From positions 5,824,001-5,888,000 of the forward strand of contig OY969763.1 of NCBI GenBank assembly GCA_963702845.1: a DNA stretch of 64,000 nt. The letters run 5' to 3'. Below, piece after piece: positions 1 to 64,000 of this stretch (positions are counted from its first letter, which is position 1; each line of letters begins with the position of its first letter). This DNA is from an uncultured Verrucomicrobiae bacterium. GTDB lineage: Bacteria > Verrucomicrobiota > Verrucomicrobiia > Limisphaerales > Palsa-1400. The notes beneath the pieces were generated by a model that saw only the letters and a list, made by a program, of their open reading frames with translations, was not told the DNA's origin and searched no databases. The position numbers and the translations under genes were made by a program.

Positions 1-1
1 C

Positions 2-283
2 ATCGTCCCGCTCGTCAGTCATCTCGATCAAAGCGAACATTCCGTGCTTGCCATCGTCACCGACCAGGGCGTCGCCGATTTGCGCGGCAAAAGCCCGGCC
101 GCTCGCGCCGAGGCGATCATCAACAACTGCGCCCATCCCGAGTACCGAAAAATTTTGCACGACTACGTCGCGCTGTCCGGCCACACCCATTCACCGCAAA
201 CGCTCCGCGCGGCATTTGGCATGCACCTGGCCTTTCAAAAAAACAGCGACATGCGTCACGTCAACTGGGCCGAATTCACTTAA
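2..283 (+). CDS. Acetyl-CoA hydrolase/succinate CoA-transferase, C-terminal part (runs off window start)
   Basis: Frame reads IVPLVSHLDQSEHSVLAIVTDQGVADLRGKSP...IINNCAHPEYR, the typical C-terminus of this family. Confidence 0.85.
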   Translation: MVPLVSHLDQSEHSVLAIVTDQGVADLRGKSPAARAEAIINNCAHPEYRKILHDYVALSGHTHSPQTLRAAFGMHLAFQKNSDMRHVNWAEFT

Positions 284-363
284 CCAGCGGAGTTGCCAAA
301 AAACAAAATAGGAACTAGTTTGCGCCAAATCTTATGAGTGGGCGAAAGTTGGATCTGGACCGT

Positions 364-954
364 ATGAACTTACCTTCCGTCATCCTGGCTTCTGGCTCGC
401 CTCGCCGTTCTGAGTTGCTCCGTCAACTCGGTGTTGAATTCGAAGTCATGCCCAGCGCCGCGCCCGAAAGCGAATCCGAACATCTCTCGCCTGGCGAACT
501 CTGCTCCCTTAACGCCTACCGCAAGGCACGCGTCGTTTCGAAACATCATCCCGATGCGCTCGTCATCGGCATGGACACCGTCGTCGCGCTTGATTCAAAA
601 GTTCTCGGAAAACCGCACGACATGGACGAGGCATTTTCAATGATGCGCGCGTTACAAGGACAGACCCATCGCGTGCTGACCGGCGTCTGTTTGATTCACC
701 TGCGCTCGCACAAACAAAAGATTTTCGCCGAGCAAACTGTCGTGACATTCCGTTCCTTGAACGACGATCAGATTCGAGAATACTACCGGCACGTCAACCC
801 GCTCGACAAAGCCGGCGCTTATGCCATCCAGGAAAGCGGCGACCAAATCGTTGCGCACGTGAAGGGCTCGTTCACCAATGTCGTCGGGTTGCCGATGGAA
901 CGATTACAGACCGAACTGACTGAGTTCGAATCCGTGGTCCGGCTTCACGCCTGA
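364..954 (+). CDS. maf: Maf-family nucleoside triphosphate pyrophosphatase
   Basis: ILASGSPRRSELL, DTVV, GKP, DKAGAYAIQ and NVVGLP motifs; alternative start at 334. Confidence 0.93.
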   Translation: MNLPSVILASGSPRRSELLRQLGVEFEVMPSAAPESESEHLSPGELCSLNAYRKARVVSKHHPDALVIGMDTVVALDSKVLGKPHDMDEAFSMMRALQGQTHRVLTGVCLIHLRSHKQKIFAEQTVVTFRSLNDDQIREYYRHVNPLDKAGAYAIQESGDQIVAHVKGSFTNVVGLPMERLQTELTEFESVVRLHA

Positions 955-958
955 ATCG

Positions 959-984
959 GTAGCCGCCGCCGTGAGGAGGCGGAC
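959..984 (+). repeat. GTAG-headed REP-like palindrome
   Basis: gtagccgccgccgtgaggaggcggac between convergent stop codons. Confidence 0.55.
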
Positions 985-989
985 ACTCT

Positions 990-1922
990 CTATTTGTCGC
1001 AGTGCTTCCCACCAAGCGGGAAACTGACATAAACGCCGTATCTATCTTTATCACCCGTGTTGCGGCCGTCAAAATTTCCCTGATAGTAAAACTGCCAATG
1101 CCAGTCACGTTTGTCGGTGTAACCGACACCCGCCTCGATCTGGTCGTTTACTTCCTTGTCAAAGGAGGAGTAGTCGATTCGATTTCCAGTGACGCTACTG
1201 GTGCCTGAAGATGTGGCGTCGGGGCCCGAGGTGTTTTGCTGATGGCGATAGCCTGCGCTCAGTGTGGCGCCACGGAAACTCTGATTCAAACCCACAGTGC
1301 CGAAAAACTGACTGTTAGCGCCACTTTCGATACTCCGGTATCCGCCTGTCGCATATCCCGCCAAGCCTGGCCAACCGAAACTTTTCTGCAACATCCCGGC
1401 GATCTCTAGACCGACACCTCCGTTACCCGGAGCAAATGGGAAACTCTTTTGATAGCTGCCCCGGTATATTCCGCCGGCGCGCAGCGTGAAAGTCGGTGTC
1501 CACCAGTTCTTGGGGTGAAGTTCATTCCAGAGCTGGTAACGAACGCCGAAAGTCGTATCCATCAACCCGCGCGTGTGCCGAACTGAACCGGGCGGGTCGG
1601 TGTATGCGCGCGTCGCCAAATCAGTGAACCCAAACATCAAATCAGCCGCCCAATCCTTCCGAAATCCATATTCAGTGAGCACCGCAAAATCGTTCTGATC
1701 AAAACCATGATCGTCGGGGAAAGTGATATTCTGTTTGCTTTTACCGACCCAAACATTTTGGAATCCGGTGTATTGATAAAGCGGCGTGAGGATCCATTGA
1801 TGATCAGATGGGATAAGAGCCTCCTGGCCGAACGGTTTCTTGGGCAGATCTTCCGCGGCATGTCCCGGCAAGGTCAACCCGTAACAAATTGAAGCAGTAA
1901 CTAAAATTCTGAGTGTCTTCAC
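990..1922 (-). CDS. Exported protein, probable outer-membrane beta-barrel
   Basis: Signal peptide, alternating aromatic beta-strands, terminal strand YGVYVSFP. Confidence 0.6.
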   Translation of the reverse strand: MKTLRILVTASICYGLTLPGHAAEDLPKKPFGQEALIPSDHQWILTPLYQYTGFQNVWVGKSKQNITFPDDHGFDQNDFAVLTEYGFRKDWAADLMFGFTDLATRAYTDPPGSVRHTRGLMDTTFGVRYQLWNELHPKNWWTPTFTLRAGGIYRGSYQKSFPFAPGNGGVGLEIAGMLQKSFGWPGLAGYATGGYRSIESGANSQFFGTVGLNQSFRGATLSAGYRHQQNTSGPDATSSGTSSVTGNRIDYSSFDKEVNDQIEAGVGYTDKRDWHWQFYYQGNFDGRNTGDKDRYGVYVSFPLGGKHCDK

Positions 1923-1993
1923 AGTCGTTTGCGATTTTACAACTCGCGTGCTGTCAGTTAAATACTCCTCAGCTCGGAAGTCATCAGGAAAAG

Positions 1994-4265
1994 TTAGTAA
2001 GTTAGGGTAATGGCAAACAATCCCGAGTAGAGAACCGTATCGAGTCGCCCGCGACTCCCCGTGTCGAATCCGGGAATCGGATCGGTATTCGACCGGTAAA
2101 TATCGCGATAGCCTCGACCGGGAACCAGAAGGCCGATGCCCGTGGAGATAATGACGTTGTCAGTCAGCAACGGCCGATATTGAAACCCGGTGCTGATGTC
2201 GTAGCCAAACTCCGCTCCAACTTTATCCGTCAGTAAAACAGTTTTCAGGGGATCGGTTTCGGCGAACCGGATGTAATTAAAGTTAATAAAATTTCTAAGC
2301 TTCGGCGTGACATCCATCTCCGCGCCCAGTCCATAGATGAACACGCCGGGATTGACGAAATTTGCCTGCCCCTCGGTTTTGCTCGTGCGAAGGTCGGGCA
2401 ATAAACTGTTCCGCTGCTTCAGCCCGACCGACGTTCCCGCCAAATTAAATCCTTGCCGCCCATACCAGCTAAACGGACCGCCGCTAAAATGTGGATTATC
2501 CACAATGCTGTCGAAGCCAGTGGCCCTGCCGTCCTCCGCATGGCCATCGCCGGACGCATAAAAGAACGAACCTTTGTAACGAATCCAATCGCGATCGTAC
2601 GAAATCTCCAAAGCCCCCATCTGCGCGTTGATGTCAGCAGGTTGCCCCGCGATGCCGTTAAACGAATCGTGCCCGAACACTTCGTAAAACGCATGATTTA
2701 CGTTCCAACGACCTATATGTCCATCGCCCGCCCATCCGAGGTAATACGCGTTCACATCATGTTCAACCACCGTCCCAATCGGCTCCGGTCGCGTGATATT
2801 GCCATTGCGATCGTAGTGCGTCCGTCCCTGGTCGAGGTTCGCGTGGAAACTGAACTCCGCCGTGTAACCCTTCACAAAAAAATCCTGCTTGTAAGCGTTC
2901 AAAATGAACACCTGTTGGTCGCGCTCATCCGGTTTATTCAACTCCGAGTTCGTGTCCTTCTCGCGCATGTCGAAAGCGATCACGTTATATTGCCAAAGAT
3001 TATCCGCGTAATTTCCGAACACTCGCGCAGCGGTATTGATGTCGTTAAAAATGAACCCACGAAAATCGCTGTTGAACGGTTGGTTGCCCAATCGAAACGC
3101 CCAGAAATCGTAATTGTCCGATAAATCGCCCAGGTGCAATTCGCCGAACGCCTGCTGTAGCGGCGAAAAATAATCCGAGAACCGCGTCGTGCCGCGGGCC
3201 GGATTTGGATTGATAACCGTCGTCTCATACAGGTCCACATAGTTGAAGTTGTAAACCGGTTGCATAAATAACGTCCAGTGCGCCGGCTGAAAAACCGTTT
3301 CACCTTTGAACAACTCGGCTGAGAACGAAAAATATTGCTGCACCAACGTCTGCTCGCTGTTGCCAAAAAATTCCGCGCTGAACGGCTGCGACGAACTGAT
3401 CCCGCTTGGCGTCGGCAACGCCCTCTCTTCGACCAACGTTTCCGTGCTCGCCGTCAGATTCAAAAAAATGTCCTGTCCGATGATTGGCAAATCTCCTTTT
3501 AAAATACTTTGCCGATACGGCCGCCACATCGCCGGTTCAGGGTTGAGGTAAGGCGTCTCCGCATCGCCTGTTACATAACGTCGCCACGGCGCGAACGGAA
3601 TTTTCCACCGATTCGTCATCGCTTCGGTATTCGGCGGATAGCCGTGTCCCACATATTCCGGCGTCTCCCATTTCCACGGAATACGTTGATTCAGTCGCGT
3701 GGGCGATCGCGGCAACTTCAAATTTTCCGGAACCGGCTCGTGCCCATAATTCCCCTGTGGGACAGGTTGTGTCGGCACAATTTCACTACTCTCAAGATTC
3801 TCCCGCGGCAATTGCATCGGTTTCTCGATCGGTTGCCCTTGATACTCCGGCAGCACTCCAAAATTCGTTTTGTAAAACGGTTCTGCATTTGGCGTGGCAA
3901 TGCCACCGCCCGGATCAGGATTAAATTGTGACGGCGGCGCCTCAGGTCGACTGCGATCCAAATGAATCGCCGCTGATATCGCGGCTCATCCTCCGCCTGA
4001 CTCGGCGAAGGTAGTTGCCGGCCCGTATCCGGATTAAACTTCGCGGCGCAAGCGGCGGTTGATTCGTGCTCACCGTCTGATGCGGCTTCGCCACATCTGG
4101 TGGTGGATTGGTTTGTGCAATCGCGCTTACCAAAGCCAAAGCCGTAACAATCAATATTTGTAGGAGACGAGGTAACGAGGCTCTAACTTTATTAGGCTTG
4201 CACCCTTTGACACACGTCCTCAGGTCTCCTGTGGTTTGGTTGTTTACGTCGGCGGTGGAGTGCAA
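1994..4265 (-). CDS. Large probable outer-membrane beta-barrel; N-terminus split by frameshifts near 3960-4045; start uncertain
   Basis: 655-aa aromatic, beta-rich ORF ending FAITLTY; signal peptide LIVTALALVSAIA-Q lies in upstream ORF 3942..4265; FNPD motif occurs on both sides of the break. Confidence 0.7.
4160..4183 (+). repeat. GTAG-headed REP-like palindrome overlapping the 5' end of the beta-barrel gene
   Basis: gtaggagacgaggtaacgaggctc. Confidence 0.45.
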
Positions 4266-4297
4266 TTTCCTAGTCGGATTACCAAATCATTCCTAAC

Positions 4298-5863
4298 ATG
4301 GCGAGCGTGAAACGACTCGCGTGCCTTCTATTTGTCTGCGTCTTCGCGCTTCGAGTAAGCGCTCAACTCACCGCCAGCGACGTCACCAACATCCTTGCTC
4401 GCGCCGTCACGCGCGCCAGCGCCATTTCTTCTAACAGCGTCATCACCATCACCGTGATGGATCGCGAAGGTTGGGTGCTCGGCTTGTGGAGCGTCAATGG
4501 ATTGAGCCCGGCAGCCGATGTCGTCGGTAATGCCATTTCCAAAGCCGGCACCGCCGCTTTCCTCAGCAGCAAACAAAACGCCTTCAGCTCACGTTCCGCC
4601 GGTTTCATCATCCAGCAACATTTCCCGCCGCCAGTAAACAACAAACCGCCCGGCCCGCTCGTCGGCGTGGAATTCTCCAACCTGCCATTCTCCGACATCA
4701 ACAAGTTCAAAGCGCCCGGCAGCACCATCACATTCGGTTCCTCACCTGGCAACAGCATCGTCCCGATTCCATTCACCTCTCTCGCTGGTGTTCCCGGCGG
4801 CTTGCCGCTCTACAAAAGCAACATCCTGGTCGGCGCGATTGGTGTCGCCAACGCCCCCGCCGCATTTCGACACGAATCAAAGACGGCAGCATCCGCTGTG
4901 GTTATCCCGACCTTCCTGCCAAATCTCTATGCCTACAATCGCGATGAAGATATCGCATTCGCTGGTCAACCGGCTTTGCTCCGCGCGCAGAAATCTTCGG
5001 CTCGAAGCGTGTTCATCGACGGCATTCGCGTCCCTTACGTGAATAGCGGAACCAAACTCGCACCTTCTGTTCCGCTCGGCACCATTGGTGCGCAGTAGTC
5101 GCGCCATATAACATCATCGGAGCACCAACACCATTTCCATATCCAATCGTCACTATCGGAAACGTCACCAGCGAACTGCGCCAGCCAATCATCGGCGACC
5201 CCATTCCCGGAACAATCGATGGCCAACCTCGCCTGACCGCCACCGAAGTCACCAACATCCTCGCGCACGCCGCCACCCGCTCCGTATCACACTCGCGCCG
5301 GCATTCGTCTGCCGCGCGGATCGTCCGCGCCGTGTTCATCACCGTCGTCAACAATCCCAACGACCCCACTCAAGCCCCAACCGTCCTTGGAACCATTCCG
5401 GACTCCCGATGCAACCATGTTCAGTTGGGACGTCGCCATCCAAAAAGCCCGCACCGTCATCTACTACTCCACGCGAACCAATCTTTTCTCGCAGACCATC
5501 GCCTATTCCACTCGCGCCGTCGGCTTCCTCGCCCAAAGCCTGTACCCGCCGGGAATCATCCGCACCTCACCCGGCCCGTTCTATTGTGATCAGGAAAGAT
5601 TCTCCGGACTGCTTCCGGACGTGTCACTGGAACCGAGCTTGCCCAATGGAATTACAATATTTCCCGGCGGTTTTCCGCTCTATCGCAACGGCGTCTTGAT
5701 AGGAGCAATCGGCGTGAGCGGCGACGGCGTGGACCAGGACGACCTCATCAGTGCCGCCGGCGATTCCTTATTTCCAGCCGCCTCCAATCTCCGCGCCGAC
5801 CACTTCACCTTCCGCGGCACCCGTCTGCCCTACGCAAAATTCCCCCGCAACCCAGCGCTTTGA
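4298..5863 (+). CDS. Exported GlcG/HbpS-like heme-binding protein with two domains (frameshifted)
   Basis: Signal peptide; two copies of LTAxxVTNILA...KAxT...PGGxPLYxxxxLxGAIGV; SGDGVDQDD motif; pieces 4298..5098, about 5095..5400 and 5387..5863. Confidence 0.8.
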
Positions 5864-5892
5864 TTGGATGTTGGACGTTCGCGTTTTGAGTT

Positions 5893-7657
5893 TTAGTCCT
5901 TGCGCCTCTGCTTCTTTGCGCCTTTGCGTTGAATAATCCCCCAGCTACTTCCTCCCGCCGTCACCCACTGCCCCTTGGCATGATAGCTATGACACGTCGC
6001 GCAAGTATCCGGCGCACCACCGGCTCTTGTGTGACAAGTCGCACAAGTATGTTTTCCCGGCAGATTGATATCCGCCGTATCGCGACTATGCGCAACATCA
6101 TGGCACTGTTCACACGCCACATTCAAATGCTTCGAATGATCAAAGTTCCCGCGAATAAACCAGCGATCTGGAATAACCGGCTTCGTCACCACCGGCACCT
6201 GTTCACCACTTGCCGTCATCTGGTGACAACGCGCGCAGCCCGCAAACTTCACCGGGGCCGCATCTCCCGTTCCGCCGACATTCGCAGACGGTCCCGATTT
6301 TTCCGTGCTAAAAAACACCGTCCGCTCCAGATCTTCACCCGATTGCATCTGCTCACGAATCCGCCGCATCTGCTCCGAAACAAACTTATCCAAACCGTCA
6401 CCGGTGATCCCGCGGCGTAATCCAAGCTCCGTATATTGCGCCGGTAAACTCCGCAAAAACGCGCGCACCGCCGCCGGATTGCCATGCGGCAACGTCAGGT
6501 CAGCATTGTGTGAATCAAACTGTCAGCGAGTGACACGCCTTGCAATCCGCATCGAACGAAATCTTTTGGTAATACGTCCCGGGAGCATCCGGCTTATGAC
6601 AATAGCTGCAGTCGAGTTGTTTCCCGTGCAGTCGAATATCACTCTGGAAATGCCGTTGATGATTAAACCGCAACGTGTCGTTCTCCTTCAAGTTCTGCGC
6701 GTGAACTTCGAAATCCGGATGATCCGCAAACGAATGAAACACTTCGGTATAGCCGCGCTCCGGTCGCGGTTCCTTGAACAAAACCCGCCCAAGGTCCGCC
6801 CGATAATCAAACGCGCTCGCCGCCAAAGTCTTTCCCTTTTCAACCGCCGCCTGCATGACGCCCGCATTGCCGTGGCACGAGATACAATTCGCATCATCCG
6901 GCTCCAGCATACGCCCACTCCCCTGGTGCTCGCGATGACATGCCGAGCACGAATGATCGCGAACAACATTCGGTTGGTGAAAATTGTGCTGCGTGTGGCA
7001 AACCTGGCACGAAGCATCGATCCGCTTCATCTTCGTTTTCGAAACGTGCATCAACTCGTGGAATTCAAATGGCCCCGGCTCCGCTGTCATCGCCGCCGAA
7101 ATCCATTGCGACGGTCCTTGCGCCGCCGCGTTATGACACGCCGCGCATGTCGGTTCATTGGCCGGCCCAAACTTCCACGAGTTACGCTTAAACGTTTTCT
7201 GCCCAGCTAAACTCTCACGCATAAACGACATGCCCGCGTGTTGAGCCGAAAGCGCCCCCGGCGAAATAAACTTGAACGTAAACCGTCCGCACAACGCCAA
7301 TAACAATCCGCCAATCGTCGCAGCCACAAAACAGACCGTCACCACCCCGCGTTTTCCGCGCAGACTTCGAACCGGCGCACATTTTGGAACCGGCCGACCG
7401 CACGTTCCATCAGGCAACGGCCCGTTCTCGCAAGGCCCGCCGTGTTCCTTCGGTCGCGTGCAGCGATAACGTCCTTTAGTTTCACCCGGCTTGGTTTCCA
7501 GCGCCGGCTTGCACTCAAACGTCGCCCGACACCTCCCGCTCGCACTCGGCCCAATCCGACACGGCGTCCCCTCGCAAGCTCGGCCGCAAATCCAATTCTG
7601 ATTCGGCCGATCATAATCGCGTCCACTGGAATCTGGTGATGGCAACTGCTCGCTCAC
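5893..7657 (-). CDS. Membrane-anchored multiheme cytochrome c (10 CxxCH) with a Cys-rich N-terminus; one frameshift near 6523
   Basis: CAACH, CQVCH, CSACH, CISCH, CSYCH, CKACH, then CARCH, CEQCH, CATCH, CATCH; removing one base gives HSLQFDSHNADLTLPHG; GTG start overlaps upstream TGA. Confidence 0.85.
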
Positions 7658-8475
7658 CGCGCCCCTCCCGAAAATGCATACACCAACACGATGTGAACCA
7701 ACGAAAAAATCAACAACCCATACGTCAGGGGAATATGCGCAAACAACCATGCCTTCAACGTGAACTGCAGCGAATAGTGATAATCCAGCCCGTCCTTCTG
7801 TCGTACCAGTTCAGCGATTTGGTCCATCACCGTTCTCTCCTTCTCGTTTAAAAACCGGTTCAAGTCCGAAATCTGATAAATCCGTCGTTGCAGCGGGCTT
7901 TGGATTTCGAACAAGTGCTTCAACCCGTTCTGCGGCTCGCGAAAAAACGAATCGAGATGTTTGATATAAAAATCCGCGATCGTCGTCGACTTGCCTTCCG
8001 GAACGGATTTCAGCGCGAGATCCTCCGCTCGTTGATGAATTGACCGCCGGATCGCCGGGATGCGATCAAACAACACCTCACCGCCGCGAGTCGTCATCCG
8101 TTTCGGTATCGCCCGCGAAACAAACCATCCAAACACACCGCTGACCGTCACCCCGACGTAAAAGCTCGCAAGAATCCAATCAAAGCATCCCCTCGGCAGA
8201 CGAAACGCGATGTGAACACCGAACAGCACCACGGTGAGCAGCCCAAGATATATGTGCAACTGCAGCCACGCCTCCGACGATCCCAGCGGCAGGAACGGCA
8301 GTTTCTTGCGCGCGTTGTAAAAAGTGAGGATCAACATGAACCCAAACAACAACCACCCGGAAATCAACGGCAGCCCCGGCACCCGGTCCCGAAACATCAC
8401 ATACCCACCAATCAACGCCACCGACCCCACAATGAAGAAAAACAGCCCGGCGGCTCGTTGGTTGGCGAAGGTCAT
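7654..8475 (-). CDS. Integral membrane protein, ferric-reductase-TM or di-heme-b-like
   Basis: Several hydrophobic helices; two W-x3-H-x13-H segments (WLQLH...GVH and WLFAH...LVH). Confidence 0.7.
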   Translation of the reverse strand: MTFANQRAAGLFFFIVGSVALIGGYVMFRDRVPGLPLISGWLLFGFMLILTFYNARKKLPFLPLGSSEAWLQLHIYLGLLTVVLFGVHIAFRLPRGCFDWILASFYVGVTVSGVFGWFVSRAIPKRMTTRGGEVLFDRIPAIRRSIHQRAEDLALKSVPEGKSTTIADFYIKHLDSFFREPQNGLKHLFEIQSPLQRRIYQISDLNRFLNEKERTVMDQIAELVRQKDGLDYHYSLQFTLKAWLFAHIPLTYGLLIFSLVHIVLVYAFSGGAR

Positions 8476-8606
8476 TGCCACTTGTTATAGGCACAAAACT
8501 CACATGCGAGGCAAGCCGTTTGCTCTTTGTTCTTTTCTCGGTCTTGAATTTCCGATTTCGGAAAAAGATTGGCGTTCGCAACTTCTTTCCCCATATTCGG
8601 CCACCA

Positions 8607-9485
8607 ATGAAGTCGATGACCGGATATGGGCGCGGCGAGTGCGCTCAAGCCGGATTCAAAATTACCGTTGAGGTCAGCTCCGTTAACCGCAAGCAAAGTG
8701 AAATTGCGGTGAATCTTCCGCGTGAACTTGAGCTGCTCGAAGCCCAGATCCGCGATGCCGTCAACGAACGCGTTGCCCGCGGTCGTGTCACGGTTCGCGT
8801 GGCCGTTCACGCCGCCGAAGCTGGCACCGCCAAATTAAAAATCGACACTGCCCTCGCCAAAGCGCACACCAAAGAACTTAAAAAACTCGCCAAGACTCTC
8901 GACATTCCCGACGCCATTTCCCTCGACCTCCTCCTGCGCATTCCTGGCGTCTTGCAATCGAGCGACGGCGCTCTCGAGGCGAGCCAACTCTGGCCCGTCG
9001 TTCAAAAAGCCACCAGTGGCGCGCTCGATACCCTCGTCTCGATGCGCGAAAAAGAAGGCAAACATCTCGCCAAAGATTTGCAACAACGCATCACGCTCAT
9101 GCGCGACGCTGTCGCCCGCGTGCAAAAGCAAGCGCCGCAAGTCGCCGAGCGTTATCGCCAGCAACTCATCGAACGCATTAAAGCCGCCGGCCTTGAGGTG
9201 CCCGGTTTGGAAGACGAGCGCCTCATCAAAGAAGTCTTCTACTTCGCCGACCGCATCGACATCACCGAAGAGCTCACTCGTTTACAAAGCCACTTCAAAC
9301 AATTCGACGATTGCGTGAAAAAGGCCGAACCCATCGGACGCACTCTGGACTTTCTGGCGCAGGAGATGAATCGTGAAATTAACACGCTCGGCGCGAAGGC
9401 GAACGACAGTATCATTTCGCGCGAAGTGGTCACTTTGAAATCCGAATTGGAACGATTTCGCGAACAAGTGCAGAATGTAGAATGA
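8607..9485 (+). CDS. yicC: YicC/YloC family endoribonuclease
   Basis: MKSMTGYG, SVN, DITEELTRL, GRTLDFLAQEMNREINTLGAK, REQVQNVE. Confidence 0.95.
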   Translation: MKSMTGYGRGECAQAGFKITVEVSSVNRKQSEIAVNLPRELELLEAQIRDAVNERVARGRVTVRVAVHAAEAGTAKLKIDTALAKAHTKELKKLAKTLDIPDAISLDLLLRIPGVLQSSDGALEASQLWPVVQKATSGALDTLVSMREKEGKHLAKDLQQRITLMRDAVARVQKQAPQVAERYRQQLIERIKAAGLEVPGLEDERLIKEVFYFADRIDITEELTRLQSHFKQFDDCVKKAEPIGRTLDFLAQEMNREINTLGAKANDSIISREVVTLKSELERFREQVQNVE

Positions 9486-10102
9486 AGCCGCCGACTTCGT
9501 TATTGATCGTAATCTCAGCGCCTTCGGGCGGCGGCAAAACCACGCTCTGCCACCAAATGCTCACCCGGCACGGCGAAATGACCCGCGCCGTCACCTGCAC
9601 CACGCGCCCGCCCCGTCCCGGTGAGCGCGACCAGCTCGACTACTACTTTCTCAGCACCGAGAACTTCAACGAAAAGCTCAAGGCCGGCGAGTTCCTCGAG
9701 AACGCCACCGTCCACGCTCACAGCTACGGCATTTTAAAATCCGAAGTCATCGCCCGCCTCTCCGAAGGCAAAGACGTCCTGCTCAATGTCGATGTTCAAG
9801 GCGCTGAGACCATCCGTCACCACGCCGAACAAGATCCCCACCTCAGGCACGCGCTCGTCACCGTTTTCCTCACCCCCGCCACCATCGGCGAATTGGAAAT
9901 CCGCTTGCGCCGCCGCGGCACCGAATCAGCCGACGACCTCGTGCGTCGCCTGCAAAATGCCCGGGAAGAAATCGCGCAGTGGAAACATTTTCAATACCTC
10001 ATTATCAGCACAACCGTCGCTGAAGACGTCCGATTAATGGAAGCAATCGTCGAAGCCGAACGCATGCGCCAATTCCGCGCCGAGCCGCCGCAGATGGATT
10101 AA
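9482..10102 (+). CDS. gmk: Guanylate kinase
   Basis: SAPSGGGKTT P-loop, TTRPPRPGE, DYYF, DVQGA; follows yicC. Confidence 0.96.
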   Translation: MKPPTSLLIVISAPSGGGKTTLCHQMLTRHGEMTRAVTCTTRPPRPGERDQLDYYFLSTENFNEKLKAGEFLENATVHAHSYGILKSEVIARLSEGKDVLLNVDVQGAETIRHHAEQDPHLRHALVTVFLTPATIGELEIRLRRRGTESADDLVRRLQNAREEIAQWKHFQYLIISTTVAEDVRLMEAIVEAERMRQFRAEPPQMD

Positions 10103-10950
10103 GCGAACGGGTTGCTGTTTTTCGGAGGAGGCATTTTCGCGTCCTCCGCCACCAGCTTCGGACATTTAAACGGCGCTCCGATCACGTAAACCAACCCGAG
10201 CGCCAGGTGGCCAAAATAGAAAAACGACAGCCCAAACAAATCAATCACCTGCCAGTGATATAGCCGCACCGCCAGCGCCAACAACAGCGCCCCCGGCATC
10301 AGCGCAATCGAGCAAACCTTCCACGTGCCGAACCAACTCAATCGCCGATCTAAAAACCACGTCACAATTTTCGCGACAAACGTCCAAACGATAGCAAGCG
10401 CACCCCACGAAATGAACATGTAGACCACTCCGACAACAAACGTTAGCGCCCAAATCAGCGGCTGACGCGCCCCCCACCACGGCTCCAAATGCGACCGCGC
10501 CAAACTAATCTTGTGATCGCGCGGATAATCAAACTCAACGCATCCGAGCAGCGACCGCAACACTGAGCACGCCCGTCCAATCGTTTTCTGGCACTCGATT
10601 TGAAAATCCGCAATTTCCGAAAACTCCGCGTCGTCGCTCGGGTTGATTTGCACCGACAGAAATTTCGTTTCAACCACGATGGGCGCTTCGATCCCGGTCA
10701 GCGCGCCGCCTTCGATCGCCGCAGTCTCAGGAAGTTGCGCAATGGTCTGGCTGATCACCGGTCCATAAGCATGCGCCACAAACCAGACGATGCTCGCGCT
10801 TGTCAAAATCGCGAACAGAAGTTGCACCAACAACAGCCTCCGCAACGGCGCGGTCGCGAATGCGGCGACACCGCCGAAAGTAAACGGTTGCCAGGCTGTC
10901 GGCGGTGTTGGCGCTGGAGCAGGTTCGGTTGGGCGAGGTTCGTCGGCCAC
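10099..10950 (-). CDS. Hypothetical membrane protein
   Basis: 283-aa ORF with multiple TM segments, in a co-directional run. Confidence 0.7.
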   Translation of the reverse strand: MADEPRPTEPAPAPTPPTAWQPFTFGGVAAFATAPLRRLLLVQLLFAILTSASIVWFVAHAYGPVISQTIAQLPETAAIEGGALTGIEAPIVVETKFLSVQINPSDDAEFSEIADFQIECQKTIGRACSVLRSLLGCVEFDYPRDHKISLARSHLEPWWGARQPLIWALTFVVGVVYMFISWGALAIVWTFVAKIVTWFLDRRLSWFGTWKVCSIALMPGALLLALAVRLYHWQVIDLFGLSFFYFGHLALGLVYVIGAPFKCPKLVAEDAKMPPPKNSNPFA

Positions 10951-10953
10951 GGC

Positions 10954-11391
10954 TTAAGCCATTGCAGTTGGGCCGCCGCCCTGTTGTTGCGCCGGCGGTT
11001 GAACAATATTCACGACCAATGGAAACCGAAGCTTCATCACGTCATCCACCATCACCTCGACATAATAAGCTCCCGGCGTTTCAAATTTCACCTGCCCAAG
11101 CACAGTGACATTCGTCGCGTGCAGCGCGACGTCTTGCAGCGCAAATTTCAGATCGCTCTTCCGCAGAACCGTCGTCTGGTCCGGAGCAATCAGCCGCACG
11201 CTCTCATTGAACTGGCCGAACCCAGCCGTCCAACGATTAAAAAAGCAAAGCTTCAGTGCCGTCACCGGCAACTGCGGGACATTGATATAATTGATCACCC
11301 CAACAAGGATGAAATTGCCATTAACTTCCTGCCGGATGTCCTCGCAAATGAGCGAGCATTGCAGGTCGGGTAAAATTCTGGACGGAGTCAT
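10954..11391 (-). CDS. Small beta-rich protein, DUF6941-like
   Basis: LICEDIRQEVNG...LVGV and FETPGAYYVEVMVD pattern. Confidence 0.65.
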   Translation of the reverse strand: MTPSRILPDLQCSLICEDIRQEVNGNFILVGVINYINVPQLPVTALKLCFFNRWTAGFGQFNESVRLIAPDQTTVLRKSDLKFALQDVALHATNVTVLGQVKFETPGAYYVEVMVDDVMKLRFPLVVNIVQPPAQQQGGGPTAMA

Positions 11392-11392
11392 A

Positions 11393-12283
11393 TTAAGCTT
11401 TATTTAAAAGTTCAGCGGCGCGAACGGTGTTTTGCATCAAGAGCGCGATGGTCATCGGACCGACGCCGCCGGGGTTCGGTGTAATTTTTCCGGCAATCGC
11501 TTGAACATTCGCGAAATCGACGTCGCCGACCAAACGCGAACCGCCTTTGGCCGCCGGATCATTGATTCGATTCACGCCCACATCGATCACGGTCGCGCCG
11601 GGCTTGACCATGTTTGCTTTGACGAACTCCGGCGAACCGAGTGCGGCGATGATTATATCAGCGCGTTTGCAGTGCGCCGCGATGTCGGCGGTTTGCGAAT
11701 GGCAAATCGTCACGGTCGCGTTGGCGTGCTTCGACTTCTGGCAAAGGATCGCCGCCATCGGTTTGCCAACAATATTGCCACGCCCGAGAATAACGACTTC
11801 CGCGCCTTCCGTTTTAACCTTCGAGCGTATCAATAACTCGTGAACGCCAGCCGGTGTGCAGGGACGAAATCCGGTCTCATCGCCCAACATCAGCTTGCCA
11901 ACGTTTTCAGGATGAAAACCGTCGACGTCTTTCATCGGCGAAACGGTCGAATAAACGCGTGTCTCCGAAATGTGTTTCGGCAATGGCGCCTGGACCAAAA
12001 TGCCGTGAACGTTTTTGTCGGCATTCAATTTCGCAATCAACGCGATCAGTTCCTGCTCGGTCGTGTTGGCGGCGAGCGCGTGCGTCGTGGAAATGATACC
12101 AAGACGTGCGGCGGTCTTTTCCTTCATGCCGACGTAAACCTTCGACGCCGGATCTTCACCGACACGCACGAAAACGAGGCTCGGTTGGATGCCTCGTGAT
12201 TTCAGTCCCGCGACTCGAGCGGCGGTTTGCTGATGAATCTCTTCAGCAATCGCGCGCCCGTCGATGAGATTGCCCACGGGCAT
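11393..12283 (-). CDS. folD: Bifunctional methylenetetrahydrofolate dehydrogenase/cyclohydrolase
   Basis: KDVDGFHP, PCTPAG, GNIVGKP, VIDVGVNR, TPNPGGVGPMT. Confidence 0.97.
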   Translation of the reverse strand: MPVGNLIDGRAIAEEIHQQTAARVAGLKSRGIQPSLVFVRVGEDPASKVYVGMKEKTAARLGIISTTHALAANTTEQELIALIAKLNADKNVHGILVQAPLPKHISETRVYSTVSPMKDVDGFHPENVGKLMLGDETGFRPCTPAGVHELLIRSKVKTEGAEVVILGRGNIVGKPMAAILCQKSKHANATVTICHSQTADIAAHCKRADIIIAALGSPEFVKANMVKPGATVIDVGVNRINDPAAKGGSRLVGDVDFANVQAIAGKITPNPGGVGPMTIALLMQNTVRAAELLNKA

Positions 12284-13380
12284 TATGGCAGCTCGATATT
12301 TTCGACTTCGACGATGGGAGTGCTCTTCCAACGCGCGTCGAGAACTTCCGGGCCGGTCACGAGGACGCGCACGCCGAGATAGGGCTTGAGCGTTTTGTCG
12401 GAGGTGGCGGACATCAAATATTCGATTACTTCGCCGGTGCGGGCGTCGTGCAGTTCGTAATCGGTCGGCGCTTGAATGTTGAGCGTTTTCTTGACGGTGC
12501 CTTCGCGGGTCACTACGCGCTTCGGCGGCGGTTCGTTGGAAACTTCAGGAGCAGGTGCAACCGGCGCTGGTGCCGCATCAGCAGGGGTCGCCGCAGGGGC
12601 CGGGGCTTCGTTCGGATTGGCTGCGACTGGTGCGGCTTCCGGTGTCACGGTCGTCGGCTCAGGAGCAGGGGTCGGCGCGGGTGCGGGTGCTGGTTCAGGC
12701 GTTGTCGCTGCGATCACCGGAGCAGTCGCAGGTTGAATGTTCAGGAAATCAGCGGCGACGAAACCGAAGGCGTTCGTTGGCGTCTCAATTTCAATCCAGC
12801 CTTTGTTCTTGCGAATTTCTTTAATGGGCGTGCCTTTTTCGACACGGGCGACGACGCTGTAATTTTCGCCAGGACCACCGCGAACGTTGAGGCGCGATTT
12901 TGCAGTCATGCTGGTGGCGTCGACGTAATCGCCGCTGACCCAAACCGGCGTATTGGTCGGCATCAAAATCTTGGCCCACTTGGCCGGTTCATCTTTCTTG
13001 GGCTTGCTGATGTTGATCTCTTCCAGGACCGACACCGTTTCACCCTTGTGCAAATGGGTGATGACTTCGCCGACGAACGACGAGCGGCCGCGGACGTTGA
13101 CGGCTTCTTGTTTCACCGTCGCGGTAGCGGGCGGGTTGTAAACGAGATTGGCGGCGGCGGTTGATTCTTTGGCCTTCGTCGTCTTGGTGGACTTGGCCTT
13201 TTTCTTCTTCGCCGGCTTGGGCTTGGCTTCTGGCGTTGGCGCTGGCTGAGCCGTCTCCGGTTGTATTGCGGGCGCGGCTGGAGCAGGGGCGGCGGGTTGC
13301 GGCGCGGCGTTGTCTTGGGCGACAAGGGCACCAGCGGTCAGCGCGGAGATGAGTGTAATCAGGTAAAACTTCGATTTCAT
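12283..13380 (-). CDS. Exported SH3-domain protein with Pro/Ala-rich linkers
   Basis: Signal peptide; two SH3b-like repeats (VNVRG..., LNVRGGPGENY). Confidence 0.85.
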   Translation of the reverse strand: MKSKFYLITLISALTAGALVAQDNAAPQPAAPAPAAPAIQPETAQPAPTPEAKPKPAKKKKAKSTKTTKAKESTAAANLVYNPPATATVKQEAVNVRGRSSFVGEVITHLHKGETVSVLEEINISKPKKDEPAKWAKILMPTNTPVWVSGDYVDATSMTAKSRLNVRGGPGENYSVVARVEKGTPIKEIRKNKGWIEIETPTNAFGFVAADFLNIQPATAPVIAATTPEPAPAPAPTPAPEPTTVTPEAAPVAANPNEAPAPAATPADAAPAPVAPAPEVSNEPPPKRVVTREGTVKKTLNIQAPTDYELHDARTGEVIEYLMSATSDKTLKPYLGVRVLVTGPEVLDARWKSTPIVEVENIELP

Positions 13381-13417
13381 ATGTTGTCGGGTACGGAAAT
13401 TTTTCAGTCCCGGAGGT

Positions 13418-14128
13418 TCACGGCGAGCCCAGTAGAGATTTTATTTCCGGTTCTGTCAACGCTCGCCATTTACCCTCCGGCAATTCTCCAAGTTTAATGC
13501 GTCCAATCTGCGTCCGTTGCAATCGTAAAACGCGAAAGTTCTGGCTCTCAAACAGCCGCCGCACCTCGCGGTTTTTTCCTTCGCCGAGGGTCAATTCCAC
13601 AATCGTGCTGGCGTTACTGACGCGCAGGATCTTCGCGCGTTCGGCCCGCAGTGTTTCGCCTTCGTGCGTGATGCCTTCGGTAATCTTCTTCAACACGTCG
13701 CCTTCGAGACGGCCTTCGACCTGCACCATATAAATTTTGCGAACGCCGTAACGCGGGTGAGTCAGCTTGAGGCAAAAATCACCGTCATTCGTCAAAAAAA
13801 TCAAACCGTCGCTGTCATAATCCAGGCGCCCGACGGTGACGAGGTCTGCCCATTCGCGCGGGAGCAGTTCGTTCACCTTGGCGCGATCGTCATCGGCCGC
13901 TTTCGTGCACATAAAGCCGCGCGGTTTGTTTAGCGCGATGTAGAGCTTTTTCTTCGCACGAATCGTTTTGCCGTCGACCGCCACCTTGTCGTGGAGCGGA
14001 TCGATTTTCGTGCCCAGCTCTTTGACCAGCTTGCCATTCACGGCAACGCGCCCGTCCAGGATGATGCGTTCACTGGCGCGACGCGATGCGATGCCGGCTT
14101 CGGCAAGATGTTTTTGCAAACGAACCAT
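13418..14128 (-). CDS. rluB: rRNA pseudouridine synthase (RluB/RsuA family)
   Basis: S4 domain RLQKHLAEAGIASRR, GRLDYDSDGL, EGKNREVRR. Confidence 0.92.
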   Translation of the reverse strand: MVRLQKHLAEAGIASRRASERIILDGRVAVNGKLVKELGTKIDPLHDKVAVDGKTIRAKKKLYIALNKPRGFMCTKAADDDRAKVNELLPREWADLVTVGRLDYDSDGLIFLTNDGDFCLKLTHPRYGVRKIYMVQVEGRLEGDVLKKITEGITHEGETLRAERAKILRVSNASTIVELTLGEGKNREVRRLFESQNFRVLRLQRTQIGRIKLGELPEGKWRALTEPEIKSLLGSP

Positions 14129-14189
14129 AATTCACGTTACATCGAAAAGGGCGCGAAACACTACTGCGATTTAGTGCGACGCTAGTTTC

Positions 14190-14312
14190 AAGGTAGGGAT
14201 GACGCGCTGCGTCGTCCTCTTTCCATCGTCAACTTTAACGACGGACGACGGGAGATTTGAACAAATTATTTTGTCGTTCGCTGCCGCGAACCGCGCGATC
14301 GTCCCTACCTTA
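14190..14312. repeat. REPIN-like pair; 14244..14312 is the left 69-bp inverted repeat of the terminase cassette
   Basis: aaggtagggatgacgcgctgcgtcgtcc ... gatcgtccctacctta; the reverse complement of 14244..14312 matches 16072..16140 at 61 of 69 positions (manual alignment). Confidence 0.85.
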
Positions 14313-16057
14313 GTACCAGCCTGGATACGGCGTTGGCTTGGGAATTGGGTCGTCCGTGTGATAGGACGACCACGTGCCGTCGTCGTTCATCACCGAAATG
14401 CCGATGCCGCCACCGCTCTTCGGCGCTTCACTCGCCAAGGCGCCAGCCCAGGCGATATCGCAATGGCTCGCCGGGTTGAGCGCGTTTTTGCCTTCGGCGA
14501 AATTCCATTTGTTGCCGTTGAACATTTTTTTGAGCGCATAGTAATCGCCGGCGATATCGTGTTCGCTGCTCGGGAACCGCTTTTGCGCGACGCTCAACTG
14601 GTTCATCAGGTTGAAACCAAGGTCATGCTTCTTGCTGGCGAAGTTCACCGATTTCCAGCGCGAACCGAATTTCTGCGCCGCTTCCCAACAGATCTGGCGG
14701 CCCAGACCGGTTTCGTCGCCGGCGCCTTTGAGCGAACCGGTCGTGTTCATGAAATAGAACAGGACGGTCTTGAGAAAGTGCCAGTCTTCGGTGCGACAGG
14801 TGAACAAGGCGCGAAGCCAATGTTCGTCGCCCTTTTTCTCGTCGATATAAATGACGGCCAGATCACCCGTGCCACTGGCGGCGACGTCGAAGCCGAGCCG
14901 GAACGTCGGCGTGCTGTGGATGGGATTGAAATCCAGCGATGGAAACTTCTTGCACAGGAACGCTTCGATGTTGTTTTCGCGTTCGCGCGCGCTCGACGGA
15001 TTGAACGCACCGAATTGTTGTTGGACTTCGTCCGCTTCGAGATGAACACGCTCGATCTTGTAATCGTGACGGCAACGTTCGATGGCACTCCACTCAACGA
15101 TGTGATTGGTGGCCGCCCCGAGCGGATTGCACATGTAGGCTTGTTGGAACACTTCCTCATCGCGCGCGCGTGCTTTGCAATCGGCCAGGAATTGATCCGC
15201 AGTAAACTTAGTCCCGCGCGATTTGTTGATGACTTCGACGAGGCCGTGGCCGATGGCGTCCTGGATGGTGACTTTGTAGTAGAGGTTCCAGGGGACGTTT
15301 GGGCGCACATCGGAGCGCGGACAGCCTTGTCCGCGCGTGTTCGTCGTCGCAGAAGCAGTGGAACCTTCGACAGTGTTCGATGTAGCAGGAACTAAAACAC
15401 GCGGACAAGGCTGTCCGCGCTCCGATGCTCCCACCGTCACCCTCGCCTCCTGCGCGAACTCATTAAACAACGTATCCTCCCCATCGTGACTCGACCACAC
15501 GGCGAGATCATAACCCCACGTCACGCGACCCTGCGCCGTTTCCCAGAGCAAACGCGCGTTGGGATGTTTGGCGAATTCATCGAGGCCGACGTCGCCGCCG
15601 TAAACAGCCATCGCCTGCGGATTGGCTGAGAACGCGATGATGCGCGAGCCGTTGTCGAATTTGATCACGCCGACTTTGACATCTTGCGTGAACGCCGACG
15701 GCCGGCCTTTCCATCCAACCGATTGACGCTCAGCGTCTCTTCCCCGTGCGTTTTGATCGTGCGAGTGAGATCGAAGACCTCCGCAAACTTGTAACATTGG
15801 CGGACGTATTCGAGCGCACTGGCATAATCTTTGGTCGCGAAAAGATAATCGCGATTCGGATGCAGCAATCGCTTGCGCACATTTTTAAATCCATCGGCAT
15901 AAGTCCAGCCGATGCGAACGGATTTCTCCGCGAGCGCCACGACTTGTTTGCCGGCGGCGTGTAGTGTTTCTTCACCCTCAATCCAGGCGATCTGATGTGG
16001 CATGAAATAGTCGGCCAATTTCACCGACCCAATATTTGGTTTCGTATTTATAATCAT
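14310..16057 (-). CDS. Mu gp28-like terminase large subunit; one frameshift near 15708-15710
   Basis: EKSVRIGWT Walker-A-like motif, GDVGLDEFA Walker B, FQQAYMCNP, nuclease motifs LGFDVA and HCDIAWAGALA; one extra A in a homopolymer joins the two ORFs (RLDGKGRPSAFTQD). Confidence 0.85.
15308..15427. repeat. In-frame REPIN-like element inside the terminase gene
   Basis: Perfect 28-bp inverted arms catcggagcgcggacagccttgtccgcg (15308..15335) and 15400..15427. Confidence 0.9.
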
Positions 16058-16071
16058 AATTTTCAACTTTC

Positions 16072-16140
16072 TAAGGTAGAGACGGTCGCGCGGTTCGCGG
16101 CAGCGAACATCAAAACAATTTGTTCAATTCTCACGCCGTC
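16072..16140 (+). repeat. Right 69-bp inverted repeat flanking the terminase gene
   Basis: taaggtagagacggtcgcgcggttcgcggcagcgaac...; GTAG head plus gttcgc/gcgaac hairpin. Confidence 0.85.
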
Positions 16141-16162
16141 TTCATTTTTTGCATTTTCAGAT

Positions 16163-16969
16163 TTAGTTAATGGTTTGTTGTTCGTTTATTGGTGTTTCGG
16201 TCGACGCAGCGGCGCCGTCCGTATTCTGATTTTGTGATGGCGCTGGCGCTGGCGCCGGACCGTCCAAAGCTTCAATGTGTTGGCGGCGATGGCGTCCCAA
16301 TCCCAACACTCGATCCACAATATCAACGACCGCCCGATGATCAGATTCATCCCCAAACGGCTTCTTCGGATCCCGCAACTTGAGTTCCTGCGCCTCCTCC
16401 CGTTCCGCCGACCGCCGATACTTCCGCGTCCGCAACGCTTCCCTGCTCAACTTCGGTACAAGCGATAACAACCGCACCAAATTGCGCGGATCCTTCTCAG
16501 AATTATCCCGGAGTTCCTGCGGTGTGAGATCAGAAAGCACGCCACCCACTCGCGCGGCGAATAATTTGACGATCAGATCAGGAATCTCCTCCGGTTCCGC
16601 CTTCGTCAGCAGATCGACAACACGGTCAGAATTCCCATTGAGAAGAGCGCTTCGCTCCTGCTCCTTCACCCAATCCCGATACCCACCCTGGGCCCAGCGC
16701 GAAATATTCTGCTTCGTCAACCCCTTGCCCTCATCGCCGAGCGTCTCAATGATCTTCTCATACTCCACCCCATCATCGATCCACTCATTGATGTCCTCGC
16801 GAACAGCCTTCGGCAACCGCGCAATCTTCCCATTGCGACGGTGACCACTCGCCCCCGGCACCGCATCAAGGTAGGGATCGCGCGCTGCGCGGTCCGCCTG
16901 CTGCTCGTCCGGCTCTCGCCCTTCGACTATCGACTTTCGACCCTCAAGTTCATTTATATTTTCATTCAT
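16163..16969 (-). CDS. DUF3486 / Mu gp27-like protein (putative terminase small subunit)
   Basis: RRNGKIARLPKAVREDINEWIDDGVEYEKI...LTKQNISRW HTH-like N-terminal domain; directly upstream of the gp28-like gene. Confidence 0.7.
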   Translation of the reverse strand: MNENINELEGRKSIVEGREPDEQQADRAARDPYLDAVPGASGHRRNGKIARLPKAVREDINEWIDDGVEYEKIIETLGDEGKGLTKQNISRWAQGGYRDWVKEQERSALLNGNSDRVVDLLTKAEPEEIPDLIVKLFAARVGGVLSDLTPQELRDNSEKDPRNLVRLLSLVPKLSREALRTRKYRRSAEREEAQELKLRDPKKPFGDESDHRAVVDIVDRVLGLGRHRRQHIEALDGPAPAPAPSQNQNTDGAAASTETPINEQQTIN

Positions 16970-17261
16970 GCCCCCATTTTGCCCCGCGCCTGAACGAAAA
17001 GCTTCTTAGTGAAACCGACCTTTTACTAGGAAAGTGATTTGCAAGGGCTTGCGACTGGTTTAGCCACGGATTGGACTTGAAGAAGCTTGCATCAATCGGG
17101 TGATGTGTGGTCGTACGAGAATCCGAAACGAAACGTTTTTCAAGTTTGGCCGAAAGACGTGCCTTAATTCGAAGGAGAGGCGAGACAAAAAAAGAAGAGG
17201 TATTGGACATCACAACAACTTGGAAAGAATCGGCTTTTACGAAGAAGAAATGCGATGTTGG

Positions 17262-18158
17262 TCAGCTGAAAAGCGGGACCAAATCGAGAGCGAACTCAAA
17301 ATCCTTCTTTACCGACTTAAAGATAGGGACCGGCTTAGATCTCTTTTGGTTGAGCGCAAGAATTTCCTCTTCATGAGGTTTGCTCATATCGCAGCCGACC
17401 GTGATAGAAACGAGCAAGTCGTCTACTCGCACACAGCGCTTTGGAACGGTCGCGACGCCGATTCGCCATTCCTTTTCGTGGTGCCAACATTGAGCCTTGC
17501 TCAGCAGAATCTTATCTCCGAAAGCACCCGGATTAGCAAAATCCATTTCGAGCGCGCTAAACTTCGGATAGACATCTAGGTAATTCGCGTGCTCGGCAAG
17601 GCATAGCAAATTCTCTGCTGCCCGTTTGTATTTTAAATAATAACCCCTATGGTTCGCACCATAGTAAGCAAAAAGGAGAATGTCATTGGGAATCGCCGAA
17701 AGCGACAGCACGCCGTACCTGTCAATACGCTCTTGCATCCGTCGCCAGTGATCGTCGCGCACATGTTCGTTATCAACGACGGTCGTTCCTTTAACTTTTT
17801 TGATAAGCGCCCACTTCTTCCGCTTCTTGATCCCGGGATATTGTCGGTCGAGAGCTTTACTAAAGTATTTTTTGATTTGGTCTTCCGTGCCTTCAAAACT
17901 GTATCTAACTTTCGAATCAAAGGGATCGTTGAACATCGCTGGACTAGCGAAGAAAACCTCGCCGCGAGCTATCCATGACGCCGAGTGTTCATCGTGAGGC
18001 CTATACTTATATAGGAATTCAGGAGTTGCATCGAACTCATCGGGAACTGCAGGGCTGATTAAGGGGCAGCCGGCGCAGTCCGACACAACCTGCGCCGTAT
18101 CTGATTTCAATTTCAGATATACGCGCTGTTTACATTGCGGACATTTGCCTATGACCAT
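17262..18158 (-). CDS. DUF2971 domain protein
   Basis: LYKYR, FASPAMFNDPFD, LFAYYGANHRG, KAQCWHHEKEWR motifs; N-terminal CxxC pairs. Confidence 0.8.
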   Translation of the reverse strand: MVIGKCPQCKQRVYLKLKSDTAQVVSDCAGCPLISPAVPDEFDATPEFLYKYRPHDEHSASWIARGEVFFASPAMFNDPFDSKVRYSFEGTEDQIKKYFSKALDRQYPGIKKRKKWALIKKVKGTTVVDNEHVRDDHWRRMQERIDRYGVLSLSAIPNDILLFAYYGANHRGYYLKYKRAAENLLCLAEHANYLDVYPKFSALEMDFANPGAFGDKILLSKAQCWHHEKEWRIGVATVPKRCVRVDDLLVSITVGCDMSKPHEEEILALNQKRSKPVPIFKSVKKDFEFALDLVPLFS

Positions 18159-18192
18159 ACTACGACGCAGCGGTTTCCATTAACTGCATCCT

Positions 18193-18732
18193 TCAATTTG
18201 CCTTTTCGCCATAATAGTGATTGCGAACCCTAGCTACCCAGTTTTGGAAAACTGAATCCAGGTCGTCAAGAGCCTGAACTCCTGCCGTGGGCATCGGCAT
18301 TTCGTGAACAAAAATTTCCGTTGTGCCCACACTGAAGATGCCACCCTCAACTCCTTTCTCGCGGAAGATCATAGTCGGGATGCCAGCGCTAAATAGAATG
18401 CCTGCTTCCAACTGATTCCACGGCGTGGGAAAACTAACAATTTCTTTTGTAGCTACCGCTTTAGAGCTTCCACGCTTCCACTCCCCGCCTTTGGCGCGAA
18501 ACTGCTCAAACCCGAGAATAATCCCGCCGGAACAATGCTTAACCATCCTTAGCACCTCTTTGAGCGGCACGTCATTCGGATAATCACTTCGACCGAGGGC
18601 TCGCCATTCAAGTTTATAGCGGCGCACTAAATCGAGTATCAACTTTGCGCTCGCCTCCTGCGCTGGGCTTAAATTGTCAGGACTTGGTGCTGACACGAAT
18701 ACTGGAATGCGCATTCTTGGAATATTCAGCAT
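18193..18732 (-). CDS. Small TIR-like or nucleoside-deoxyribosyltransferase-fold protein
   Basis: VFVSAP strand, CSGGIILGF, PTPWNQLEAG with a candidate catalytic Glu, IPTMIFRE. Confidence 0.55.
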   Translation of the reverse strand: MLNIPRMRIPVFVSAPSPDNLSPAQEASAKLILDLVRRYKLEWRALGRSDYPNDVPLKEVLRMVKHCSGGIILGFEQFRAKGGEWKRGSSKAVATKEIVSFPTPWNQLEAGILFSAGIPTMIFREKGVEGGIFSVGTTEIFVHEMPMPTAGVQALDDLDSVFQNWVARVRNHYYGEKAN

Positions 18733-18835
18733 AGGGAATCAGGAAATTACTCTTAGCACTATGTAATTTACAACCGAAATAGGCAGGACAGATATACTCC
18801 TTCGACGCTGTCGTGAAACTTCGCCTTTTGTGACT

Positions 18836-18940
18836 GCTTCAACCTTTCAGCGTTGGTAGTGAAATCGACGGTGCGCCCAGGGTAGCTCCCCGCATCCCTC
18901 CGCAACCCTGGGCTGGATGCTTCAATGTCCTTTCAGGATT
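18836..18940. repeat. Palindromic interspersed repeat
   Basis: cccagggt...accctggg arms flanked by two gcttcaa...ctttcag units. Confidence 0.5.
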
Positions 18941-19060
18941 TAGTGGGAACGTTGCGAACGGATGTTTTGATCTCGGGTTTTATTTTCAAGTCGTGGAACT
19001 CGACAACGATTGCCCACCAGCCTTGATCATCGTATGCGACTGCCGCGTAGTGACTCGCCA

Positions 19061-19160
19061 AGCGTTTGGAGTGCGTGCGGCTTGCCGCCGCTTTGGGATC
19101 GCGGGCTTCGATTAAGTTCGTATCCCAAAGCGGCAGCTCAGCTGCCGCACTCCATACGCT
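19061..19160. repeat. REPIN-like inverted repeat
   Basis: Arms agcgtttggagtgcg..gccgctttgggat and atcccaaagcggc..cgcactccatacgct. Confidence 0.75.
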
Positions 19161-19183
19161 TCGCGCCTTCCAAAACGCGTTCC

Positions 19184-20293
19184 TTATTTCTTTACCCCCA
19201 ACAAATAGCGCGCTACATCGGCGCCCGCCGGATCACCATCACTCGTGCGGCCTTTCTCGGTTTTTCGCAGACCGAGAACGTTCGTGCAATAAGTCGCAAA
19301 ACTCTGTTCCCGGTGGCACGGATAGAGCTTGGGCCGTTTGACGCTCGGCCGGATCGTTTTAAGCAGGTCCACATACGTCCAGTTGAAACGTTTCACCAAC
19401 GGCCACAGCGTGATCACCGCCGTGTCCACGTCTTCGTAATTCCACACCCGCGGCGTATCGGCGTCGAGCGTCGCAGCCATGGCGCGCTGTTTAGGCGAGT
19501 CGGGGTAATGTTCGACCGCCGCTTCGAACTGTGCCTGGTATCTCGCCTTCGTCTCGGCGTCAGCAGTGGCGATGTGATTTCGAACGAAAGCACCGGCAGC
19601 GAGATCCCGTTTCTCAGCATCCGGATCAAACATGGCAGGTTGGCAATACCACATCGCGTGCGTCTTCAGGTGAAGAATTGAGTCCAGCCATTCGCAAAAG
19701 TAAATGAGCGCGACGCGCGGGTCGCCAAAGCTGGGATGCATGATGAAGGGTTGCTCGATCACTGCTTGTGGTTTTAGCTGAACTTCGGTGGCGAAGTTCA
19801 TGACCGCTTCACGACAGATGCCAGCGAGAGGGTCGTCGAAGCTGGAGAAACGGAGAATATGTTGGAAGAAGGTGCGGGATTTTGTTTGGTCGAGGGCGGC
19901 CAGTTGAAGGATGAGTTGATCGCGCACGATCTCGTCCGCGCGGGAAGCGTCAGCGGACGACGCGGGACCGTTCGGTTGGCAAGCGCGCTCGTCGTTAGCT
20001 TCTGTCCGGCACAAGGCGTTGCCGATGATTTCGGCGAAGGCGCGTGCGGATTGTCCGGATTGAAGCAAACGGGTGCGCGCTACTTTTTTCTCGGCGTATT
20101 CCTTAGCGACCAAAACCGAGGCGCGTCCAATCCAACCCTGGATCATGAAGGCAGACATATAGAAGTTGTCCTGCTCAAGACGACAGAGTTCGTAGGCGTC
20201 CTCCATCGTTCCCATGAATGGTAAGACGAGGCGCGGAGTCGGTTCGTTGTTGTTTTGATTTTCGTTATTTTTATTTTCGTTTTTATTTTTCAT
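19184..20293 (-). CDS. Hypothetical protein, 369 aa
   Basis: Long ORF with genome-like codon usage and an Asn/Lys-rich N-terminus; no family recognised. Confidence 0.75.
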   Translation of the reverse strand: MKNKNENKNNENQNNNEPTPRLVLPFMGTMEDAYELCRLEQDNFYMSAFMIQGWIGRASVLVAKEYAEKKVARTRLLQSGQSARAFAEIIGNALCRTEANDERACQPNGPASSADASRADEIVRDQLILQLAALDQTKSRTFFQHILRFSSFDDPLAGICREAVMNFATEVQLKPQAVIEQPFIMHPSFGDPRVALIYFCEWLDSILHLKTHAMWYCQPAMFDPDAEKRDLAAGAFVRNHIATADAETKARYQAQFEAAVEHYPDSPKQRAMAATLDADTPRVWNYEDVDTAVITLWPLVKRFNWTYVDLLKTIRPSVKRPKLYPCHREQSFATYCTNVLGLRKTEKGRTSDGDPAGADVARYLLGVKK

Positions 20294-20311
20294 GCGCCCA
20301 TTGTCGCAAAG

Positions 20312-20338
20312 TCACTTGGACAAAGGCTGTCCAAGTGA
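20312..20338. promoter_or_regulatory. Operator-like perfect inverted repeat
   Basis: tcacttggaca-N5-tgtccaagtga, about 20 bp upstream of the 20293 start. Confidence 0.55.
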
Positions 20339-20651
20339 ATTTTTTTCCCGGAAAAAGATGTCGCCTCTATCTACTTGATACCGAGCGAATTAAACAAAAA
20401 CGCCGCTTTTTGGCGTAAAATTTTTCAGGTAGGGCGGGCCGGCATCCGCGGTTAGCGGTGCCATCGACCAATTTGTTCTAACTCTCCGCGCCCGCCCGCG
20501 CCCGACCGCCCGCCGTCCGCGCCCGCCGCCATGCGCGCCGAGAATTTCTTTCTTAATAAAAACCTCAATCCACTAAGAAGCTTTTATTCCAGCGCCGTAG
20601 TAACCTCGCCGCATGTGTGAATTTGAATTAATCGCGCAGCCGGCGACCGCC

Positions 20652-20785
20652 ACAAAAAAGGCGAGTGCGACTGACTGCGACTGCCACCGCGACTGGGGTG
20701 CGACTGCACTCCAATTTGTCGCGCCTGGTCGCAACCAGTCACGCCCAGTAACACCCAGTCGCACTAACTTTTTTCGGTTTTTTTC
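20652..20785. repeat. Convergent arrays of A-tract plus roughly 10-bp tgcgact repeats
   Basis: aaaaaag then tgcgactgac tgcgactgcc..; opposite strand aaaaaagttag tgcgactggg tgttactggg cgtgactggt tgcgaccagg. Confidence 0.6.
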
Positions 20786-20918
20786 GTATCGCAGACTTCC
20801 GAGTCTGCTGTGTCGTATGGCGAGGCCGACGTTCGGCTTTCCAAACCTGCAGGGCTTCCGTTACACACCTGCCGACTTGGAAGTCGGCGATACGGCAGGT
20901 TTGGAAACCTGCGATACG
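20786..20918. repeat. Composite palindromic repeat
   Basis: Hairpins gcagacttccgagtctgc, gccgacttggaagtcggc and gcaggtttggaaacctgc, bounded by gtatcgcag...ctgcgatac. Confidence 0.7.
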
Positions 20919-21052
20919 GGTTCGGCATCAGCGTCGGGCAGTCCTCGGTTGTTACAGGTGCGGAGGTTGTTGCTATTCCTCCATGCCGTTGTTACACTCC
21001 GCGAGTTGGACGTGGAATTGGCCACGACAGCGAAAAACAACAACGCCCTGCC

Positions 21053-22090
21053 ATGAAAGCTGCCAGTCGAAACGGGATACTTGCCGGGGGGAATTGGATC
21101 ATTGACCAGGTCAAGATGATCGATGCCTATCCGGCGCGCGATCACCTCGCCAATATCCGTAGTCAATCGCAAGGGACCGGCGGGTCGCCTTATAATGTGT
21201 TGGTTGATCTGGCGAACTTGCAGGCGCCGTTTCCGTTGATGGCGGCTGGACTGGTCGGCAATGATGATCTCGGTCGCACGATTTTGCAGGATTGTCGCGA
21301 GCGTAAGATTGATTGGAAGTATTTGCGGGCGACGCCGCTGGCGCCGACGTCTTACACGGATGTGATGACGGAATCGAGCGATGGGCATCGGACGTTTTTT
21401 CATCATCGCGGCGCGAATGCCTTGTGGGATGGGCATGACCTGAATTTCTCGAAGGTTAAAGCAAAGATTTTCCACCTCGGTTATCTGCTCTTATTGGATG
21501 CGTTGGATGCGCCGGATGCGAAGTTCGGCACGCGCGCGGCGCGTTTGTTAAAGATGGCGAGTGACGCCGGTCTGAAGACGAGCGTGGATGTGGTGAGCGA
21601 GGACAGCAATCGGTTCGCCAAAATCGTTTCGCCGGCGCTGAAGCACGTGGATTATTGCATTCTCAATGAGATTGAAGCGGGGAAGACGACGGGGTTCACG
21701 ATTCGCGGCGCGGATGGGAAGTTGAATACGGTTTCGCTGCGGCATGCGGCGGGTGCGCTGTTGCAGCACGGGGTGAAGGATCTGGTGGTGATTCATTTTC
21801 CGGAGGGCGCGTTTGCCCGCACGCGTAAGGGTGAGGATGTTTGGCAAAGTTCGCTCAAGCTGCCTTCCAAACACATCGCTGGAACGGCTGGCGCCGGGGA
21901 TGCGTTTGCGGCTGGTGTGTTGTTGGGATTGCACGAAGGTTGGGCGCTGCAGAAGTCGTTGTTCACCGGTGTGTGTGTGGCGGCGGCGTCGTTGTCGCAC
22001 CCGACGTGTACAGGCGGGGTCAAATCGCTGTCGGCATCGGTGAAGTTGGCGCGGAAATATCCGCCGGGAGCGCCGATCGAGCGGGCTTAA
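21053..22090 (+). CDS. PfkB-family carbohydrate kinase
   Basis: GGSPYN, GLVGNDDLG, ILNEIEA, GTAGAGDAFAAG. Confidence 0.92.
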   Translation: MKAASRNGILAGGNWIIDQVKMIDAYPARDHLANIRSQSQGTGGSPYNVLVDLANLQAPFPLMAAGLVGNDDLGRTILQDCRERKIDWKYLRATPLAPTSYTDVMTESSDGHRTFFHHRGANALWDGHDLNFSKVKAKIFHLGYLLLLDALDAPDAKFGTRAARLLKMASDAGLKTSVDVVSEDSNRFAKIVSPALKHVDYCILNEIEAGKTTGFTIRGADGKLNTVSLRHAAGALLQHGVKDLVVIHFPEGAFARTRKGEDVWQSSLKLPSKHIAGTAGAGDAFAAGVLLGLHEGWALQKSLFTGVCVAAASLSHPTCTGGVKSLSASVKLARKYPPGAPIERA

Positions 22091-22272
22091 TTCGAACCGC
22101 TAACACATCAAGTTGATTGTGAGGGAATACCGAGGGGTGCGGTGTTTAACGCTGAGTAGGTTTCAACAAAATCCCCAAGGCCGATTTCAGGCAAATCCTG
22201 AGCGGATTGGAATTGCACCTGATGCAGAAAAGTAGCTTCATAGTAGGCACCAAGTTGAGCTGGTTTTTTGAT

Positions 22273-22755
22273 ATGAAACCCCTGGTGCTTTACGCAGAAG
22301 ATGATTCGAATGACGCCTTGTTGTGTGAACATGCGTTCGAACTCAGCAATTTACCGATCGACTTGCGGATAGTGGATGACGGGGCGCACCTGATCAGCTG
22401 GCTTCGTGGCGAGGGCGATTATGCCGATCGCGCGAAGTTTCCCCTTCCGAGGCTCGTCATCACTGATTCCAAGATGCCGTTGAAGGGCGGTTTGGATGTG
22501 TTGCGCTGCGTCCGCACGTATCCTGAACTGCACGATATTCCCGTGGTTCTGTATTACGGGTCGATTTTTTTCCAGGATCTAGGTGTTTTCGGCGAACTGG
22601 GCGTTAACGCATGCATCGAGAAAGACTTCCACTGCCGCGAGTTGGTCCAGACAGTTGGCGACCTGCTAGGAATGCGACCAACTCTTTGGCGACCGACGAC
22701 TGCAGAAGGGCTGGGCACGTCTCCGCGGATGAGCGCTGGTGCGGGAACGCGTTGA
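22273..22755 (+). CDS. Single-domain response regulator
   Basis: LYAEDD, LVITDSKMP, GLDVL receiver motifs. Confidence 0.85.
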   Translation: MKPLVLYAEDDSNDALLCEHAFELSNLPIDLRIVDDGAHLISWLRGEGDYADRAKFPLPRLVITDSKMPLKGGLDVLRCVRTYPELHDIPVVLYYGSIFFQDLGVFGELGVNACIEKDFHCRELVQTVGDLLGMRPTLWRPTTAEGLGTSPRMSAGAGTR

Positions 22756-22812
22756 GCGGTTGACGATCACGCTGAGTTTGGGACGACGTGGAAGTCGTCC
22801 TTACCTGCGAAA

Positions 22813-22847
22813 CAAAAAAAGAGCGCGAACCATTTCGGTTCGCGCTC
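22813..22847 (-). terminator. Rho-independent terminator after rplS
   Basis: gagcgcgaacc/ggttcgcgctc stem followed by a T-run on the minus strand. Confidence 0.85.
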
Positions 22848-22890
22848 GTAAAATCAGATGGCGGACGAGGGTGTCCGCGATCGATTGAAA

Positions 22891-23280
22891 TTACTTCGCT
22901 GCAGCTGCGGCAGGGGCGGCCACTCTGGATGTTTCTTTTTCTTTCACCAGAGTTGCACCTTTGCCGATACGATTGCGCAGGTAGGTGAGCTTGGCGCGGC
23001 GGACGGCACCTTTGCGTTCCACATCCACTTTGTCGATGCGGGGCGAGTGAATCGGGAAAATACGTTCGACGCCTTCGCCGTAGCTGATGCGGCGGACGGT
23101 GAAGGTTTCGTTCAAACCATGACCGCGGCGGCCAATGACAATGCCAGCGAAAATCTGGATACGTTCTTTGTCGCCTTCGATAACTTTGGTGTGCACGCGC
23201 ACGGAGTCGCCGACGGCGAATTTGCCCGCGTCTTTCCGATATTGTTCGGATTCAATTTTATCAAGTAATACCTGGTTCAT
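22891..23280 (-). CDS. rplS: 50S ribosomal protein L19
   Basis: [42 protein letters not shown]. Confidence 0.98.
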
Positions 23281-23292
23281 AAATTTTCTTTC

Positions 23293-23321
23293 GGACGCCG
23301 CAGCGCAGCGTCGCTACCTTA
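23293..23321 (-). repeat. GTAG REP-like palindrome starting at the trmD stop codon
   Basis: Minus strand taaggtagcgacgctgcgctgcggcgtcc. Confidence 0.65.
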
Positions 23322-23984
23322 TTTCAACAAGTCCGGTCGTCTTTCTTTCGTTCTCTGCAGCGACTGTTCACGCCGCCATTTTTCTATCTCCGCATGGTGC
23401 CCGGACAAAAGCACCTCCGGGACTTTCATCCCGCGAAATTCTGCCGGCCGCGTATAGTGCGGGTATTCCAACTGGCCCGCACTGAACGATTCGTCTTGCG
23501 AACTTTGGTCGTCGCCGAGCGCTCCGGGCAAGAGGCGCGTTACCGCGTCAATTACCAGCATCGCCGGCAGCGAACCGTTCGTCAGAACATAGTCGCCGAT
23601 GGACAATTCCTCGTCCACCAACCCTTCGCGCACCCTTTCATCGGTCCCTTCATACGCGCCGCAAATGAATAACAGATGCTGCTCTTGCGCCAAACGTCGC
23701 GCCGCAGCCTGGTCGAACTTTTGTCCGACTGGTGTCATCAGGATCACGCGGGTTTTTTCGCCGCGTAACGCTTCGACCCCTTCAAAAATCGGTTCAGGTT
23801 TGAGGACCATTCCTGGTCCGCCACCGAACGGCCGATCATCGACCGTTTTATAATTGTCATGCGTGTAATCACGCAAGTTGACCACCCTCAGGTCAAGGAT
23901 CCCATTCTTCCGCGCCCGTTTCACAATGCTCACGTCCAGCGCGGAGAATATCTCCGGAAAAGGGGTGAGCACGTCGATTTTCAC
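23319..23984 (-). CDS. trmD: tRNA (guanine37-N1)-methyltransferase
   Basis: [38 protein letters not shown]. Confidence 0.98.
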
Positions 23985-24053
23985 TTTTAACCTTTTTACT
24001 TTTTAACGACGCGAACGTTACAAGGTTAAAAAGTTAAAACGTTACAAACGTGA

Positions 24054-24344
24054 TTACTCTCTCTCAGCATCTCGTTCCCTCTCGCGATCCGGTTTTCCTT
24101 TTCCTCCCGGCCCGTCTTCGACAATTTCCATGGTGCAGCGCAATCCGCGCTTGGCACTGCCCGCCAAAAGTAAGCTGCGAATGGCATTGATGGTGATGCC
24201 CTGACGACCAATCACTTTACCAACGTCATCGGCGTGCATGCGCACTTCGTAGACAGTCAGGCCTTCCTTCGGCACCTCAGTGACGGTGACGGCCTCGGGA
24301 TGGCTGACCAATCCCTTTACGACAAAATCGAGGAAGGCTTGCAT
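24054..24344 (-). CDS. khpA: KH-domain RNA-binding protein
   Basis: DVGKVIGRQGITINAIR; lies between rpsP and trmD. Confidence 0.9.
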   Translation of the reverse strand: MQAFLDFVVKGLVSHPEAVTVTEVPKEGLTVYEVRMHADDVGKVIGRQGITINAIRSLLLAGSAKRGLRCTMEIVEDGPGGKGKPDRERERDAERE

Positions 24345-24440
24345 GTCTTTTAAAAAAATTTCAGGTCGAACTAGCTCGAATTAGGTCCAAATAGCGAATC
24401 GGGCCTAATTTGCTCGGTTTTGGCCGAGTCGCGCGGAACC

Positions 24441-24698
24441 TTAAGCGGTCGCCGCGGCAGCTTTTTTCGCCTTCTTCATGAAGCTGGCGACAGTTTCGCT
24501 GGGTTGAGCACCTTTGCTTACCCAATAATCGGCACGCGCGGTGTCGAGCTTGAAATTGTCGGTCTGCTTACGTGGCTGATACGTGCCGATTTCCTCGATG
24601 AACTTGCCATCACGAGGACTGCGACCGTCCGCCACTACAATGCGATAATACGGCGAATTTTTTGCGCCGACCCGCTTCATTCGAATTCTAACTGGCAT
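24441..24698 (-). CDS. rpsP: 30S ribosomal protein S16
   Basis: [34 protein letters not shown]. Confidence 0.98.
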
Positions 24699-24780
24699 AA
24701 AATAGTATGTCCTAAAAAAGAGTTGGAGAGCCTAGACCCCGACCCGTGGCTTGGCAAGTCCTGTTTTAACCTGAATTTTC

Positions 24781-24835
24781 GGCGCGCGCGGAGCGGCGCG
24801 CCCTACCAGGAAAAACTACCGACGAGCCCTACCTT
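24781..24835 (-). repeat. GTAG REP-like palindrome plus a remnant
   Basis: Minus strand ggtagggcgcgccgctccgcgcgcgcc and aaggtagggctcgtc. Confidence 0.5.
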
Positions 24836-24842
24836 CGGAAAC

Positions 24843-25835
24843 TTATGGCGTTTTCTTGATCAACGCTGCGTTCGTTACCGCTCCGCCAGTGTGCACGGGC
24901 GTTTTGGAATAAATTGCAGTGAGATAGGCTGCGACGGAATTGATCTGAGCTTCGGTGAGCGGACCACCGTGGTCCTGACCGAAGGCCGGCATGGTCGAGC
25001 CGGTTTTGCCGCCGTCCTTAATCCAGTCACGCCAGTAATCGAAGGTGGTCTGTTTTACTGCGGCGAGGGCTTTCAGGTCAGGCACGCCCGCGGCGCGGTG
25101 AGGTGATTCGTGGCAAATGGCGCAGTCAGCAGCGAACAACTGCAGGCCCATTTTGCCGTCGCCTTTGCGGACGTGACATTCAGCGCAGTCCTGGTTGTCG
25201 ACTTTGTGGAAGACGGCCTGACGATCTTTCATCGCTTGATCGAGGTTCTTCTTCCGTTGCTCGTCAGTCATCGCGACCATCGGGGCTGGCGGGGGGTTGT
25301 TGACTTTGACGGTCAACATTTTCATGCCAACGGATGTGTAAACGGTGATGGTCTTGGTGATGAGGCCGGGAGGTTTGCCGGCTAAAGCGACGGTGACTTT
25401 GATTTCGCCGTTGGTGCCAGGCTTGAGGTGCCAGGGTTGCGAGGGTAATTGGGCGACGGTGCAGCCGCAGCTGGTCTGGCAACGTTCGATGATGACTTCG
25501 TTGGTCCAGACGTTGGTGAGATTGAAGACGTATGGGGCGGAAGCTTCGCCGACTTTGGCGTCGTAAGTCTTGGTCTCGGAATCGAAAACGAGCGTCGGTT
25601 CCTTGGGCAGATTGGTCATCGGAACGGTGACGGAGGAGATTGGAACGCCTGCGTTAACGACAGCAGGGCTTCCCGGACGGAGCGGGCCACTCGGGCTTGG
25701 GATGACGCGCGCGGGACGCACGTTTGGCACCGGCGCAGTTGGAGCTGGCGGCGCGGGCGGCGTTGGTGTTTGAGCCAAAACGGCTGACGCCAGGGAAAGC
25801 GCAGCCATAACCATAATCCGTCGAAAGTTCTGCAT
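24843..25835 (-). CDS. Exported DUF1573 domain fused to cytochrome c (2 CxxCH)
   Basis: Signal peptide, TSCGCT motif, CAECH, CAICH, MPAF axial Met region. Confidence 0.85.
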   Translation of the reverse strand: MQNFRRIMVMAALSLASAVLAQTPTPPAPPAPTAPVPNVRPARVIPSPSGPLRPGSPAVVNAGVPISSVTVPMTNLPKEPTLVFDSETKTYDAKVGEASAPYVFNLTNVWTNEVIIERCQTSCGCTVAQLPSQPWHLKPGTNGEIKVTVALAGKPPGLITKTITVYTSVGMKMLTVKVNNPPPAPMVAMTDEQRKKNLDQAMKDRQAVFHKVDNQDCAECHVRKGDGKMGLQLFAADCAICHESPHRAAGVPDLKALAAVKQTTFDYWRDWIKDGGKTGSTMPAFGQDHGGPLTEAQINSVAAYLTAIYSKTPVHTGGAVTNAALIKKTP

Positions 25836-25989
25836 AAGCGGCCAGAGGTTACACGAACTTTCCCTTAAAGACAATGTGGAAAAAGACCTAGCACCCCTTG
25901 CGTAATTACGAGTGGCTGCCGTCGCTCAATGCTTTGAATGGATTTGTTTGGGATCGAAACATTGTGTCAACTGCACAACGAGTTTAGTG

Positions 25990-26046
25990 AAAAAAAGCCA
26001 GGCCGTAGCTTAGTCCATTAATGAGGACAAGGCCCGGCCTGGCTTT
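25990..26046 (-). terminator. Probable terminator after the PATR-repeat gene
   Basis: aaagccaggccg/cggcctggcttt stem with a T-run on the minus strand. Confidence 0.65.
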
Positions 26047-26065
26047 CAATCTGCTAACGTCTGTT

Positions 26066-28702
26066 TTATTGGGTGATGCGATAGTAACGTTCGGTCGGCA
26101 GCGGGCCGGGGTCGCTATAGGAGCCTGCGCCGTTCGCGTCTGTCGAGACAACGACAAGTGTCTGCCAGTTAATCGGCGTCAGAGTGTCGGTGTATTGCAC
26201 TGTGTAGCTGGTGTTCGGTGCGCCGGTGAATGTGCCGGTGCCAGCGCCGGTGACAGACTGGGACGGCGCTGGGAAAAGCAGGTTCAACAGCAACGACTTG
26301 CCATCTTGACTGGTGCTGAGGACAAATACGCGACCACCGGTCGAGTTGCTGAGGTTGTTTGTGGTGACATTGAATGCGGTGGGGTCAAAACCGGTGATTC
26401 CACCGGTGGTCGTGGCGATAGCCCAAGTTGATCCGCTGTTGAAACTGGCGGCGTTGCCCGGAGCGGTTCCGGAGAGCGATTGGACATCGATGTTGAATTT
26501 ACCGGCTGAAGTCGCGGCAATGGTGAGCGTTCCGTTAATGGCGACGGTGTCCCAACCAGGATCGGAACCGGCAGTGCCGAGCGCATCGTTGATTTGCCAC
26601 GCATAATGCCCAGCGGCGTTCCAGGTTTGATTGCCAGTGTTGATCGTACCGACGTTGATGCCAGGAGCAATCGTTCCGTTCGTGGCGACAGTGACTGCCG
26701 GGGTGGTTCCTGTTCCGTTGAGTGTGCCAGTGCTGTTGATCGAAACGGATGAACTGCTGGAGATGTTGCCAGTTACCGTCAGGGTGCCGGCGTTAATCGG
26801 TGTGGTTCCCGTGTAGGTGCTCGTGGCTGCAACAACCAATGTGCCCGCGCCCGCCTTGGTGAAATTGCGCGCTGACGCGTCCTGGCCGATTGCGCCGTTG
26901 AGCGTCAAAGTTTTGGCTGAAACGGTGATGGTGCGATTTGCTGCACTGAGAGTCACTGGTCCGCCGATGGTCATGTTGTTCGCGTTACCAACATAGGTTG
27001 GGCTGCCACCGCTCAACGTCAATGCATTGGCTACGGTCATGTCTGAACCAGAGGTATTGTCAAAGAAACCATTGCCGCCGATGATGTTCGTTCCAGTGCC
27101 CATAGCAGAGGCGTTGGCGAGATTAAGACGGCCGGCAGTATTGAGAGTCGTATTGCCGGTATAAGTATTAACACCAGAGAGCGTCCACGTGCCCGAACCC
27201 GATTTCACAACATAGGTGCGGTTCTTAAGGTTCGGGATGGTAATGGTTGCACCGGCAGTGATTGCGGCTGTCGTTGCGGCACTGAGAGTTATTTTCAAAG
27301 TGCTGTTTGTCACACCCAGAACAGTGGTTCCTGCAGCGATACCCGTGCCGGAAACCGCTGCACCAACTACAATGCCGTCCACCGATCCGAGGGTGAGCGA
27401 GGTGGCGGTAGTCACTGCTGCCGCGGTCGTCACGGTCGAACCGCTTGTGCCGTTATCAGAGATGATGCCAGCAAATTCACCGGTGCCGGCAGTCGCACCT
27501 TGGAGAGTCAAAGATTTGGTGCCGATACCTGTGGCTGTGGTCGCCGATGTAAACTTAAGCAGTCCGGTGCCGGATTGATCCAAGATCGCACCGCCACTTT
27601 GGCCAGCGAGGTCAACGACGCGGTCGGTCGTTTCACCGGCTCCGGTGTAAAGAAGCGTGCCGGTAAAAGTCGTCGCTCCAAAACTCAGCGTGCCGTTGGC
27701 AGCACTGGACGGTACTCCCAGATTGCTGGTGGGCTGTTGCGCGGGCGTCGAGACGCTGTTGATTGAACTGACGCTGGTAACGCTGGATTGCAAAGTCGTC
27801 TTGCCAGTGTAAGTGTTCGCGCCCGTGAGCTTGAGCACGCCATGTGTCGTCGAACTCTGCCGGCCAAATCCACCGGGGCCACTGATGACGCCCGACAACG
27901 TGACCGTATTGTCCGTCCCGCCACCAACGCCGTAATTCACATTGAAACTATTCAAGGCCACATTGCCGCTGAACGTGGTCGAAAACGGATGGCCCGTAGC
28001 AGAGAAGTTGAGAGCCGCGACGGCAGTATGCGCGTCTATAATATCGTTTGTAATGACAAGGCCGGTCGATTCCGCGATTAATGCCGGGCCACTCACAGTC
28101 GTAAGTGTGATAGGTCCAGTTCCAAACGATGAACCGTTATTGAAATTCACAAGCGAAGCGCTGCTGTTAAGGTTCATGCCGCCCGAATACGTGTTTGTTG
28201 CATCGAAAAAGATTTGTCCGGTGCTTTGCACTTGAATCCCGCTCGCTCCAGTAATCGGGATGTTAACGTGGGTAAATCCCAAACTGCCGTTGAAAGTTGC
28301 AAAGGTTGCAAGCTGGCCGATGGCAGTAGAAATATCAAACGAGCCGGGGCCAGAGAAGGTCACCGTGCATGGGCCGGGGTTTAGCTGTCCGTTATAGATT
28401 CCTCCCATCGGGATGGCAGAGTTTACCGTGATCGCAAATGTTCCCAGGTTGGTGCTGCCGCCTGGACCTGCACAAAAAAGAGCGGCATTAGTGCCATTAA
28501 TGTTCCAGGGGACAAGCGAGGCAGGGTCGACCTGGGTTTGCGTGCCCTCCGGGGTCCAAAGTGGGGTAGTGGTATCCCATGTGCCGCTACCGCCGACGGT
28601 AGTTGTGCCGTTGGGCTCCCATCCCTGGATGGCGGCCTGAGCGGAATTCAATGTGATAGCCGCGAGAGTCGCGGCAACGAATCGAAGGAGTGACGTTTTC
28701 AT
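26066..28702 (-). CDS. Secreted autotransporter-associated beta-strand repeat (PATR) protein
   Basis: Signal peptide; repeated K.G.GTxxLxGxNTYTGxT units; ends RYYRITQ with no autotransporter barrel. Confidence 0.9.
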   Translation of the reverse strand: MKTSLLRFVAATLAAITLNSAQAAIQGWEPNGTTTVGGSGTWDTTTPLWTPEGTQTQVDPASLVPWNINGTNAALFCAGPGGSTNLGTFAITVNSAIPMGGIYNGQLNPGPCTVTFSGPGSFDISTAIGQLATFATFNGSLGFTHVNIPITGASGIQVQSTGQIFFDATNTYSGGMNLNSSASLVNFNNGSSFGTGPITLTTVSGPALIAESTGLVITNDIIDAHTAVAALNFSATGHPFSTTFSGNVALNSFNVNYGVGGGTDNTVTLSGVISGPGGFGRQSSTTHGVLKLTGANTYTGKTTLQSSVTSVSSINSVSTPAQQPTSNLGVPSSAANGTLSFGATTFTGTLLYTGAGETTDRVVDLAGQSGGAILDQSGTGLLKFTSATTATGIGTKSLTLQGATAGTGEFAGIISDNGTSGSTVTTAAAVTTATSLTLGSVDGIVVGAAVSGTGIAAGTTVLGVTNSTLKITLSAATTAAITAGATITIPNLKNRTYVVKSGSGTWTLSGVNTYTGNTTLNTAGRLNLANASAMGTGTNIIGGNGFFDNTSGSDMTVANALTLSGGSPTYVGNANNMTIGGPVTLSAANRTITVSAKTLTLNGAIGQDASARNFTKAGAGTLVVAATSTYTGTTPINAGTLTVTGNISSSSSVSINSTGTLNGTGTTPAVTVATNGTIAPGINVGTINTGNQTWNAAGHYAWQINDALGTAGSDPGWDTVAINGTLTIAATSAGKFNIDVQSLSGTAPGNAASFNSGSTWAIATTTGGITGFDPTAFNVTTNNLSNSTGGRVFVLSTSQDGKSLLLNLLFPAPSQSVTGAGTGTFTGAPNTSYTVQYTDTLTPINWQTLVVVSTDANGAGSYSDPGPLPTERYYRITQ

Positions 28703-28883
28703 AGCTTTATTTGGGGTGGCGTGATTTGCATTTAGTTGACAGGCTGGATGTTAGGAGAGAACTCGAAGAAACGGATTGCTGACCCGGCCTGAATTCTTTC
28801 ATAAGTTTGATTGAGCCGTTTAAAGCGACAAAATCAGTTTCAGATTACATTTGATGCTCCCGTGGCACAAGTTTTGATCGCGT

Positions 28884-28928
28884 AATTCCGTATAGGTTTA
28901 TTGACAAGAATTCCGTATGTGAGAGAAT
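28884..28928 (+). promoter_or_regulatory. Putative promoter flanked by a direct repeat
   Basis: TTGACA at 28901; aattccgtat at 28884 and 28909. Confidence 0.4.
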
Positions 28929-28956
28929 CGCGCGACCTCGAATTACTGGCCCTGCT

Positions 28957-31900
28957 ATGGAAAAATCTACTGTAAGAATTATACGCAACCTACTGTGTGC
29001 CATGCTCCTGCTTTTTTGCGGGACGATGAATGGTCAGACGAACTGCGCTAGTCAACCATCTGGATTGGTGAATTGGTGGAAAGGTGATTCCAATGCGAAT
29101 GACAGTATCGGCACGAGCGGCGGTACGGTGACCGGAACTGTTTCGTATAGCACGGGTGAAGTGGGCAGCGCATTTGCGTTTGTGAACGGCAAGGTCAACT
29201 TCGGAACCAACACGGCAAACTTTGGCACCAATAGTTTTACGGTGGAATTTTGGCTAAAGACTACGGCGCAGGTGTCGGAGAGCTTTGAAATGGCTGTTAT
29301 GGAAAAGCGACCGGCTTGTAATGCGACTCTGTCGTTTTGGGGGATGCGAATGGGTGGGGCGGGGACCGGCGGCAAGCTGATTGTGGAAGCATCGTCGAAT
29401 GCCGCGCAGAATCAGCAGAGCATAATGGCCAACAAGCTGATCAATGACGGAGTGTGGCATCACGTGGCTTTTACGCGTTTCTTCGGAACGATGTCGTTGT
29501 ATCTGGACGGAACGCTGAACATTTCACAAACGAACCCGGCGACAGTGTATCTCAGTAACGCGGTCGGTTTTGTGGTCGGCCAAGGTGTGTGCAGTTGTTG
29601 TTCGGGAACACAGCCTTTTTCCGGGTTTATGGACGAATTGTCGATCTATAACCGCGCGCTGAGCGCTGCGGAGATTTTGTCTGTATATAATGCAGGCACT
29701 TACGGCAAATGCAGTGGTTCCGCGCCGTTCATCACGCAACAACCAACGAGCATTACGGCGCAGACAAACTCGATGGTAGGTTTCTCTGTGCTGGCGACGG
29801 GCACTTTGCCCCTTGGCTATCAGTGGAGTTTTAATTCGAGCCCGATTTCGGGAGCAACTACTTCGAGTTTGACGGTTACCAATGTTCAGGTGGCAAATGC
29901 AGGGTCGTACTCGGTTTTTATCACGAACGCGTTTGGCTCGGCCCAAAGTTCGAATGCGATTTTGACGGTGACAACGGGGAGTGGTGGTGGCGGCGGTGGT
30001 ACGTCGACAAATTGTGCTACGATTTCGGGCCTGACGCATTGGTGGCAAGCGGAAGGAAATGCCCATGACTCGGTCGGAACGAGCGCCGGTACTGCCAGCA
30101 CAGGAATATCATATACGTCAGGCAAGGTTGGTCAGAGTTTTAATTTTGATGGAACTTCCGGCGAAGTGGATATGGATACGAGCACGGGAAATTTTCGCAC
30201 GAACGATTTCACGGTCGAGTTTTGGATGCAGACGTCGTCGTCGGCAAACATGGCAGTCATCGCGAAGCGGGAAGCTTGTGACTTAGATCCCTCTGGCTGG
30301 GACATCGTTATGGGGTATGCCAACGGCGTCCAATACAATGCTGGAACAATCGGCTTTGAAGTCTTTGACCCGACCGAGGCGGATGGACCGGTTGTGCCAA
30401 ATACGACCATTAATGACGGTCTGTGGCACCACGTCGCGCTGACGCGTGCCGGCACAAGTGTGTCCATGTACCTGGACGGCACAATGAGGACAAACATCAC
30501 CATGGCGAGCCTGATCGATTTCACCAACGCCAACCCCTTTCAACTCGGTCGGAACGTTTGTGAGGGTGCCGCCGGAATTCAGCCGTATCAGGGGTTGATG
30601 GATGAAATTTCGATATACAACCGTGCGCTGAGTGCTTCGGAAATTTTGGCGATTTACAACGCTGACACCTTCGGGAAATGCGGTTCAAGCGGTGGCGGTT
30701 CCGCGCCAGTGATCACCCAGCAACCGACGAGCATCACGGCGCAGACGAACTCGATGGCGGGTTTCTCTGTGCTGGCGACGGGCACTTTGCCCCTTACCTA
30801 CCAGTGGAGTTTTAATTCCAGCACAATTTCCGGAGCAACCAATTCGAGTCTGACCATCAACCCTGTTCAATTGACGAATGCCGGGACGTACTCGGTTTTC
30901 GTTACCAACGCGTTCGGTTCGGCTCAAAGTTCCAACGCGATTTTGACAGTGACGACCGGTGGTGGTGGAACGTCAACAAACTGCGCTAGCATCCCGGGCT
31001 TGGTGAATTGGTGGCAAGCGGAGAGCAACGCCCTCGATTCGATCGGTACGAAAAATGGAACTCTTTCTTCGGGAGTGTCTTATTCGTCGGGCAAAGTCGG
31101 CCAGAGTTTTAGTTTCGGCGGAACCGGCGGGGTGACGATGGATACGAGCACGGGAAATTTTCGGACTAACGACTTCACGGTCGAGTTTTGGTTGATGACA
31201 TCGTCATCGCAAATCATGTCGATCATGTCCAAACGACAAGTGTGCAATTTAAATCCCGCCGGCTGGGACATCCTGACGGGGTATGCCAACGGTGTCACCT
31301 ACGCCGCCGGAACGATTGGCATTGAAGTTTTTGACTCCAGCGGCGCGTGGGGACCGGTCGTGCCAAATGTCACGATCAACGATGGACTGTGGCACCACTT
31401 TGCGATGACGCGCGCCGGTAAACTCGTGACCCTTTATCTCGACGGCACACAGAGGACAAACGTCACAACGTCCGGCCTGATCGATTTCACCAACGCCTAC
31501 CCATTCGAACTCGGCTTGGACGTTTGTGGAATGCAGCCTTATCAGGGCAATCTAGATGAAGTGGCGATCTTTAACCGGGCGCTGTCGTTAAGCGAAATCC
31601 AATCGATTTACAGCTCGGGTTATTTGGGCAAGTGTCCCCCTCCGCCGACTGGTCCATCGATTGTGACGCAACCGACGAATGTCGTTGTGGCGGTCGGCAG
31701 CACCTTATCGTTAGGCGTGGGAGCGACGGGGACGGCACCGCTGACGTATAACTGGATTTTCAATGCAACGAATGTCTATGTCACGGCTAGCTCGCCTTTG
31801 ATGATCACGAATGTGCAACTGACGAATGCGGGACCCTATTATGTGGTGGTCACAAATAATTATGGGTCGGCAACCAGTTCGAACGCGGTTTTGGTGGTGG

Positions 31901-33483
31901 GGAATGCGCCAGGACTCACCGCGCAACCGCAGAGCCAGACGGCGCTCCAGTTTACACCAGTGACATTTAACGCGAACGCGACCGGAACTGCGCCCTTGGC
32001 GTTTCAATGGCTGCGCAATGGTTTGAACATCGCACAGGCGACGAATACCAGCTTCACGATTTCAAGCGTGCAAACGACCGATGCGGCCAGCTATCGCGTG
32101 GTGGTCAGCAACCTTTTCGGAACATTCACCTCGTCGAATGCGGTATTGTCGGTGTTTACGCCGAACGTGCGTTTGGAAAATGCCGCGCTGACGGTTGGGC
32201 CGGTGACGGTTCCGTTGAGGATGGTTGCGGGTGGCAGCGAGAATTCGGTCAGTGTGAGTGTGAACTGGCCCTCGAATAATTTGGTCTATGCGTCGACAAC
32301 ATTGGGCTCCAACGCGGCGGGAGCGTTGATGACCGTGAATACGAATCAAATTCCGTCAGGTCGGCTTGGCGTGGCGGTGTTCTTCACGGATTCGAGTAAT
32401 TTTGGAATCGGTACGCAAGAACTGGCGCGCATTACATTCCGCGCAGGCATTGTCACCAATGCGTTGACGAATGCGTTGACGTTTGGCGATGTGCCGGTGA
32501 TCCGTCAGGTGGTCGACACGAATTTCAATACATTGGTAATACGGTATTCAAACTCGGTGGTGACAATGCCGGTGACGGATTATGAAGGGGACGTGTCGCC
32601 GCGGACCAATGGCAATCACACCATGGGTATCGCCGACTGGACGCAAGCCGGCCGGTTTGTGGCGGGGTTGGATGTGGTGAGCAATACGCTGGAATTTTTG
32701 CGGGCCGATTGCGCGCCGCGCACCAATGGTGGCGATGGACGGCTGTCGATCGCAGACTGGGTACAGGCGGGACGATATGCGTTTGGGTTTGATGGGATCG
32801 CGGCAATCGGTGGGCCGACCAATTTCACGGTGGCGCAAACGCCGAAGTTGCCGACGCGGCCGGTGTCGTTGGTGCTTGTGTCGCAGAACGGATTGACGAA
32901 CGTGGTTGCGGTTCATTTGAACGCGCAGGGGGATGAGAATGCACTTGGGTTCAGCTTGAGTTTTGATCCGACGCAATTGGGTTATGTCAGCACGACTCTG
33001 GGGAGCGGCGCGAGCGGCTCGGTGATAAACGTGAACAGCAGCCAGGCGGCGAGTGGACATGTCGGCGTGGCGCTGGCGTTGACGACGGGCAATAATTTTG
33101 CGGCGGGCGATATTGAAGTTGCCCGAGTGACGTTTGTGTCGAGCGGATTCGGGTCGTACACGGCCGGGGTCGGTTTCGGAGATCAGCCGATTTTGCGCGA
33201 GATTGCAGACGCGAATGCGACAACGGAAAGCGCGAGTTATGGTGGTGGCAACTTCACCGCCACGGGTCAACCGCTGCCGCAACTGACGGCGATGTTGAAT
33301 AACAACACGAATATTGTCTTGTCGTGGCTTGCGCCGTCGAGCGGGTTCAATTTGGAATCTGTGACGCCGATTGGGACGAACTGGACACCGGTTGTTTACA
33401 CGCCGGCGACGAACGGAGGGAACATCGTTGTGACGCAGGCGATTTCGGTGGATCAGGTGTTTTATCGGTTACGGCATCCGTAG
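28957..33483 (+). CDS. Large secreted protein: 3 LamG, 4 Ig-like, cohesin-dockerin-cohesin
   Basis: FTVEFW/DGxWHHVA/DExSIYNRALS three times; ITQQP...YQW...GxYxV Ig repeats; GDVSP..ADW and ADCAP..ADW duplicated loops. Confidence 0.9.
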   Translation: MEKSTVRIIRNLLCAMLLLFCGTMNGQTNCASQPSGLVNWWKGDSNANDSIGTSGGTVTGTVSYSTGEVGSAFAFVNGKVNFGTNTANFGTNSFTVEFWLKTTAQVSESFEMAVMEKRPACNATLSFWGMRMGGAGTGGKLIVEASSNAAQNQQSIMANKLINDGVWHHVAFTRFFGTMSLYLDGTLNISQTNPATVYLSNAVGFVVGQGVCSCCSGTQPFSGFMDELSIYNRALSAAEILSVYNAGTYGKCSGSAPFITQQPTSITAQTNSMVGFSVLATGTLPLGYQWSFNSSPISGATTSSLTVTNVQVANAGSYSVFITNAFGSAQSSNAILTVTTGSGGGGGGTSTNCATISGLTHWWQAEGNAHDSVGTSAGTASTGISYTSGKVGQSFNFDGTSGEVDMDTSTGNFRTNDFTVEFWMQTSSSANMAVIAKREACDLDPSGWDIVMGYANGVQYNAGTIGFEVFDPTEADGPVVPNTTINDGLWHHVALTRAGTSVSMYLDGTMRTNITMASLIDFTNANPFQLGRNVCEGAAGIQPYQGLMDEISIYNRALSASEILAIYNADTFGKCGSSGGGSAPVITQQPTSITAQTNSMAGFSVLATGTLPLTYQWSFNSSTISGATNSSLTINPVQLTNAGTYSVFVTNAFGSAQSSNAILTVTTGGGGTSTNCASIPGLVNWWQAESNALDSIGTKNGTLSSGVSYSSGKVGQSFSFGGTGGVTMDTSTGNFRTNDFTVEFWLMTSSSQIMSIMSKRQVCNLNPAGWDILTGYANGVTYAAGTIGIEVFDSSGAWGPVVPNVTINDGLWHHFAMTRAGKLVTLYLDGTQRTNVTTSGLIDFTNAYPFELGLDVCGMQPYQGNLDEVAIFNRALSLSEIQSIYSSGYLGKCPPPPTGPSIVTQPTNVVVAVGSTLSLGVGATGTAPLTYNWIFNATNVYVTASSPLMITNVQLTNAGPYYVVVTNNYGSATSSNAVLVVGNAPGLTAQPQSQTALQFTPVTFNANATGTAPLAFQWLRNGLNIAQATNTSFTISSVQTTDAASYRVVVSNLFGTFTSSNAVLSVFTPNVRLENAALTVGPVTVPLRMVAGGSENSVSVSVNWPSNNLVYASTTLGSNAAGALMTVNTNQIPSGRLGVAVFFTDSSNFGIGTQELARITFRAGIVTNALTNALTFGDVPVIRQVVDTNFNTLVIRYSNSVVTMPVTDYEGDVSPRTNGNHTMGIADWTQAGRFVAGLDVVSNTLEFLRADCAPRTNGGDGRLSIADWVQAGRYAFGFDGIAAIGGPTNFTVAQTPKLPTRPVSLVLVSQNGLTNVVAVHLNAQGDENALGFSLSFDPTQLGYVSTTLGSGASGSVINVNSSQAASGHVGVALALTTGNNFAAGDIEVARVTFVSSGFGSYTAGVGFGDQPILREIADANATTESASYGGGNFTATGQPLPQLTAMLNNNTNIVLSWLAPSSGFNLESVTPIGTNWTPVVYTPATNGGNIVVTQAISVDQVFYRLRHP

Positions 33484-33550
33484 GCGGCCAGCAAAGATCA
33501 CTACAGAAGGAAACGAAGGTAACAAAGGATGACGCGGTGACGCCGGCCGG

Positions 33551-34294
33551 TTATGGGAAGATCAGCCGGAATGAATTGCTTTTGTTGATGTAACCGGCGG
33601 GAATGTTGCCGGCGTCGAGAGCGTTGCATTGGTAGTCGGTCATGAAACGAGCGCTGCTGCATAGTTGGACGCTGCCGTCGCCCATCAGAATGTTCCCTGC
33701 TCCGACCGAGTTGTCTGCCGAGTGCATTTTCAGGGACCAGCAAACGGGTGAGTTGGTTTGGAGGATTACGTCGTTGCCGCTGCCGTCGTCCGGCGAAAAG
33801 CCGTAGTCATGTTGTGGCTTCGAACCGGGAGTGAGGTTTCGATCACCACCTAGAATTGATAGCGGAAAATTATCGTTCGCATCTGGGTTCATGAAATACG
33901 AGATGTTTTTGTTGCCGAAGTCGTTGAAATCCTTCGCGCGAAAGCGGTCGTCTGCCGGACAGTTTAGTATCTTCGTTGTTTGGCCTAATTCGTTTTGCAT
34001 GATGGAGTAGTTGCTCCAGCAGTAGGGCCCCGCATTGGTCATGTTCGCGAAATCAGCCCATCCAGCATTTGTGGCCGTTCTTAACGTTTGAGCGGGATAT
34101 TTGTCGCCGTTGTCGCCTGCCCAAATTCGATAGGCGATCCCTATTTGTTTTTGATTGTTGACGCATTGAATACGTTGCGCCTTTGGCTTCGCACTGGTGA
34201 AACTGCACGGAATCATTGCTGCCAAGATGAACAGAATGCAAATGACGACGAGGAGTTCGATTAGAGTGAATCCTTGTTTAGTTTTTGATTTCAT
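33551..34294 (-). CDS. Prepilin-type N-terminal cleavage/methylation protein with an H-X9-DG-like motif
   Basis: GFTLIELLVV, CVNNQKQIG, MH...GNILMGDGSV. Confidence 0.9.
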   Translation of the reverse strand: MKSKTKQGFTLIELLVVICILFILAAMIPCSFTSAKPKAQRIQCVNNQKQIGIAYRIWAGDNGDKYPAQTLRTATNAGWADFANMTNAGPYCWSNYSIMQNELGQTTKILNCPADDRFRAKDFNDFGNKNISYFMNPDANDNFPLSILGGDRNLTPGSKPQHDYGFSPDDGSGNDVILQTNSPVCWSLKMHSADNSVGAGNILMGDGSVQLCSSARFMTDYQCNALDAGNIPAGYINKSNSFRLIFP

Positions 34295-34617
34295 ATGTCG
34301 TGTCGTGTTCTACGGAACTTGTTTTTGATCAGGAGATACTTCGCAAGCGAAACAAGGCCAGAGAATTTGTAATTTGGATCGACGTAATTTGTGATGACGT
34401 AAAAGGCGAAGTAGTAGAAACGGCAGAAGGACCAGACCGCGATGCTGAAGAGCAGAGTGAATCGCAGATTGGCATGATCTGCAATCAGCATCGCGGTTGA
34501 AAATGTCGCGAGGAACAGAAACAGGATTCCTTTGGCTTTGATCCAGTTGGGGTGGGTGAGGTTTTTCATTTTGTAGGTTCTGTTTGTTGGATCCATGGGC
34601 CTCCTCTCGTCGTTCAT
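34291..34617 (-). CDS. Small hypothetical membrane protein
   Basis: WIKAKGILFL...RFYYFAFYVI hydrophobic segments; start uncertain. Confidence 0.7.
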   Translation of the reverse strand: MNDERRPMDPTNRTYKMKNLTHPNWIKAKGILFLFLATFSTAMLIADHANLRFTLLFSIAVWSFCRFYYFAFYVITNYVDPNYKFSGLVSLAKYLLIKNKFRRTRHDI

Positions 34618-34709
34618 AACAATAATGACGGCAGGATGAGTGCGGTGAGGATGGTGATGATTCCAATCACGATAAGAGTTTCAACCAACGTGAAGGCGTT
34701 TTGTTTCAT
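34614..34709 (-). CDS. 31-aa prepilin-leader-only ORF, or a gene remnant
   Basis: MKQNAFTLVETLIVIGIITILTALILPSLLL*; purine-rich agagg upstream; ATGA overlap with next gene. Confidence 0.55.
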   Translation of the reverse strand: MKQNAFTLVETLIVIGIITILTALILPSLLL

Positions 34710-35216
34710 GCGAACCTCTCTGTCAATCAGTCAGCATAACGGTTGCCGTGTGGTCGCACGCAGGGAGCAATTGGCGAGGGCGTAGAATTGTGGCCGGTTT
34801 TCACGCATGGCTGCGCGGAGAGCGCGCAAATTGAGATCAATTTCAATCCGACGTGATTTCGAACAGGCAATTGGTCAGGTGAAATTTGAGTCTTTTTCAA
34901 CGATCCTACAAAAAATGTAAAAGAGGGGAGTTCGATCGTTCGCGGAATAGGATTAGGGATCGTAGACGAGCGGTCAGGTGTGAACAACTTGTGAATAAGT
35001 AAAAACGATTTTCGTTGTTTGCGTGCGGGGCAGGTTGGATAGTTGACATACTGGAAGAATACGCAGGTGTGTCGGCGCGTGGCTTTTCTTCCAAGGGTTC
35101 CGCTAAACATTGGGTCCACAGTGAAAGCAATTGACGGTCAATCGCAGCATGCGCAAGCGGTGCCGAATGCGCATGGAAATGGTTCTTCTCATAAGTTCGA
35201 CTCCTCACCTGTACCG

Positions 35217-37169
35217 ATGAAGTTACGGTTGGCCGCCCTCGTTTTTCTCGCGGCGATCGTTTTTTTGGGGTTGAGCGCGATCGTGCTCTATCAGTTGACG
35301 TCGATGCGGATAGCGGCACAAAACGGGGTTTCGCACCAACTGCAGGTGGTTATGGAGTTGGATGGTTTTTTGTCGTCTGTAAACGAAGCGGAGAGCGCCG
35401 AGCGAGGCTATCTACTCACAGAGCACACGTCGTATTTGGACATTTACGCAAGCCAGAGCGCGGAAGTGCGGACGAAGCTGACACGGCTGAATAGCCTTGT
35501 TAACACGACAGACCTGCCTCGGGACATGATACATAAGCTGTCGGAACTGACGGAGCGGCGATTATCGGAGATGAATGGTACGATTTCGATGAGGAGCAAG
35601 ATCGGATTGCAAAGCGCGTTAGATGCCATCCACGCCAATGAAGAACGAGCTCTGATGCTGCTGATTGAAGCTCAAACGGCCGATATCCGCTCGGTCGAAG
35701 AACGGGAACTCAAGGCCGCGAGCGACTGGGCTGAGTGGGTCGGTAATGCCCGCACGCAGACGCTTGTCGCCGGTTGTGTGCTGAACCTTATTTTTTTGTG
35801 GTGGGGTTATCGGAAAATCTGCAGTGAAACCCACAAGCAACATCGTGCGATGATGGATATGGCGTCTCTGCAAAGAGTAGGCGTTCAATGCGCTCGTGCG
35901 GGCGATGATTTTCAGGAATGCGTGGAACAGATTCTAGCAGCGGCCGTCGCTTTGACGGATGCTGACAGGGGAACGGTGCAGTTGCTCGGGCAGTCAGGAG
36001 CAATCCGACTCGCTGCACATCGCGGCTTCGATGCGCAGAGTCTAAATGGTCTCGCCTGCATTGATGCGAATAGTGGTTGCGCCTTTGCGCACGCAGTGCG
36101 AATTGGCGAAAGGGTATCGGTAAGGGACCTCAGGCAATGCGAAGATATTCATCGGTTCCACTCCATCAGGAACGCGGGCGTGCGCGCGATGCAATGCACG
36201 CCGTTGGTCAGCAGTTCGGGCAAGGTTCTTGGGCTTGTATCAACCCATTACGTGAAGGCGTATTCGTGCAGCGAAAGCCAATTGCGGTTGATGGATTTGC
36301 TCGCGCGGCAGGCGGCGGATTATATCGAGCGTAAACGAGTGGAAGCACAGTTGCAAAACGCGCACGAACAACTGGCGGATCGTGCGGTTCACCTGGAAGA
36401 ATTGGTCAACGAACGAACGGCGCGACTGAAGGAGATGCTCGGGGACCTAGAAGCTCTTTCCTACAGCATCGTGCATGACATGCGGGCTCCGTTGCGGGCG
36501 ATGCAAGGTTTTGCGGAATTGCTGGCGGGGGAATGCGCGCCAATTGGGCCCGCGGCTGAAAATTATGTAGAGCGGATCAAAATTGCAGCCACCCGGATGG
36601 ATCACCTGATTCGGGACGGACTCAACTACAATCGCATGATGCGGGCTGAATTGCCGCTTACGACAATTGATCTCGGCCGATTTTTGCGTGGGATCGTCGA
36701 AACTTATCCGGAATTTCAAACGCGCGATGTTGAAATCGAACTCAGCGGCAACTTTCCCTCGGTCCACGCAAATGAAGCGGCATTGACGCAGTGCATCTCG
36801 AGCTTGATTTCAAACGGTATCAAGTTCGTTGCTCCTGGGGTAATTGCGGTGGTGCGGGTTTGGTCTGAAACGCGCGATTCACGGGTTCGCTTGTATTTCA
36901 AAGACAATGGCATCGGGATACGGAAGGAGGCGCACGCGAAAATTTTTGAAATTTTCCAGCGATTGGATCAGAAACACGAAGGTACCGGCATTGGCCTGGC
37001 GATCGTCAAGAAAGCGGTCGAACGGATGAACGGTACAGTTGGGCTTGAATCAGAGCCAGAGAAAGGGAGCACCTTCTGGGTTGAATTCGACGCTGCTGAA
37101 GCCGTCAAACAACCACGTGCAGTAAGTGCATCGGGGTATCGCTCCTACAACTTTTATGAGCCGGCTTAA
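35217..37169 (+). CDS. Sensor histidine kinase (CHASE3-GAF-HisKA-HATPase)
   Basis: AESAERGYLLT, GAF, HDMRAPLR, DNGIGI, GTGIGLAI. Confidence 0.92.
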   Translation: MKLRLAALVFLAAIVFLGLSAIVLYQLTSMRIAAQNGVSHQLQVVMELDGFLSSVNEAESAERGYLLTEHTSYLDIYASQSAEVRTKLTRLNSLVNTTDLPRDMIHKLSELTERRLSEMNGTISMRSKIGLQSALDAIHANEERALMLLIEAQTADIRSVEERELKAASDWAEWVGNARTQTLVAGCVLNLIFLWWGYRKICSETHKQHRAMMDMASLQRVGVQCARAGDDFQECVEQILAAAVALTDADRGTVQLLGQSGAIRLAAHRGFDAQSLNGLACIDANSGCAFAHAVRIGERVSVRDLRQCEDIHRFHSIRNAGVRAMQCTPLVSSSGKVLGLVSTHYVKAYSCSESQLRLMDLLARQAADYIERKRVEAQLQNAHEQLADRAVHLEELVNERTARLKEMLGDLEALSYSIVHDMRAPLRAMQGFAELLAGECAPIGPAAENYVERIKIAATRMDHLIRDGLNYNRMMRAELPLTTIDLGRFLRGIVETYPEFQTRDVEIELSGNFPSVHANEAALTQCISSLISNGIKFVAPGVIAVVRVWSETRDSRVRLYFKDNGIGIRKEAHAKIFEIFQRLDQKHEGTGIGLAIVKKAVERMNGTVGLESEPEKGSTFWVEFDAAEAVKQPRAVSASGYRSYNFYEPA

Positions 37170-37662
37170 CCCATATATTCTCTACGCTGAAGATGAAGAC
37201 ACGGACGCAATTCTTTTTGAACGCGCGTTTCGCAATGCAGGGATCGCTCATCGGCTGGTTCGTGTAACTGACGGTCAGGCGGCAATCGACCATCTGACTC
37301 GCGCGACGGCGCAGACCGAGATCGTGCCGCACGCGTTACCCAGCGCGACGTTGCTGGACATCCATATGCCGGACGTTTCGGGAATAGAGGTGTTGCAATG
37401 GATCCGCAACACCGCCGCCGTTCGGTCGCTTGTGACGATCATGCTGAGTTCATCAGAACATCCGCTCGACTTTCGGCGTGCTTATGCGCTCGGGGCCAAT
37501 GGATATCTGGTGAAGCCCGCAAGCTTGGAAGAATGTCTTGTGATGGCGCGGACGTTGAAGGACTGGCTGGCACAGTACGCGGTGGGGACACATTTGGCAC
37601 CCACATTTCCTGCGGCCCACAGCGCGGCGGGATTGGCATCCGACCAGCGGACTACTTTGTAA
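37156..37662 (+). CDS. Single-domain response regulator
   Basis: LYAEDE, LLDIHMP, GANGYLVKP. Confidence 0.92.
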   Translation: MSRLNPYILYAEDEDTDAILFERAFRNAGIAHRLVRVTDGQAAIDHLTRATAQTEIVPHALPSATLLDIHMPDVSGIEVLQWIRNTAAVRSLVTIMLSSSEHPLDFRRAYALGANGYLVKPASLEECLVMARTLKDWLAQYAVGTHLAPTFPAAHSAAGLASDQRTTL

Positions 37663-37693
37663 TGCCGGGGCTCGTGCGGTTGGGCGGAAGACT

Positions 37694-38725
37694 TCAGTGG
37701 TTTGAAAGTACCCATGTTACACCCGCCTGAAGGCGGTCGAGGGTGTGGTCGCTATGGTGGCCGGGAGGTTCGCGGAAGGTGGAGCGAACGGGGCGGTCTT
37801 TGATGGCTTCGTAGATCGCGCGGGCACCGATGTTCGCTCTGTATTCATCCTGGGCGGCGCCTTCGAGGAACACGGATTGGCTCGGAAGGAAGGCGTTTTT
37901 GTTGCGTTGAACAATGACGAGCGGATCGGCGTCGAGACAGCGCTGCCAGACTTCCGGGCGGAATTTGTGATGGGCGTCGTATAGCCATTGGAATTGGCCA
38001 GGGTGATCGGAACCCACGGGCGCGTAAGCGGCGCACAGGGCGAGAGCGTAAACGAAGTCACCGCCTTTGGGCAGCGGCTTGAAATTGCCAGCGATCATAA
38101 GTTCGCGAACTTCGGCCAAAGGCGCGTTGCTGACGGAGGCGACTTGGACGAGCGGAAGGTGGCTGACCTGGAAATAGGAATCAGGACTCAGCGCGATGAC
38201 GGCGTCGAAGAGGTGCGGCTTATACATGCCGAGCCGTAACGCGCCGAAGCCACCGCTTGAATGACCGGCGACAATGCGGCGAATGCCGTTGGCCGGGATT
38301 GGATAGCAGGCTTCGACATGTTCGACGATTTCATTGCAGATATAGTCGGCGTAGTTGCCTTGGGCGCTGGAATTGACGTATTGACTGCAACCCCAATGGT
38401 TGTGGCCATCGATGACAACGACGCGCATGGGTTGAACTTCTTTGGCCAATTTGTCGGTGAAGGTCTGCCAAACAATTTTGCTTTTGAGGAACTTTTCGGC
38501 GGAGCTCCCGAAACCGGGCAGGTAGTAAATGATCGGCGCAGGCGCGTTGCTGGCGAGTTGGCTTGGAAGACAAATCAATGTCCGGCGCTGAGCCGAATCG
38601 TGGAGTGGGTTGGATGCCAGGTTTGTGCTGGTGAACTCGATGACGTCGGTCGTTGCCTCAGTGCGGCCCTGCGGTGCGACGGTCAAATAGATATAGGCGA
38701 ACAGGGCGACGAGAAGGCGATTCAT
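37694..38725 (-). CDS. Exported alpha/beta-hydrolase (esterase family)
   Basis: YYLPGF, GHSSGGFGA nucleophile elbow, PGHH. Confidence 0.85.
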   Translation of the reverse strand: MNRLLVALFAYIYLTVAPQGRTEATTDVIEFTSTNLASNPLHDSAQRRTLICLPSQLASNAPAPIIYYLPGFGSSAEKFLKSKIVWQTFTDKLAKEVQPMRVVVIDGHNHWGCSQYVNSSAQGNYADYICNEIVEHVEACYPIPANGIRRIVAGHSSGGFGALRLGMYKPHLFDAVIALSPDSYFQVSHLPLVQVASVSNAPLAEVRELMIAGNFKPLPKGGDFVYALALCAAYAPVGSDHPGQFQWLYDAHHKFRPEVWQRCLDADPLVIVQRNKNAFLPSQSVFLEGAAQDEYRANIGARAIYEAIKDRPVRSTFREPPGHHSDHTLDRLQAGVTWVLSNH

Positions 38726-38889
38726 GACGGCTTTCGTTTAGATGGTTCGGGCGCGAGTGTCAATTTTAGTCAACATGACGATGTTTTGCCCCTAAGACCC
38801 CCTTTGTTGTGCTCCCCGCAAGAAATAGCTAGCAAATACCAAGGCCCGTGTAGTTGCGAAATGGGCATCTGCCTAGGTTTAGCGAGAAT

Positions 38890-39043
38890 GAAAATCAGGC
38901 CGGCGCTCAACCGTAGTCACGTGCTCATGGAACACCGGTTAAAGCACGTGGTCTTTGGCAGCACGGCTGAACACGTTGTTCGACATGCCACCTGTCCCGT
39001 GTTGACGGTTCGAAAACATCAAAATCAATTCATTGGAGATTAA
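38890..39043 (+). pseudogene. C-terminal fragment of a universal stress protein
   Basis: LKHVVFGSTAEHVVRHATCPVLTVR; no USP N-terminal half recognisable upstream. Confidence 0.65.
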
Positions 39044-39044
39044 T

Positions 39045-39938
39045 ATGAATGGTAAAACCTGCACGGTGGAATGTATCGCAGGGCTCGACAGCCCACTTCC
39101 CGCAACAGCATTTGGTTGTCCGCGCGATTTTCTAGACAATCGCTTCGTTTACACGGTGATTTCGCCGCGCGCGCGCGGCATGTCGATCGGCTTGAACATG
39201 AACCCGGACAAGAAGTGCAACTTCGATTGCATTTATTGCGAGGTAAACCGCCAGGACGTGAACGGAAAGCCGAACGATTTGGATGTGAATGTGATGGCGG
39301 CGGAATTGCAGAAGACGCTGCTGCTCGTGCATTCGGGAGCGCTCCGGGAGCGTTGCGCGTATCGCGCCGTCAGCAATGAATTGTTGACGCTGCGTCACGT
39401 GGCCTTGAGCGGCGACGGTGAGCCGACATTATCTTCAAATTTTTCTGAAGTGGTCGAATCCGTCATTCACGTGCGCGCCAAAAACCCGTTCATGTATTTC
39501 AAGCTTGTCTTGATCACAAACGGCAGTGGCCTGGATTTGCCGAACGTTCAGCAAAGTTTGAAATACTTCACGCGGGATGATGAGGTATGGGTCAAGCTCG
39601 ACGCGGGAACGCAGGAGTACATGGACGAAATCAATCGCAGCGAGGTGTCGCTCGACAAAATTATCTCGAACATCCTGCTCGTGGCGCATCAACGGCCGGT
39701 GACCATCCAGAGTTTGTTTGCGAAATTGAACGACGCAGAACCGCCAGCCGAGGAAATCGATGAATACATCAATCGTTTGCAGGAGCTGAAAAACGGCGGC
39801 GCGAAAATTTCGATGGTGCAGATTTATTCGGCGACGCGACCGATCTCGCACGGGCAGGTCTCACATCTGCCACTGAAGTATCTTTCCAATCTGCGCCAGC
39901 GCATTAAATCGATTGGTTTACGTGCGGAAGTGTTTTAG
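39045..39938 (+). CDS. Radical SAM protein
   Basis: CNFDCIYC, SGDGEPTL, LITNG. Confidence 0.9.
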   Translation: MNGKTCTVECIAGLDSPLPATAFGCPRDFLDNRFVYTVISPRARGMSIGLNMNPDKKCNFDCIYCEVNRQDVNGKPNDLDVNVMAAELQKTLLLVHSGALRERCAYRAVSNELLTLRHVALSGDGEPTLSSNFSEVVESVIHVRAKNPFMYFKLVLITNGSGLDLPNVQQSLKYFTRDDEVWVKLDAGTQEYMDEINRSEVSLDKIISNILLVAHQRPVTIQSLFAKLNDAEPPAEEIDEYINRLQELKNGGAKISMVQIYSATRPISHGQVSHLPLKYLSNLRQRIKSIGLRAEVF

Positions 39939-40064
39939 GACGCCTTGGGTGCGGCGGAAGGCGCATCTAAGGAATTCCCTTAGAACCAATAATTGTGCTT
40001 CACCCCCCACATTTGGCGAGGCTCCCAATAGCCCGAAATTGCGAACTAGTCTTTAATTGCTTAC

Positions 40065-40994
40065 ATGCAAACAGCAATTGCTCAACCGACACTGGACAAT
40101 GCGGCAAACAAGCGGCAGCAGAACAAGAACCTGATTCACTCCCTTACCGCCTCTAAAATTTACCAGGATTACGAACGCGCCTTCACCGATGCGACCGGTC
40201 TGCCTGTTTCTTTCCGACCGGTGGAATCGTGGCAGTTGCCCAACCACGGCCGCAAGAACGAGAACGGGTTGTGTGCGATCCTGGCTGAAAAAAGTAAGGC
40301 CTGCGCCGCATGTCTCCAAACGCAACAGGAGCTTTCTGAAAACGCTCAATTTGAAGCGTATACCGCCACCTGTCGTGTTGGATTAACTGACACCGCCGTG
40401 CCGGTGCGCCAGGGTGAGCAATTGATCGGCTTCCTCCAGACTGGCCAAATCTTGCGCAAGAAGGCGTCCCAGGCGCAGATCGTGCGCACGTCGAAGCTTG
40501 TGGCGGAATGGGGCTTGGACATCAGCGCCGATCAGTTGCAAAACCTGTATGCGAATACCAAGGTGCTTTCGCCCTGCCAATATGATGCGGTCGTGAAATT
40601 GCTTTCGATTTTTGCCGAGCACATCGCGTTGGTTTGCAATCAGCTTTTGGTGCAACAGCACAATTCCGAACCACCGGCGATCACTCGCGCCAAGGAATTC
40701 ATCATCGAAAACCAGACCGAAGATCTTTCGCTCGGCCAGGTCGCCAAGGCCGTGAATACGAGCACGTTCCATTTCTGCAAGATGTTCAAGAAGGCGACAG
40801 GGCTTAATTTCACCGATTATGTCTCGCGCGTGCGTGTGGAGAAAGCGAAGAACCTGTTGCTCAATCCGAACCTGCGCATTAGCGAAATCGCGTATGAAGT
40901 CGGGTTCCAGTCGTTGACTCACTTCAACCGCGTGTTCAAGAAAATCACTGGTCAATCGCCGAGTCATTATCGCACGCAGCTTGGAGCTCACTAA
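40065..40994 (+). CDS. AraC-family regulator with a PocR-like sensory domain
   Basis: Cys-containing sensor (C..C...C.VGL..AVP) plus AraC HTH (ISEIAYEVGFQSLTHFNRVFKK). Confidence 0.9.
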   Translation: MQTAIAQPTLDNAANKRQQNKNLIHSLTASKIYQDYERAFTDATGLPVSFRPVESWQLPNHGRKNENGLCAILAEKSKACAACLQTQQELSENAQFEAYTATCRVGLTDTAVPVRQGEQLIGFLQTGQILRKKASQAQIVRTSKLVAEWGLDISADQLQNLYANTKVLSPCQYDAVVKLLSIFAEHIALVCNQLLVQQHNSEPPAITRAKEFIIENQTEDLSLGQVAKAVNTSTFHFCKMFKKATGLNFTDYVSRVRVEKAKNLLLNPNLRISEIAYEVGFQSLTHFNRVFKKITGQSPSHYRTQLGAH

Positions 40995-41053
40995 GCGCCA
41001 GGTCGCAGTGGTTGGCCTTTATTTTTTAGCTGCGGCGGGTATATCTTGCTCCG

Positions 41054-42172
41054 ATGGAAGATTATAGCGGCTGGAGTAAGGCCAAGTTGATCGAGCGGAT
41101 GGCCTCCCTCAAGCAGTATAACTTGCAATCTCAAGCCTTATCGGACCTCGACCGCGAGACGGCCCAAGCCGCCTTACGCGACAGCGAAGAGCGGCTTCGC
41201 GCTATTTTGAACACGGCTGTCGAAGGGATCATCACCATCGACGACCGTGGTCGGATCGAGACGATGAATACTGCTGCGGAACGAATCTTCGGCTATTCCG
41301 CTAGCGAACTCGTTGGCAAGAACGTGAAAGTTCTCATGCCCACGCCGTATCGCGAGCATCACGATGGCTACCTCAATAATTACAAGCGCACGGGCCATGC
41401 TAAGATCATCGGCGTCGGACGTGAAGTCGTTGGCCAGCGTAAGGATGGAACAACGTTCCCGATGGATCTCGCCGTCAGCCAGGTAAAGCTTCACGACAGG
41501 ATGATTTTTGCTGGGTTCGTCCGCGACATCACCGATCGCAAACGTCTCGAAAAAGAAATCCTTCAGATCAGCGAATTGGAACAGCATCGCATCGGCCAGG
41601 ACCTTCATGACGGTATTTGCCAGCATATGACCGCAATCGAATTGATGGCTGAGGTGCTGGAAACGAAGCTTCGGAAGCAAGCGAAAGCGTTGGCGACCGA
41701 TGCGGAGAAGATTTCGCGAGAAGTTCGCGAGGTCATCAGCCAAACGCGAGCGTTGTCGCGTGGTCTGTCGCCGGTTTTGCTCGAGTCGGAAGGACTGATG
41801 TCTGCGCTAAAAGAGTTGGCGTCCAACACCCACGATATGTTCCGCGTGTCGTGCCAGTTCTTTTGCCTCAAACCGGTGTTGATCGATGATCTCACGACGG
41901 CGACGCATTTGTATCGCATCGCGCAGGAAGCGGTCAGCAATGCAATCAAGCATGGCAAGGCTCGTGAAATTCAAATCGTGCTGTCGTCGGAAGGCGAAAC
42001 GCTGACCCTCGCAATCCAGGACAACGGCGTCGGGTTGCAAACGCCCACACAAAAGAAGAAAGGTATGGGCTTGCAGGTGATGAAGTACCGGGCCGGCATT
42101 ATCGGCGGTTCGGTCGACGTTCGCAAATCGGATATGGGCACTCGCGTTATCTGCACTCTCGCTCGACACTAA
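41054..42172 (+). CDS. PAS (FixL-like) sensor kinase, HisKA_3 type
   Basis: REHHDGYL..IIGVGREVVGQRKDG; DLHDGICQ; QEAVSNAIKH; DNGVG. Confidence 0.9.
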   Translation: MEDYSGWSKAKLIERMASLKQYNLQSQALSDLDRETAQAALRDSEERLRAILNTAVEGIITIDDRGRIETMNTAAERIFGYSASELVGKNVKVLMPTPYREHHDGYLNNYKRTGHAKIIGVGREVVGQRKDGTTFPMDLAVSQVKLHDRMIFAGFVRDITDRKRLEKEILQISELEQHRIGQDLHDGICQHMTAIELMAEVLETKLRKQAKALATDAEKISREVREVISQTRALSRGLSPVLLESEGLMSALKELASNTHDMFRVSCQFFCLKPVLIDDLTTATHLYRIAQEAVSNAIKHGKAREIQIVLSSEGETLTLAIQDNGVGLQTPTQKKKGMGLQVMKYRAGIIGGSVDVRKSDMGTRVICTLARH

Positions 42173-42177
42173 ATCAA

Positions 42178-42855
42178 ATGCCCTCTACCAAAAACACGTC
42201 AGCGAAAAAACGGATCTTCATCGTCGACGATCATCCGATGATGCGACAGGGCCTCGCCCAGTTGATCCAGAACGAGAAGGACCTCGAGATTGTCGGCGAA
42301 GCCGAGAACGCGGCACAGGCCTTCGAAGCCGTACGAAAGTTGAAGCCCGATTTGTTACTCGCCGATATCACGTTGCCGGACAAGAGCGGCCTTGAATTGA
42401 TTAAGGACATTCGGGCTGCGGGCGGCGAGGGAATTTCTATTCTCGTAATTTCGATGCACGACGAGGCTCTCTACGTTGAACGCGTCCTGCGGGCGGGCGG
42501 GCGAGGTTACATCATGAAACAAGAGGGCGGCAAGAAATTGATGGTCGCCATCCGTCAGGTGTTGGGCGGACAGATTTACGTTAGCGAAAAAATGTCGTCG
42601 AAGATTCTGGAGATTTTTTCCGGTCGCCGTCCCGACGCTTCCAGTTCACCTGTCGAAAAATTGACCGACCGCGAATTTGAGGTGTTCCAATTGATCGGAA
42701 AAGGGCTGACGACGTTGCAAATGGCCAACGAACTTCATGTCAGCACAAAGACGATCGAAGTCCATCGCGCCAATATCAAAGCGAAGCTCAACATGAAGAC
42801 TGCACCGGAGTTACTCCGCTATGCGGTGCGATGGGCAGAGTCGCAATCGTCGTAG
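42178..42855 (+). CDS. NarL/LuxR-family response regulator
   Basis: IVDDHPMMRQGL; LTDREFEVF...KTIEVHRANI. Confidence 0.95.
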   Translation: MPSTKNTSAKKRIFIVDDHPMMRQGLAQLIQNEKDLEIVGEAENAAQAFEAVRKLKPDLLLADITLPDKSGLELIKDIRAAGGEGISILVISMHDEALYVERVLRAGGRGYIMKQEGGKKLMVAIRQVLGGQIYVSEKMSSKILEIFSGRRPDASSSPVEKLTDREFEVFQLIGKGLTTLQMANELHVSTKTIEVHRANIKAKLNMKTAPELLRYAVRWAESQSS

Positions 42856-42893
42856 TCGCGCGGTGACTGGGCGACGCGGGTGGGTTGAGGTTT

Positions 42894-43931
42894 TTAGTAA
42901 ACAGAGCTGGTTTGCACGAAGGTCTTCACAGCGCGATTCCCGGCGGTCATGGAGCGGAATAGCTCCGGCAATTGTGCCAACGTGCATTCGCCGTTGATGA
43001 ATTCGCGTGCCGGCACTTTGCCTGATTCGATCAACTGCAACGCGCGACGAATGGTGTGCGGCGTGTGGTGATAACTCGCGAGCAAGGTCAGGTTTGAATA
43101 GTGCAACCGGCCAGTGTCGAGTGACACGGTTGTTCCCGATGGACAACCGCCGAAGAAATTTACTTTGCCGCCTTTGCGGACGAGTTGCGCGGCGGCTTCC
43201 CACACTTCTGGTTTGCCGACGGCTTCGACGACTGCATCAAACGGTTTGGGCGCATTTTGTTTGATCGCGCCGACAAGGTCAGTCGCGCCGGTGACGTCGA
43301 TGGTTTTCTTTGCTCCAAGTTTCTGTGCGGCCTTCAACCGCGCTTCGCCGCGGCCGGCGACGGTCACGATGCATTTGGCATTTCGCGCAAGCGCAACGAA
43401 CATGAGCCCGAGCGGCCCGGAGCCAATGACGAGCACGCTCTCGCCTGCGCGCATTTTCAAATCTTCCCAACCTTGCACCGCGCAAGCGAGCGGCTCGGTC
43501 AGCGCTGCGTCTCGGAAGCTTGTTGTCTTTTTGAGGCGCAACATGTTTTTCTCAACGAGTCGTGCGGGGACGACGATGGATTCGGCGTAGGCGCCATTCA
43601 GGAAGAGCAAGTCGTCACAGAGATTTTCCTGGTCGTGCCTGCAAAAAAAGCAGCGGCCGCACGGTGCAGAGTTTGCGACGACGACGCGATCGCCCAGTTT
43701 CCAACCTTTCGCGCCCACGGCAATTTCGTAGATTTCGCCGGACAGTTCATGACCGAACACCGCCGGTGGGCGGATCATGGTTGCGTGGTAACCACGTTTG
43801 AAAACTTTCAGGTCAGTGCCGCACGTCAAAGCCGCGCGAATGTGCACTCGCACTTCACCGCGTTTGAGTTTGGAGGGTTGCACTTCCTCCACGCGGATGT
43901 CTTCGCGGCCATATAACACTGCTGCCTGCAT
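42894..43931 (-). CDS. Zinc-dependent alcohol/sugar-alcohol dehydrogenase
   Basis: CGTD, GHE, CGRCFFC...C, GSGPLG. Confidence 0.92.
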   Translation of the reverse strand: MQAAVLYGREDIRVEEVQPSKLKRGEVRVHIRAALTCGTDLKVFKRGYHATMIRPPAVFGHELSGEIYEIAVGAKGWKLGDRVVVANSAPCGRCFFCRHDQENLCDDLLFLNGAYAESIVVPARLVEKNMLRLKKTTSFRDAALTEPLACAVQGWEDLKMRAGESVLVIGSGPLGLMFVALARNAKCIVTVAGRGEARLKAAQKLGAKKTIDVTGATDLVGAIKQNAPKPFDAVVEAVGKPEVWEAAAQLVRKGGKVNFFGGCPSGTTVSLDTGRLHYSNLTLLASYHHTPHTIRRALQLIESGKVPAREFINGECTLAQLPELFRSMTAGNRAVKTFVQTSSVY

Positions 43932-43990
43932 GCGCCCGAGCTTAGGAGTTGAACCCGAAACTTCAAATGCAATCAGGTGGTCGATGACCT

Positions 43991-46900
43991 TTATTCGCGC
44001 GCCAGATGCGTCGGTGTGAAGGATAGTTTCAGGCGCAACGTGGTGAAGCCATTTGCCTTGTAAGGAAACTTGATCGCACTGCCGGTTGTCAGCAGGCGCT
44101 GATGGTTTTCTTCAACCCCGTTGCAGAGGAACGCCTGGTCAGTTTCGAACAGCGGAAACTTCATTTCTGCGTCACCGGTTTTACCCGCGACTTCCTGCAG
44201 GCGCAGAATATAACCATCGCCGTCTTCGGCGGCTTTCAGCATGACGACCTGCAGATTTGCTGCGTCGATCGAGAGCAACGAACCGGCGTCGGCAGCAAGC
44301 GGGCGCGGCCATTTGGCGACTTTGGCATTGTGAACGGTGAAGTAACCGTAGGCGACTACTGGTGCGCGTGTATCGGCATCAAATTGCGCGAGCGCTTCGC
44401 GCGAAAGATTTTTTCCGCTGGTGATCGAATAGCAGAAACGGAAGGAGCCGCCCTGGGTCGCACGATAATTCGTGAACCAATAGTTATTCATGGCATACGA
44501 ATAAACGTGGCCGTTGCTGAGCTTCAGGTAAGTGGGCCAGCGGCCGCGGTTGATGTCGGTGAGCGTGAAAAGCGGCGCATCGGGTGTAGACCATGCGATC
44601 GAGAAATCACCGTCGCTGACGTGGATGAGATTTTGAGAAGTGAACCATTCGCGGCAGGCCCCCGGCATCTGATCGTCGTTGGGACGGACCCAGCCATTTT
44701 GGATTTGGTATTCTGCGCTCGGATTCGCCGATGCAAATGGATAGGCGAAATAAACCGCCTCCTTCGACCGCGTCTCGGTTTTTTCCAAAGTGTTGATCAC
44801 GTCCACGCGTTTGATATCGTCATACAACACGTATTCGCTTCGAATCGTCGGCAGGTTCTTTGTCGAGGTGACGATGACGATGCGATGGCCGAGTGACGTT
44901 TTGACGTTCTCAACAATTTTGGCGGTCGTCGGTTGATCGATCTTCAAATCGACGGGCGCCGATCCCCAATTGTGATTGAGAATCCGCGTATCCTCGCCGC
45001 CGCTGGCGTAAAGCGTCTCGTTCAGTTTGTATGCCGCGTTCGTGTCGGCCAGCTCGCGTTGTTCGGTTTTGTCGAAGAGAGATTTGATTCCGCCGGTTGT
45101 GGTATCGATCGTCAATTTGTAAAAACGATTCTCGATCGTGTTGCCGTCACTCTTCTTGTTTTCGCTGCCGCCGCCTTTGACGGGAAAACATTTGTAGCCA
45201 AACGCGGGAACGTCTTTCGCGAGGAAGCGCACGCGTTTCCAGCCGTCCTTGCCGCCAATGATATCCATTGGCGCGGACTTGCCAGTCGCCGGATCGATCA
45301 ACGTCTGGTTGTGATCTAATTCAACTTCAAGTGGCGCTGTTCGCATCGAGGGCTGGAAGTTAAACGCGACGACACAATTATTTTCCGCCGCGATATTTTG
45401 CACAAACCGATTGAATCCGCGCGCGAGCAGGTTGCGTGCATCGAGATTAGCGCGCGCGGCGTAGCTCTCTTTAATTTCCCACTGGCGCGTCACGAATTCG
45501 CGGTCCGGCTGACCGATGCTGTTGTGAGCGCCCCAGGTATGTTCGTCGTAGAACATGACGTTCTTCCAGGCCCCTTCGAATTCCTCAGCCGGATAGCGAT
45601 TGCGCGGTTGAAAAATGCTGGCGAGCGTAGCAGCGGTTTCGGCCGTCGGCAAAATGCGCTGGCTCTGCCGATTGAGAGTGGTGGCCTTGGCAGACGATCC
45701 TGCACCGTCTTCCCAATACGCGCCGCAATCCCCTCGATAGGTGCGCAGTTTGTCGCTGAAGTTTTTCTCGATGTAATTGAAGTAATCGCCGTCCGACCCA
45801 ACCACTAATTTCGGAAATTCATAGCGCTTGTTCCATTCCTCAATCACGGGTGCATCGGCGTTTTTTGGGATCGCAGCGTTGTCGACGTAAGCGCCGTAAA
45901 TCATGACGGCATCAGGATTGTAGTCATCCCGTTGGAACCGCGTGATAAATTGCGGGACGGTTGCTTCCATCGTGCGCACGCCCACGGCTGGACCGCCATC
46001 GGATCCGATCAACCGGCTGAGTTGGCGATAGCTGATCGCATACCACATCATGATCTTTTCGCCGTTCATCCCCTCCCAATAGTACGGCGAGTTTTCGTTT
46101 AGATCGCTGTATTGGAGAATCGGCGCGCGCGTTTGATTGCTGCCATTGGAGAAGGCCTTGACGCCAACATCCCTCAGTAGAGTCGGCAAAAACCAACTGT
46201 GCGATGGCGCGTCGGTGAGGCAGGCGAAATCGAAATTTGCGCCATGCTCACGATGCAGGCGATGAGTGAAATAGACCGCGCGATACAACTCTTCACCGGA
46301 ACAAATGCCGGTCATAAGATTGAGATAGAGCGCGTTCACGGTCGCGCGTTTGTGTGCGGCTTCATAGTAGAAGCGCTTGCAGTAATCGAGCGAGCGGCAG
46401 TTGAGATAATTTTCGACCAGCCACGACGTTTCGAAGTTGAACTTGTATTCGGGATGGGTGGCGAGCACGTCGAGCACGGTGTCGGTGTTGCGATTGTCCA
46501 GCTCATTCACGTGCGGTTGGAGGTCGGTGTAGCCGACGTCATTATGCACCTTGGGGCAGATATAGACTTTCCATTGTTTGGCCGGCTTAAATGCGCAAGC
46601 GGTGCTGCGAACGGAACCGTCGAGCGTCAGTTCGATATTGGCGTCGCCGGGTTTCAGGTTCGCGGGAATCTCGAATGTCTCGGTGAGAATGCCGAAGTCG
46701 TAGTTGGTGTTGCTGAACTGGTGAGAGAATCGTTTGCCGCCGATTTCGACAGTCGCTTTGCCATTGGAAAAACGTTCGTTGAAAGGAATCAGCAGATCGC
46801 AGCGTTCGTGCATCGTACCGTTTGTTTTCACATAAAAGATGGTCGGTTCAAGCCGGAGCATCTCACGCGGTTCTGTTTCGGCGCAGCGTTGCAACGTCAA

Positions 46901-48013
46901 TGAGTCATAGCTCAAGTTGCCAATGCCCATCGGTGTCAGCGTCAGTTTGTTTTTTTCCTGGAACCACTCAGGGCGCAGCGACGCTGTCAGCCGACCACGC
47001 GTCAGCAGCATTTCGTTTTCTTCCCGCTTCGTTTTTGCATGGCCGGCGGCGGATAGGCGAATGGGGAAGATGCCGCGACGACCGTTGAACTCGATTTGCA
47101 TTTGGTTCGGCGAGGCGGAGTGGAACACGGAATCGATGACGAGATCGTAGCTTTCACTTGGGTTCGTTTTCGTCTCAAACGTGATGGCGTAGGAGCGTCC
47201 GGCGCTCTGATTGCCTGGGAAATCGCGGCTGAGCACGCCCTTCTCGACGTCGTAGCCCGCCTGGTCCCGCGTGCCCGGCGCGAATTCCATCGATGTATCG
47301 TCGGTTTGTCCCATCGTCCAGAGCGGCTTGGTTTGTCCATGTGCGAATGACACCGAAAAAACCATCACGACAATCGCCGCAACGATTGCTTGCTTGCGCG
47401 GTTTTATTACGGCGAGGCAGACCAGAACAATCGCGAAACAAATAAGCAACACGCCGGGTATGTTCAATTTCGTGGCGGTAGTTGGCATTACGGGCGTTGC
47501 CACAGCAATGGATGGCGTTGGCGAAAACTCCACGCGCCGGTTTTGCGCATCCAAATGTGCCATCTGTTCACCTGACGATCCGCGATACGTAACTTCCGTG
47601 ATGTGCGAAACGCTGGTGATCGTCGTCAGATCTGAATTGATCGTGACGGGTTGCGAGCGCTGTGCCGGATAATGCGCCAGAAAGGTGAGGTGGTGTGAGC
47701 CTTCATCCATCATCGTCCCGACTGAATCCGATTTCACCGTCTTGCCATCCTCGCGGACTTCAAGGTGCGCCAAAATTTCTTTCGTGATGCTATCCTTTTG
47801 TTGCATCAGCACGGTTGCATCTTCCCAAGCACGACTCGACAGGAAGTTCAATTCGAATGGATTGATCGAGAGTTCAACATGCAGGTGATCGGAATCTGGC
47901 ACGACCGTGAGATAGCTGATCGGCAACGTGTGGCCGAAACAGAACAGTCGAGTCGTCAACAGGAGGACAACGGCACAAAATAGTGGCCGCCAAAGTTGGG
48001 TCGGTTTCATCAT
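43991..48013 (-). CDS. GH38-like glycoside hydrolase with an extra N-terminal domain
   Basis: HNDVGYTD, YWEDG, YDEHTWG, C-terminal LKAAEDGDGYILRLQE. Confidence 0.85.
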   Translation of the reverse strand: MMKPTQLWRPLFCAVVLLLTTRLFCFGHTLPISYLTVVPDSDHLHVELSINPFELNFLSSRAWEDATVLMQQKDSITKEILAHLEVREDGKTVKSDSVGTMMDEGSHHLTFLAHYPAQRSQPVTINSDLTTITSVSHITEVTYRGSSGEQMAHLDAQNRRVEFSPTPSIAVATPVMPTTATKLNIPGVLLICFAIVLVCLAVIKPRKQAIVAAIVVMVFSVSFAHGQTKPLWTMGQTDDTSMEFAPGTRDQAGYDVEKGVLSRDFPGNQSAGRSYAITFETKTNPSESYDLVIDSVFHSASPNQMQIEFNGRRGIFPIRLSAAGHAKTKREENEMLLTRGRLTASLRPEWFQEKNKLTLTPMGIGNLSYDSLTLQRCAETEPREMLRLEPTIFYVKTNGTMHERCDLLIPFNERFSNGKATVEIGGKRFSHQFSNTNYDFGILTETFEIPANLKPGDANIELTLDGSVRSTACAFKPAKQWKVYICPKVHNDVGYTDLQPHVNELDNRNTDTVLDVLATHPEYKFNFETSWLVENYLNCRSLDYCKRFYYEAAHKRATVNALYLNLMTGICSGEELYRAVYFTHRLHREHGANFDFACLTDAPSHSWFLPTLLRDVGVKAFSNGSNQTRAPILQYSDLNENSPYYWEGMNGEKIMMWYAISYRQLSRLIGSDGGPAVGVRTMEATVPQFITRFQRDDYNPDAVMIYGAYVDNAAIPKNADAPVIEEWNKRYEFPKLVVGSDGDYFNYIEKNFSDKLRTYRGDCGAYWEDGAGSSAKATTLNRQSQRILPTAETAATLASIFQPRNRYPAEEFEGAWKNVMFYDEHTWGAHNSIGQPDREFVTRQWEIKESYAARANLDARNLLARGFNRFVQNIAAENNCVVAFNFQPSMRTAPLEVELDHNQTLIDPATGKSAPMDIIGGKDGWKRVRFLAKDVPAFGYKCFPVKGGGSENKKSDGNTIENRFYKLTIDTTTGGIKSLFDKTEQRELADTNAAYKLNETLYASGGEDTRILNHNWGSAPVDLKIDQPTTAKIVENVKTSLGHRIVIVTSTKNLPTIRSEYVLYDDIKRVDVINTLEKTETRSKEAVYFAYPFASANPSAEYQIQNGWVRPNDDQMPGACREWFTSQNLIHVSDGDFSIAWSTPDAPLFTLTDINRGRWPTYLKLSNGHVYSYAMNNYWFTNYRATQGGSFRFCYSITSGKNLSREALAQFDADTRAPVVAYGYFTVHNAKVAKWPRPLAADAGSLLSIDAANLQVVMLKAAEDGDGYILRLQEVAGKTGDAEMKFPLFETDQAFLCNGVEENHQRLLTTGSAIKFPYKANGFTTLRLKLSFTPTHLARE

Positions 48014-48093
48014 CGTATTTGACGTTCGCCAGCCGCGGAGTTCGTTGATGTGGGTCAATAAGATTAGAACTGCTGCGTCGTCAGATAATGCAT

Positions 48094-49608
48094 ATGAACA
48101 TTTTCAGGCGCATGATTCGGTTTGGTTGGCTCGTGATGACGTTAGCCACCGCGGCAAGTGCGGCTGAACCTGCCGTGATTCTGACGCCGAAACCCGGCCC
48201 GGCCCCGCGCGTGAATGGCCCAACCATTTACGGCGCGCGGTCCGGGCATCCGTTCCTCTATCGCATACCCGCGCAAGGAAAGCGGCCCATGGAGTTCTCG
48301 GTGAACAACCTGCCGGACACGCTGCAGGTCGATGCGAACACCGGAATTATTTCAGGGACGACGCCGGGACGCGGCACTTACGAGTTGGTGCTGTGCGCTA
48401 AAAATAAGGATGGCTCATCACAACGCGCGTTTCGTCTGGTCAGCGGAGACACGCTTTCACTCACGCCCTCGATGGGTTGGAACAGTTGGTATGCGCACTA
48501 CAGGCGCATTACGGACCCACTGATGCGCGAGGCTGCCGATGTTATGATTTCCAGCGGAATGGCCGATGTCGGCTACCAATACGTCAATGTCGATGACTGC
48601 TGGATGAACACAGAGAAGTCGAGCGATCCACGGCACGTAGGCCCGTTTCGCGATGATCACGGGAACATCATGCCGAACAAAAATTTCCCGGACATGAAAA
48701 GGCTCGCAGATTATATCCACAGCAAAGGATTGAAGGCCGGCCTTTATACGTCGCCAGGGCCGAAGACGTGCGCCGGTTGCGCGGGCAGTTACGAACATGA
48801 AAGCGAAGACGCGAAGCAGTTTTCGGATTGGGGTTATGACTTTCTGAAATACGACTGGTGCAGTTACGGGCATATCGCACCGAAGCCAGCGCCTTTGGCC
48901 GAACTCAAAAACCCGTACGCAGTTATGGGTGCTCTGCTCGAACAGCAAAATCGCGACATTCTCTTCAACCTTTGCCAGTACGGCATGGGCAACGTTTGGG
49001 AATGGGGTGCGGACGTCGGCGGTCAATCATGGCGCACGGCGGGTGACCTTGGGTATGAGTTGAACAAAATTTTTGCCGTCGCGCTGAAAAATTCAGAACA
49101 TCGCGGGTGGCAAAAACCGGGCGCGTGGAATGATCCGGACTATATCCAGATCGGTTACATCGGCAACGCGCGCGGCGGCGGGTTGCCTGCTCCGTGCCCT
49201 TTCACGCCCGACGAGCAATACTCGTTCATGTCTCTCTGGTGCTTGATGGCGTCGCCAATTTTTTATAGTGGCGACATGGCGAAGCTCGACGAGTTCACCT
49301 TAAACGTCCTCTGCAATCCAGAAGTGATCAATATCGATCAGGATGCGTTGGGTGAAGGCGCGAAAGTTGTGCGCCTGACGCCAACAACATTCCTGATGGT
49401 TAAGAATCTTGAAGACGGTGGACACGCCATCGGCTTGTGCAACGCAGGTGAAGCCGAAACGTTTATGACGGCGAACTGGTCGGTGCTCGGTTTCGGAAGC
49501 AAGCAACGCGTGCGCGATGTTTGGCGGCAGAAAAATATCGGCGCGATGGAACAGTTCGACACAGTTGTGCCGAAGCACGGCGTGGTTTTGCTACGCGTGT
49601 CCAGCTAG
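48094..49608 (+). CDS. GH27 alpha-galactosidase with an N-terminal Ig-like domain
   Basis: LTPSMGWNSW, VNVDDCW, DFLKYDWC, SWRTAGD, WNDPD. Confidence 0.93.
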   Translation: MNIFRRMIRFGWLVMTLATAASAAEPAVILTPKPGPAPRVNGPTIYGARSGHPFLYRIPAQGKRPMEFSVNNLPDTLQVDANTGIISGTTPGRGTYELVLCAKNKDGSSQRAFRLVSGDTLSLTPSMGWNSWYAHYRRITDPLMREAADVMISSGMADVGYQYVNVDDCWMNTEKSSDPRHVGPFRDDHGNIMPNKNFPDMKRLADYIHSKGLKAGLYTSPGPKTCAGCAGSYEHESEDAKQFSDWGYDFLKYDWCSYGHIAPKPAPLAELKNPYAVMGALLEQQNRDILFNLCQYGMGNVWEWGADVGGQSWRTAGDLGYELNKIFAVALKNSEHRGWQKPGAWNDPDYIQIGYIGNARGGGLPAPCPFTPDEQYSFMSLWCLMASPIFYSGDMAKLDEFTLNVLCNPEVINIDQDALGEGAKVVRLTPTTFLMVKNLEDGGHAIGLCNAGEAETFMTANWSVLGFGSKQRVRDVWRQKNIGAMEQFDTVVPKHGVVLLRVSS

Positions 49609-49620
49609 CCAAACCGCCGC

Positions 49621-50577
49621 CTACTCGACAAGGCGCATAGTGACGTTCTGGATAACCAGTTGTGACACCGTGCCGCCTCTTTGCTGGATCTTGATCGTCA
49701 TCGCCTGATCATTGTCCGAGCCGACCGCCACGCCTTGCTCGGGGTCAAACCAGGAACTGCCGTGAATCTTGCCTTTGTCGATGCTGAACGGAGTTGCGCC
49801 GGTGCTTTTTCCAGTGATCGTCCCGTCGTAGTCCAGCTTTACGCACTTATGTCCTTCGTGGTCTTCCCAATTGGCGAAAGTGAATTTTCCGTCGATGACC
49901 ATCTTTGCCATGCCGTACAAATTCATTTCCATCGAGTTTTTCCAGCTGTCGCCAGGGCTGACCGGATGATCCGGTAGCGCCTCACTCCAGCTGCACAAGC
50001 GCTTCAACACATCTTCGTTGAACATCGACTTCAGCATCTCCGAATTCTTGCTCCCCCGCGCGATACGGACCATGAAGTCGTCATAGCCGTCAATCCGTTC
50101 CAGTTTGTTATCAGGACCAAAAATGTAGCGGACCTTCCCGCCCACGATCTTTCGCAACGCCGGGGTGAATGGATCTTTTGTGTCTTTGCCGGTGTCGTGC
50201 GCGGAATCAAATGACATAAAAACCCGATCGCCGACGCGGCTTTCCATTTTTGTGGCGACAAATTCCAATTCAACCTGGTGGCCGCCATTGTCCAGTTGTT
50301 TCAGGGTGTTAATTGAGTAATCCCACGACATGTCCATCACCTGTTGAGTCGTTTGGCCTTGTTTGTTTTTCGACTGTTCCATTTGACTAGTCGTGGAAAT
50401 CGCCATTCGCTGAACGACTTTTTTGCCAGGCGTCCATTTGACTTTCAATTCGACAGCTGGCTCAGACGAATTAGAGGGCTTTGATTGTGCGACGCGCTCC
50501 TTTGATTTGGAACAACTCAACGCGAGTAGACAGACGGTGGCAATCGATAATGCAAAACGGACGGTTTGGGTTTTCAT
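49621..50577 (-). CDS. Lipoprotein, DUF6263-like
   Basis: Lipobox LALSC; FDS; LPDHPVSPGDSW. Confidence 0.7.
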   Translation of the reverse strand: MKTQTVRFALSIATVCLLALSCSKSKERVAQSKPSNSSEPAVELKVKWTPGKKVVQRMAISTTSQMEQSKNKQGQTTQQVMDMSWDYSINTLKQLDNGGHQVELEFVATKMESRVGDRVFMSFDSAHDTGKDTKDPFTPALRKIVGGKVRYIFGPDNKLERIDGYDDFMVRIARGSKNSEMLKSMFNEDVLKRLCSWSEALPDHPVSPGDSWKNSMEMNLYGMAKMVIDGKFTFANWEDHEGHKCVKLDYDGTITGKSTGATPFSIDKGKIHGSSWFDPEQGVAVGSDNDQAMTIKIQQRGGTVSQLVIQNVTMRLVE

Positions 50578-50741
50578 ATATGTGCGGGTCCTCCAAGGCA
50601 ACAATAGCGATACAAATGTTGGCAATAGTTTGATGCAAGTCAACAAAATGGCGGCTAACGGTCCGTCTAATGTCCTGAATTGAACTCTCGAATCGCCGCT
50701 TTGTTCTGTGGCCGATCGCGCAGACGCTCGGTGGTCCTGCG

Positions 50742-51656
50742 CTAAATTTGAAAATCAGGATTCGACTTGTCGCGTTTCGCAGTGACTTTCACGTCCACTT
50801 TCTCGTAGGTAACGAGCGAATGTGGCGGGACGCTTTGCGTTAGAAAAACGCTTGCACCGATCGTGCTTCCGGCGCCGATGGTTGTTTCACCGCCGACGAT
50901 GGTCGCGTTCGCGTAAATGGTGACGTGATCTTCGACAGTCGGATGGCGCTTCTGGCCTTTCAACGCCTGGCCACCGGCTAGCGAACGCGCAACGAGACCG
51001 ACGCCTTGATACATTTTTACGTGGTTGCCGATGACCGACGATTCACCAATTACCGTGCCGGTCCCGTGATCGATGAAAAAGTGCGTCCCAATTTTTGCGC
51101 CCGGATGAAGATCCATTCCCGTGCGGGTGTGTGCCCATTCGGTCATGATCCGTGGAATAAGTGGAACCTTATCATCGTACAGTTCGTGAGCTAAACGTTG
51201 CACGGCGATGGCCTCGACAAATGGATAGGCGACGATCACTTCTTCCCGGCTTAGAGCCGCCGGGTCACCTCGAAATGCCGCGTCGACATCGGTCGTCAAA
51301 AGGTCGCGGACATGCGGAAGGCGGCTAAGAAAATCCAACGTCAGCTTGTGCCCGAGTTTGCGAAGATCCTTTTTCGCGACACCTTCCGGCGGGGCGTATT
51401 CCAGGCTCTTGGCGACTTCGTCTTCGAGACGTTCGTAGACGTAGTCCATCAGGGTCGCGGTTTCGACTTTCAGTTCTGAGGCGACGAGGAGTTTTTCGTC
51501 GAAGAAACCGGGAAAGAGCAGGCGCAAGAGATCAACAGTGATGAAGCCGATGCGCGTTTTTGACGGGAGATTCTTGCCGTCCAAATGATTGATGCCGCCG
51601 ACTTTTGTGTACGACGCGATCAGTTGATTGGTCAAATCTGTGACCGTGAGGCTCAC
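50742..51656 (-). CDS. cysE: Serine O-acetyltransferase
   Basis: GDPAA, TGMDLHPGAKIG, FIDHGTG, KRHPTV. Confidence 0.92.
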   Translation of the reverse strand: MSLTVTDLTNQLIASYTKVGGINHLDGKNLPSKTRIGFITVDLLRLLFPGFFDEKLLVASELKVETATLMDYVYERLEDEVAKSLEYAPPEGVAKKDLRKLGHKLTLDFLSRLPHVRDLLTTDVDAAFRGDPAALSREEVIVAYPFVEAIAVQRLAHELYDDKVPLIPRIMTEWAHTRTGMDLHPGAKIGTHFFIDHGTGTVIGESSVIGNHVKMYQGVGLVARSLAGGQALKGQKRHPTVEDHVTIYANATIVGGETTIGAGSTIGASVFLTQSVPPHSLVTYEKVDVKVTAKRDKSNPDFQI

Positions 51657-51699
51657 GCGCGCAGTATTCCGCAGTGATGGGCGAAACGCAAGTTGGCAA

Positions 51700-52662
51700 C
51701 TACTCCGTTCCCGTCGTGTATTGTTCGAGTGTTCGCTTGGCGATCATCAGGCCGGCTTCTTCGAGTTTTTGGCCTTTTTGATAATCCACGCCGCCGGTAC
51801 GGACATCTTCCGGTTGTTCGGCTTCGTGATCGCGATAGACCGGGTCGTGCCAGGGTTCGATGTTCAGGTCGGAATCATAACCGGCGCGCAGGAGTGCGTG
51901 GACGATTTCGGGCCAGTTGGCCTGACCGAGACCGGGGTGGCGATGTTCGGCGACGCCGGGATGGCAGATGCCGTAGACGCTCAGCAACTGGTGATTGATG
52001 TAGGCGTCTTTGGCGTGGATATGGAAAATTTTGCGGCCGTATTTGTGGATGTTTGTGACCGGGTCAATGAACTGGCAGATCAAATGGCTCGCGTCCCACT
52101 CAATGCCGAAGTTGTCGGCGCACTTGCTCTCGTTCCAGAAACGTTCCCACATCGCCGGCTTCGCGAGCATGTTGTAGCCCATGATGGGCAGGAGATATGT
52201 TCCTTGTGGGCAGTTCTCGAAGGCGATGCGGACGCCGTTGTCGGCGGCGAATTTTCCGATCGGGTCCCAAAATGCGCAGAGTTGAGGGATGTGGTTCTCG
52301 AACGGTTTGTAAACGGGATTGCCGCCGCGTTCGTTCATTTCCAACTCGATCACTGCACCGGGAAAACCGCAGATGGTTTTCACGTCCATGCGTGAGGCGA
52401 CGAGGATGGCGCGTTTGAAAAGTTCGCGGGAGTAGTCGGTCTGTTTTGGGTCGAGCGGGTTTTTGTAGAGCGCGCCGATGGCGGAAACGCGGATGCCGCG
52501 GGAGCCGGCTTCGTCTTTGTATTTGTCGGCGTACGATTTCCAGTCAGCCTGCGGATCGGCCGCCGGGCTTTGGAAAAAACGCAACCAGCCAGTGGACTTG
52601 AAGCCGAGTTTTTCAACCCACTTCAGTTCGTCCAGACCACGATTTAAAACGCCGACGCGCAT
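51700..52662 (-). CDS. Sugar phosphate isomerase/epimerase (TIM barrel)
   Basis: AFENCP, WDASH, HIHAKD, PGLGQANW, NIEP. Confidence 0.9.
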   Translation of the reverse strand: MRVGVLNRGLDELKWVEKLGFKSTGWLRFFQSPAADPQADWKSYADKYKDEAGSRGIRVSAIGALYKNPLDPKQTDYSRELFKRAILVASRMDVKTICGFPGAVIELEMNERGGNPVYKPFENHIPQLCAFWDPIGKFAADNGVRIAFENCPQGTYLLPIMGYNMLAKPAMWERFWNESKCADNFGIEWDASHLICQFIDPVTNIHKYGRKIFHIHAKDAYINHQLLSVYGICHPGVAEHRHPGLGQANWPEIVHALLRAGYDSDLNIEPWHDPVYRDHEAEQPEDVRTGGVDYQKGQKLEEAGLMIAKRTLEQYTTGTE

Positions 52663-52665
52663 AAG

Positions 52666-53802
52666 TTATTTAGGAATTTTTTCCCACTTGTCGGTCTTGG
52701 CCGATTTGAGGACGGCGTCGCAGACGAATTGGGTTTCGAGCGCGTCGCGGAAAGTTGGGCTGGCCGGTTTGCCAGTTGTGAGGCCTTCGATGAAATCGGC
52801 GACTTGATGGACGAAGGTATGTTCGTAACCGATTTGCAGGCCGGGCACCCACCAGTTTTTCATGTAGGGCTGGTCGCTATCGGTGACGTGGATGTTGCGC
52901 CAACCGCGCACGCGGCCTTCGTCTTTGTGTTCGAAATATTGGAGGCGATGCAGGTCGTGCAAGTCCCACGCGATGGAGGCGTGTTCGCCGTTGATCTCAA
53001 ACGTGTAGAGCGCTTTGTGGCCGCGGGCGTAACGGGTCGATTCGAACGTGGCGAGTGAACCGTTTTTGAAACGGGCCAGGAACGCGCAGGCGTCGTCGAT
53101 GCTGACCTTCTGCACTTTGCCGGTCAGGTTGTGTTTGCGTTCTTTGATGAACGTCTCGGTCATGGCGTTGACTTTGTCGATACCGCCGTTGATCCAAATG
53201 GCAGTGTCGATGCAGTGCGCGAGCAGGTCGCCAGTTACTCCGCTGCCGGCGACTTTCGCGTCCAAACGCCAGAGTGCCGCGCCGCCTTGCGGGAGGTCGG
53301 GGCTGATGGTCCAGTCCTGCAGGAATTTCGCGCGGTAATGGAAAATTTTTCCGAGACGGCCTTCGTCGATGAGTTGTTTGGCCAACGTCACGGCGGGAAC
53401 GCGGCGGTAATTGTACCAAACCATGTTCGGCACTTTGGCTTTCTCGACGGCTTTGACCATGATTTTGCCTTCTGGTCCGTCCATGGAGAGCGGCTTTTCG
53501 CACATGATCATCTTGCCGGCTTTGGCGGCGGCAATGGCGATCTCGGCGTGCGTGTTGTTCGGGCTGGCGATGTCGATGACGTCGATGTCGGCGCGTTCGA
53601 TCAGGCGACGCCAATCGGACTCGACTGATTCATATCCCCATTTCGAAGCAAAGCTGCGGGCCTTTTTTTCATCGCGGGCGCAGATCGCCTTGAGAACTGG
53701 TTGATATTCCAGATCAAAAAAGTTGTTAACTTTGCGGAACGCGTTTGAGTGCGTTCTGCCCATGAAGCCGTAGCCAATCAGGCCGACATTTAGTTTCTTC
53801 AT
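52666..53802 (-). CDS. Gfo/Idh/MocA oxidoreductase
   Basis: [23 protein letters not shown]. Confidence 0.95.
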
Positions 53803-53806
53803 ATAT

Positions 53807-54860
<1,054 letters not shown>

Positions 54861-54903
54861 AGCGAGGGTTTGTTTTAAATGTTAACGGCTAAAGGATAAA
54901 GGT

Positions 54904-55180
54904 AAAAAAATTTGGTTTGGTTAAGCTCGGTTAGCTTCGGATAGCTTCGGTTAACCCCGGTTTGGTTCGAGGGGCAAAAATAATATTTTTTTCGTGGCCT
55001 CGGCTCGGTGCGGTTTGCCTCGGTTTAGCTCGGTTTGATGCGGTTTGCCCGAGATTGAACTGAGGCTGGCCCGAACCTAGGCCGAGGTTGATTGGCAGTT
55101 GGGTTGTAAAAAATATTTTTCTTTTAAGGTTCATTTCGGCGCATTTGGGCGAATTTCGACTTATTTCGGCCAATAATCGA
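54904..55180. repeat. Three blocks of phased 10-bp repeats, each preceded by an A/T tract
   Basis: 54911-54970 (6 x ..cgg), 55001-55050 (5 x cggttt..), 55131-55180 (5 x ..atttcgg.). Confidence 0.8.
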
Positions 55181-55220
55181 TCAGGTGACGATGAGGTTGG
55201 AATGAGCCTTGGGGAGAAAA

Positions 55221-55248
55221 GTCCGAAATCCGAGATCCGAAATCCGAA
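55221..55248. repeat. Heptamer tandem repeat (tccgaaa)
   Basis: gtccgaaatccgagatccgaaatccgaa. Confidence 0.7.
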
Positions 55249-55541
55249 GCAAAGATCGGAGGCTGAAATTTGTACAGGAGCGAGCGCGCTGGAATCAATG
55301 GCGACATTGTATCGCATAACTGGCCTTTCTTTCTTGCGATGAGCGTTATTGCGCATCGGTCCGAGTTTCGTCGGATGAGGGCGAGCATACGTGAAGTAAC
55401 GCAACCGTCAAAAAATGTAGGGAAAGGAGGGAAACCAGGGGAAGAAACAGCACTTTTTTCTGACAAAATTTGTCAACTGAAGTGGGTTGGCATGAAAATT
55501 GAACACGCATCTTCAGTCATCCGCACCTGATTCGTAATGTC

Positions 55542-58262
55542 TCACGGAGTATTCGCCGGTACAACGAATGGCGACGGCACCAGATAACTTTGCGTCCATT
55601 CGGGGGAGTTGGGTTTTGTTCCTGCCTTGAGGTCGGTCTTCCAGTCGTTGTCTGTTTTTCGCACCGAGCCAGGGACTTCAAATTCGTAGTGGCTGAGGGC
55701 TGGTCCAGCATAGACCATGCGGTCGAGGCCGTTGTCGATGGCAATCATGAGCAGGTGAACGTTTCCCACTGCTTCGTGGAGAACGACACCGGGATCGCCC
55801 GTAAGATTATCCTGCACATCGGTGTGAACATCGGTGATGACAGGGTCCCATTTGCCCGGGTTCTGGCCCATATCATAAGGATCGGTTTGGTAAACGTTTT
55901 TGTAAAAAAGCGCAGGATACCAGCCGGTGTATTTGCGCTCGCCAGCACAGTTTTGATTGATTTCGACCAACTGTTTGAGGAAGTCGGTTTCCGCGGGCGT
56001 GATCGGCACCTGGAGCTGTTCTTTCTCAGCAATATCTTGCAGGGTCAACATGGTATTGGCGAAGTTTTGGAAACATGCGAGCTGATTGGATTTTACGACA
56101 GCCAAGTCATATTGAATCGTATAATTGGTATTTTGGCGGTCCGGGACAGTTACGGTTCCAGAAAGGGGAAGTGATGAAATGCCCGCCGACGCGATGTCGG
56201 TCAACGTCTTCATTTTTGCCCAGAATTCAGGACGCGGTTCGACAAAGGCATACGGGTAACTGCAAGCAAAGGGGGAGCTATATGACTGTTTGGCGTAAAG
56301 GATGGTGTCGTGCCGGAGCTGCGTCCAGGATGCCAGTTGTGTATTGAGCGATTTCATGGCCCAAGCTCGCGTGCGCATGGCTTCAGGGTAGACTGCATCG
56401 GTTGTGGGCGCTGACAGTGAACGAATCGCCGACAGCCATGCGTTGTACATATTGTTCGTCCAGACTCCATCAGACTCGCTATCGATTACGTTGCGAACAG
56501 CGGCGAGATTGTGTTGATACGGCAAGCCGTCTCTCCATCGCTCTCCGTTGGTAGCGGTCATTCGGTCAACAAGGTTTGCGACAACCTGATCGTTACCAAA
56601 AATGGAGAAGGCCACGTCGAGGCAGCTTGGTCTGCGGCGCAAAACTTTGCCGAACATAACGTTTGTGCCATCGTCGGGTGTCCAACGAATGCTGTCGAAG
56701 GTCACCTCGCTCAATGCCCAACTGTCGGGGATAAATTTCTGACCGAAGACGGTGAAGGAACGAGGTAGCCTGACCTGTGCCGGGTTAAGAGGAGAGAAGA
56801 AGTAACCACTGTGGATATTCTGGACTCCGAGTTGGCCGGTCAACAGTTGCTCCTGCAGATTCGTAAGAGCCGCCCGGCTGTTGACGTCGCCCGGCGACTG
56901 AATGTTTGCGCTGCTTAGGAGGTCATTTAGTTGCGCAAAGGTCATGGAGTCGGTTTCGCCGACGAAGGCGCGAGTGAATTGTTCGATGGCGGCCCAGTTT
57001 GTGTATTGGCCCGACTGGTCGAGCAGCCATTTGAAAATGACGGCAGTTCCTAATTCACGAATGTCGTCTTCTTTGTCGGGATCATATGTCTTTAGGCGCA
57101 AATCCGCTAAGGAGAGCCACATCACGGTGCGGAAGTAGCGGCGAAGGCGTTCTGAATCATCGTAGTGACCGCGAACGGTAAATTGGGAGAAGTCGACCCA
57201 GCGATTGGTGCCAAAAATTGTGATTTGCGCAGGAACGAGGTTGTTGATGGCGGTTAACGTCGGGGTGACACCCTCACCATAAAAATCAATAAACGAATTG
57301 TTCTGTGTTTGGCCGGTCAAAAGGCTGCGGGCAACGGTCAGAAAATAATCGGCGTCATATATGCTGGCGCCGAGATCTGACGAAAGTGGCATGAAAAACT
57401 CTTGCGTCCCGCCAAAGTTGGTCGCCGCAGTGGAAACGTAGGCGCTCATGCCATTAATGACGGATTGCAGAAGGGTGTAGATCTGCAGTTCCTCGGATTC
57501 TTCCAACATGCTATTGTAATTGCGATGCCACGCCTGCAGGACTGAATCGGCTGTTACAAACACGGGAAGGTCGTCGTGGAATACGCGATAGTAGCTGTCA
57601 GCGAAACTGAGCGAACCGAGGCGTTCGCTGACGACAAAGCCGTTTGTCATGAAGCTGCCAAGTTCGGCGGGATTGAGGCGGAAATCGTTTATCCGGTGAG
57701 TGGTGGTGTTTGTAGCGTTCCAAGCAGCGGGGTCGATATTGAACTGATCCCAGTAAAGAGCTGTAGTTGGGTCCCACGAGAGTTGCGGCAGGTATGGCGG
57801 GTGTCGATCGTAGGTCGCCGCGAATTGGGCAGGAGAAATTTGACCAATGCGCGCGAGTTCGTCAGCAATGGCTAAATTGTAACCGAAAACGTCAGCTCCG
57901 CCGTCGCCAGTCAATGGCGCATTGGTTGCGTCGAGATTTGCGATTACACGGTAGAACGTGTTCGGCCGAGTCGTTTGCAGGCGAGTCTTCAGCAACGGCC
58001 CTGACAGGGTCAATGCGGTGTTGTCTCCCTGGATTTTCCCGCCGACCGAATGCCAATGAAGCAGGTCGCTCGTGGTCTGGAGTTCATATTGAGGAAATAC
58101 TAAGCCTTGCCCTGCTTTCGGAAGCTGCGCCGGCAATGATAAGACGGCGTTGGAGGATTGAAGGCCGAGTTGGACAGATAATGACTGTGCTGGCAGTCGT
58201 TCTGTTACGATTGTGGCAAAAAGGAGAACAGCAAAACTACGAATCGCCCGCCCGAAGTTCAT
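55542..58262 (-). CDS. Exported DUF3160 domain protein
   Basis: LPVFVTADSVL, DFSQFTVRGHY, LASWTQLRHDTILYAKQSY, YAGP..SHYEF. Confidence 0.88.
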   Translation of the reverse strand: MNFGRAIRSFAVLLFATIVTERLPAQSLSVQLGLQSSNAVLSLPAQLPKAGQGLVFPQYELQTTSDLLHWHSVGGKIQGDNTALTLSGPLLKTRLQTTRPNTFYRVIANLDATNAPLTGDGGADVFGYNLAIADELARIGQISPAQFAATYDRHPPYLPQLSWDPTTALYWDQFNIDPAAWNATNTTTHRINDFRLNPAELGSFMTNGFVVSERLGSLSFADSYYRVFHDDLPVFVTADSVLQAWHRNYNSMLEESEELQIYTLLQSVINGMSAYVSTAATNFGGTQEFFMPLSSDLGASIYDADYFLTVARSLLTGQTQNNSFIDFYGEGVTPTLTAINNLVPAQITIFGTNRWVDFSQFTVRGHYDDSERLRRYFRTVMWLSLADLRLKTYDPDKEDDIRELGTAVIFKWLLDQSGQYTNWAAIEQFTRAFVGETDSMTFAQLNDLLSSANIQSPGDVNSRAALTNLQEQLLTGQLGVQNIHSGYFFSPLNPAQVRLPRSFTVFGQKFIPDSWALSEVTFDSIRWTPDDGTNVMFGKVLRRRPSCLDVAFSIFGNDQVVANLVDRMTATNGERWRDGLPYQHNLAAVRNVIDSESDGVWTNNMYNAWLSAIRSLSAPTTDAVYPEAMRTRAWAMKSLNTQLASWTQLRHDTILYAKQSYSSPFACSYPYAFVEPRPEFWAKMKTLTDIASAGISSLPLSGTVTVPDRQNTNYTIQYDLAVVKSNQLACFQNFANTMLTLQDIAEKEQLQVPITPAETDFLKQLVEINQNCAGERKYTGWYPALFYKNVYQTDPYDMGQNPGKWDPVITDVHTDVQDNLTGDPGVVLHEAVGNVHLLMIAIDNGLDRMVYAGPALSHYEFEVPGSVRKTDNDWKTDLKAGTKPNSPEWTQSYLVPSPFVVPANTP

Positions 58263-58459
58263 GCCGGCGATATTAGCTACGTAAGCTGCACATTGTCAAT
58301 GTTAATACACAACTCGTGCAGCCCAATTTAAAACTGACAAGTCTTATATGGTGCGATAAGAATCCGCGTTATCGACTCGGTTATGCGATGTATTGGATTC
58401 ATTGCCCTCGGAGGGTTGCTCCTCGCAATAGCGGCGGTGGTGCACGCCTCTGATGAACC

Positions 58460-58910
58460 CTAAGTCGCCGGAGTAATCCCACGGCGAGGGATAGTCATCT
58501 CGTGTTCAGCCTCATCGAGGTCTGAGGTGCAGAATGCGCATTTGTGAGCGGCCTTTGGGATCTTGCTCAAACAATGCGGGCACTCGCACGTTTCCGGTTC
58601 TGGCGGCATTTGCGGTTTTGAGCGGTCCATGAATTTTTGCACCGGCAATACCACGGCGAAATAAACCACCGCCGCCAAGACGATGAAGGCCAGCAGCGCG
58701 TTGATGAAATCGCCGATCATGAACTTCGTACCGTCGCACTGTGATCGCCCACGATGAGAAATCCGGTAAGCCGCCGAAGACGCTTATGATTGGTGTGATG
58801 ATGTCTTTGACCAACGCCGTCACGACTGTGCCGAATGCAGCCCCAATGACCACTGCGACGGCTAAATCAACGACGTTGCCTCGCAATAAGAATTTTTTGA
58901 ACCCACCCAT
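58460..58910 (-). CDS. mscL: Large-conductance mechanosensitive channel; frameshift near 58735
   Basis: [34 protein letters not shown]-terminal CPHC..CAFC. Confidence 0.9.
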
Positions 58911-59132
58911 ACCTGTTCTATCCGGCCATACTCTGATTGCGTCAAAGGTGATGGGCTCTGAATATCTTTTGCGATCTTCCCTGACCAGAGCCACGGTCGT
59001 GAGTAGGCGGGCTTGGTTATTGGCGTCGAGTGTTGAAACCGCTTGCTCACGCGCGCGGCTCTGTTGCAATTCCGAGTCCACGGTTTTCTTGCCAAAGGGG
59101 GAGCGGAACTCTACCGTCACAACGAATTTTGT

Positions 59133-60068
59133 ATGGAAAAAGTCGTCATTATCGGCACCGGTTGCGCGGGCCTCACCGCTGCGATCTACGCCGCTCGTTC
59201 CAATCTTTCGCCCCTCGTCATCACCGGCACCATGCCCGGTGGTCTGCTTACGACCACCAGTATTGTCGAAAACTACCCGGGGTTTCCGGAAGGAATCGAC
59301 GGGTATCAGTTGATGATCAATATGCAGCAGCAGGCGGAACGTTTCGGCGCGCGCATTCAGACGTTGCGCGAACGTGGAGCATGTTGATTTGTCGAAGCGC
59401 CCGTTCACGCTGACGATCGACGGTGACAAGGTTGAAGCGGAAACGATCATCATCGCGACCGGCGCCGGGCATCGGCATCTGGGTTTGGAAAACGAGCATC
59501 TGCTCGAGAAGAAAGGCGTGACGTATTGCGCGACTTGCGACGGCGCGTGGCCAATGTTCCGCAATCAACCGCTGGTGGTTGTCGGCGGCGGCGATTCAGC
59601 CTGTGAAGAAGCGCTTTATCTGACGCGTTTTGGTTCGACGATTCATCTGGTCCATCGACGCGATACGTTGCGGGCTTCGAAAATCATGATCGAGCGGCGT
59701 CAAAGCGCATACGAAGATTCAACCGGTTTGGGATTCTGTGGTTACGGATGTTCTCGATGTGAAGCAGGACAAGGTGACGGCGGTAAAACTGCAGAATCTC
59801 AAGACGAATGAAGAGTCGACGCTGCCGTGTGCAGGCGTGTTCGTTGCGGTTGGGCATGTGCCAAACACGCAGCTTGTTCAAAGGCGTGATCGATATGGAT
59901 CACAACGGATACATCCTTCGCCACAAAGGTTCGCAAACGAATATTCCCGGGGTGTTTGTTGCGGGCGATTGCTCCGATCACGTATATCGGCAGGCGATAA
60001 CCGCTGCGGGCATGGGCTGCGCTGCGGCGATCGATGCGGAACGGTATCTGGCCGGTTTGAACGAATAG
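59133..60068 (+). CDS. trxB: Thioredoxin-disulfide reductase (several frameshifts)
   Basis: [51 protein letters not shown] spread over 3-4 frames. Confidence 0.92.
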
Positions 60069-60072
60069 GTTT

Positions 60073-61602
60073 ATGAAAAAAATCAGCTTTCTGGTCGCGA
60101 CGTTGTGCGTCGCCGTTTCGTTGCAGGCGCAAAAGAATGCGTCGACGACGGAATCCGCGGTCAAGACAGTCCCTGGGTTGCAGGCGCAGATCAAAGCGCA
60201 TATCGCTCAGTCGCGCTTTGAGCATTGCATGTGGGGCGTGAAAGTTGTGTCGCTCGAAACGGGCAAGGTGTTGTTTGATCGCAATGGCGAGAAATTGATG
60301 AAGCCGGCGTCGAACGCGAAGATGTATACGGGTTCGCTCGCGCTGGATCGTCTCGGGCCGGATTATCGCATCAAGACTTCGTTCTATGCGCTGTCGAAAC
60401 CTGACAATGGCGTGGTGCGCGGCGATCTCGTTGTTTATGGCCGTGGCGACCCTTCGCTGTCGTGGAGATTCAATGACAACGATTACAGCAAGTCGTTGCA
60501 GCCGGTTGTGGACGCTTTCGTGGCGGCCGGCGTTAAGAAGGTCGAAGGCAATTTGATTGGTGACGAGAGCTATTTCCACTGCGCGCCCTTACGGTTCTGA
60601 TTGGGCCTGGGACGACATTCAAAATTATTACGGCGCTCCGGTATCAGCGTTGAATCTGGACGACAACGCCATTGACCTGGTTTTCAAAGCGGCAAGGAAG
60701 TCGGCCAACCGGCGATCGTCGTAATGAAGCCTGAAACGACTTACCTGAAAGTCATCAATCGCACGAAGACCGTTGCGAAAGGCAAGAAGGGCAACGTCAC
60801 GATTTATCGTCCACTCGGTCGAGAAGGTTGTTTATTTCTGGGGCGATGTTGCGATCGGCTCCAACGTCACGGACGCGGTTTCCGATCGACAATCCCGGCG
60901 TTGTGGTATGTCACGAGGCTCAAAGAACGTCTTGGCCAAAGAAGGCATCGAAGTGACTCGGCGGCGTGCGTTCGGTCAATTGGCTCGATCGTCAGGCTGA
61001 ACCGGTTGAATTACTCGAAGATGGTTGAAGTGGTGTCCGTGCAATCACGGACGATGGCGGAGATTGTGAAAGGGTGTATGAAGCCATCGCAAAACCAATA
61101 TGCGCATCTGATGCTGTTGCAAGCCGGCGTGCAGAGTTCGTTCACGAAGGACCATCAGTTTACTGACGATGCCGGTATTGCCGAACTGCGCAAGTTCATG
61201 GGCGAAATCGGCCAGGAAAAAGATACTGTGTTGCTCGAAGACGGCTCCGGTCTGGGTCGTGGCGGATTGGTCACGCCGAACGCTTCGGTGAAATTGCTCA
61301 CCGCGATGTCGAAGCATCGTTGCGCGGAACAGTTTTATGACGCGCTGCCGATTGCTGGCGTGGATGGAACTTTGAAGAGCCGTTTCAAGGGCACGTTTGC
61401 GGAAAAGAATGTTCACGCCAAAACCGGCAGCTTGCGTTACGTGAACACGATTTCGGGCTACGTGACTGATCGCGGTGGGGAGAAGTTGGTTTTCTCGGTG
61501 ATGCTGAATAACTACGACGCGGGTCGCGATGGGTCGTGGCGCGTCGAGTCGGATAAGGTTGTGAAGATGATTGCTGATTTTTCCGGACGGTCGAATCGTT
61601 AA
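60073..61602 (+). CDS. dacB: D-alanyl-D-alanine carboxypeptidase/endopeptidase, S13 family (frameshifted)
   Basis: PASNAK (SxxK), GRGDP, SQN, DGSGL, AKTGSL. Confidence 0.9.
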
Positions 61603-62509
61603 GCGCCCTGTTCCAGCCGCGCGATGCGTTCTTCGAGCGGCGGGTGCGTGGCGAGGAGCATCATCATGCCGCCGGTCTTGCCTGAAATCTTCAGCGCCTG
61701 AAACGCGGGTTGCTGCTGACCGCCTGGTCGAATCCTCGTTCGTGATACGCCTGCAGCGCTTGAGAGCTGAGATCATGTTGCCGCGTCCGGCATATTTTGC
61801 ACCGCCGGCGTCGGCGCGGAACTCGCGCCAGCGCGAGAACCAGCAGATGACAACCATGCCGAAAACCGAGAAGGCGATTTGGAACACTTGCACGAGCATG
61901 AAATAGGCGAACGTGTTTCCACCGCGGTTATCGTCGTTGCCGCGTGAAGTCAACGCCATCGCAGCTATGCGCGCAAAGAACATGACGAAGGCGTTCACGA
62001 CGCCTTGAATGAGGGTCATCGTGACCATGTCGCCGTTGGCGATGTGCGCGATTTCGTGGCCGAGCACGCCTTCGACTTCGGTCTGGTTCATGTGATTGAG
62101 CAGACCACTGGAAGCAGGCGACGAGTGAGCGTGAACGGCTCGGGCCGGTGGCGAACGCGTTGACTTCGGGGGATTCGTAGAAGCCGACTTCGGGCATGGT
62201 GGTGAGCCCGGCGTTGCGCGCGAGTTGATGGACGGTTTCAACGAGACGACGCGCCGAGGCATCAGTGGTGTCCGCATGAATGACTTTCACGCCCATCATC
62301 CACTTAGCCATGACGCGCGAGAGTAGCAGGGAAATGACCGAGCCGACCATGCCCCAGATGAGGCAGAAGAAAAGCAGGCCGACGAAGTTACCGCCACCGA
62401 TGCGCGCGGGCACGTGGAACAAACTCAGGACGAGGGTGATGGTCGCGATCACCAAAACGTTCACCATCATGAAGAGGAAAACTCGTTTGGCGATTTGGGC
62501 AAATTTCAT
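61599..62509 (-). CDS. htpX: Zinc metalloprotease HtpX (frameshifted)
   Basis: NAFATG, HEIAHIANGDMVTMTL, FSRWREFRAD, THPPLEERI. Confidence 0.92.
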
Positions 62510-62580
62510 ATTCTTCCGTTTATTGGACTGACACGAGGTCAGTCGCGTTCGATGCAAGCTAATCCGCGGCGACGACGAAA

Positions 62581-64000
62581 TCAAGATTGTCGCGGTAAGT
62601 GCCTGCGGCGCCACAAGGTATAAATGACGGGATAGAGCAGGAGTTCGAGGACGGCGCTCGTCACAATGCCACCGATCATCGGTGCGGCAATGCGTTTCAT
62701 CACGTCGGCACCGGCTTGATGGGTGGGCGACCACATGATCGGCAACAGGCCGAAGAGGATGGCGCAAACGGTCATGATTTTTGGGCGGATGCGGTGGACG
62801 GCGCCTTCGATGACGGCTTCGCGCAGGTCGCTGGTTGTGTTCATGCGGCCGAGCTTTGGCGAACTTGTCCCACGCGTGGTCGAGATAGAGAAGCATGACG
62901 ACGCCGGTCTCAGCGTCGAGGCCGGCGAGTGCGATGATGCCGACCCACACGGCTGGGCTGAGATTGTAGCCGAGCAGGTAGAGGAACCAGAACGCGCCGA
63001 CGAGCGAGAACGGGACGGCGAGCAGGACGATGGCGGTGCGCGTGACGGATTGGGTGTTGATGAAGATGAGGACGAAAATCAGGAGCAGCGTGAGTGGGAT
63101 GACGAGCTTGAGGCGTTGTTCGGTGCTCTTGAGATATTCGAATTGGCCGGCCCATTGGACGTAGTAGCCGGGTGGGAATTTCACTTGATCACTGATTCGC
63201 TTGGCCGCGGATTGGACGTAGCCGTCGATGTTGTCGGTGGTGACGTCGACAAAGACAAAGCCGACGAGTTGGCCGTTTTCATTGCGGATGGAGGGTGGGC
63301 CGGTTTTGAATTCGATGTCGGCGAGCATGGAGATGGGGATGTGGGTGATTGAGGGATTGGCCTCCTCTCCCCGGGCCTGTCCTCCCTTGGGTGAGGAGAG
63401 GAAAGAGGACATTGGAACTGGCACGAGGACGCGTTTGAGGGCGTCGAGGTTTTCGCGGAAGTCGCGTGCGTAGCGGACTTGAATGGGATAACGCTCGCGG
63501 CCCTCGACAGTCGTGGAAACGGTTTTTCCGCCGATGGCACTTTCGACGATGTTGTTGACGTCGCCAACGGTCAGGCCATAGCGCGCGGCGGCTTCGCGCT
63601 TCACTTTGAAATCGAGGAAGTAACCGCCCATTGGACGTTCGGCGAAAACGCTGCGAGTATCGGGTTGGTCGGCGAGAGCTTTTTCAATTTGCAACGCGAC
63701 TTGTTCGATGCCGGCGAGGTCGGGACCAAACACTTTGATACCGAGTTTGGTGCGGAAACCGGTGGTGAGCATGTCGGTGCGCGTCTGAATGGGCATCCAG
63801 AATTGGTTGGCCATGCCGGGCATTTGCAGCTTGTCATTGAGTTCGGCGATGAGCTTTTCCCAGGTCAATCCTGCGCGCCATTGCTCGTGCGGTTTGAGCG
63901 TGACGACGGTTTCGAACATGGAGAGTGGCGCGGGATCGGTGGGTGTGTCCGCCTGGCCGGCTTTGCCAAAAACGGTGTCCACTTCAGGAACGGTGCGGAG
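62581..64000 (-). CDS. cusA: CusA/CzcA heavy-metal efflux RND permease, C-terminal part; frameshift near 62855
   Basis: TDPAPLSMFET, PIQTR.DML.TG, WAGQFEY, AETGVVML, RPKIMT, MKRIAAPMIGG. Confidence 0.92.
63361..63401. repeat. REP-like palindrome within the cusA coding sequence
   Basis: cctcctctccccgggcctgtcctcccttgggtgaggagagg, translated as LSSPKGGQARGEE. Confidence 0.55.

Follow-up and report, generated by a model that had tools for sequence, protein, structure and literature searches.

Two 69-bp GTAG repeats in inverted orientation bracket an orphan gene for a terminase large subunit (terL) in a bacterial chromosome, and the reading that we favor, with a probability of about 0.7, is that they landed separately, moved in trans by a RAYT, at an orphan terS-terL pair with a tendency to accumulate repeats. 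The pair is probably not the two ends of a mobile cassette. The stretch analyzed, called the window below, comprises 64 kb of the genome under study (G000:C1:5824001-5888000), and coordinates given without a prefix refer to it. REP biology as such is known, and the module-bearing repeats appear to be a variant of it. The bracketing geometry is a by-product on this reading, and a false lead is removed.

The bracketed terL gene and its inverted repeats

The enclosed gene, terL (14310..16057, minus strand), belongs to an orphan subfamily of terminase large subunits and matched Pfam Terminase_6N over the cut-off; its nuclease domain aligned to PDB 5m1q, and an intact paralog in the same genome matched phrog_2 and phrog_5909. 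TerL is predicted to retain residues that we take to be the Walker B motif and the three RNase H-like acidic residues. In the assembly the gene is split into an N-terminal part (16057-15665) and a C-terminal part (15797-14310), with one base missing between 15711 and 15710 compared with the paralog and two homologues; because the essential gene alaS is split likewise by a frameshift in the same assembly (L008:1-2209), an assembly error is plausible. Upstream lies terS (16163..16969, minus strand), a Mu gp27-like small terminase gene assigned by phrog_426 and by a Pfam Phage_Mu_Gp27 match that stayed below the cut-off (E=1e-4). A conserved control element (16950..17053, minus strand) stands upstream of terS-terL and was 92% identical in metagenome contig L226, 94% in contig C657 of genome G002, and 84% over 55 nt at the paralog. 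The two genes resemble the Mu gp27/gp28-like pair (phrog_426 with phrog_2 or phrog_5909) in the terS-terL order and in the ATPase and RNase H-like motifs, but differ from it in having no adjacent portal or capsid gene, in that most homologous loci are followed by host genes, and in a linker inflated by repeats. In the window, terL is followed by rluB, with neither portal nor capsid alongside.

The sequence-only reading had reported a 69-bp inverted repeat around terL, and the repeat is real: the reverse complement of 14244-14312 matched 16072-16140 at 61 of 69 positions, and a repeat search returned the terL-bracketing pair (70 nt, 89%) as the longest inverted repeat within the window. Its further statements were also reproduced, namely that the TAA stop of terL (14312-14310) constitutes the first three bases of the left repeat, that the right repeat sits just upstream of the start codon (14 nt from the ATG at 16057), and that both 69-mers carry a GTAG head and a GTTCGC/GCGAAC hairpin. 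The AT-rich tail that it called non-palindromic folds as a second hairpin of 4-5 bp. As for the bracketing that it called exact, terL is indeed enclosed by the repeats, but its partner terS lies outside the right one, which splits the conserved control element-terS-terL unit between terS and terL.

The left repeat (14243..14312, minus strand) is composed of the TAA stop and a GTAG REP unit of family A (REP-A), in which a 42-nt two-hairpin module (14251..14292, minus strand) takes the place of the plain REP loop TG. It forms the inner half of a REP dimer, the outer partner of which is a plain REP-A recognized by sequence (14193..14217, plus strand) 26 nt further out, and the segment 14186-14314 folds as one structure (-32.7 kcal/mol, z -5.6). 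Between terS and terL, the right repeat (16072..16141, plus strand) is a REP-A unit with a different stem variant and a module of its own (16092..16133, plus strand). Its probable outer partner is a degenerate REP-A (16199..16224, minus strand), read through in the 3' end of terS, that escaped the three-mismatch REP pattern and was identified by eye. terL is bordered by REP dimers, the left one clear and the right one with its partner degenerate.

RAYT genes (NF047646) were found at two positions in G000, C1:4562782 over the cut-off and C1:3771382 below it; both matches lie in REP-A-type dimers, and at the second of them the 3' dimer includes a 69-mer. The dimer-gene-dimer layout with heads next to the gene, which had been pointed out as typical of RAYT loci, is found at the genome's own RAYT locus (C1:4562.6-4563.4 kb) just as at terL. 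REPtrons, as the available text of PMC3333891 and PMC8266576 describes them, share this layout, the position of the heads, and homology that starts at C|T, where the homology between the left and right repeats also begins; unlike in REPtrons, the enclosed gene here encodes a terminase and not a Y1 HUH enzyme, and its homologues lack the layout. Searches with the enclosed gene gave terminase matches only, and the Y1_Tnp and NF047646 matches lay elsewhere.

Left and right 69-mers differed at 8 of 67 columns, and the left one differed from three distant copies at 3, 5, and 6 positions, the value of 3 belonging to the copy at C1:3540 kb; the two are not mutually closest copies, and these ends are not specific to one element. 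Three of the eight left-right differences fall in the outer stem, and because this stem is self-complementary within each copy, no net crossover has mixed the two repeats. Both begin with the 5-nt prefix CTAAG, and since just 2 of the 36 plain REP-A units have TAAG in front of them, one of the two may be a local copy of the other. If eight copies were scattered uniformly, two would fall within 2 kb of each other with a p of ~0.02, so the juxtaposition exceeds uniform chance. Module copies also cluster, with five pairs within 5 kb versus 0.63 expected (p=5e-4), or three versus 0.5 expected (p=0.014) when the window's copies were left out.

A GTAG REP with a 42-nt loop module

The 69-mer is a dispersed composite repeat, a GTAG REP plus a 42-nt module. 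Its assignment to the GTAG REPs held, with GTAG at the foot of a palindromic stem: each 69-mer is an ordinary 26-nt GTAG REP whose loop TG is swapped for 42 nt, and the unit measures 26 nt in plain REP-A, inside the 20-40 nt typical of GTAG REPs, and 66 nt in the module-bearing form, which makes the latter a variant. The sequence-only reading had said that occurrence at many unrelated loci, together with homologues free of flanking repeats, would count against it, and this is largely what was observed. BLAST retrieved eight near-full copies genome-wide, and the six outside the window include five at loci without a terminase, but the sixth precedes the paralogous terL, and three of the eight full copies adjoin a terL gene. 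The neighbors of the copies outside the window include a prs-like gene and a RAYT gene. The 36 plain REP-A units, found with one pattern, are dispersed and mostly extragenic, and dimers are present among them.

The module is common to at least four REP families of one genus, three of them besides REP-A, and turned up in no other genus. Module deletion followed by a search with the flanks led to plain units of four REP families bearing TG, TGC, GAG, or TGAC/TAAC instead, in a test of 15 copies, 5 of which gave no clear plain unit. Collected by hand and with divergent types included, module copies number 28 in G000, 6 in G002, and 1 in G001, whereas a module pattern gave 16 matches in G000, none in 400 other genomes of the order, none in viral contigs, and one in genome contigs. 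The core AAAAYAAYTTGTTC is nearly invariant. In 29 aligned copies the module hairpins were 90% paired, with 14 two-sided changes versus 5.4 in shuffles, but two-sided variation is confined to three pairs, among related copies of few subtypes. An Rfam scan of six loci gave five matches, none on the 69-mer, and hence no Rfam family for the module; a search for module halves apart from each other, as from a donor or a larger element, found none. Weak module HMM matches at C1:140754 and C1:4290148 were no better than a reversed-genome control and were dropped; the module did not fit an attC site or a LexA box when compared by eye with their consensuses, and a sequencing artefact was ruled out by its presence in two other assemblies.

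Several further elements were seen in passing. A third, divergent module-bearing REP (20428..20508, plus strand) lies in the window's island, and two direct-orientation module copies (C1:1812541 and 1812934) enclose a 76-aa ORF near a lone terS. A 790-bp non-coding element with internal inverted repeats occurs in two copies (C1:140355-141150 and 4289755-4290547, 91%), one of which precedes phage-like genes.

Compared with the GTAG REPs, BIMEs, and REPINs in the available text of Di Nocera et al. (2013, PMC3733652), the repeats described here are alike in the GTAG foot, the short stem, the dispersed copies, the inverted dimers, the heads that supply stop codons, and the in-frame intragenic copies; they are unlike them in the 66-nt unit, where a 42-nt two-hairpin module replaces 2-4 nt. 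The same text already reports REP heads as stop-codon suppliers, places REPs mostly downstream of genes, and describes GTAG REPs as abundant in a verrucomicrobium, O. terrae. A search of the openly accessible literature turned up nothing on terminases bracketed by or laden with REPs, nor on the module, and the novelty of the module is stated relative to PMC3733652, PMC3333891, and PMC8266576, whose additional files may list related families. Since the module passes from one REP loop to another and one of its copies neighbors a RAYT gene, it offers a substrate for studying how REPs spread and diversify.

Homologous terminase loci and the history of terL

The metagenome set consisted of the best 80 of 142 relatives plus one viral locus, 81 loci in all. 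None of the 32 homologous loci with both flanks in this set had bracketing inverted repeats, and three had short direct matches; the 42-nt module was found at none of the 81. Gene ends were likewise free of inverted pairs at the six remaining terL loci of G000 and on five contigs from the same genus, and the terL loci of G001 (where the gene is cut), G021, G040, and G043 showed none among the three to five longest pairs displayed. The idea that homologues share the flanking inverted repeats thus failed at all 32 loci as well as at the paralog, the orthologue, and the other G000 loci. The paralog (C1:4753884), with an intact terL of 594 aa, has one 69-mer only, upstream and in the opposite orientation, and a REP from a different family provides its stop. 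L226 and L176, two contigs of one metagenome that contain the nearest orthologue, probably represent a single gene interrupted at its hairpin. Control element (92%), terS (77%), and terL (83-84%) are all retained there, at a different place in the chromosome and with no 69-mer on either flank, and agreement with the window stops at the C|T of the terL stop codon.

The control element-terS-terL unit precedes rluB in the window and a different gene in G001 and L176, and at the paralog it neighbors argS; it is this unit that is conserved and that changes locus. When an empty site was looked for, the syntenic G002 contig ended inside terS, and G001 had other genes before rluB. A portal gene was near 2 of the 81 homologous loci, many of which are on short contigs, and the relatives beside portal genes were viral contig L247 and G021. 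Pfam searches of 34 of the 46 downstream ORFs at 22 long-flank loci returned host families except on the viral contig, with no match for 19. A 3' flank was available for 40 metagenomic homologues, and inspection by eye showed no repeat at the stop in many of them.

Window and paralog terL are sisters in a tree that was a quick one only, while their terS are only 30% alike and the paralog terS groups with the G040 terS. These relationships show that terL DNA has been exchanged between loci without terS. The homology with the paralog spans terL from ATG to stop, but its dS falls along the gene from 1.9 through 1.1 to 0.27, with the break at the linker insert, and because of this stepwise course piecemeal conversion fits better than one hop. 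The dN/dS of terL was 0.02-0.09 versus the paralog and 0.11-0.16 versus G040 and G001; two other terL paralog pairs gave weaker values of 0.38 and 0.51, and one pair was saturated. Two candidate histories were rejected. A chimeric terS, swapped between distant subfamilies, was dropped as the window terS groups with the paralog's clade, and derivation from the paralog by circular permutation of terL together with its repeat was dropped as two other copies resemble the left repeat more than the paralog's copy does.

The surrounding island has features of its own. Three cargo ORFs of 298, 179, and 369 aa lie at 17262-20293, between terS and a non-coding element; none has a Pfam or NCBIfam match, and the first has a match in phrog_1762. 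In G002:C657 the 369-aa gene and terS are retained, and the cargo that separates them differs. The non-coding element (20547-20790) contains short phased repeats, is shared with the paralog region (C1:4746157-4746420), has many copies in G001 and G002, and possibly delimits the island at its far end. The island also contains two further REP-type dimers, from other families, at 19056-19165 and 20817-20928.

Repeats at terminase genes and the origin of the bracket

With a de novo mask, a repeat block was found within 200 bp of 15 of 22 terS/terL genes versus 245 of 3401 others, and blocks on both sides were found at 5 of 22 versus 20 of 3401; only 1 of these 20 non-terminase genes was bracketed by an inverted pair. 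A REP head was scored at the stop of 4 of 8 terL genes versus 58 of 3410 other genes, in a test that missed the window's own copy, and by eye REP heads abut the terL stops, within 10 nt, in 5 of 8. REPs are strongly and non-randomly associated with terL ends, and the families differ from gene to gene: terL at C1:2594969 has outward-facing heads of two other families at both ends. The same CTAA-GGTAG fusion as in window terL also ends an ordinary gene, at C1:4146599. Six of the 28 module copies lie at terminase cassettes, and a count of 19 versus 1.4 at cassettes is circular, its patterns having been picked partly there. terS genes without a terL partner also have repeats nearby.

Repeats also enter the reading frames. 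A plain REP-A lies in frame in the 5' region of terS (16871..16895, plus strand; sequence and repeat search), and a REP-type dimer of another family lies in frame in the variable TerL linker (15308..15427, z -8.3), which measures 48 aa in the window versus 3-4 aa in the short form. The repeat mask, built of 16-mers, gave no in-CDS enrichment, with internal blocks in 0 of 22 terminase genes versus 17 of 3401 others, and it missed even this known insert. The linker was measurable in 74 of the 81 homologues, with 17 short and 57 expanded, 54 of the latter by a multiple of three. Clustering sorted the inserts into 47 distinct groups, of which 44 preserve the frame (p=5e-18). Strong folding was seen in 12 of the 47, and many combine hairpins with short tandem repeats in a mosaic. 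Because 44 of 47 inserts keep the frame, the phage-free terL is still translated and under selection, which argues for a retained function rather than debris for orphan terL in host chromosomes, as far as sequence can tell. That a gene under purifying selection carries repeat DNA in frame is also known from the palindromic elements of Rickettsia and from intragenic REPs, which the available text of PMC3733652 cites, but here dozens of unrelated repeats have entered one linker of one gene family.

The separate landing of the two 69-mers could proceed as follows. The available text of PMC8266576 and PMC3333891 describes TnpA-REP as needing GTAG, cutting at C|T, and performing strand transfer, with cleavage possible more than 400 nt from the resident REP. 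Such an enzyme would insert REPs at C|T sites near resident REPs and so create local clusters such as those that the module copies form. Selection for an intact TerL would keep insertions that fall outside the frame, or in frame in the one linker, so that surviving ones would pile up at the start, stop, and linker of terL. A gene caught between two heads-out dimers would then be bracketed by an inverted pair, and at terL the module happens to be present in both of the inner repeats.

Several other origins of the bracket were weighed against this one. The sequence-only reading had proposed terL as a passenger moved by REP ends, which is not supported by a dispersed repeat and 0 of 32 bracketed homologues. 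In its sharper form, terL would be a non-autonomous REPtron, cut by a RAYT in trans at the C|T of the GTAG heads and moved between terS sites. The likeness to the genome's RAYT locus, repeat homology starting at C|T, the disagreement of the terL and terS trees, paralog homology from ATG to stop, the heads abutting 5 of 8 terL stops, and the capture of whole genes by BIMEs proposed in the available text of PMC3333891 all speak for it; we nevertheless judge it quite unlikely, because homologues are not bracketed, the nearest orthologue lacks 69-mers, the paralog has a single, reversed one, dS changes stepwise as in conversion, and terS and the control element belong to the unit that changes locus. 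That the pair acts as an invertible switch, turning terL around relative to terS, is hardly credible: recombination between 70-nt inverted repeats at 89% would be possible, but terL stands in normal orientation behind terS, each repeat has its own matched outer stem with no net crossover inside the module, and the scanned neighboring ORFs included no recombinase. Pure chance, by which two uniformly placed copies of a common repeat fell around terL, agrees with the dispersal of the 69-mer and is just as implausible given the p of ~0.02 for the pair, the clustering of the module, and its six copies at terminase cassettes.

Two further readings give the terminase or its transcript a part. TerS/TerL might nick or cut its own locus in a pac-like manner, with REP or short-repeat DNA patching the ends or single strands; the apparently conserved nuclease residues and ATPase motifs, the large repeat enrichment, and a linker that took 47 different inserts are compatible with this, but repeats also lie near terS without a terL partner, although TerL could act from another locus, and many 3'-flanked homologues have no repeat at the stop, and we give it a low probability. 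The related suggestion of the sequence-only reading, that TerL was co-opted for a repeat-associated function, finds nothing in its favor, the terminase motifs and the terS partner being kept. It is very unlikely that selection kept the REPs for the hairpins that they form in RNA, with a terminator or stabilizer after the stop and an attenuator between terS and terL serving to insulate or tune a terL that may be toxic. Heads within 10 nt of terL stops, the mostly downstream position of REPs in the available text of PMC3733652, and two-sided changes of the first module hairpin in 14 cells versus 5.4 in shuffles would suit it, but the family, orientation, and presence of the repeats differ between paralog and orthologue, in-frame inserts bring no such benefit, and the covariation stems from few related subtypes. 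A coupling, in which TerL cuts its own locus and draws in REP strands, the RAYT shuttles REP-ended terL, and the module rides along as an enzyme-less insertion element, is doubtful; if true, it would link phage packaging enzymes to REP mobility.

Phage head genes in G000 follow a steep gradient, with about 14 terS, 8 terL, 2 portals, 1 capsid, and 1 protease, and most terS-terL pairs stand alone among housekeeping genes. Elsewhere in the genome, a 28-nt inverted pair of another family (L004:1638-1665 and 5781-5808; C1:2593638-2597808) surrounds 4.1 kb that hold terS, terL, and one more ORF, one arm being half of a dimer. In a scrambled head-gene cluster, a 128-nt inverted repeat (L002:9020-9147 and 15240-15367, 84%) encloses a head-tail adaptor gene, a portal, terL, gcvH, and a terS-like gene. 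An Acido-Lenti-1 RNA scored above the gathering score at L073:4353-4399, and tandem repeats of ~970 bp (76-83%) occupy 29716-31423 of the window, in a long gene.
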